A stretch of 34,470 bases of DNA from Craspedostauros australis (taxonomy: Eukaryota): contig JALAGF010002610.1 of assembly GCA_030167865.1 (NCBI GenBank), forward strand, positions 1 through 34,470. Reading direction: 5' to 3'. The position numbers and the translations under genes are program-made. The notes beneath the pieces were generated by a model that saw only the letters and a program-made list of their open reading frames with translations, made no database searches and was not told where the DNA came from. Position 1 is the first letter of the stretch; the number at the start of each line of letters is the position of its first letter. Below are positions 1-34,470 of this stretch, piece after piece.

Positions 1-375
1 GCCCCTAAGTAATCGATTGGCTCACAGCTCTTTTTCGAAACGAGTTTACAGGGGACTTCGGTTACTTCGAAAGGGAGAGAATTATCACGTGGAACTGAAA
101 ATTGTCTCCTCAGACCGGATTTTGGCGAACCTCCGGGTAACTTTGTCTCCTGAGCCCAAAACGGCCATTTTTGGTCTCCCCAGACAGAATCTCTCTTTAT
201 GGATATGAATGATATTTTAAAATAGTATTCTATGATATTATTATATTCAATATGATGTGAGATCATCCAATGGATTCGGGATGTCCGGCGAGAGCCACGA
301 TCGCGCCACCGCGATGCTTGTGCCACATCGGTGGCCTGAACTTCCGCGCCAAGAGGCAAGGGGGAAGATCAGCAT

Positions 376-1746
376 CTACAGTGAGCATGCGTAGTCGGCA
401 ATGCATTCTCCCGCATCGATGGCAACGCCGCTTAAGTAACACGCGAATTCACCGATGCAGGCTTCTTCCCCAACGCTACCTGCATTGAGAAAGCAAGCAG
501 AGCCACCGACGCAAGACTTGTTGCTGATGTCTCTCGCGTTGTAAGCGCAGGCGAGCACCCCCATGCAAGAATTTTCGGCAATATCTCCATCGTTCCGATA
601 GCAAGCTTCCTCACCAGAGCATGAACACTTGGCAATGGCACCGTATTGAGAAAAGCAAGCTCTTTTGCCGGAACAAGCGGAATCGTCGATCGTCCCGTGA
701 TTGGAGTAACACGAGGAAAATCCGATGCACGAGTTTGCTCCCACAGTCCCTTCATTCACGGCACATGAACCATCGTCAGCGCATGATCCTTCTCCAATGC
801 TTGCGACATTGCCAGCGCATGCCAGGTCGCCGAAGCATGCATTGTTAGACACACTGCCAGAATTGAAAAAGCACGCATATTCACCGTTGCAGGATCCTTC
901 ACCGAGATCACCAGTATTGAAACGGCATGCAGCGTCGCCGTTGCACGACGATTCGGGAACTACCGCATCGATACCATAGCATGCTTTTTCGCCGTTGCAA
1001 GATTGGGAAGCGATCTTGATGGTCGCTGTCGAGGCAGAGTCGAAGTAGCAGGCACCATCACCGTTGCAAGAGTTTGGACACACCGTGATATTGGAGTCGC
1101 CAACCCAGCTGCAGGCAGGATTCTCGGCACCTTCTGGTGTTTCGCAGCAGGTCGCGTTGGCAGCGGCGCAGCTGGCGATGACTTCGTCTGAGGTTCCGTT
1201 GAAGCACAGTCCAACGTCGTTCACGTGGTCAGATCGCGATTGCTTCGATTCCTTGGATGCCTTGAGCTGGTGTCCATCAGATTCGTTGGGCTTGTCGGTC
1301 TTCTGATCGAGATATGCGAACAACGACTTTCTTGGGGAGCTTTCGTCTGTCGCACCCGGCACACGTGCGGTTCCTCGCAGACGTCCTTGGTCGACGAAGT
1401 GGTTGTTGTTGGGAGTGGAGATGGAACGTGGGCGTCGGTTGGCGTTTCGTGCGGGACTTTGGTCCCCAGAAGCAATGCCATCGCTGTCGGTCCAGGGCTT
1501 GCGAGCAAGGATCAAGTGCAGCTTGTCCAGGGCTTGCTTTTGTGTATTCAAGGCAAGGTTTTTGTTCGTAGTGACATCTTTTCGGCGGCTCAGTGCGAAA
1601 TGCATCTTCTGGATGAGCACGCTGTGGGTATCGGCGATGATATCCATCTTGGCCGCCGTGTCCGCCTCGGATGATGCGTTGGCACTGCCAAGGATGAGGC
1701 TCTGTGTGATGGCGAGAGCGAGGGCTTCTTTCTTCGTGAATGGCAT
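376..1746 (-). CDS. Secreted Cys-rich repeat protein (paralog A), 13 x CxGxxAC-type repeats with mostly 18-aa period
   Basis: 456-aa ORF. Signal-peptide-like N-terminus (MPFTKKEALALAITQSLILGSANA), an RLRG motif, then repeats such as SCNGEYACFFNSGSVSNN / ACFGDLACAGNVASIGEG running to the stop. Collinear with the 2922..4259 ORF. Confidence 0.88.
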   Translation of the reverse strand: MPFTKKEALALAITQSLILGSANASSEADTAAKMDIIADTHSVLIQKMHFALSRRKDVTTNKNLALNTQKQALDKLHLILARKPWTDSDGIASGDQSPARNANRRPRSISTPNNNHFVDQGRLRGTARVPGATDESSPRKSLFAYLDQKTDKPNESDGHQLKASKESKQSRSDHVNDVGLCFNGTSDEVIASCAAANATCCETPEGAENPACSWVGDSNITVCPNSCNGDGACYFDSASTATIKIASQSCNGEKACYGIDAVVPESSCNGDAACRFNTGDLGEGSCNGEYACFFNSGSVSNNACFGDLACAGNVASIGEGSCADDGSCAVNEGTVGANSCIGFSSCYSNHGTIDDSACSGKRACFSQYGAIAKCSCSGEEACYRNDGDIAENSCMGVLACAYNARDISNKSCVGGSACFLNAGSVGEEACIGEFACYLSGVAIDAGECIADYACSL

Positions 1747-2921
1747 GTTGTAGAATAGTTGTTATTGGAGCGGTTGTTGTATTTGGATGAATCGATGTGG
1801 TGGTGGTATTCCTATTCTAATATTATAGAATATTATAATAACTTGTACCGATGCCTTGGTTTCGGTGTGAAGGACTGTCTGGAGATTGTGCTGAGTTGCG
1901 ATTTATGGGACAGGGGATTTACCAAAGGAAAGCGACCAAGGTGCGTGGGTGCTGTCGTTTTGTGAGGGATGAGCTGGTGCGTCGGGTCGCAGCGATGCTG
2001 TTTTGCTTGCGGGTGCTGGTTGACGCTGAGGAAAGTTCATCGCGCCGCCAGGAGCCTTTCACGGATCACAGATACTCTGCAACTGCACGAAGAACAACAA
2101 CGTGTCAGTAGCGCACCACCATGGAAGAGAATTGTGCGAGTGGAACAATGGATGTCAAGTACAATTCTGAATTTTCGTTGAGTGGATTTCTGACGGGTAC
2201 CATCGTGAAGAGATGGGATTAGAGCAGCTCACTGGGTGACCCCTGCAGATGCAGCGAGTTCAATGGTGTCAGGGTCAAATCAAACATTTGTGCTGGTGTG
2301 CTTTCGGCTTGCGAAACGAGAAGGATCGCACATTGTTTGTTGTGCACAGATACGCTGTTGTGAGGCACTCGAGACGCATTTGGCGGCCTGTTGCCTGCAT
2401 CTTTCTCACGTGTTGTCAGTCCCTTGGTTGAGTCAAGTGCGTCTCCCTCGGGGTGGTTTGACGAATGTCAGCTCTTCATGGGTTTAGCATACCATGGCGA
2501 TGCGTCTGTGCGCATTCATCGCAAACATCTTGCTCGTGCCTTTGGGTGGAATCGCAAACTGCGAACTCTGCATCGCCGCATCACGCCCTTTCGCTTTTTC
2601 ATTCAGTCCATCGGCGATTGGATTCAGCGACACCAACAAGAAAAACCCAATCCGCGCGCGTCACATTAATAGAGTCCACAACGGACCCACCATGACGCAA
2701 GCATCCAGCCGTTTGCAAACGAGAACAAGTCAGGCATTCGGTAAGTGAACGAATAGGCGCAGAACGACGGTCCCACCAAACAATGCGCTGGCATTTCGGA
2801 AGGTTCCAATCAATCTGTAGTCGTACGGTACGTGTACTACTTAATGTGATGCTTCGGCAACACTTGAGGATTGCGATACGATGTGCTCTTTGGAACGACC
2901 AACCCGACCGTACCTACCGCA

Positions 2922-4259
2922 CTATGTGCACGAGCTGTTGCCCACGCATTCTCCTGTTGCGATAGTTGCGTTGTTGCCGCTGCATGCGGATTGGCCGATG
3001 CAGGCTTCTGCTCCAATAGTTCCAACGTTGGCAAGGCACGCCTCGTCGCCAACGCAAGACCTGCTGCTGATGTCACCCTCATTGGACCCGCAGGCAAGTT
3101 CACCAATGCAAGAAGCCTTGGCAATGCCGCCAGTGTTCCGAGTGCAAGCTTCTTCTCCGGAGCAAGAGAAGTCATCGATCGTGCCTTCGTTGAAGTAGCA
3201 AGAGGAAGGCCCGATGCAAGCGTTCTTACCAATGACGTCCTCATTCTGGAGACAAGACCGGTCGCCGCCGCATGATCCTTTCCCGACGTTGGCGGAATTG
3301 CCAAAGCACGCGGCCTCACCGCCGCACGCGTCGCGAGACACGTCGCCAGCGTTGCGATAGCACGCGGCATCGCCGTTGCAGGCATTGTCACCGACGCCGC
3401 CAGTGTTGAGAAAGCATGCAACTTGACCGTTGCAAGAAGATCGAGGAATCGCCATCTCGATGCCGAAGCAGGAAGCCTCGCCATTGCAAGAGGAAGAGGC
3501 AACCTGGATGGTTGTCGTTGTGCTGGGGTTGAAGTAGCAGGCACGGTCACCGTTGCAAGAGTTTGGACAAACAGTGACGTTTCGACCATCGCCCCAGATG
3601 CAGGCAGGTACCTGGGAGTCTTGCGATGGCGCGCAGCAGGTTGCATTGGCAGCAGCGCAGCTGGCGATGACATCATCGGCCGTTCCGGTGAAGCATGATT
3701 CGAACTCGTCGACGTCATCGAAGGACTTGAAGGATTTGGAAGACTTGGATGTCTTTGACGACTTGAGCTGGCGCGCTTCAGATCCGCTCGTCTTGGCTGT
3801 CTTCTGCCGGGCAGGTGCAACCAATGGCTCTCGTGGTGTGCCTTCAGCCATCGCCTCAGCTTCAACTACGCCCGTGCTTCCTCGCAAGCGTCCCTGGTCA
3901 ACGTACTGCCTCTGGTCGGCGTTGGCCACGGCATGAGGGCGACGGTTGGCTTTCGATGTGCTGGTTCGGTCCTCAGCGATAGCATCACCCCTCCCTGCCC
4001 AGGGCTGATCGGTGAAGAATGAGTCCAAGTTTTCCAGGGCTTGCTTCTTGATATCTGCGATTGCTACATGCTGCTTGTTCGTGGCGATGTCTCTGCCGTG
4101 CTCAGCTGCGAGCTTCGTGTTGTGAACGCGAGTGCGATGAAGATCGGCGAGACCATGGGGGTTGCGTGTGATCTCTGCCTCCAGAAGCGCATGAGCGCGT
4201 CCATGGATGAGGCTCTGTCCGATGGCGAGAGCAAGGACGTCCTTCTTCATGAATGGCAT
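2922..4259 (-). CDS. Secreted Cys-rich repeat protein (paralog B), 12 repeats, with RQL-KSSKTSKSSKSFK lysine cluster
   Basis: Start moved to the ATG at 4259 (MPFMKKDVLALAIGQSLIHG) because it aligns with paralog A's start (MPFTKKEALALAITQSL); 445 aa. Shared blocks: VDQGRLRG, CFxGTxDxVIASCAAANATCC, VCPNSCNGD. Confidence 0.88.
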   Translation of the reverse strand: MPFMKKDVLALAIGQSLIHGRAHALLEAEITRNPHGLADLHRTRVHNTKLAAEHGRDIATNKQHVAIADIKKQALENLDSFFTDQPWAGRGDAIAEDRTSTSKANRRPHAVANADQRQYVDQGRLRGSTGVVEAEAMAEGTPREPLVAPARQKTAKTSGSEARQLKSSKTSKSSKSFKSFDDVDEFESCFTGTADDVIASCAAANATCCAPSQDSQVPACIWGDGRNVTVCPNSCNGDRACYFNPSTTTTIQVASSSCNGEASCFGIEMAIPRSSCNGQVACFLNTGGVGDNACNGDAACYRNAGDVSRDACGGEAACFGNSANVGKGSCGGDRSCLQNEDVIGKNACIGPSSCYFNEGTIDDFSCSGEEACTRNTGGIAKASCIGELACGSNEGDISSRSCVGDEACLANVGTIGAEACIGQSACSGNNATIATGECVGNSSCT

Positions 4260-4606
4260 GCTTGAGTGCGTGTTTGAGTACGTTTGATTGAACCGTATTT
4301 GGATCCACAGAGATGATCGATGTGTTGGGGTCTGCCCGCGTCTGTTGGGAGTACTTGCCTCTGGTTTCTGCACTTTTGGATGTTGTGAGAGGTTGAGTTG
4401 TCTTCGAGATTGGCATTCACTTCGACTACATGACGGCCGTCGACTTCGTGAATGCCGGACTTGCGGATGCTGCAAGGCTGCCCTCGCCCCACGGGAACTG
4501 CCCGTGTGGACCGCCATCGCGCAAGGACGGGAGGTTCATGACGCCTCTCTACATACGATTCCTCTCCTGACACTTGGCGGTGCTTCAAATCTTTCCGTGG
4601 TTGGTT

Positions 4607-4676
4607 GCCTTGTGGTGCCTTGTGATGCCTTGTGATGCCTTGTGGTGCCTTGTGATGCCTTGTGATGCCTTGTGGT
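4607..4676. repeat. Minisatellite (GCCTTGTGRT)x7 with 30-bp higher-order G-A-A pattern
   Basis: Read directly: gccttgtggt gccttgtgat gccttgtgat gccttgtggt gccttgtgat gccttgtgat gccttgtggt. Confidence 0.95.
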
Positions 4677-5238
4677 GCGGCTTGTGTCCAATCCTTCTGA
4701 TTCTGTCGATCGCATCCTCGTTTCCATCGCTCCACTTCGCTCTGCGTGTTCTGAGGATGAGAGTGGCCGGTCAGCAACGTCGAGCAGTGTTCGTCGTCCA
4801 TTTCGCGGCAACTCTTCAACACGAAGCCAAACCTTTGTGTCCAACCCAACCACGACTCACGATGTTGCTAATTTGGTCCAATTGGTCGAACTACATAGTT
4901 GTCACAAACTAATATTGTTCGTGATCAAGGGCGATGGACAGGCAAGTATGCACAATTTACGACTAGACCGAATCATTCAGATATTGTCACGTGGCATCTT
5001 CAATGGCGACTATGTGCGACACCGGCTTCTGTCGCATGTTGTCATGTGGACTTAACGCAATCCAACCTGCGACATGAACGAGGACCTCCATCTGTTTCGA
5101 ATTCCCAAACATGCTCACAATTTGCACAACAACTTCGGACCGATTCGTTCTGTTTCGTCAACAGTTCACATCAACGCGAATCAACGTGATGACATAGAAC
5201 CGCCAGCGGAGCAAACCGTACAGCCACTGCGTGCTACT

Positions 5239-5274
5239 GCCCGCATCTGCGCCTGCATCTGCACCCGCATCTGC
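5239..5274. repeat. 12-bp tandem repeat x3 (RCCYGCATCTGC), each unit containing CATCTG
   Basis: gcccgcatctgc gcctgcatctgc acccgcatctgc, about 120-160 bp upstream of the HSP20 ATG. Confidence 0.85.
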
Positions 5275-5395
5275 GCATGTCGGAATCCCTCATCAACCAT
5301 TCCTCATCTGCTCATAATCTTCAGACCTCCCAATTTGAAAACGCAGCCTCGAACCAAACAACAAACAACCAAGCAACAAACAACAAGCAACAACC

Positions 5396-6259
5396 ATGAA
5401 GTTCAGCTCACCATTCGCTCTCTCGGCCCTCGCCTCTTCGGCCATCATGGCCCCGACCATGACATCTGCTTGGTCCACGGGCGGCCGCTTCTTCCCACAA
5501 GGCTCGTTGATCCTCAACTCACCAGCAGCCCGCCTCCTGTTCGATGAGGAGCTCGGCTCGATCTCGCCATTCCATGGCCGCCGTCGTCGCCGCCGCTCCT
5601 GGGAATCGTCCCCAGGCCAAGCGTTCTACCGCACCTCCCCTCGCTACGAGATTGTGGACAACGACGAGCTCTTCAAGCTTGCCGTGGACGTCCCGGGCAT
5701 CAAGATGGAGGACATCAACGTGAGCTTGGAAGACCATATCCTCACCGTCAGCGGAAGCCGCGAATCATCCAACGAGAACAGCCGCTGCACATCGCGCTTC
5801 AGCCAGAGCTTCTCGTTGGACGCAACCGTCGATGTGGAAAAGTTCAGCGCCAACTTGGAGAACGGCGTTCTGGTCGTGACGGCGCCGAAGGATCTGAAGC
5901 GAATCGAAGACAACATCCGCAAGATTCCAATCACGGGCGTTTCAGCATCGGTCGCGGCTCCGGAAGAAGTCGTCATGGCAACGTCCAGCGAGGATGCGCC
6001 CGTGGAAGTGACAATCGAACCACAAGAAACCGACAAAGCACCTCCCGCCGAGGTGGTGTCCAAGGATGGAGCAGACGAAGTGAAAGATGCTGGCACAGAT
6101 TCTGAGACGGAATCTGATGAGGTGGTCGACCTTGATGAGCCAGCTGAAAAGGAATCGAAGGAGGACAAGAAAGACGACAAGACGGAGGACAAGAAGGACG
6201 ACAAGAAGGAGGACAAGGACGACGACAAGGAGGACAAGAAGGACGACGCAAAAGAGTAG
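5396..6259 (+). CDS. Small heat shock protein (HSP20/alpha-crystallin domain) with N-terminal presequence and acidic tail
   Basis: ACD motifs AVDVPGIKMEDINVSLEDHILTVSGSR, FSQSFSL and ANLENGVLVVTAPK, plus the IxI motif RKIPI. Hydrophobic N-terminus; CA-rich 5' UTR before the ATG. Confidence 0.93.
   Translation: MKFSSPFALSALASSAIMAPTMTSAWSTGGRFFPQGSLILNSPAARLLFDEELGSISPFHGRRRRRRSWESSPGQAFYRTSPRYEIVDNDELFKLAVDVPGIKMEDINVSLEDHILTVSGSRESSNENSRCTSRFSQSFSLDATVDVEKFSANLENGVLVVTAPKDLKRIEDNIRKIPITGVSASVAAPEEVVMATSSEDAPVEVTIEPQETDKAPPAEVVSKDGADEVKDAGTDSETESDEVVDLDEPAEKESKEDKKDDKTEDKKDDKKEDKDDDKEDKKDDAKE
6161..6256 (+). repeat. Coding 21-24 bp repeat (EDKKDDKx) in the HSP20 tail
   Basis: Four gaggacaagaaRgacgacaag-like units. 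Confidence 0.8.
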
Positions 6260-6640
6260 GACGTAGGAGCACCGGTTTGGCATTGTGCTCGTACACGTCA
6301 AAGATGATGGGCAATTGTGCGCCTATCGCCACTGCGCAGCTCTGCCTCTGACTTCATCCAACACGAAAGAAACGCAACTATTAGTAGAAAGGCGGGGATC
6401 GGTTTGATTCATTGATCGTGGCAGACCTGTCCCCAGACCTTACACGCATACTACACGCACAAACACTCTAGAGTATGTAAGCACGCAAAACTAAAAATCG
6501 CAATTGCACAGCACGGTTACAGATACAGTTAGAGTACTCCATGACCATGCTGCCGTGCTTGTGCCACGCCGGCAATCCATAATCTCCACGCGCTCCTGCA
6601 GGGGGCAGTTCCCGTTCGTCGACCATCGCCACGTCATCTA

Positions 6641-9600
6641 CTACAACTGTTCGTGCCCGAGGAAGTCCTGGTAGTACGATTCGACCTCTGCGTCAAGCTC
6701 CACCCAACTTTCGTTGAACAGATTCCCGTTGATGATGCGCTTGGCCATGGAGACCTTGGCCTCCTTGTGCTGCGGATTGTTGCAGAGATCGATCGTCTTC
6801 GATGTTGCTTTGGTTTCGTCGCTGCACCAGCTCTCGCACCAGAGCCATTCCTGCGGCAGGGAGAAGATGGGAACCTGATGCTGTGCGTAGTTGGGCAGAT
6901 CCTGATCCAGATTGGCCAGCGAATTGGGATCGGCCGAGAGCTGCTGGTAGACTGATCGGAGCTTGTCGCCTACCAGATCCTTGCGGAAGCGCTCCAAGTC
7001 CACAACGTACAACGCGGAGATATGGTACGGTTTGCCCCGGAGATGGGTCTTCCAGAACCCCGTGTTCCAGAATTGGTACCCCTTGGTCTCTTCGCGAGAC
7101 GAGCACATGGGCGTGTATCCGTACGGAGCACCGTTGAGGTCCATGTCCCGCAGCTCCGTCAGGTCGCCACGCACCACCTGATCGGCATCGACGTAGATGA
7201 TCTTCTTGACGTTCAGTGGGAAGAGGACGTCGAGGAAGAGGATCTTGTAGCCCCAGATGACGCGTTGCTTCTCGGTCTGCCCGCGCAAAAACTCGGGCCA
7301 CTTGTACGTGACGAACTCCACCTCGCAACCAATCCGGTCGGCCATGGCCCTTGCCGATGCCTTGAAGCTTGGTGACAGGAAGTTCTCGAACAGCCAGAAC
7401 TTGACCTTCGACGAGGTGCGCTTGGTGACGGAGAGCATCATGATCTTGAGGAACCGTTCGTAGAGATGTCCAGTCGCCAACGAAAAGACATTGACGACGT
7501 CGTCGTCCTTCGTCTGAAGTCCTTTGCGTGCCTTGTCAGAGTCGTAGAACAGGCTTGCGTGTTGGTACCCTTGCTTGCGCCGGACGAGCAAAACCTCGCC
7601 TTTGCTGACGAAGCTGTCCATCACGAGGCGCTTGGATTGGTACGTGTTGTCGTCGCTCTTGTCCAGCTTCAACGACCCGCGTCGGAAGGTGCCTTTGATC
7701 ATGTCGAAGATCTCAGCGCCGCGGGATTCCTTCAGGATGTTCAGATCCCAAATGCCTGGATTGCCTCGGAGTTGCCAGTATCCGGCCGTCTTCATGACCA
7801 AGGTATCGGAATATTGGGCGGATTCGGTTGGAGCGGCGGCAGCATCAGAAACGCCGAGTTCCGTATGTGGCGACAACGTCAGTTGCAGCCCATTGGGCGG
7901 TGTCATCTTGCCCTTGACCTCGTAGCATTGGCCGAAGAAGAGCAGGCTCGAAAGCCCGTACTCCACCTCCGTCAGATGTTTGTAGCTGGCCGAGGCTTCC
8001 GAGTATGGAGAGTCGTCACGATGTTCCGCGTCGCTGCACCCGTTCTCAAGGCTGCATCGCAGATTGTCTGTATCCTGGACCGTCTTGGTTTGCTGGACGT
8101 CCCACGGTTCTGGCACATCCAGCTGCACCGTGAACACATGCTGCGTTGGGAGGTTGGAAAAGTGCGCCATCGGCGTCACCGCACTATCCTGGAAGGCATC
8201 GGGGTCCGCCACGAAACGGTAGTAGCTCGTGATGGGGATCTTGGAATCGCCATCCAGGATGGCTGTCGGCGCCAAGATCAGCGTCACCGGGAGCTTGAGC
8301 TTGTCCCGCATCACGATCAGCAACGGCGAAAGGCGCTGTGCTGTTTTTGAAATGGGATCGACGATGGCCGTGATTCCGCTTTGGATGCCGTCTGTTCTCT
8401 TCTGCGATTCGAAGTCGATTTGCATCGGATTGCTTGGCAAACCCATCTGTGGCAGGCGCTCGTTGATCATGGCGACCGGATCGCTGCGTTGCACCTTGGT
8501 GGACACCAAGAAGCCGACGACCTTCGAGATCACATCGGTCTGTACTTCCACAGGTACCCCCTTGATTCGTGGTAGCAACAACTTCGTGACGGCAGTTGAT
8601 TTCGCCATGTCCAATCCGGCCAGAATCTCGAGATCGCTATGTGTGAACACTTCCCCTGGTTGCAGCGCATAGATGCGCCCGTTGATCCAGATGAAGTTGG
8701 AGTCGGGAATGTTATCGTCGGCAGTACGCACGATGTCGGCCTGCGAAACAACCTTGTATCCGAATGTGCCCTTGCAGCCATCTTGGCCCCCGAATGCATT
8801 GAACAAGGCGCTCATGAGATCATCGTCGAACTGCTTGCGGTCCGTGCTGTCGTCGTCCAGAACGGCGACAACCACGAATGCTGCTGAAAGCGAAGATTCG
8901 CACGATAGCACCACAGTGGTTGGAGGAACATGCGCACCCTTCTTGAATTGCAGGTTCGCAAAGTTGTTGGGATTCTCCGAATCCACGAAGGATCGATGGA
9001 GCTTGGGATGCACGTGGTCGCCGGTGAGTAGCTTGCCGTAAATCGATTTTGGTGACGTGTCGGTGATGACGCCACGTGCCACCATCTCAAAGATGTACTT
9101 TTGCTCCTCCATCAAGACCTTGCCGATCTTTTCATTCGCATCGTCGTCGTCGTAGCCGGGGAGGGAAAGCCCATTCAAGAAGCTCATGCCTGGTTTGAGT
9201 CCCTTGTCTGCTGCAAACCGGAGCGCCTTGCCGTACGTGTACAGGGATGGCGATGCGTCTTCGTCGCTGCTCTTTGCCTCAGATGCGATAAGCCCATCCA
9301 CGAGCTCCGGCACGGTTTCCGGTGCCTCATTCATCGCCGAAATGATCTTGCGATGTGCCTTGAGCAGATCGGCTGCGGAGACCGACTTGCCCGGCCCTAA
9401 GTCTCGACTTTTCTGTCCGATCGATACAATGAGATTGTCATTGTACGGCAGCAGGAGCTCTCGGCTGTACTTGTCCATGACATACGCAAGTAAACGATGG
9501 ACCAACCGGGCCGTGATGGGGGTGCTTTCCAATTCCTCCTCCGCTGGAGGGCTGTCGGATGGCGGGGTGCCAAAGAGGGTTTCATTTTCAGGCATGGGAC

Positions 9601-11587
9601 ATGCCACTCCAGCCTCCGGCCGCGTCGATTGAATCCACTTTTCGCACGCAGCGATATCATCCTGCCCGACGATGAGCATACCCAACCGCAGCGGGAATTG
9701 ATTCTGCATCAGCTGTGCGGCGACGTCGAGCGCCACGGGACGCCCGGAACCGTCACCTGCCAGTTGGGTGGGATCGAGGACGGCCAATGTCGTGAAGACG
9801 TTGCGTCGCACGGAGGGTGCCATGCCGTACTGCATCGCCATGAGCATCTGCTGCATGGATCGAGGCCAGCTGGCGTACTGCTTGTCCTTCTCGATGTCAT
9901 TGAGGTACATGATGGATTGCTTCCAGCCGCGGCCAACATCAATACGGTCGGCCGGTTTGGCTGGCTTTTGGGAGCGGCCCATGCCACCGTCGTACTCGTC
10001 TTCATCGTCGTCATCGTCATCATCGTCTTCTGCCGCGAAGAAGTCTGCGCCCTGCAACCATGCCTGATAGATGGCCTTCAGCGCATCCGTTCGCGTTTCC
10101 TCTGCGAAGATGTTGGCGAGCTCGTTTTGGAACTGCTGGATCTCCTTCTCCTCCTTTTGCAGGAGCTGGATGAGTTCGAAGACGTTGAAGGACGGACGAT
10201 CGATGGCGACGGGTCGACCGTTGATCCACAGCCCGCCTCGGCTCTCCCTGATGAGACCTTGCAGCGGAGCCTGTAACGACTGCACGATATCCTCGAATTC
10301 CGGTGGGACCTTGACATGGACCAGCGTGGATGCGACGGAGGGTAGATTTTGCGATATTTCTTGCATCGTGACGAGCGGGTCCGAGAACGATTGCTCGTTG
10401 TCGTCGTTGTTGTGCAGCAGGGTGTGGGCGGCTTGCACGCTGAGTTGCCGGCGCTGCCACGTCGGCGGGATGAGCTGCGAGTGGCCGATCTGGGCTTCGT
10501 GCAGCTTCCAGATCTGCTGCTGCAACTGCAAGGCTTCGTTGGCGGCGGATTCCGAAGACGCATCTTCTGACAGCCCCAGCGCCGTGAGGTTGACACCGGC
10601 AAGGAATTGATCGCTGAGGGCCTCCAAGCTGGAGACGTTGATGTGATTGACGGCCTCATCGGAATCGCCGGAGATGGTTCGTTTGTGATCATCGAAGACC
10701 TTGTATTCGACGTTGCGGATGTCCAAACGGACTCCGTAGCCTTGCAGGATAGTGGGTTGCTGTTGCTGTTGTTGCTCGTCAGAGGCAGCGTGCCCATCCA
10801 TGAAACGTACAACGAACGGTGCATCCATCTCGACGAGTTTCGTGTAGAAGGCAGCAAACGCCGCGCTGGTCATGTCACCGTAGAGAATGACCAACCCACC
10901 GTCGGTCCGAATGGAAGCACCATCATCTGCGGTCGACGATCGCGGCACCTCGCCTGGCAGCAGGAGGTCATCGATGGCGGAAACCTCCAGCTGACACTCA
11001 TCTTCGCTCGTGCACGACAGAAGGTCCAACAAATCATCCGGCGATCGTGCCAGCTTCCCATGCGGATGGACGACAGCGAATGCTTGCTGCGTGGATGGCG
11101 GTTCCTCCCCAGCCAGCTGAATCCAGGATTGCACCGCCAGTCCTCTCTGCAGCTGACATGCAGGACTTTGAGATCGGATGACCAACGAGTACTCGAGCAG
11201 CTCCAAATTGACGGGCAGCCGATCGGAGGTTGCGGCGGCCGTCTGCAGGACCAGTTCCGTCATCCGCTTGTACGAGTTGGAATGCGCCATGCTGGATGCC
11301 TGATGCTGCACCCAACGATCCAGGAAGCCCCACTGCGGCTGCAGCAACGACCATGCCTCGCAGACGACATCGGACGGCGTGCTGGCCCATCCGTGCGCCT
11401 TCACGGACACCTTCAGCTCGCGGTTGATGATGGGCGAGACGAGGATTCCATTCGCATCTTGATCCGCGGCGGCTGCGGCAGATCCATCGCTGCTGCCAAA
11501 GAGGGACCAGTAGGAAGCGCACACGGATGAGGTCTGCGAGAGCCAAAGCAACGCGCACCACGCGTGCAACCACGTCGCTCCTTTCAT
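6641..11587 (-). CDS. UGGT: UDP-glucose:glycoprotein glucosyltransferase (GT24)
   Basis: 1648-aa single-exon ORF. Signal peptide; LQGYGVRLDIRNVEYKVFDD; catalytic-domain motifs NVFSLATGHLYERFLKIMM, WGYKILFLDVLFPL, YVDADQ, LANLDQDLPN, WLWCESWC, IDLCNNP; C-terminal HEQL resembles an ER-retention signal. Confidence 0.98.
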   Translation of the reverse strand: MKGATWLHAWCALLWLSQTSSVCASYWSLFGSSDGSAAAAADQDANGILVSPIINRELKVSVKAHGWASTPSDVVCEAWSLLQPQWGFLDRWVQHQASSMAHSNSYKRMTELVLQTAAATSDRLPVNLELLEYSLVIRSQSPACQLQRGLAVQSWIQLAGEEPPSTQQAFAVVHPHGKLARSPDDLLDLLSCTSEDECQLEVSAIDDLLLPGEVPRSSTADDGASIRTDGGLVILYGDMTSAAFAAFYTKLVEMDAPFVVRFMDGHAASDEQQQQQQPTILQGYGVRLDIRNVEYKVFDDHKRTISGDSDEAVNHINVSSLEALSDQFLAGVNLTALGLSEDASSESAANEALQLQQQIWKLHEAQIGHSQLIPPTWQRRQLSVQAAHTLLHNNDDNEQSFSDPLVTMQEISQNLPSVASTLVHVKVPPEFEDIVQSLQAPLQGLIRESRGGLWINGRPVAIDRPSFNVFELIQLLQKEEKEIQQFQNELANIFAEETRTDALKAIYQAWLQGADFFAAEDDDDDDDDEDEYDGGMGRSQKPAKPADRIDVGRGWKQSIMYLNDIEKDKQYASWPRSMQQMLMAMQYGMAPSVRRNVFTTLAVLDPTQLAGDGSGRPVALDVAAQLMQNQFPLRLGMLIVGQDDIAACEKWIQSTRPEAGVACPMPENETLFGTPPSDSPPAEEELESTPITARLVHRLLAYVMDKYSRELLLPYNDNLIVSIGQKSRDLGPGKSVSAADLLKAHRKIISAMNEAPETVPELVDGLIASEAKSSDEDASPSLYTYGKALRFAADKGLKPGMSFLNGLSLPGYDDDDANEKIGKVLMEEQKYIFEMVARGVITDTSPKSIYGKLLTGDHVHPKLHRSFVDSENPNNFANLQFKKGAHVPPTTVVLSCESSLSAAFVVVAVLDDDSTDRKQFDDDLMSALFNAFGGQDGCKGTFGYKVVSQADIVRTADDNIPDSNFIWINGRIYALQPGEVFTHSDLEILAGLDMAKSTAVTKLLLPRIKGVPVEVQTDVISKVVGFLVSTKVQRSDPVAMINERLPQMGLPSNPMQIDFESQKRTDGIQSGITAIVDPISKTAQRLSPLLIVMRDKLKLPVTLILAPTAILDGDSKIPITSYYRFVADPDAFQDSAVTPMAHFSNLPTQHVFTVQLDVPEPWDVQQTKTVQDTDNLRCSLENGCSDAEHRDDSPYSEASASYKHLTEVEYGLSSLLFFGQCYEVKGKMTPPNGLQLTLSPHTELGVSDAAAAPTESAQYSDTLVMKTAGYWQLRGNPGIWDLNILKESRGAEIFDMIKGTFRRGSLKLDKSDDNTYQSKRLVMDSFVSKGEVLLVRRKQGYQHASLFYDSDKARKGLQTKDDDVVNVFSLATGHLYERFLKIMMLSVTKRTSSKVKFWLFENFLSPSFKASARAMADRIGCEVEFVTYKWPEFLRGQTEKQRVIWGYKILFLDVLFPLNVKKIIYVDADQVVRGDLTELRDMDLNGAPYGYTPMCSSREETKGYQFWNTGFWKTHLRGKPYHISALYVVDLERFRKDLVGDKLRSVYQQLSADPNSLANLDQDLPNYAQHQVPIFSLPQEWLWCESWCSDETKATSKTIDLCNNPQHKEAKVSMAKRIINGNLFNESWVELDAEVESYYQDFLGHEQL

Positions 11588-11880
11588 CCTTCGTTGCGCA
11601 AACGAGCAAGGGCGTTGCTATTGCACTTGCGATGAGAGTAGAATAGTGGTACTCTCTGGAGTGGTTCGTATGCGATTCAGGTCCCACGCTTCTCTCTTTC
11701 ACTTTTTTGTATCTTTGTTGGGTGTGGTTGTTACTGATGTCTACAGTCGACGTTTGGGTGCTGCTCGATGTCGCGTGATGTGTCGTTGTTGTTGTGGGAA
11801 TCTGCGCACAACGAAACTACACGCTTCCATGATGACTCCATGGATTCAAACTCTAGACGCTGAGTTGTCGAGATTTAGCA

Positions 11881-11888
11881 TGACGTCA
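11881..11888. promoter_or_regulatory. CRE/bZIP-type palindrome TGACGTCA upstream of UGGT
   Basis: Perfect palindrome about 295 bp upstream of the UGGT ATG. Function is inferred only. Confidence 0.25.
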
Positions 11889-13084
11889 CCGACCAGACGA
11901 AGGCGGGACTCGGATCGAGACCGAAAACTCACGGAGGTTGTGTCTGTACCACGACCGAAACTGTGACCGGATGTAGTGGTCTCAATACTTTACCCCAGTG
12001 TGCAGAATGCAAGATTGAACATGACACTTGCAAACACCTTGACATTGGAGGACTCCCCATGTGTGTCCTTATGTGTTCAGATTCGGAACATCAACATTGC
12101 AATCTGTGAGCAAGATAGAATCACAGATGAATGCGCCAATGGTTCCGAGTACGAATGGGATTGCTCCATAACCGGAAGCAACATGGATACACAAGATAAG
12201 ATCAGCAGAGTGGCTGATGTACAACACGAGATCACGATGAACAGAGCAGCAGAGAGAGAGAGCAGAATCGGAAATAGAATAGCTCATAAAACTGACAGAG
12301 AAACGGTTACCAACCCTCAACAGAAACAGTCTACTTTTACCAACAAGTCTACAGCACTCGGACATTTCAACACTGAGTCACGGAAAGGCAAACTCGTGTC
12401 TGCCATCAACCGTTGACGTTTCTGGTTGCAGTCGTGGACCAGAAAGGCGCCAAGATCAAAGTCGCCGCACAAGATCTTTCTCGGAAAACGCATCAACCAA
12501 ACCGCCCACAACATCACGATACCGAAACAGAAAAAATGATCTTGTTTCTCATCGGATGCCGTACTCCGACGAATACTTGATGCCAATGAACATGCTGGAC
12601 CATTCGGGAAACCGCCCACACTGCCAAGATCTTGGGCACGGAAGCGCATGCAAACGCAAGTATAGTGGTGCGGTGCAGCATCGTGAGAGCAGGCTGTATC
12701 CGCAGGCGACGAGTGCCGAAAGCCAACAAGCAACTGAGCACCAGAAGAAGCCATAAAACCAGTTTGCATCCAACTCAAGACCAATCCACGAACCAACGAA
12801 CCAGCCACCAAGCCTTACTCTTTTGATTGCATTTCTTGCATCATCCGCAACAGATTTGCAAACTTCAGCTTCGTGACATTGGGCGCCCATCGACGACGAA
12901 GACTCGTACGCAAGAACACTGAAGCGGTATACCAATCGCTTCTTCCAAGGTTCTACATCCGTCCGAAGACGACCAAACAAGCCTTCGGCGCCAAAGCCAA
13001 GGATCAGAAGTTGACAAGAAACAAAAGCCGCTGGGCAGTACGTGGAGAAGTCCCCGACACCCAAATCACATCCAAATCGCCACC

Positions 13085-13396
13085 ATGACCGCCTGCATCG
13101 AGATCGTCACCTTCCGCCTGGCGAGAGGCACCAAGGAGGAAGATTTCCTCGCGGCCGTCGAGGAATCCAAGACCGCCATCAAGGCTTTCGGAGGTTACCT
13201 TGCTCGATATGTGTCCAAAGATGACAAGGACGCCGGGTTGTGGACGGATATGATCGTGTGGAAGGACCACGACACCGCCATCAAGGCCGCCCAAGTTGTC
13301 CCCAAGCATCCTTCCTTCGCGAAGTTCGGATCCATGATCGATGGGCCATCCGTCAACATGCGACACAGCAACGTCACCAACACCATGCACGAGTAG
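13085..13396 (+). CDS. Small dimeric alpha/beta-barrel (ABM-like) protein of bacterial type
   Basis: 103 aa with the pattern IEIVTFRL..G..EEDFLAA ... GY..R ... WTDMIVW ... AIKAA ... HP..AKF..MID..SV.MRH, typical of ABM-superfamily proteins. cacc-ATG context and C-ending codon bias. Confidence 0.8.
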   Translation: MTACIEIVTFRLARGTKEEDFLAAVEESKTAIKAFGGYLARYVSKDDKDAGLWTDMIVWKDHDTAIKAAQVVPKHPSFAKFGSMIDGPSVNMRHSNVTNTMHE

Positions 13397-14982
13397 AGGA
13401 CAAAAATGAAGTTGGGAGGCTCTTACAGTAGTCTCTATTGCCCAACTTTAGCACATATTATATCATTCACATTTAGTGCAGCATCCAGCAAACTTGCAGC
13501 CAAGTCATTTTAATGCAGAGCGCAATTATGGACACGATCACGGCAGAGTAGCTCGTACTCCATTGAAGATTGCGTTGTGGATGTGCCTGGGGCAACAAGC
13601 GAAGGGTCGGTTGAACGATCGCGAAGCCAAGCCAAGGAAAGTAATGTACCATACAACCGGCACAAGTATAGTACGACTATGAGAGAAACGTTCCCAAACG
13701 TCCTCTCTCGCCAGAGTGCTTGGTTGAAGTTCGCGTCTATTGTACATGTACCATACCATACTGCCATTGCTCCGTTCCACTCGATTCTATTGAATTCTTG
13801 AGATCAACCTCGATTTGTCTGCTTTCTTGGTTTTCTGCCTGCCCAACTGCTTCTCTGCCTTCATTGAATCAACCCGCTAACAGAACTGAAACAGATGTGG
13901 ACCGGAGGCGCGCAAGTCAGGAGTGTGTATCATCATTGTACCATACTCGTTGGTGCGCGCCCCGACTACGGTGACGAGGCGTGCTTCCACCCACTCGGTA
14001 CAAATAGTTCCTTTGAGCTGTTTGATGCCAAACGAATTGATCCTTGCATGTCCTGTTGTCTGCACTTTTGACTTTTGGTAGAAGAATGAGACGGGTGTCT
14101 GGCATTCTGTTTTTTCAAGGGTCTTTGAGGTCAGCGAAATCGCGTTTCGGCATACGATTCACACCTTGTGATGTTTCCTTGATCCGCGTTCGCCGGTCTT
14201 CTTGGGCTCGAGTACAAATCAACATCGCCGGTGACGTTCACGTCCGTCGCATATTTCTCTTCTTGGCCCAAACTGACCAACCAAGACCATGCCGCAGCGT
14301 CTAAGTATTGCCATTCAGAGCGTGCGGGACTCCTCAAGAGGCTGTTGAAGATGCTTCCACGGCGCTGACCACGAGACTGTGTTTCGATTTCCAACAGGGC
14401 GGACAACCGTAGTCTTACGGGCATTCTGTCAACACCCACCGCCCTCACCAGCCACCAGGCCCAACAGATGAGGGACAATGGATTCAGCAACCCAGGAGGA
14501 AAGCAATCACGAGAATCTCAGTCATTCTTGATTGGTCATCGATTGCTCGGCCAATGGTCTCCATGTTTTGTGTCGACCAGGATCGACGTTGTTGCTTCAC
14601 TCTGCGATCTATTTTCGCGCCAAACGACCACACACAGACGGGTGCAGATCTGCGGCATCTGCAGACTATTGATGCGCACGATCGTTGCCGTCCCAAATGC
14701 TGCAGCATGTTGCCTTGTGCATGGTGACTTGCAAGTAACCGATCCTCTCACACCTTCATTGGCAGTTCACTTTCCACAAGACATCTCTCATAAATTTCAC
14801 AAATTCACAACTCATCCTCAAAGGCATCTATTCATCGTTACCACACACATTCAATATCTTCATTCATCCACCAGCACAAGTGATCCACGATATCATACGA
14901 TACAACATCAATAGCAACAGCAACAGCAACAACACAAGTAAACCAACTTAACTTAACTTCACAAGCCCACACTAAAACAATC

Positions 14983-15882
14983 ATGATGCACAGAATCCCA
15001 TCCTCGCTCATCACCACGGCTCTCGCCTTGGCCGCGTCTCTTCAACAGGCTTCCGCCTACTACGTTCCAAGCAGAATATTGCAAATGGACGCCCACAACC
15101 CAGTTGGCCAGCCAACGTATCCATTCACCGCAGAAAACACGAAGAAGTTCGTCGATCATCAATTCGCCAAATACTTCTCGGATTGCCAAGCATTCGTCGA
15201 CACCTTCGTTGCCACAGGCGATCCCACCGATGGCGAGATTCAGACCTCCGCCACCGACCTTCCAACAGCCTTCGAGTACTGCGATGGCAAGCCAGAATGC
15301 CTGACGACCTCCGAATCTCTCCTGGAGCTCTGCGAGCTGACGGTGGGCACCAAGGACCAGATCCATGGCAACATGACGATCCATCCAGGAGCACGCCCAC
15401 GCGATGACTTCAGCCACATCGCTGTGACCGGACAGCAGAGCGTGTGCCTCAACATTGGCCGCGATGTTGGCTTCGGGCCATTAACGCCTCTTTGCTTCGA
15501 ATTCGTCATCACCGAGATCCTTCACGCCAACGAGGATGCGGTGCATGGATTGCAGTCCAGTCTGTGGCACGGGTACTTCAACGTCCACCACTCGACGTGC
15601 CCTGACCTCGACGCCCCCATCCTTGACTGCAACAACAGATGCGTCGTCCCAGAGGGCGTCAACCCAAGCGACGCGAATCTGCCCAGCTACTGCCTCCCAA
15701 AGATCAAGAAGAACGAGACCGACGCGGGCAAGCAGCCAGTCGATCCATCCTCTGCGGATGATGGCGATAGCAACGATGATTCTGCTGCACCATCCCTTCT
15801 CACCAGCGCACGGTCGCTGTCCTGGGCAACCGCTCGCCTCGCCCTTCTTGGGGCGGGGCTGGCTGCGTGGAGTGCTTGCTAG
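14983..15882 (+). CDS. Secreted, probably GPI-anchored protein of unknown function
   Basis: 299 aa. Signal peptide (LITTALALAASLQQASA|YY), Cys-containing globular region, acidic linker, DDSAA (possible omega site) and hydrophobic C-terminus LALLGAGLAAWSAC. CA-rich 5' UTR. Confidence 0.8.
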   Translation: MMHRIPSSLITTALALAASLQQASAYYVPSRILQMDAHNPVGQPTYPFTAENTKKFVDHQFAKYFSDCQAFVDTFVATGDPTDGEIQTSATDLPTAFEYCDGKPECLTTSESLLELCELTVGTKDQIHGNMTIHPGARPRDDFSHIAVTGQQSVCLNIGRDVGFGPLTPLCFEFVITEILHANEDAVHGLQSSLWHGYFNVHHSTCPDLDAPILDCNNRCVVPEGVNPSDANLPSYCLPKIKKNETDAGKQPVDPSSADDGDSNDDSAAPSLLTSARSLSWATARLALLGAGLAAWSAC

Positions 15883-17129
15883 AGGGCACTCTCGGCAAGC
15901 TTCAGACGATCGGGCGAGCAGAAGTACTCCATCCCACTCAACTCTACATACCCTGCACGTACACGTCCAATACAAGTACACACCGCACCGAGCCATACGA
16001 CCTTCTCTAAACGTATCAACGATAGGTTGATATCGCACCAGCATCGGCACACTGGCCTCCGTGCATTCATGTCATACGCACACACACTACAAGTACTCTG
16101 AATCCAATAATATTATGCAATATAATACATGCGTTACTTCACCAAATCCTAATCCACCCAGAACAGCTTGAGTCGATTTGATGGAGATTTCGTCATTCAC
16201 GTTATGGCCAACACGAGGGTTGTTCTCGTGTGTTGGACACAGGCGTATCCGGATGCGCATCTTGTAGATACATGACGACCAGCGCACAAGATGATTTGGG
16301 CAACAGCATGAGGTACCAGCCCTCACATAGGTACGTAGAATACATACGACGATTACATCGCCAGAGCGGATTAGGCGAAGAAATCCAACACTCTTGTTTT
16401 CTATACCCGTTGCGTAGAATGTTCAAGATAACATTGTTGATGGAGAGGGTTGCGGTAATAACTTGATTGATCGACATAATGAAGGTCATCCCAAAAAAAT
16501 TCAGCTCATTGAACCGAATATGATTGGTCGGTCTTGTTTGGCAGTCGTGTGGCATTCGCACAAACAATTTCATTCAATGAAACGTCCTTTTAACGTCCTA
16601 TGGCCAATAACAACGAGAACCAATCATGAGATAACCTTCGGACAAGCTGACACGAATGCTGGTTGTTTCCCAGTCATCTTGTCGGTCATTGGTGTTGCAC
16701 TGTTTCTGCGTGTCGTTTCGGTTCTGCGAGTGGTTTCTGGTCACGGCACACGCCGTTTTCCTTTCTGCATCAAAAGAGAGAGAAAGTGCATCACACCACC
16801 AACACCACCGTCATTGCTCACCGACCACTCCGTGCCGATACTTCGAAGCGTTTTCCTTGCCTTGCCTCTCCACAATCGCAGTGACAATCGCAATCGCAAT
16901 CACAATCACTCGGCAAGCGAGAAATCAATTGAAGGCATTGGCGCATCTGATTGGAGACAGCATCAATTCAGGTTGGAGATTCTGCCCGCGGCTTTCTCGA
17001 GAACTATCCATCCCCATCCATAGCCACCCATAGCCATCCATAACCATCCGTACCCATCCTTGACCACTCGTATTGGTACCCCATCTCACCATTCTGCAAC
17101 GAAAGAACACGAACGTAAACAGCGCCAAC

Positions 17130-18398
17130 ATGCCAGCCACCGAAATCCCGCTGGCCTCGGGCGGATCACCCACCGTGAACCGCGCCGAGAGCATGGCCTA
17201 CCCACGCACGAACTCCTTCCTCAGCAAGCTCCAATGGTACCTGCGTCAGAACTCGAAGATGGTGCTGATCGGATTGGCGGCAGTGGTCACGATCCTCTTC
17301 ATCACGTCGGACTTCGTGGATGACACCGGCGTCGCCACTTCATCGCTGCGCTCCTTCCATCAGTCAACCCCATTCTCCGGCGCCGCGGCAAAGGGTTACT
17401 TCCGACCTGAGGATGCCGTGGTCTCCGGCAACGTCTTCAAATTCGCGGCCGTCACGGATCTGGACCAGCTCTCCAAGATCGACGGCAGCAAGCCCGCCTT
17501 CCGATCCTACGTCCAGCCGGGCACCATCACGCACGATCCGAAGACCAACACATACAGCCTCGATCTGGAACCGACGCGCGAGCTCATCACCAAGCACAAC
17601 GAGGCGGGCCGCGGCGCCGAGTTCTCGGAGCTCCAGATCTTCAACAACCGCCTCATGACATTCGATGACCGCACCGGTGACGTCTTCGAGATTCGCAACC
17701 ACAAGGATGGCATGTCCAGCTACGTCGTGCCGCGCCTCGTCATCACCGAGGGAGATGGCGAGACCGACAAGGGAATGAAGTGGGAATGGGCCACCGTCAA
17801 GAACGGCGAGCTCTACATGGGAAGCATGGGCAAGGAGTACACCAACCCGAATGGCAGCATCGCCAACACCAACAACCTCTGGGTCACCATCGTCAACCAG
17901 AACGGCGGCTACCGTCGCGTCGACTGGGTCAAGCAGTTCACGTTCGTGCGTGAGCAGCTGGGCGCCCAGAGCCCAGGCTACGTCATCCACGAGGCCATCA
18001 ACTGGTCGCCCAAGATGAGAAAATGGGTCTTCATGCCACGCCGCATCTCCTCCGAGGCCTACGACGACGTCAAGGACGAGCTTCGCGGTTCCAACAAGGC
18101 CGTCCTCGTCGACGAGGGCTTCACGACGGCCAAGGTCGTCGACATCAACATGGCCAGCAAGGATGGTCTGCACGGCTTCTCCTCGTTCGCCTTCGTGCCA
18201 AACACCAACGACAAGCACGTCCTGGCATTGCGCAGCGTCGAGGAGAACTGCGCCGGCGATCTCGACGTCTGCAAGCAGCGATCCTACCTCGTCGTCTTTG
18301 ATGTCACGACAGGGGAAGTCCTCTTGGACGAGCAAAAGATACCGGAAGACATGAAGTTCGAAGGTGTTGAATTCGTTGACATGTTCGCCAAGCCGTGA
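17130..18398 (+). CDS. CANT1: Calcium-activated nucleotidase/apyrase (CANT1/Cimex family), type II membrane protein
   Basis: Motifs AAVTDLD, GRGAEFSEL, DDRTG, GDGETDKGMKWEWATVK..ELYMGSMGKE, GYVIHEA, PRRIS, GFSSFAFVP, KFEGVEF. N-terminal TM MVLIGLAAVVTILFI. First in-frame ATG is 17130; the ORF-track start at 17073 is TTG. Confidence 0.95.
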   Translation: MPATEIPLASGGSPTVNRAESMAYPRTNSFLSKLQWYLRQNSKMVLIGLAAVVTILFITSDFVDDTGVATSSLRSFHQSTPFSGAAAKGYFRPEDAVVSGNVFKFAAVTDLDQLSKIDGSKPAFRSYVQPGTITHDPKTNTYSLDLEPTRELITKHNEAGRGAEFSELQIFNNRLMTFDDRTGDVFEIRNHKDGMSSYVVPRLVITEGDGETDKGMKWEWATVKNGELYMGSMGKEYTNPNGSIANTNNLWVTIVNQNGGYRRVDWVKQFTFVREQLGAQSPGYVIHEAINWSPKMRKWVFMPRRISSEAYDDVKDELRGSNKAVLVDEGFTTAKVVDINMASKDGLHGFSSFAFVPNTNDKHVLALRSVEENCAGDLDVCKQRSYLVVFDVTTGEVLLDEQKIPEDMKFEGVEFVDMFAKP

Positions 18399-19442
18399 GC
18401 GGCACATTACAGCACAGTGTGCTTCATAATACAATATTGTCCGACTCCACAGAGAGTGGAGCGTTCCATTTGTTCTAGATCAATGCATTCCAATCCCAAC
18501 TTCAGATTTTGATGTGCGCGTGTTGTTCATTGGCATCGTGTGGGTACTCCTCTCGTCATAGATGGATGGCACTATTTTCCATGCCACATTTGTGAAGGCG
18601 ATGCACTGTACTCGTATGGTATGTACTGTCATGATGTCCGGATACAGCGTGGTTTTTCCACAAGTGTGCACAGAGCCGAGTCAACGCTTTCCATGGAGCA
18701 ATCGGGCAGAGATCCGGGCCTCAAGCATCTTCCGGTTGTCATCGATGCGTGGCACGCCGCGGTAGGCAGTATGGCAGGTCTCCAACCCCAGAACAGAGAA
18801 TCCCCCTCACGCTGTCCCATGAAACCGAACCAAGTTGACTTCGAGTATAAAGCAGTACAACGAAATCCAATCGATTGCGAGGACAATGGCATACCTACGC
18901 AGTCGTCTTGACTTCCGCAAGCATAACGGCGCCGACAAAGCAGTGACCTGAGAGACACCCAGTACCGTTGCTTGTTACATCCCTCTCCATGCAAAGGAAT
19001 CAGCGCACGCACTTGCCCAGCCAATCTATGCAAAGCGCGAAAATCAAAGCAACCTCGACCATCATAGCACGATTATGCCCAACGGAAATCGGTTTTGCCA
19101 AATCTCCGACACATGACAAACACGAGGTTCGCGACTCCACAAACTGCTCAAACATTCTCTGGAGGAGTCTGGAGTAGTCTGCATGGCATCAACTCGCCGC
19201 ACGCATCGCCAAGTTGGCAAATACAATGGTCGATGCCGTGATCAGCTCCGTGCATCGAAGGTCGTGGCCGTGGCTGTGGCCAACACGTTTTTCTCGTTTC
19301 GCAGATTCGTTCGCGGTGGTTCTGGTCGGGTATCTTTTTGTTGGAAAAAGAGACGTTTCGTTCGAACGAGTCTATTTGACCCCATTGACCTCAACGATCT
19401 GATTTCTGTTTGGCCGTTTTCGTTTCAGTAAGAGCGTAACGG

Positions 19443-19529
19443 GTAAGAACGACACAACAACAGAATCGGCAAAACCACCACCACCAAGGAGACAACTTCG
19501 AAGTCCCAACACACCCTGACCAAATACAG
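19443..19529 (+). other. Probable 5'-UTR intron of RPL29
   Basis: GTAAGA donor at 19443 (alternative GTAAGA at 19428), CTGAC branch-like motif at 19516-19520, and TACAG acceptor ending at 19529, 5 nt before the ATG. Length 87 nt. Confidence 0.5.
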
Positions 19530-19534
19530 CAACC

Positions 19535-20308
19535 ATGGTGAAGGTCAGTGACGCAATGGCGACGAAATCAAGTGCTGCAGCGTCGTGATGAGGATACGCT
19601 GTGTCGATGTCTGTGGAATGGCGTGAAGATCAGCGAAAACGGTGGTCTGGAAGGTTCAGAATGTCGGAAACAGGAGATGAACTGTGGTCGCGATGGTTTT
19701 CGCCGTTGTGGAGCCGCACATCGCGAACGTAGGGCTACGGCAGGAACACCGACTGTCGGATCCGAGGTGCTGAAGTGGATGATCGGCCATGCCGAAGCAA
19801 CATTGATTGCTTGTTGAGCATCGCATGTCGCCAACCCATCACCCCAGCAACATCACCAGCCTGCCAGCCTGGCCTAACCCCGAATCAACACTGCAACGTG
19901 ACGCGATGCGCAAAGGAGATGAATCCCATTTCCTGCTCCACAGACCAAGTCGCAGCAATCGTCTCAGCTGAATGTGTGCCAATGAACGATGCACTGCGAT
20001 GCAACCACTCACAACTCGTACCTCGTTCTCGCGTTCCGTTCTCCATCCCCGTCCGCTTCACCCACAACATACACTTGCTCGCGACGTAACGCAACACAAT
20101 CCAACTACACCAATACTACCAACGCAATTACCGATCACAGCAAAAGAACACTTGCGCGCATAACAACGCCCACAAGGCTCACGCCAATGGTATCAAGAAG
20201 GCCAAGCGAACCAAGTTCGTCAGCCAGAAGGGAATGGACCCAAAGTTCCTGCGAAATCAGAAATTCGCGAAGAAATACAATGGTTCCAAGCGCAAGCATG
20301 ATGACTAG
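19535..20308 (+). CDS. RPL29: 60S ribosomal protein L29 (eL29), join(19535..19543,20141..20308), 58 aa
   Basis: Exon 1 is ATG GTG AAG, then GTCAGT...CACAG. Exon 2 reads QKNTCAHNNAHKAHANGIKKAKRTKFVSQKGMDPKFLRNQKFAKKYNGSKRKHDD*. The HN..K.H.NGIKK and KG.DPKFLRN..FAKK signatures are those of eL29. Confidence 0.95.
19544..20140 (+). other. 597-nt phase-0 GT-AG intron in RPL29
   Basis: Splicing at these sites gives in-frame MVK|QKNT, matching the eL29 N-terminus (MAKSKNH type). Confidence 0.85.
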
Positions 20309-21124
20309 AGAGAGAGCCTTAAAGTAAACCTTTGACCTGCTCCAACATGATGCGAGTACGAGTAATGGGACTAGAGTAAACAATCAATCATCCAATCCAC
20401 TGAACGTGTTCCTTCTGATGGGTGAATTGTGCCTATGTTACGAGTCTCAGTGAGCTTCCGACAAATAGGGGGCACCGGAGGCAACCGCGAGGATACAACA
20501 ACGGCTTGGGCAGGATGAATGCTTCATGTCATCTTGCGACTCTCTATTGATACCTCATTTGCGTTTACGAGCACAGACAGATGATGCGCAGCGGAATGGA
20601 GATTAATCAGTACAGTGTCGCAATTGTCCATGTACTCCCGTTCTCTCCTCCTTTCAACTCGCATCATGGATGACGCAAGGCGATGTCAGGATTGGAGCAT
20701 GAGTTGGTGAACTAACACGGCACACATGTTGCACAAGACCCGCCTGCGTCTGACGCCGCGTGACAGTACATGCACCAGCGGACGGCGATAACTGAAACCG
20801 CAGACTTGCGTGGGATGTGCCGCAGCTACTTTACTCTCATGAACACAGCACCCCACGCAGCATGATACTCGTGCATGGCGTACATACGAGCAGGCAAGCT
20901 CGCATCTCTGCAGAGAATGATCATGTTCGTACGAGTAAGTATGATACAACTGCATACTCCATTGTGGACTGCGAGCAATGTGAATCAGTAGGTAGCTTGC
21001 TCTGCTTCTACTTTCATTCATATTGGCATGGAAAGAGCATGTTGAGTGATTGCTCGTAGGAGCAGACTGTTGATTAGCGGAAATCCACCACCCAGGCCAC
21101 CTCTCCATTCCGGAATAATCGCAT

Positions 21125-21147
21125 TCTCTCTCTCTCTCTCTCTCTCT
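21125..21147. repeat. (TC)11 microsatellite
   Basis: Seen directly, downstream of the hydrolase stop codon. Confidence 0.9.
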
Positions 21148-21342
21148 GGGGGGATGGAGAGACAGTGGTACATCCTCACTGATCAATGCTTGCACCATAG
21201 TTGCGCCATCCGAATACAAATACAAATGAATGCGAATAAGAGTGAAACTGAGAGTGAAAGGACACTCTCCTCGTAGCGTGCTTACCGACTTACACACTCC
21301 CAATACTCACGCTGTAGTCCACCATCTGTAAGTCCAAGATCT

Positions 21343-22995
21343 CTAGTTGACGTAATCCTTCGACGACACCTTCTTGTAATACCGCTTTGACCAGTAATCC
21401 AACGTGCTGAGACCAAAACTGGCACCATCGTAGCGCGGCTCCATCCCGAACATCACGCCCTCATTGAGACGCGCAACCTCCTTCATCGACGTGCGCTTCG
21501 GTTGCCGTCGACCGCGCGCCAGCTCCTGGAATCGCGCACGCATGATGGCCGTGAGATCGATGCGGCTGCCGCACGTGGAGGCATGACCGGCACCGTCCAC
21601 GACGTGGACCTTGGCCTGCGGCAGGATGTTGGCCAACCGCTCGGCCTCGGCGATGGAGGGAAGGGTCTTGTCATTCTCGCCCGCCACGATGAGACACCGG
21701 AAGTTGGGATGCAGCTTGGCGAAGTCATTGAGACGATCCTCGTTGACGATGGTGCAGCCCTTGGACAGCCATTGCTCCAGCCGCCAACGGAACGTGCCCT
21801 GCTCCATGTACTGCAGCTGCCTGGGCAGCGAGAATGCCACGCGGCCCATGTAGGCCTCGCGTTGGGCGTCGTCAATGACGCTGGGCAACGCCTTGGCGCG
21901 GAAGATGAGCAGCAGCTGACGCACGGAGTAGTCATCCGTGAACAAGGTGAGGGCGGTCCACAGGATGCCGAAGGTGTAGAGAGCCTTGGGCAGGTTGGCG
22001 ACGGCGGGGCCGCGCAACGCCAGCTGCGATCGTTCGTAGCACGTGGCTGGATTGATGAGCGTGATGCCCTGCAGGTTGTTCTTGAGGGATGGATCCTGCA
22101 ACATGGTGAGCGCGATGTCGGTGACGAGCACACCGCCGAAGGACTCACCGGCCAAGTACACTGGCCGTTTGGTGAGCTTTGATTTGCGTTTCCGCTGCTG
22201 TTTCTGCTTTCGTGCCTGTTGTTGTGATTGCTTTCCTTTTACCGATCGGCCATTGCGATTGCGCTGTTTTCGATCATCGCTGCCGTTACTATCGTCGCCG
22301 CTGTCATCGGCACCGTCGCCCGCACCATTGCGTGCATTGCTGCCGCCACCAAAGGAGAATATTCCACCAAACAGACCACCCTTGCCCGAAGCCTTCTCCT
22401 TCAGAAACTGCTCCTCCGGACTGATCCGTTCCCCGCCGCTGGTATCTTCCAGCTGATCCTCCAGGTACGAGATGACCGCCGCCTTCAACTCCCCAAACGT
22501 GGATCGATCCTGCATCCCCACCGTCATGCAACGCACATCAAAGTCCTGCCCCAATTCTGGATATTGCAGGAAGGGCGACAGGAAGGTTCCGTCAAAGCCA
22601 GGCACGTAGAGCAGGATCGGTTTGCTCGACAGCGTCCTGTTTTCGTACTCCTCCACGGCCTGCGGAAAGCCGTACTGCAGCAGCGGCTGGATGAACTGCA
22701 CGTCCCGCGGTCGTTCCTCATCTTGCGTCAGCTCCTCCTTGCGTTGCTGGACATCCTCGTATTTGTTCTGTGCCGCGCGATTGCGAAAGCGTGGTCGAGC
22801 CTCCGAATCGATGGATGTCGCGTGCTGGCAATGGTATCGCGGTGACGTCGGTCCTGGAATGAAGGCGTGCGCCCGGTGCGATGGATGCAGCAGCAACGCC
22901 GCCATCATGAGGCTGCAGAACGTGGCAAACCACGTCTGGCTCATCATTGCAGCGCGAGGTTGCTGCTGCGATCGTGGGAACTTCATGGCCCTCAT
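21343..22995 (-). CDS. Alpha/beta-hydrolase resembling the hydrolase domain of phytyl ester synthase (ELT family), probably plastid-targeted
   Basis: KPILLYVPGFDGT, nucleophile elbow RPVYLAGESFGG, LINPAT, acid in AGENDKTLPS, His in GAGHA. Signal peptide ends AHA|FIP (ASAFAP-like). Which of several N-terminal Met codons is the start is uncertain. Confidence 0.85.
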   Translation of the reverse strand: MRAMKFPRSQQQPRAAMMSQTWFATFCSLMMAALLLHPSHRAHAFIPGPTSPRYHCQHATSIDSEARPRFRNRAAQNKYEDVQQRKEELTQDEERPRDVQFIQPLLQYGFPQAVEEYENRTLSSKPILLYVPGFDGTFLSPFLQYPELGQDFDVRCMTVGMQDRSTFGELKAAVISYLEDQLEDTSGGERISPEEQFLKEKASGKGGLFGGIFSFGGGSNARNGAGDGADDSGDDSNGSDDRKQRNRNGRSVKGKQSQQQARKQKQQRKRKSKLTKRPVYLAGESFGGVLVTDIALTMLQDPSLKNNLQGITLINPATCYERSQLALRGPAVANLPKALYTFGILWTALTLFTDDYSVRQLLLIFRAKALPSVIDDAQREAYMGRVAFSLPRQLQYMEQGTFRWRLEQWLSKGCTIVNEDRLNDFAKLHPNFRCLIVAGENDKTLPSIAEAERLANILPQAKVHVVDGAGHASTCGSRIDLTAIMRARFQELARGRRQPKRTSMKEVARLNEGVMFGMEPRYDGASFGLSTLDYWSKRYYKKVSSKDYVN

Positions 22996-23296
22996 TCGAT
23001 TATGAAGGTGTGAGGACAGCTGTCTTCGAAGGGTCCTCCGGGCGTTGCAAGGCTGCTATGTGTGGTGTGGATGCGATGTGCTTGAACGTTGTCTTCTTCT
23101 GTCCTCGCATTCTGTGAGTATGGTGTTCTCCCTCACTGCTCTCGCGCGGAACAATGCCAATGGGAAATCAACCATCTTCGTGGAAACAACACGGAGGAAT
23201 CATCACAGGAAGTGATTCCTTCTTGGTTCGTGGTTGCACGCGTTGAGTTTCGGTGAAAAAGAGCACGAGAACCCAAAGATCGCGTGTGGGAGGCGG

Positions 23297-23304
23297 TGAC
23301 GTCA
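23297..23304. promoter_or_regulatory. CRE/bZIP-type palindrome TGACGTCA upstream of the hydrolase
   Basis: Perfect palindrome about 300 bp upstream of the ATG at 22995. Function is inferred only. Confidence 0.22.
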
Positions 23305-23612
23305 TCAACCACAACATCCACGAAACAGCTGGCTGGCTGCGACTTCAACACCAAGCTAGACAGCAGGCACCATAGATTATACTTGCCCTCGGACTATGAT
23401 CCAGCTGGGCGGAAACAGATGATGATACCGACGATTGTTGGGGCCAAATCCGTGTTCGTGCCCCCGAACGTCAACCCATCTTCTTCCGCCAACTTGGACC
23501 ACTCTGCATACTCCATGCCAATCCTGGTGTTGTCTCAAGTATGTTCGAGATACTCTATCTATCTATCTCTACTCTAGCCATGATGTCCCGCTCGTCGCGG
23601 CCGCGCCTCCAT

Positions 23613-26600
23613 CTACTTCCCGGGCGTTATCGGTTCGTCTTCGAAGCTCTCGTTGGGATCCTCGTCGCTGTAGTAGCTCCGGCTGCCGCTGCGGTCGTCA
23701 TCGCTGTAGTAGCTTTGGCTCCCTTCTTCGCCGTCAACGTAGCTTCCTTCGCCACCCTCTTCGCCGTCAACATAGCTTCCTTCGGCTCCTTCTTCGTCTC
23801 CGCTGTAGTAGCTCTGGCTTCCCTCCTCGCCTTCCACATAGCTTCGACTGCCTTCCTCGCCGCTGTAATAGCTCTGGCTGCCTTCTTCGCCATCAACGTA
23901 GCTTCTGCTGCGGTCCTCGTCGCTGTAGTAGCTCTGACTGCCTTCTTCGCCATCAACATAGCTTCTGCTACGATCTTCATCGCTGTAGTAGCTTTGACTG
24001 CCTTCCTCGCCATCAACGTAGCTCCTGCTGCCGTCTTCGTCGCTGTAGTAGCTCTGACTTCCTTCTTCGCCGTCGACGTAGCTCCTGCTTCCGTCCTCGT
24101 CGCTGTAGTAACTGCGATCAGCATCTTCGTCGTCGTAGTCGCTGCGGCTTTCGTCCTCGAAGGATCCTTCCTCGATCGTGTCGCCGAACCCATCGTCTTC
24201 AAAGCCCATATCGTCACCGCCCAGCTCCTGTTCGTACTCGTCCTCATCTTCGAACTCGCCCTCCTCGTGGGGCGGCAAACTGGCCGCGGCGATGGCGGTG
24301 GCGCCGGCCATCGTATCCTCCGTCTGGTCCGTCATGCCCGACGTCATGGAGAATCCGGTGTCCGTCTGCATGGCCCCGGGTGCGCGCGTGGGACGGTTCT
24401 TGCTCTTGTGCACACTTGCCCGGACCCGCTTCTTCTGCTTGCGCTTGCTCATGGTCTGCAAGGTCGCCAGCAGCTCGTGCTCGCGACCGCGGAATTTCTC
24501 CATCATGCCGTCGATCTCATCGATCTCTTCGGGCATGGAGGTCCGGACGAACTCCTCCACCTGCTTGCGGTATTCGGCACGCTTCTCTTCATCGGCGGTG
24601 CGCAAGCTGGATTCGTCCGTGAACAGGGTCGAGCCGTTGTCGCTGCGGCTGCCGGATGACGAGCGGGATGCATCGTCATCGTCGCCGTCCTCGTCGTTCT
24701 TGCTCCCGCCCTCCGCGGAGTCATTCTCATCCTTGACCAGCGTGTTGTCATCAGCACCGTCCGTGTCGAACGTTTCGGCCGCCTCCAGGACGGCGTCCCA
24801 GTTATTGTCCTTGATCATGTTGTCCAGATCATCGTCCTTCTTTTTCAGTTTCGACGTCATGCTGCCTGACGAGCTGTCGGAATCGTATGTTGCGCTATCG
24901 CGCTTGGAGCTGGAACCTTCGGATGAATGGGAACCGGAGTGAGACGAATGGGAATGGTCATCGTCGTCGTCCTTACCGCCGCCGCCCTTCTTGCCGCGCT
25001 TGGTGGCGGATTCGTACGTGCTGTTGCCGGACGAGTAGGAATCATCCGAATCAGAATGAGATCCGGATCCGGAATGCGATGCCGACTCGGATCCTTCGCT
25101 CTTGCTTTCTCCGAATCCCGGTTCGTCGAAGAAGTCGTCGGCGTTGGTCGCTTTGCCGTTGGAGACGCCCCATCCGTTGGTGTTGTTGCCACCGAAAAAG
25201 TTGTCATCCCCATCATCCTCGTCTCCCTTTGGCCAGTTGGACGATTTGTCGTCACCGCCGAACGCATTATCGTTTTCGTTGACAGATCCTGCCTCGTGAG
25301 CTTCCTTGCTTTCTCCCAACACGGATGGCTCATCGAAGGCGTAATTGCCGAAATCGAGGTTGGAACCGTCATCGTCGTTGCTTGCGTTGTTGGCAATGTT
25401 GTCTTCGTCTCCGAAGAGATCGGCTTCATCGAAGCCCTTGGTGCTGCCCTTCTTGCGGCCAAAACCGAAACGATTCTTCGGATCACCGTCGTCGTTCTTG
25501 CCAAAGGCCCCGCTGCCGTTCTGATCCTTCTTCTTGCCTCCCGATTTGCCCGTCCCGTTAAGTTCGACCTCGGTATCTTTGTCTTTGCCTTTCATGCTGC
25601 GGCCGCTGCCACCAAATGCACCTGATTTCACATCCTCGTTGTCGGATGCGTCATCATCATCATCATCTTCGTCTTCATCTTCGTCATCATCGTCGTCGTC
25701 ATCATCATCCTCGTCGTCATCGTCATCATTTCCTCCTTTAGATCCCTCCTTTTTCTTCTTCTTCTTTTCCTTCTTCTTGTCGTGCTCTGTGGCGCAACGG
25801 CCAATGAAGGCACAGATCCCGCAAACGAAGAGACCGGCAGCAGTTGTGCCAGCGATCAACCCAACGTTGAGCTCCGCTCCGCCTTCCTCGGAGCTAGTTT
25901 GTGGATCGCCTGCCGGTGCCTGCGTCGGCATGCTGGACATTGTGGGCACGCCCGTTTCAGGATCCGGGGGCAGCACGGGGTACGTCTCAATCTCAATCTT
26001 CAGCAGCGTGAAGGGTTCCGTCTCCAACAGGCTCTCCTGCAATTCGCCCTGCATAATCAAGTCCTGCGTTCGGTTGGTCAGGATCTTGCTGACCTGAATT
26101 GCATTCTCCTCATCCAAATCCAATTGGAATTTGGCGTACGCTATTCTGCAAACCGAATTCGCTGCCGCGGACGACGGGCATTCCGTGTCCATGATTTGAT
26201 AGATGGATGCACTGTCAGCGATATACTGCACCTCCAGACGTCGGTCCTGTCGCCGTCCGAGTTGTTGACGATGATGATCGCCACCATCATGAGCATAACC
26301 ACGCAGATGCCGCTGTCGACGTCCACCATCGAGGGTTATGTTCCGCAGACTTTGGTCCACAAACAGCGAGTACGAATCATCGAGGACGCGTCTGATCAAG
26401 TTGCCTTCCTCCAAAGAGACACCCGGTGGACTGGAGAAGATGAATGCGTTGTAACCTTCGGCGATGCCGGGAGGGAAGGTTGGTGTTCCCGGAGCGAAAG
26501 TTACGGGCGGTTCTGTGATCACGGGCATCCGCGTTGGCTGCGCGGTGATGGTGGGGACAAGCGTAGGCGACGACGTGGAGATCAGTGCGACGGATATTTC

Positions 26601-28553
26601 AATGCAAAACTCATCGAGGAATTCACCCTGATCCGGAGTTGGATTTTGTCCTCGCTTGGTGCCAAAGATGTCGATCAATCCATTCACGAGGGCGTTGTCG
26701 ATGTAGTTCTGCTGCAATGGACCCAGCAAGTCCTCGAATGCGAATCCTTGAAAACTATCCCCCGTCCAAAAATTCAGCAGACCCACGTATTCGCTTCTGC
26801 TCAGCAGATTGTTGGCGTCGACGTCTTGAGCACCGATGAATCGCCAGCATTTCGCGGAATCCAGCGTGGGTGGCAACGTCGGCGGCGCCTGGGTGGGCGT
26901 GGTAGGTTGGGGCATGATCGTTGGTTCCATCGTCACTGGCATTTCCGACACCTGCAAAGCAATGGCCGTTTCGACACAAATCTGATCCAGAAATCTCTCC
27001 TGGGATGTTGTTGGGATCTGCCCGGGCCTGGCTCCTTCGATGCTGAGGAAACCAGCCGAATTCTTCAATCGATCGAAAAGCCGTTGCAGCTGTCCCGTCA
27101 ATTCGGCATAGGGCAAATCGTCAAACTGCTGGTCCCGCGTCAAGCGAAACAGGAAGCTCACGAACTCCGTTTCGTCGAGCAAGCTATCGGCAGACGAATC
27201 CGCCTGCGCCATTCGATTTCGGCACGTATCGGGATCGTACGTCGGTGGCAACGTCCCGGTGGGCATGTTGGCGGGCGAGTAGGTGACGGCAGGACCTCTC
27301 AACGCCTCCAAGGTATCGCAGCACAATTCGAACAACCTATCCTTCTGCCGCTGCGACGCGTTGGAGTTTGGTTTGGACCCTGCGACGTCGATCTGCGAAT
27401 CGGTCGTAGCGTATTCGTTGTAGACGACCTGCGCGGGTCCCGGCAAACTGTCAAACCCGTCGTAATCATCTTCGTTATCAAGACGCGTCGCAAATATGGC
27501 AAATTCCTTGCGATTCAAGAGGTTGTCGCGTTCGTTGCCGGGATCGCTGTCGCCGTTCGTGAGGGCGATGTCGCACTTGATCTGCGAGAAGTCGATATCG
27601 CAGCTGGGTCCGACGGGTGCGACGGTGGGCGGCGGGTTGTCCACGAGATCCTTCGTCGCGTCGCACAAGCCGATGAGGAAGTCGTTCTGTTCCGGCGTGC
27701 GCACGGACCCTGGTTTGGATCCCAGCACGTCGATGGCGTCCTTGTCGGCGTCGACGAACGCCTCAAAGTTGGATTGGAAGTACGGCGGCAGCGTCTCGAA
27801 CGAGTCCCAATCATTCTCGAATTCATTTTTGGTGTACTGATTGATGAAAATGACGTACTCTGGATCTCGGACGAGCAAGTTATCACGGACTTTGTCACCG
27901 CTGGTCAGCGCCCGCAAGCATGCAGACTCTGGCTGTGCATCCGCGCCTTGCAGTTGTCGTCGTCGTTCGTCATTGTTGCCATTGCTATTGTAAGTGTCGG
28001 GGCTATGGCGTGGTGCAACAGATGGAGAGTGAGTTGGGAAAGGACGCACGGACGGCTGACGCTGTATCGTTCGTGGCGCCTGCGAAAGAATGGTTGGCAC
28101 GACCGTCGGCGGTCTTGCGAAATTGGGAATCGACTGTGGCTGTTGGTTGTATTCATAGTAGTTGATGCCGCGGCTGCTTGGATAGTACTGTTGCGATTGC
28201 AAGGCGCCGTCTTCCAACAACGCCAACTGCAACGAAAGCGCATGACAGAACGATGGCACCGGCTGCTTTCCAACAGCAGGGTCCTCATTCCGGGCAACGT
28301 CGCTGAAGAGATTCCGCAGATGGATGGGAAGCTCCGAGAATGAGACGTCATTGTCGACGCCCTCTCTTCGAAGGAACTGCGCGTACTGATCTTGTGTGGG
28401 TCGCGGATGCTGGGCCATCCATTGCATGCACTTCACGTGCGTTGCGGATGTATCACGCGAGAATTGTGTGGGCACCTGCGTCGGCATGAGAGATGCTGCA
28501 TCCACAGCGGAGGCCAAACCAACCGTCGCCAGCAACGCCAATCCCTTTGTCAT
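23613..28553 (-). CDS. Large type I membrane protein (~1646 aa): EF-hand-like luminal repeats, PT linkers, RXL motifs, one TM, acidic cytosolic tail with SY/DE repeats
   Basis: Signal peptide from the ATG at 28553 (MTKGLALLATVGLASAVDA). Four full and one degenerate repeats of about 110 aa. TM GLIAGTTAAGLFVCGICAFIG (~25800-25870) is followed by a Lys run and then an Asp run. The frame is open upstream to 28943, but that part looks like UTR. Confidence 0.85.
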   Translation of the reverse strand: MTKGLALLATVGLASAVDAASLMPTQVPTQFSRDTSATHVKCMQWMAQHPRPTQDQYAQFLRREGVDNDVSFSELPIHLRNLFSDVARNEDPAVGKQPVPSFCHALSLQLALLEDGALQSQQYYPSSRGINYYEYNQQPQSIPNFARPPTVVPTILSQAPRTIQRQPSVRPFPTHSPSVAPRHSPDTYNSNGNNDERRRQLQGADAQPESACLRALTSGDKVRDNLLVRDPEYVIFINQYTKNEFENDWDSFETLPPYFQSNFEAFVDADKDAIDVLGSKPGSVRTPEQNDFLIGLCDATKDLVDNPPPTVAPVGPSCDIDFSQIKCDIALTNGDSDPGNERDNLLNRKEFAIFATRLDNEDDYDGFDSLPGPAQVVYNEYATTDSQIDVAGSKPNSNASQRQKDRLFELCCDTLEALRGPAVTYSPANMPTGTLPPTYDPDTCRNRMAQADSSADSLLDETEFVSFLFRLTRDQQFDDLPYAELTGQLQRLFDRLKNSAGFLSIEGARPGQIPTTSQERFLDQICVETAIALQVSEMPVTMEPTIMPQPTTPTQAPPTLPPTLDSAKCWRFIGAQDVDANNLLSRSEYVGLLNFWTGDSFQGFAFEDLLGPLQQNYIDNALVNGLIDIFGTKRGQNPTPDQGEFLDEFCIEISVALISTSSPTLVPTITAQPTRMPVITEPPVTFAPGTPTFPPGIAEGYNAFIFSSPPGVSLEEGNLIRRVLDDSYSLFVDQSLRNITLDGGRRQRHLRGYAHDGGDHHRQQLGRRQDRRLEVQYIADSASIYQIMDTECPSSAAANSVCRIAYAKFQLDLDEENAIQVSKILTNRTQDLIMQGELQESLLETEPFTLLKIEIETYPVLPPDPETGVPTMSSMPTQAPAGDPQTSSEEGGAELNVGLIAGTTAAGLFVCGICAFIGRCATEHDKKKEKKKKKKEGSKGGNDDDDDEDDDDDDDDDEDEDEDDDDDDASDNEDVKSGAFGGSGRSMKGKDKDTEVELNGTGKSGGKKKDQNGSGAFGKNDDGDPKNRFGFGRKKGSTKGFDEADLFGDEDNIANNASNDDDGSNLDFGNYAFDEPSVLGESKEAHEAGSVNENDNAFGGDDKSSNWPKGDEDDGDDNFFGGNNTNGWGVSNGKATNADDFFDEPGFGESKSEGSESASHSGSGSHSDSDDSYSSGNSTYESATKRGKKGGGGKDDDDDHSHSSHSGSHSSEGSSSKRDSATYDSDSSSGSMTSKLKKKDDDLDNMIKDNNWDAVLEAAETFDTDGADDNTLVKDENDSAEGGSKNDEDGDDDDASRSSSGSRSDNGSTLFTDESSLRTADEEKRAEYRKQVEEFVRTSMPEEIDEIDGMMEKFRGREHELLATLQTMSKRKQKKRVRASVHKSKNRPTRAPGAMQTDTGFSMTSGMTDQTEDTMAGATAIAAASLPPHEEGEFEDEDEYEQELGGDDMGFEDDGFGDTIEEGSFEDESRSDYDDEDADRSYYSDEDGSRSYVDGEEGSQSYYSDEDGSRSYVDGEEGSQSYYSDEDRSRSYVDGEEGSQSYYSDEDRSRSYVDGEEGSQSYYSGEEGSRSYVEGEEGSQSYYSGDEEGAEGSYVDGEEGGEGSYVDGEEGSQSYYSDDDRSGSRSYYSDEDPNESFEDEPITPGK
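23660..24115 (-). repeat. Coding 60-bp tandem repeat (SQSYYSDEDxSRSYVDGEEG), about 5 regular copies plus degenerate ones
   Basis: Lines 23821-24120 align at a 60-nt period (ccttcttcgc catcaacgta gcttctgctg cggtcctcgt cgctgtagta gctctgactg). Confidence 0.95.
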
Positions 28554-28747
28554 GGCGCGATGCAGAGGTTGACGTGGGCGCCGTGAAGGATGGCATTGGC
28601 AACCGCTGTCTGATGCTGGCGGCATGGGCCGCTCGTATTGGCCTTGTGGCTGTCGAGATCTCCTTCTCTTTTTCTTTCCCGGCTTGTTGGCTGGCAGGTC
28701 CGTCTGTGATGGTCGCGCTTGTGGGTGCGTTTGTTGTGGATAACGGC

Positions 28748-28783
28748 GATGATGATGGTGATGATGATGGTGATGATGATGAT
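28748..28783. repeat. (GAT/GGT)n trinucleotide repeat
   Basis: gatgatgatggtgatgatgatggtgatgatgatgat; it produces the His run in the over-extended ORF. Confidence 0.85.
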
Positions 28784-29837
28784 CCATGTGATGGGCGGTC
28801 AAACTGCATCCAATGGCAGTCCGAGTCCTCTCGATCTCCATCGTCAGGGTCTCCATCGTCTTCTGGTGTGATGGCAAATGTCCTGTGCACTGTTCTGACC
28901 CAACCCTGGTGTTGGAGTCCTTGCTGATGTCCCTTGCTTTCAAGTGCTTTGAAGTGCTTCTCTGGGATTCCTGTGGCCCGCCTCCTTCTCGAGTCCTTCC
29001 CTTCCTGGAAGGCTCCTGTTCGTATTCGCACGTAGTAGTAGTCGTGCAAAGTATTCTTCTCCCCTCTTAGTGGTTGGATGCACCAAATGCCCCTCTCTCG
29101 CCGACTTGTCCCTCGTTGGGTTTGCCCTTGTCTCTCTTCTTCCACCAACTCTCTCGTTGTCCACGATGTCGATGATGTCCACATGATGTCTTCCCATCCC
29201 TCGCTTTGCACGACCAACGCTCTTGATGGTCACAAAAACAATCCCGATTCTTCTTCTTCCACATCGTGTCATCCCAATCACGCAAAAACGAACGGCTCGA
29301 CGAACTCGGAACGAAAATTATGTCGCATGCGACTACCATTACTTATGACAGAGACCTATTGGACAGCAACCGATGGTCACAACACGACTGAGCGGCTTTT
29401 CACGCACGGCCGTTGGACATCCTTCGCGTTGTGTCCACGATCTTGGATTTCAGTTTGTCCACGATGACCACAAAGGAAGATAACCTGCATTCGAATGAGT
29501 CATTCATGATTCAGAAAAGAAACGACAAAATTGCCGAACCTGACCCACAAAATCGTCCATCCACTTTCTTCACTCGTGTCGCGGCACGATGCGAGGACGA
29601 GGATGAGTACGTACATGATCATGACCATGTTCATGTTGTGTGAAGGACGCTGGATCCGCAGCTGTCTTCCAAGGAATGCTTCGGAGTTCTCGAGTCTCCC
29701 ATCGACCGCCTCGCTCTGTACGTCATTCCATTTCATGGTGCGACCATCTCGGTGAAACTACAATTGATTACTTCTCGTTAACGCGCTCTGTTGGTGTCGT
29801 CAAATACCATCTGTGTGATTCGTTTGCTTCGAGGCAC

Positions 29838-31058
29838 CACCGACCCCAAATTCTAACGCACGATGCGAGTCACGTCCCACTCGAACCACCGTTGCACTGG
29901 ATATCCAACGTCACCATCTGATTCCTCAGGAGACCGCTCTCGTCCACCGGAAAGGATACGAAGGGAACGGCCCTCATCTTTATCTGCCGTGCCCACATCT
30001 TTGCGAGCTTCTTCGATCAGCCCGCAACACAGTACAGCCGGTGGGACGATCATAATCGGTGCGAATCCACCAAGCTTGTGCCAGGCTCCTTGAGCCATCA
30101 TCGTTGTCGTCGGTATTCCTGCATCTGCGTCTGCGGCGGTATCTGCGCCTACAACTTTTCCCGTCTCGGCCACAGAAGCGATGGACATGCGCAGATCCTT
30201 CGTCACGATGATCTGGAGATCAGGCCGCTCGTTCTCTTTCATTGACGTCGCAGCGGAAATGGCACAGCTGACGAGCTGCCTCGACAGCGACTCGAACGAC
30301 ACCGGCGTCATGCCCTGGAAGCCTTGGAGTGAGGACAGCACAGCCTTGCCTTGCCTTGCCTTCCGATATCATGTGCCAGCAGACGAGCTGCATCACATTG
30401 TCGGCCATGAACAGCTTCCATCGCTGTCGTGCTTGGGTGGAATCATCAGGCGGTATCACTGATGCTGATGCTGATGCTTTTACTCCTGCCGTTGCCGTGG
30501 ATCCCTTGGGCAATTCTGGAGCTGGATCTGAAACGAGAATGAGAACAGGAACGACCAACCCGTATCGTTTGATGAGCATCCATATCGTGGCTCTCTTGAT
30601 CAGCGCCTTCTTGTCTTTTCACTGCCTCTACCGCCGTCATGGTTTTCCGTAATGGGTTTGTTGATGAACACCTCAAAGTTGATACCGCAATGCACCTTCT
30701 CGAAGTGTTCCCTCACTCTCCATGCCAGCTTTCATACCATCGCTCCACTCGAACGGTTGCTGGAAGAGAAGGACGGAGAGTGCTTGGGATGACGCCGTCT
30801 TCATGTCGTAGGGGTTGTTGAGCAGATCGTAGACGTTCCCTTGTGCCGATGCGATAGATCGCCGATGTAGACTACCGAGAGCTTCCCCGTGTTTCAGCGC
30901 GAGTCCCAGGATAGGCGATGGAAGCCACGTTTGTGGGCACCCGGACACAGCTTAGCTAAATCGCTTCTGATGAATGCGATGGGCATGCTGATCAGTGTCC
31001 TGTTTATCTGAGAATCCAAGCTTTAGGCGCAAACGATCTTGACAATTTGGGGTCGGTG
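29838..31058. repeat. Perfect 15-bp inverted repeat pair: 29838-29852 CACCGACCCCAAATT / 31044-31058 AATTTGGGGTCGGTG
   Basis: The two arms are exact reverse complements and enclose the pseudogene fragment. No target-site duplication is visible. Confidence 0.8.
29853..30900 (-). pseudogene. Frameshifted internal fragment paralogous to the Crinkler-like ORF at 32173..34470
   Basis: Collinear matches across frames (fragment ~ intact ORF): QALSVLLFQQPF ~ RAIAVFLYQSPF; HCGINFEVFINKP ~ DYGLEFENFETDP; TIWMLIKRYGLVVP ~ LMWLLVAKFGLVTP; GMTPVSFESLSRQLVSCAISAA ~ GTTPFAIEMMSTQLINCAIAAA; AWHKLGGFAPI ~ VWEKLAHFVPI. Frameshifts near 30715, 30618 and 30350. Outer boundaries are approximate. Confidence 0.82.
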
Positions 31059-32172
31059 AGCCATCTGCGCAACCATTACAGACGGCTCAAACCGCCTTCA
31101 GTATTCGCGCCCTCGCGCAAGGAAGGTCATGTTGATGCCAATAACTGTTCCATCCATCGTTGGGTGTCATCATGGCTGTGTATCATGTCGCTTCATCGCG
31201 TTCATCTCATGGCCATGGTATGTCATGTGATGCCATGCTGTGCCGTTGCGTTGGTCACCGACCTCCAAACCTCCAAACCTCTCCTCCATCGATGACGACG
31301 ATGGTGCCTGTCAAACGATGTCGAAACAAGTTCGTCAGAATCGACGAATTGACGCCATTGTGAAACACGATTGGAATCCACTCCCGTGACTGAACCTATC
31401 TTCGATGATCTTTCAGAAACCAAACAAAATACGAAGAAACGCAACGATGGCATCATCATCACACAAAGCAACAGATCCGTTGATGAACGGAACAGGATGG
31501 AATGGCAAATGAGAGAAGCAGCATGCGCGAGGCCAACGAACGTAGTGGTTGCAACACAGAGTCGCACGCAGTTCGAGTCCAAATCCAAGTCCAACCCAAC
31601 GCGGCTAAACACTTCGCCATGATGTACGATCGTATTCGCTGCTGTTGATTCCATTGGCCCCTCTTGGATGGTGTACTGCGACTAGTCCATACCCGGCAAG
31701 CAACGCGTTGCCTTCATGAGAGACACTCGTTCCGCAACAGTCCATTCACATCACTCCACTCCTCAACGATCATCGACACGCATCATACCATACTGCAAAC
31801 TCCGCAGCGCCGTGAACGGAGAAGCTACGAAGCAAGGGTCACTCATGTGGTTCATCTCAAGGGATTCTACTCTTATTGTACATATAATAGTTATTCGGAC
31901 TTCCATTTGTGCGATGTGATATGCTGTGTTATGCTGTGATATGCTGTGACCGTCATCGTCGTTTGTCTTTTGGCATTGACCAACATCGCTGAACTTCAAA
32001 ACTGCAGGCCACAGAAGAAGAAGAAGAAGCGGCATGCGCTTTCGTGATGCGAAAGCCATCGGATCGTGGGTTTCCCGACTATCGACCGTATGAGCCACCA
32101 AAAACAACGCGAGTGAATTGGTGGGATTGGGGCGGTGGGAGTCTCGGTGCTGTGTTTCCAGTTTCTGTGGAA

Positions 32173-34470
32173 TCACCTGGCTTCGTACAAGTGTGGCAAC
32201 TCTGAATCATCGACCATGCTTGCATCGTCGCCCATGCTTCCACCGTTGTCCTTGCCTGCACCTTCCGTGCCCGCATCATCGTCTGAAGATCGGCGCGGCT
32301 GCTCGGCCACGCCAACAGCTGCGTTTGGTTGATGACGCAAAACCTTCACGCGAGTTTTTCCATATTTGTGTGTCATCGCTCCGTCGCTGTGGAGGTTTTC
32401 CAATCTTGCCATGGTCCCCGCAAGTAGACGCACGTTATCCACAGGAAGCGATTCGACAGGGATTCGCGCGTCTTCAAGCTGTGGTGCTTTCGGGAAGCTG
32501 ATGGATCGGCTCGAAACACAGTAAAGGCGATGCCGCCCAAGCTCTTCGTCCAGGATTTCGTTGTGCACATTGTTCATGTTCAATTCAAGGTCCGCACACG
32601 ACACCGCTCCGACATAGTCTTGGGATTGGTTGCAAATGGTGAAGATATCGAGGTCTTCGACCCGTAAGATCTGCTTACCATCTTTTTCCTCTTGTGTTAT
32701 TTGGACACCAACACAAGACACGTATCCGTTGGCAAGGTTGCTGGTCCGAGTCGGAAGGGTTGCGATTGGCGGAAAGAACTGCTTTGTGGCAGGCCCGTCC
32801 AACCTAGGCAGCTTGAAAGTCCTTGCTTTGACACGCTTCCGATCTTTCTTCACGTCCCTCAACACCTTGCGCATGTTGTTCGATAGATCGTTGTCGATCG
32901 TCAAGATGGCTGTCTTCTGCCGAAGCTCGAGACGAAGCCGATCATTCACACGTTCGATCGCTCGTAGTTGGGGATCTCCCTCATCGTTCGGCGTCAGCTT
33001 CAGCTTCTTGATGATAACTCTCGTATCCCTTTTCGTTGGATCCTCTACTTCCAAGTTGAAGTTAGACTTGTGGTGGTAGGAACCTTGGAGAGCTTGGGGG
33101 ATGCTGTACGAAATTGGCACGAAGTGAGCAAGTTTCTCCCATACCTCTTGGATTCTTTCATTGACAAGCAGAGGTGTGCCTTTGGGATGTTTCTCCGTTG
33201 TCTTGCCCAACCTGTCGGTGTAAATCTCCAGGTGTGTCTTCAGGATGTGTTGAAGGTTGAGATGGAGTCGTTCCTCAAGTTTGACTGTCATGGCAGCGGC
33301 AATGGCGCAGTTGATCAGCTGAGTTGACATCATCTCAATGGCGAAGGGTGTCGTCCCCGTGAAGGCTTCAATCGACATTGCAGCCTCGCGCCCTGACACC
33401 ATGTAAAGTGACAAGAGCAACATTGCCTCGTCGACTTCGAAAGGCTTGGGGATTGAATTGGTCAAGACTGTCTTGTGTCCTGCCTTGGCATCTTCTTCGT
33501 TGGTAGTTGGTGTCACCAGACCAAACTTCGCGACGAGTAACCACATCAATATTTTCTTGCTGACCTTTCTCTCGTCGGTTCCACCTTTCGAAGACTTGGG
33601 ATCAGTCTCGAAATTTTCGAATTCCAGGCCATAGTCGATGTCTGCAAACTTGCTTGTTGCGACTTCCGCTTCGAGCTCTTGGGGATGGAACGGTGATTGG
33701 TAGAGGAAGACAGCGATCGCCCTTGCTCCTGTCAGCATCATTTCGGATGGAGAATTCTCAAGCGTTCGCATCGAATTGCTTGCGATGAACGCATCAAAGA
33801 CCCAGATCAAGAGTCTGGCCTCCTCATGTGGATACTTGGGAGAGAACGGGGTGGCGTTCATCTCCTTCAACAAGATCGATGTCATCCTCGAATTGTTGTT
33901 GACGATGGTATGAAGAAGAGGGAAGTTGTCGAAATCAGCATAGTTAGGGAGTGGATATCTTTTGGCATATGAATACGCATAGCAGCTGTATTCGTGACAC
34001 AGGACGTTGTAGACATTCTTTTTGTGATTCGGATTTTCTGCGATCGTCTTGACGAGCTGGTAGTTGTCATGCTGAGATCCAACAGCAATCCCGTACACAC
34101 CCGTCCCTGCGATGGAGAAGACGACGTGGACTCGGAATAGGTCGTTGGGATTCTGCTTTGCCTCGCCACGCACACACCGGTTCATGAAGACTTTCCCCAG
34201 GCGCTCTCCAAAGCTCGTGTGGTGGCGAATAATGGACTGAGACATATCTTTGAGGAAGGATGCTTCATCGATGGCCACGACCACTCTGATCACCTTCTTT
34301 GCTGCTTCGGTGAGCTGAACACGCGGGTTTTTTGCTCGATGGTATTTGTTCATCGTCTCGATGAAGTCGACAACTTTGTCAATTGCTGCCTTCGATCGTG
34401 CGGCCGTTTGCACCATGGCCTCCTCGAGCACATTATACGCCGATCTCTTCCGAATCTCTGTCGCCACTTC
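32173..34470 (-). CDS. 5'-truncated ORF (>764 aa), probable Crinkler/CR-type P-loop NTPase plus degenerate restriction-endonuclease-fold domain
   Basis: The frame is open to the window edge. Walker-B-like VVVAIDEA, downstream FSIAGTG, then NSR, and a late LANG...NQSQDY resembling AD...QxKDY. Walker A would lie outside the window. Coding status is well supported; the family call is moderate. Confidence 0.65.
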   Translation of the reverse strand, partial: EVATEIRKRSAYNVLEEAMVQTAARSKAAIDKVVDFIETMNKYHRAKNPRVQLTEAAKKVIRVVVAIDEASFLKDMSQSIIRHHTSFGERLGKVFMNRCVRGEAKQNPNDLFRVHVVFSIAGTGVYGIAVGSQHDNYQLVKTIAENPNHKKNVYNVLCHEYSCYAYSYAKRYPLPNYADFDNFPLLHTIVNNNSRMTSILLKEMNATPFSPKYPHEEARLLIWVFDAFIASNSMRTLENSPSEMMLTGARAIAVFLYQSPFHPQELEAEVATSKFADIDYGLEFENFETDPKSSKGGTDERKVSKKILMWLLVAKFGLVTPTTNEEDAKAGHKTVLTNSIPKPFEVDEAMLLLSLYMVSGREAAMSIEAFTGTTPFAIEMMSTQLINCAIAAAMTVKLEERLHLNLQHILKTHLEIYTDRLGKTTEKHPKGTPLLVNERIQEVWEKLAHFVPISYSIPQALQGSYHHKSNFNLEVEDPTKRDTRVIIKKLKLTPNDEGDPQLRAIERVNDRLRLELRQKTAILTIDNDLSNNMRKVLRDVKKDRKRVKARTFKLPRLDGPATKQFFPPIATLPTRTSNLANGYVSCVGVQITQEEKDGKQILRVEDLDIFTICNQSQDYVGAVSCADLELNMNNVHNEILDEELGRHRLYCVSSRSISFPKAPQLEDARIPVESLPVDNVRLLAGTMARLENLHSDGAMTHKYGKTRVKVLRHQPNAAVGVAEQPRRSSDDDAGTEGAGKDNGGSMGDDASMVDDSELPHLYEAR

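What the first reader, a model, noticed from the sequence alone, without database searches (positions are those of the whole stretch)
3726..3773. RXL site followed by a 13-aa five-lysine KXXK cluster, fused to a Cys-solenoid domain
Seen: RQL|KSSKTSKSSKSFK (five Lys spaced every third residue, Ser/Thr-rich), after a signal peptide and an RLRG-containing pro-region, and just before an acidic patch and the Cys-repeat domain. Known: RXL is the processing motif of silaffin precursors, and 12-14-aa pentalysine clusters target silaffins to biosilica in Thalassiosira pseudonana. Silaffins are disordered. Inference: a structured disulfide rod carrying a silica-targeting tag could be an undescribed class of frustule- or adhesion-associated protein.
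Basis: partly seen in the sequence, partly recalled or inferred. Interest (0 to 1): 0.72.

Follow-up and report, generated by a model that had tools for sequence, protein, structure and literature searches.

The report
Lysine-tagged cysteine rod proteins in diatom
A diatom gene encodes a secreted, rod-shaped cysteine-repeat protein that carries the short lysine tag known to send proteins into the glass cell wall; both parts are known separately, but this genome has expanded their direct fusion into a family of about 28 genes.

Summary
The motif is real. An intronless minus-strand gene (4259→2922, 445 aa) encodes a likely signal peptide, a pro-region with GRLRG, the only RxL site (RQL), KSSKTSKSSKSFK, an acidic patch, an 8-Cys cap and eleven 18-residue Cys repeats (Pfam DUF7640). 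The 13-mer fits the published pentalysine pattern, and chance is excluded. AlphaFold gives a confident solenoid resembling left-handed β-helices, with a disordered tag.

The gene is one of 28 distinct paralogs examined: 26 keep RxL and 20 fit the pentalysine pattern. Lysine number ranges from 2 to 10, and the three closest paralogs have only three. Two Stauroneis constricta homologs keep a basic site and a lysine cluster but not the five-lysine pattern.

'Undescribed class' is overstated. Proteins with the same Cys motifs (TpSSP16, CcSSP23) are in centric-diatom silica proteomes, and silicanin-1 is a folded RXL disulfide protein. The direct tag-to-rod fusion and its expansion were not found in my literature searches.

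Best reading: a processed, silica-targeted frustule scaffold (about 55%). Localisation, cleavage and lysine modification are untested.

The parts
2922..4259 (-). Coding sequence, 445 aa, intronless, secreted DUF7640 pro-protein (P0001)
   Evidence: Pfam PF24646 E 2.6e-24; full-length alignment with paralogs
4188..4259 (-). Probable signal peptide, residues 1-24, ending A-H-A
   Evidence: sequence; KK[DE]xLAL..GVDA pattern conserved in the family and in S. constricta homologs; weak hydrophobic core; no predictor run
3774..4187 (-). Pro-region, residues 25-162, poorly conserved, no Cys
   Evidence: 44 of 133 aligned residues identical to the tandem paralog, against 48 of 76 for residues 189-264
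3879..3893 (-). GRLRG motif (residues 123-127); family form GRL[R/Q/G]; possible second processing site (inference)
   Evidence: G123 and R124 at least 90% conserved in alignment A1; GRL flagged in 27 of 28 core paralogs
3765..3773 (-). RQL, putative RXL cleavage site; with the next Lys it also reads as RxLx
   Evidence: only RxL in the protein; RxL in 26 of 28 core paralogs
3726..3764 (-). KSSKTSKSSKSFK, 13-aa five-lysine cluster, predicted disordered
   Evidence: pLDDT below 50; pattern
3696..3725 (-). Acidic patch, residues 179-188, net charge -5
3504..3695 (-). 8-Cys N-terminal cap (CFTGT...CC...W...VTVCP), residues 189-252, one helix
   Evidence: a search with residues 188-264 gave 43 matches in G000
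2925..3503 (-). Eleven 18-residue SCxGxxACxxNxGxI repeats (DUF7640), acidic, predicted solenoid
376..1746 (-). Tandem paralog P0002 (456 aa), same layout, about 50% identical
1234..1272 (-). Degenerate site and tag of the paralog: HQL then KASKESKQSR (no RxL, three Lys)

Best explanation
A secreted diatom cell-wall pro-protein built like a silaffin precursor but carrying a folded cargo. (1) The signal peptide takes it into the ER, where the 30 Cys pair up, probably one disulfide per 18-residue turn, giving a stiff acidic solenoid of about 11-12 turns (fold predicted; disulfides inferred). (2) The pro-region is removed at RQL by the still unidentified RXL protease (inferred from conservation and analogy). 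(3) The exposed KxxK cluster is modified on Lys and Ser as in silaffins (analogy). (4) It acts as a sorting and silica-binding tag that takes the rod into the silica deposition vesicle, so that the rod ends up in the frustule as scaffold or filler (inferred). The conserved unit is RxL followed by KxxK repeats in triplet register; the number five is one state of a tag that varies from 2 to 10 lysines.
For: Motif far beyond chance. Pentalysine pattern in 27 of 92 silica-extracted proteins against 1.5% of background; two KxxK within 10 residues can target silica to some extent. KS.KS, SKS.K and FKS.K, present in this tag, are named as enriched silicome motifs. Isolated lysine-rich regions took eGFP to the frustule, and a protein picked by its lysine cluster localised there. 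P0001 has 8 GxxACxxN and 1 IGxxSC, the motifs of a silicome cluster whose member TpSSP16-GFP sat at fultoportulae. DUF7640 occurs in Cyclotella cryptica, one of the species of that study. RxL kept in 26 of 28 paralogs across a divergent pro-region. The tag pattern hits G000 27 times against 9 for the reversed control; 19 of the 27 are in this family. Model pLDDT 92 with a disordered tag.
Against: No localisation, proteomic or modification data. The three nearest paralogs have three lysines, and one has lost the Arg. Only 2 of 150 outside homologs match the pentalysine pattern, so DUF7640 usually works without it, also in apparently bacterial proteins. Deleting two lysine-rich regions of CinW2 did not stop its frustule targeting. 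The tag's targeting role was shown in a centric diatom only, as far as the papers read show. If a site-1-type protease cuts after RQLK (RxLx consensus), four lysines remain. The sequence of TpSSP16 was not seen, so its identity with DUF7640 rests on motifs.
Confidence: 0.55

Rival explanations
1. Outer coat, mucilage or adhesive-trail protein. It is secreted to the surface and binds silica or polysaccharide from outside through the basic tag, while the solenoid is an adhesin- or lectin-like rod.
For: Cys-rich repeats occur in three C. australis trail or coat proteins, and CaFAP1 alternates PTS-rich and Cys-rich domains. G000 has long PTS-rich DUF7640 proteins. A Seminavis homolog is annotated as a VWFD protein. 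Adhesins UspA1 and YadA appear among lower structural matches, Z 11.2 and 8.9.
Against: [quoted passage not shown] P0001 has no PT repeats. The tag matches silicome-enriched motifs.
Confidence: 0.22
2. The RxL-KxxK stretch is a general maturation linker of secreted proteins in this genome. It presents the cleavage site or is trimmed off, its length drifts by slippage, and the rod works away from the wall, for example in defence or ligand binding.
For: Lysine number varies 2-10 even between close paralogs. The same layout (signal, pro-region, RTL, KxxK, acidic patch) precedes an unrelated domain in another G000 gene. Large, fast-diverging family.
Against: Every-third-residue spacing and Ser fill are kept in most members, which a plain linker does not need. 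The other tagged G000 proteins could equally be wall proteins; one is a low-complexity silaffin-like repeat protein.
Confidence: 0.15
3. Stage-specific wall protein, for example for auxospore, perizonium, resting cell or wall repair, silica-linked but absent from ordinary valves.
For: Many paralogs with different rod and tag lengths. Expression timing decides cingulin location.
Against: No stage-resolved expression data were available; pure inference.
Confidence: 0.08

Closest known systems
Cys-repeat soluble silicome proteins TpSSP16 and CcSSP23 (bioRxiv 10.1101/2021.09.18.460806)
   Same: C-terminal Cys repeats with IGxxSC and GxxACxxN; diatom silica-extracted; TpSSP16-GFP at fultoportulae.
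   Different: They have Ser/Pro/Thr-rich N-terminal regions. P0001 has none, and has RxL plus a lysine cluster directly before an 8-Cys cap. Their sequences were not seen.
Silaffins, cingulins and KXXK silaffin-like proteins
   Same: Signal peptide, RXL, clustered KxxK with Ser, pentalysine match.
   Different: They are largely disordered with at most one Cys. Here the cluster is 13 residues on a 257-residue folded domain with 30 Cys.
Silicanin-1 family (PMC5525289)
   Same: Signal peptide, RXL pro-domain, folded disulfide-bonded domain embedded in silica.
   Different: Sin1 is NQ-rich, globular and membrane-anchored. P0001 has no transmembrane segment, is a repeat solenoid and has a lysine tag.
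Pfam DUF7640 (PF24646)
   Same: Above cut-off, E 2.6e-24; shared with centric and pennate diatoms and with apparently bacterial proteins.
   Different: Function unknown; 0 papers name it. Most outside members lack the tag.
Left-handed beta-helix proteins (LpxD, GlmU, QdtC)
   Same: 18-residue coil; Z 14.9, rmsd 2.7-3.0 over 178-185 residues with LpxD.
   Different: About 10-12% identity; Foldseek found nothing at E 0.001 or better; NCBIfam score 15-18 against cut-offs above 200. Shape only, no sign of enzyme function.

Membership tests
Pentalysine-cluster silica-targeting tag | Five non-adjacent Lys in 12-14 aa, K..K..K.{1,2}K..K | tested here: met
   KSSKTSKSSKSFK; pattern
Pentalysine-cluster silica-targeting tag | Ser-rich spacers that can be phosphorylated | tested here: met
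   7 Ser/Thr in 13 residues; phosphorylation itself untested
Pentalysine-cluster silica-targeting tag | Sufficient to carry GFP into biosilica | not testable with these tools
   needs transformation
Pentalysine-cluster silica-targeting tag | Five-lysine form conserved in relatives | tested here: inconclusive
   20 of 28 paralogs; 0 of the 3 nearest; 0 of 2 S. constricta homologs
Silaffins | Signal peptide and RXL site | tested here: met
   RQL unique and conserved; signal peptide by inspection only
Silaffins | Largely disordered chain with at most one Cys | tested here: not met
   30 Cys; 239 of 280 modelled residues at pLDDT 90 or above
Silaffins | Polyamine or methyl lysines, phosphoserine, silica precipitation | not testable with these tools
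   needs mass spectrometry and assay
DUF7640 (PF24646) | Score above the gathering cut-off | tested here: met
   86.2 bits against 28.1
TpSSP16-type Cys-repeat silicome proteins | IGxxSC and GxxACxxN motifs in the C-terminal region | tested here: met
   8 GxxACxxN, 1 IGxxSC
TpSSP16-type Cys-repeat silicome proteins | Ser/Pro/Thr-rich N-terminal region | tested here: not met
   0 PT repeats in P0001; present in 7 of 46 G000 Cys-repeat ORFs
TpSSP16-type Cys-repeat silicome proteins | Sequence homology to TpSSP16 or CcSSP23 | not testable with these tools
   preprint supplements closed; journal version not held
Silicanins | NQ-rich domain and C-terminal transmembrane helix | tested here: not met
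   best 19-residue hydropathy 0.97 after residue 30; domain is DUF7640
Left-handed beta-helix acyltransferases | Sequence family membership | tested here: not met
   NCBIfam far below cut-off; no PDB sequence match at E 1
Thr-array beta-solenoid ice-binding proteins (feature recalled) | Regular TxT ladder | tested here: not met
   8 Thr in 181 repeat residues, 0 TxT

The most novel reading that the evidence does not exclude
The family is a combinatorial kit of rigid, silica-addressed rods. Rod length (8 to 25 repeat matches, roughly 4-12 nm at a recalled 4.8 Å per turn) and tag strength (2-10 lysines) vary independently, so each paralog would go to a different frustule element and set spacings there as a folded template. 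This would be a structured counterpart to the disordered silaffins and a genetic handle on pennate wall patterning.
Probability: 0.12. Interest if true: 0.8.

Novelty: new variant of a known kind. Interest (0 to 1): 0.48.

Why it matters
Most of the silica-protein work read here concerns centric diatoms and disordered proteins. A family of about 28 folded rods, each with a natural variant of the targeting tag, offers a ready series to ask how many lysines silica targeting needs and whether the rule holds outside Thalassiosira. The Arg-to-His paralog next door is a natural uncleavable control for the unidentified RXL protease. It would also give DUF7640 a first cellular role.

Tried and rejected
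Homotrimer prediction of the Cys domain, tried because left-handed beta-helices often trimerise (recalled): no verdict. Expression: no RNA holder listed; the one run, only guessed to be RNA, has two contigs with no differing letters over 2816-3148 and 3122-3460 and none over the tag; not used as evidence. Word-indexed homolog searches were shallow: 3 hits, 5 hits and 0 hits. No PDB sequence relative and no significant Foldseek match; this does not show the fold is new. ESM Atlas gave one DUF7640 cluster at 0.88, 90% eukaryote, commonest Bacillariophyta; a lead only. Earlier scan notes: nothing in three look-ups. Three key papers were not held: Poulsen 2013 JBC, the CaFAP1 paper and the Plant Journal version of the silicome study. 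Chance origin rejected. Ice-binding rejected for lack of a Thr ladder. Acyltransferase rejected. The cap-domain regex was too narrow, so its cap counts were not used. Deep branches of the tree have long-branch warnings; only the starred local clade was used.

Full report
Observation. Window 3726-3773 on the minus strand translates to RQLKSSKTSKSSKSFK. It lies in a stop-free 445-aa ORF, ATG 4259 to stop 2922 (P0001). The order is: probable signal peptide (1-24), Cys-free pro-region with GRLRG, RQL (163-165), five lysines at every third position (166-178), an acidic patch (net -5), an 8-Cys cap and eleven 18-residue repeats in strict 6/12 Cys spacing. The repeats are Pfam DUF7640, E 2.6e-24. The predicted mature chain has pI 4.2 and no transmembrane segment. 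Neighbours are ordinary eukaryotic genes: HSP20, UDP-glucose:glycoprotein glucosyltransferase, apyrase and an alpha/beta hydrolase. The host is taken to be a diatom from its relatives; it was not identified further.

Chance. RxL alone is uninformative (60% of shuffles). The pentalysine pattern arose in 6e-5 of 200,000 shuffles, and RxL plus the pattern in none. It is the only match in six frames of the window. It is absent from 46 of 46 non-family ORFs in flanking DNA, with eight loci found by the tag itself left out. A tighter DNA pattern (RxLK[ST]xK[ST]xK) hit G000 27 times against 9 for the reversed control, and 19 of the 27 hits are in contigs of this family.

Family. DUF7640 has 173 matches in G000, a lower bound, and the cap region has 43. 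From the loci fetched, 46 distinct Cys-repeat ORFs were recovered. Of these, 28 form a core group with the cap and an RxL-type site before a lysine cluster; the other 18 are truncated, lack the recognised cap, have PTS-rich linkers or are divergent. In the core group 26 of 28 have RxL (22 RQL), one has HQL and one RKM. Twenty of 28 match the pentalysine pattern, and lysine counts run from 2 to 10. Some copies may be alleles: four pairs are over 90% identical in the first 150 residues of the Cys domain. The window gene is sister (support 96/93) to three paralogs with only three lysines, one of which is the tandem copy at 376-1746 that has also lost the Arg. What is conserved is the site plus KxxK register, not the number five.

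Outside this genome. A full search found 331 relatives and listed 150. Two Stauroneis constricta proteins share the signal-peptide pattern, a basic site, a lysine/serine cluster and the cap (P0012, P0019); P0019 has RRL, P0012 has RRA, and neither fits the five-lysine pattern. DUF7640 also occurs in Seminavis robusta, Cyclotella cryptica and Stephanocyclus meneghinianus and in proteins that look bacterial. Of 150 non-G000 homologs screened, 2 match the pentalysine pattern; one is a plain lysine-rich stretch, and the other (P0072) has RHL, KSSKAGK repeats, PT repeats, FG-GAP repeats and DUF7640. Many of the 150 are fragments. In G000 the same layout of site, tag and acidic patch also precedes an unrelated domain with no Pfam match, so the tag is portable.

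Structure. AlphaFold2 on residues 166-445 with a 50-sequence alignment gave mean pLDDT 92 and pTM 0.85, with the first 21 residues disordered. The best structural matches are left-handed beta-helices: LpxD at Z 14.9, rmsd 2.7-3.0 over 178-185 residues, about 10-12% identity. Repeat proteins score middling Z easily, so this shows shape only. One disulfide per turn is inferred from the Cys spacing, not shown.

Literature. From bioRxiv 10.1101/2021.09.18.460806 (passages; Discussion; supplements closed): the pentalysine pattern is in 27 of 92 silica-extracted proteins against 1.5% of background, and a cluster of proteins with IGxxSC and GxxACxxN repeats includes TpSSP16, whose GFP fusion sat at fultoportulae. 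P0001 has 8 GxxACxxN and 1 IGxxSC. From PMC9650480 (passages; Discussion): isolated lysine-rich regions target eGFP to the frustule, yet deleting two of them from CinW2 did not abolish targeting. From PMC5501833 (passages): KXXK proteins with RXL and pentalysine clusters are a known screen class. From PMC4557024 (passages): RXL processing and KXXK modification. From PMC5525289 (passages): silicanin-1 is a folded RXL protein with all 18 Cys in disulfides, and the protease is unknown. From PMC13082318 (passages): site-1-type proteases cut RxxL/RxLx, so a cut after RQLK would leave four lysines; applying this to diatoms is my inference. From bioRxiv 10.1101/2023.03.06.531300 (passages; Table S6 not seen): trail proteins have other Cys repeats. 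PMC4220933 (passages) added only a lysine-rich pennate wall protein. The original pentalysine paper was not held and is known only through these citations. No paper names DUF7640, and searches showed no description of the direct tag-to-rod fusion; most subscription journals are not covered.

Mechanism. Most likely (0.55) the protein is imported into the ER, folded into an acidic disulfide solenoid, cut at RQL, modified on the exposed tag and sorted into the silica deposition vesicle, ending in the frustule. Shown here: the sequence layout, its conservation and the predicted fold. Inferred: cleavage, modification, targeting and role. Rivals are an outer coat or trail protein (0.22), a general maturation linker with no silica role (0.15) and a stage-specific wall protein (0.08).

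Verdict. The protein works like a silaffin-tagged wall protein but is not a silaffin, and it resembles TpSSP16 in its repeats but lacks the Ser/Pro/Thr region. It is a new variant of a known kind: two known parts fused directly and expanded into a large family. Interest 0.48.

Noticed in passing
L078:990-2562 (G000:C318); same translations in L085, L086, L093: Intron-containing secreted gene with signal peptide, pro-region, RTL, KTSKSSKASK, acidic patch and a domain with no Pfam or Atlas hit; four contigs give the same reading frames over about 2 kb.
   Followed up: partly
L102 (G000:C6034): Secreted low-complexity protein: RVL, KSDKSDK, then many MTKMPKM repeats; silaffin-like candidate.
   Followed up: no
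L080 (G000:C1309) and L098 (G000:C4599): Two more secreted proteins with RxL followed by KxxK clusters; L080 has several RxL sites.
   Followed up: no
L065 (G000:C2446) and L067 (G000:C1450): Mucin-like open frames of over 2,100 aa: long PTS repeats followed by the same cap and Cys repeats.
   Followed up: partly
L071 (G000:C3495) and L075 (G000:C4038): DUF7640-type ORFs with a C-terminal hydrophobic segment, possible membrane-anchored members.
   Followed up: no
window 23613-29066 (-): 1,817-aa frame with PT-rich stretches, one likely transmembrane segment and a long acidic tail ending in Tyr/Ser/Asp/Glu repeats; only a weak Pfam hit below cut-off.
   Followed up: no
window 14884-15882 (+): Cys-containing ORF with a likely signal peptide and hydrophobic C-terminus (possible GPI anchor); no Pfam family.
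   Followed up: no
window 5396-6259 (+): HSP20 with a signal-peptide-like N-terminus and a long Asp/Lys tail; possibly plastid- or ER-targeted.
   Followed up: no
P0003, P0004, P0005, P0009: Apparently bacterial secreted proteins carry the same 18-residue Cys repeat; direction of any transfer not tested.
   Followed up: no
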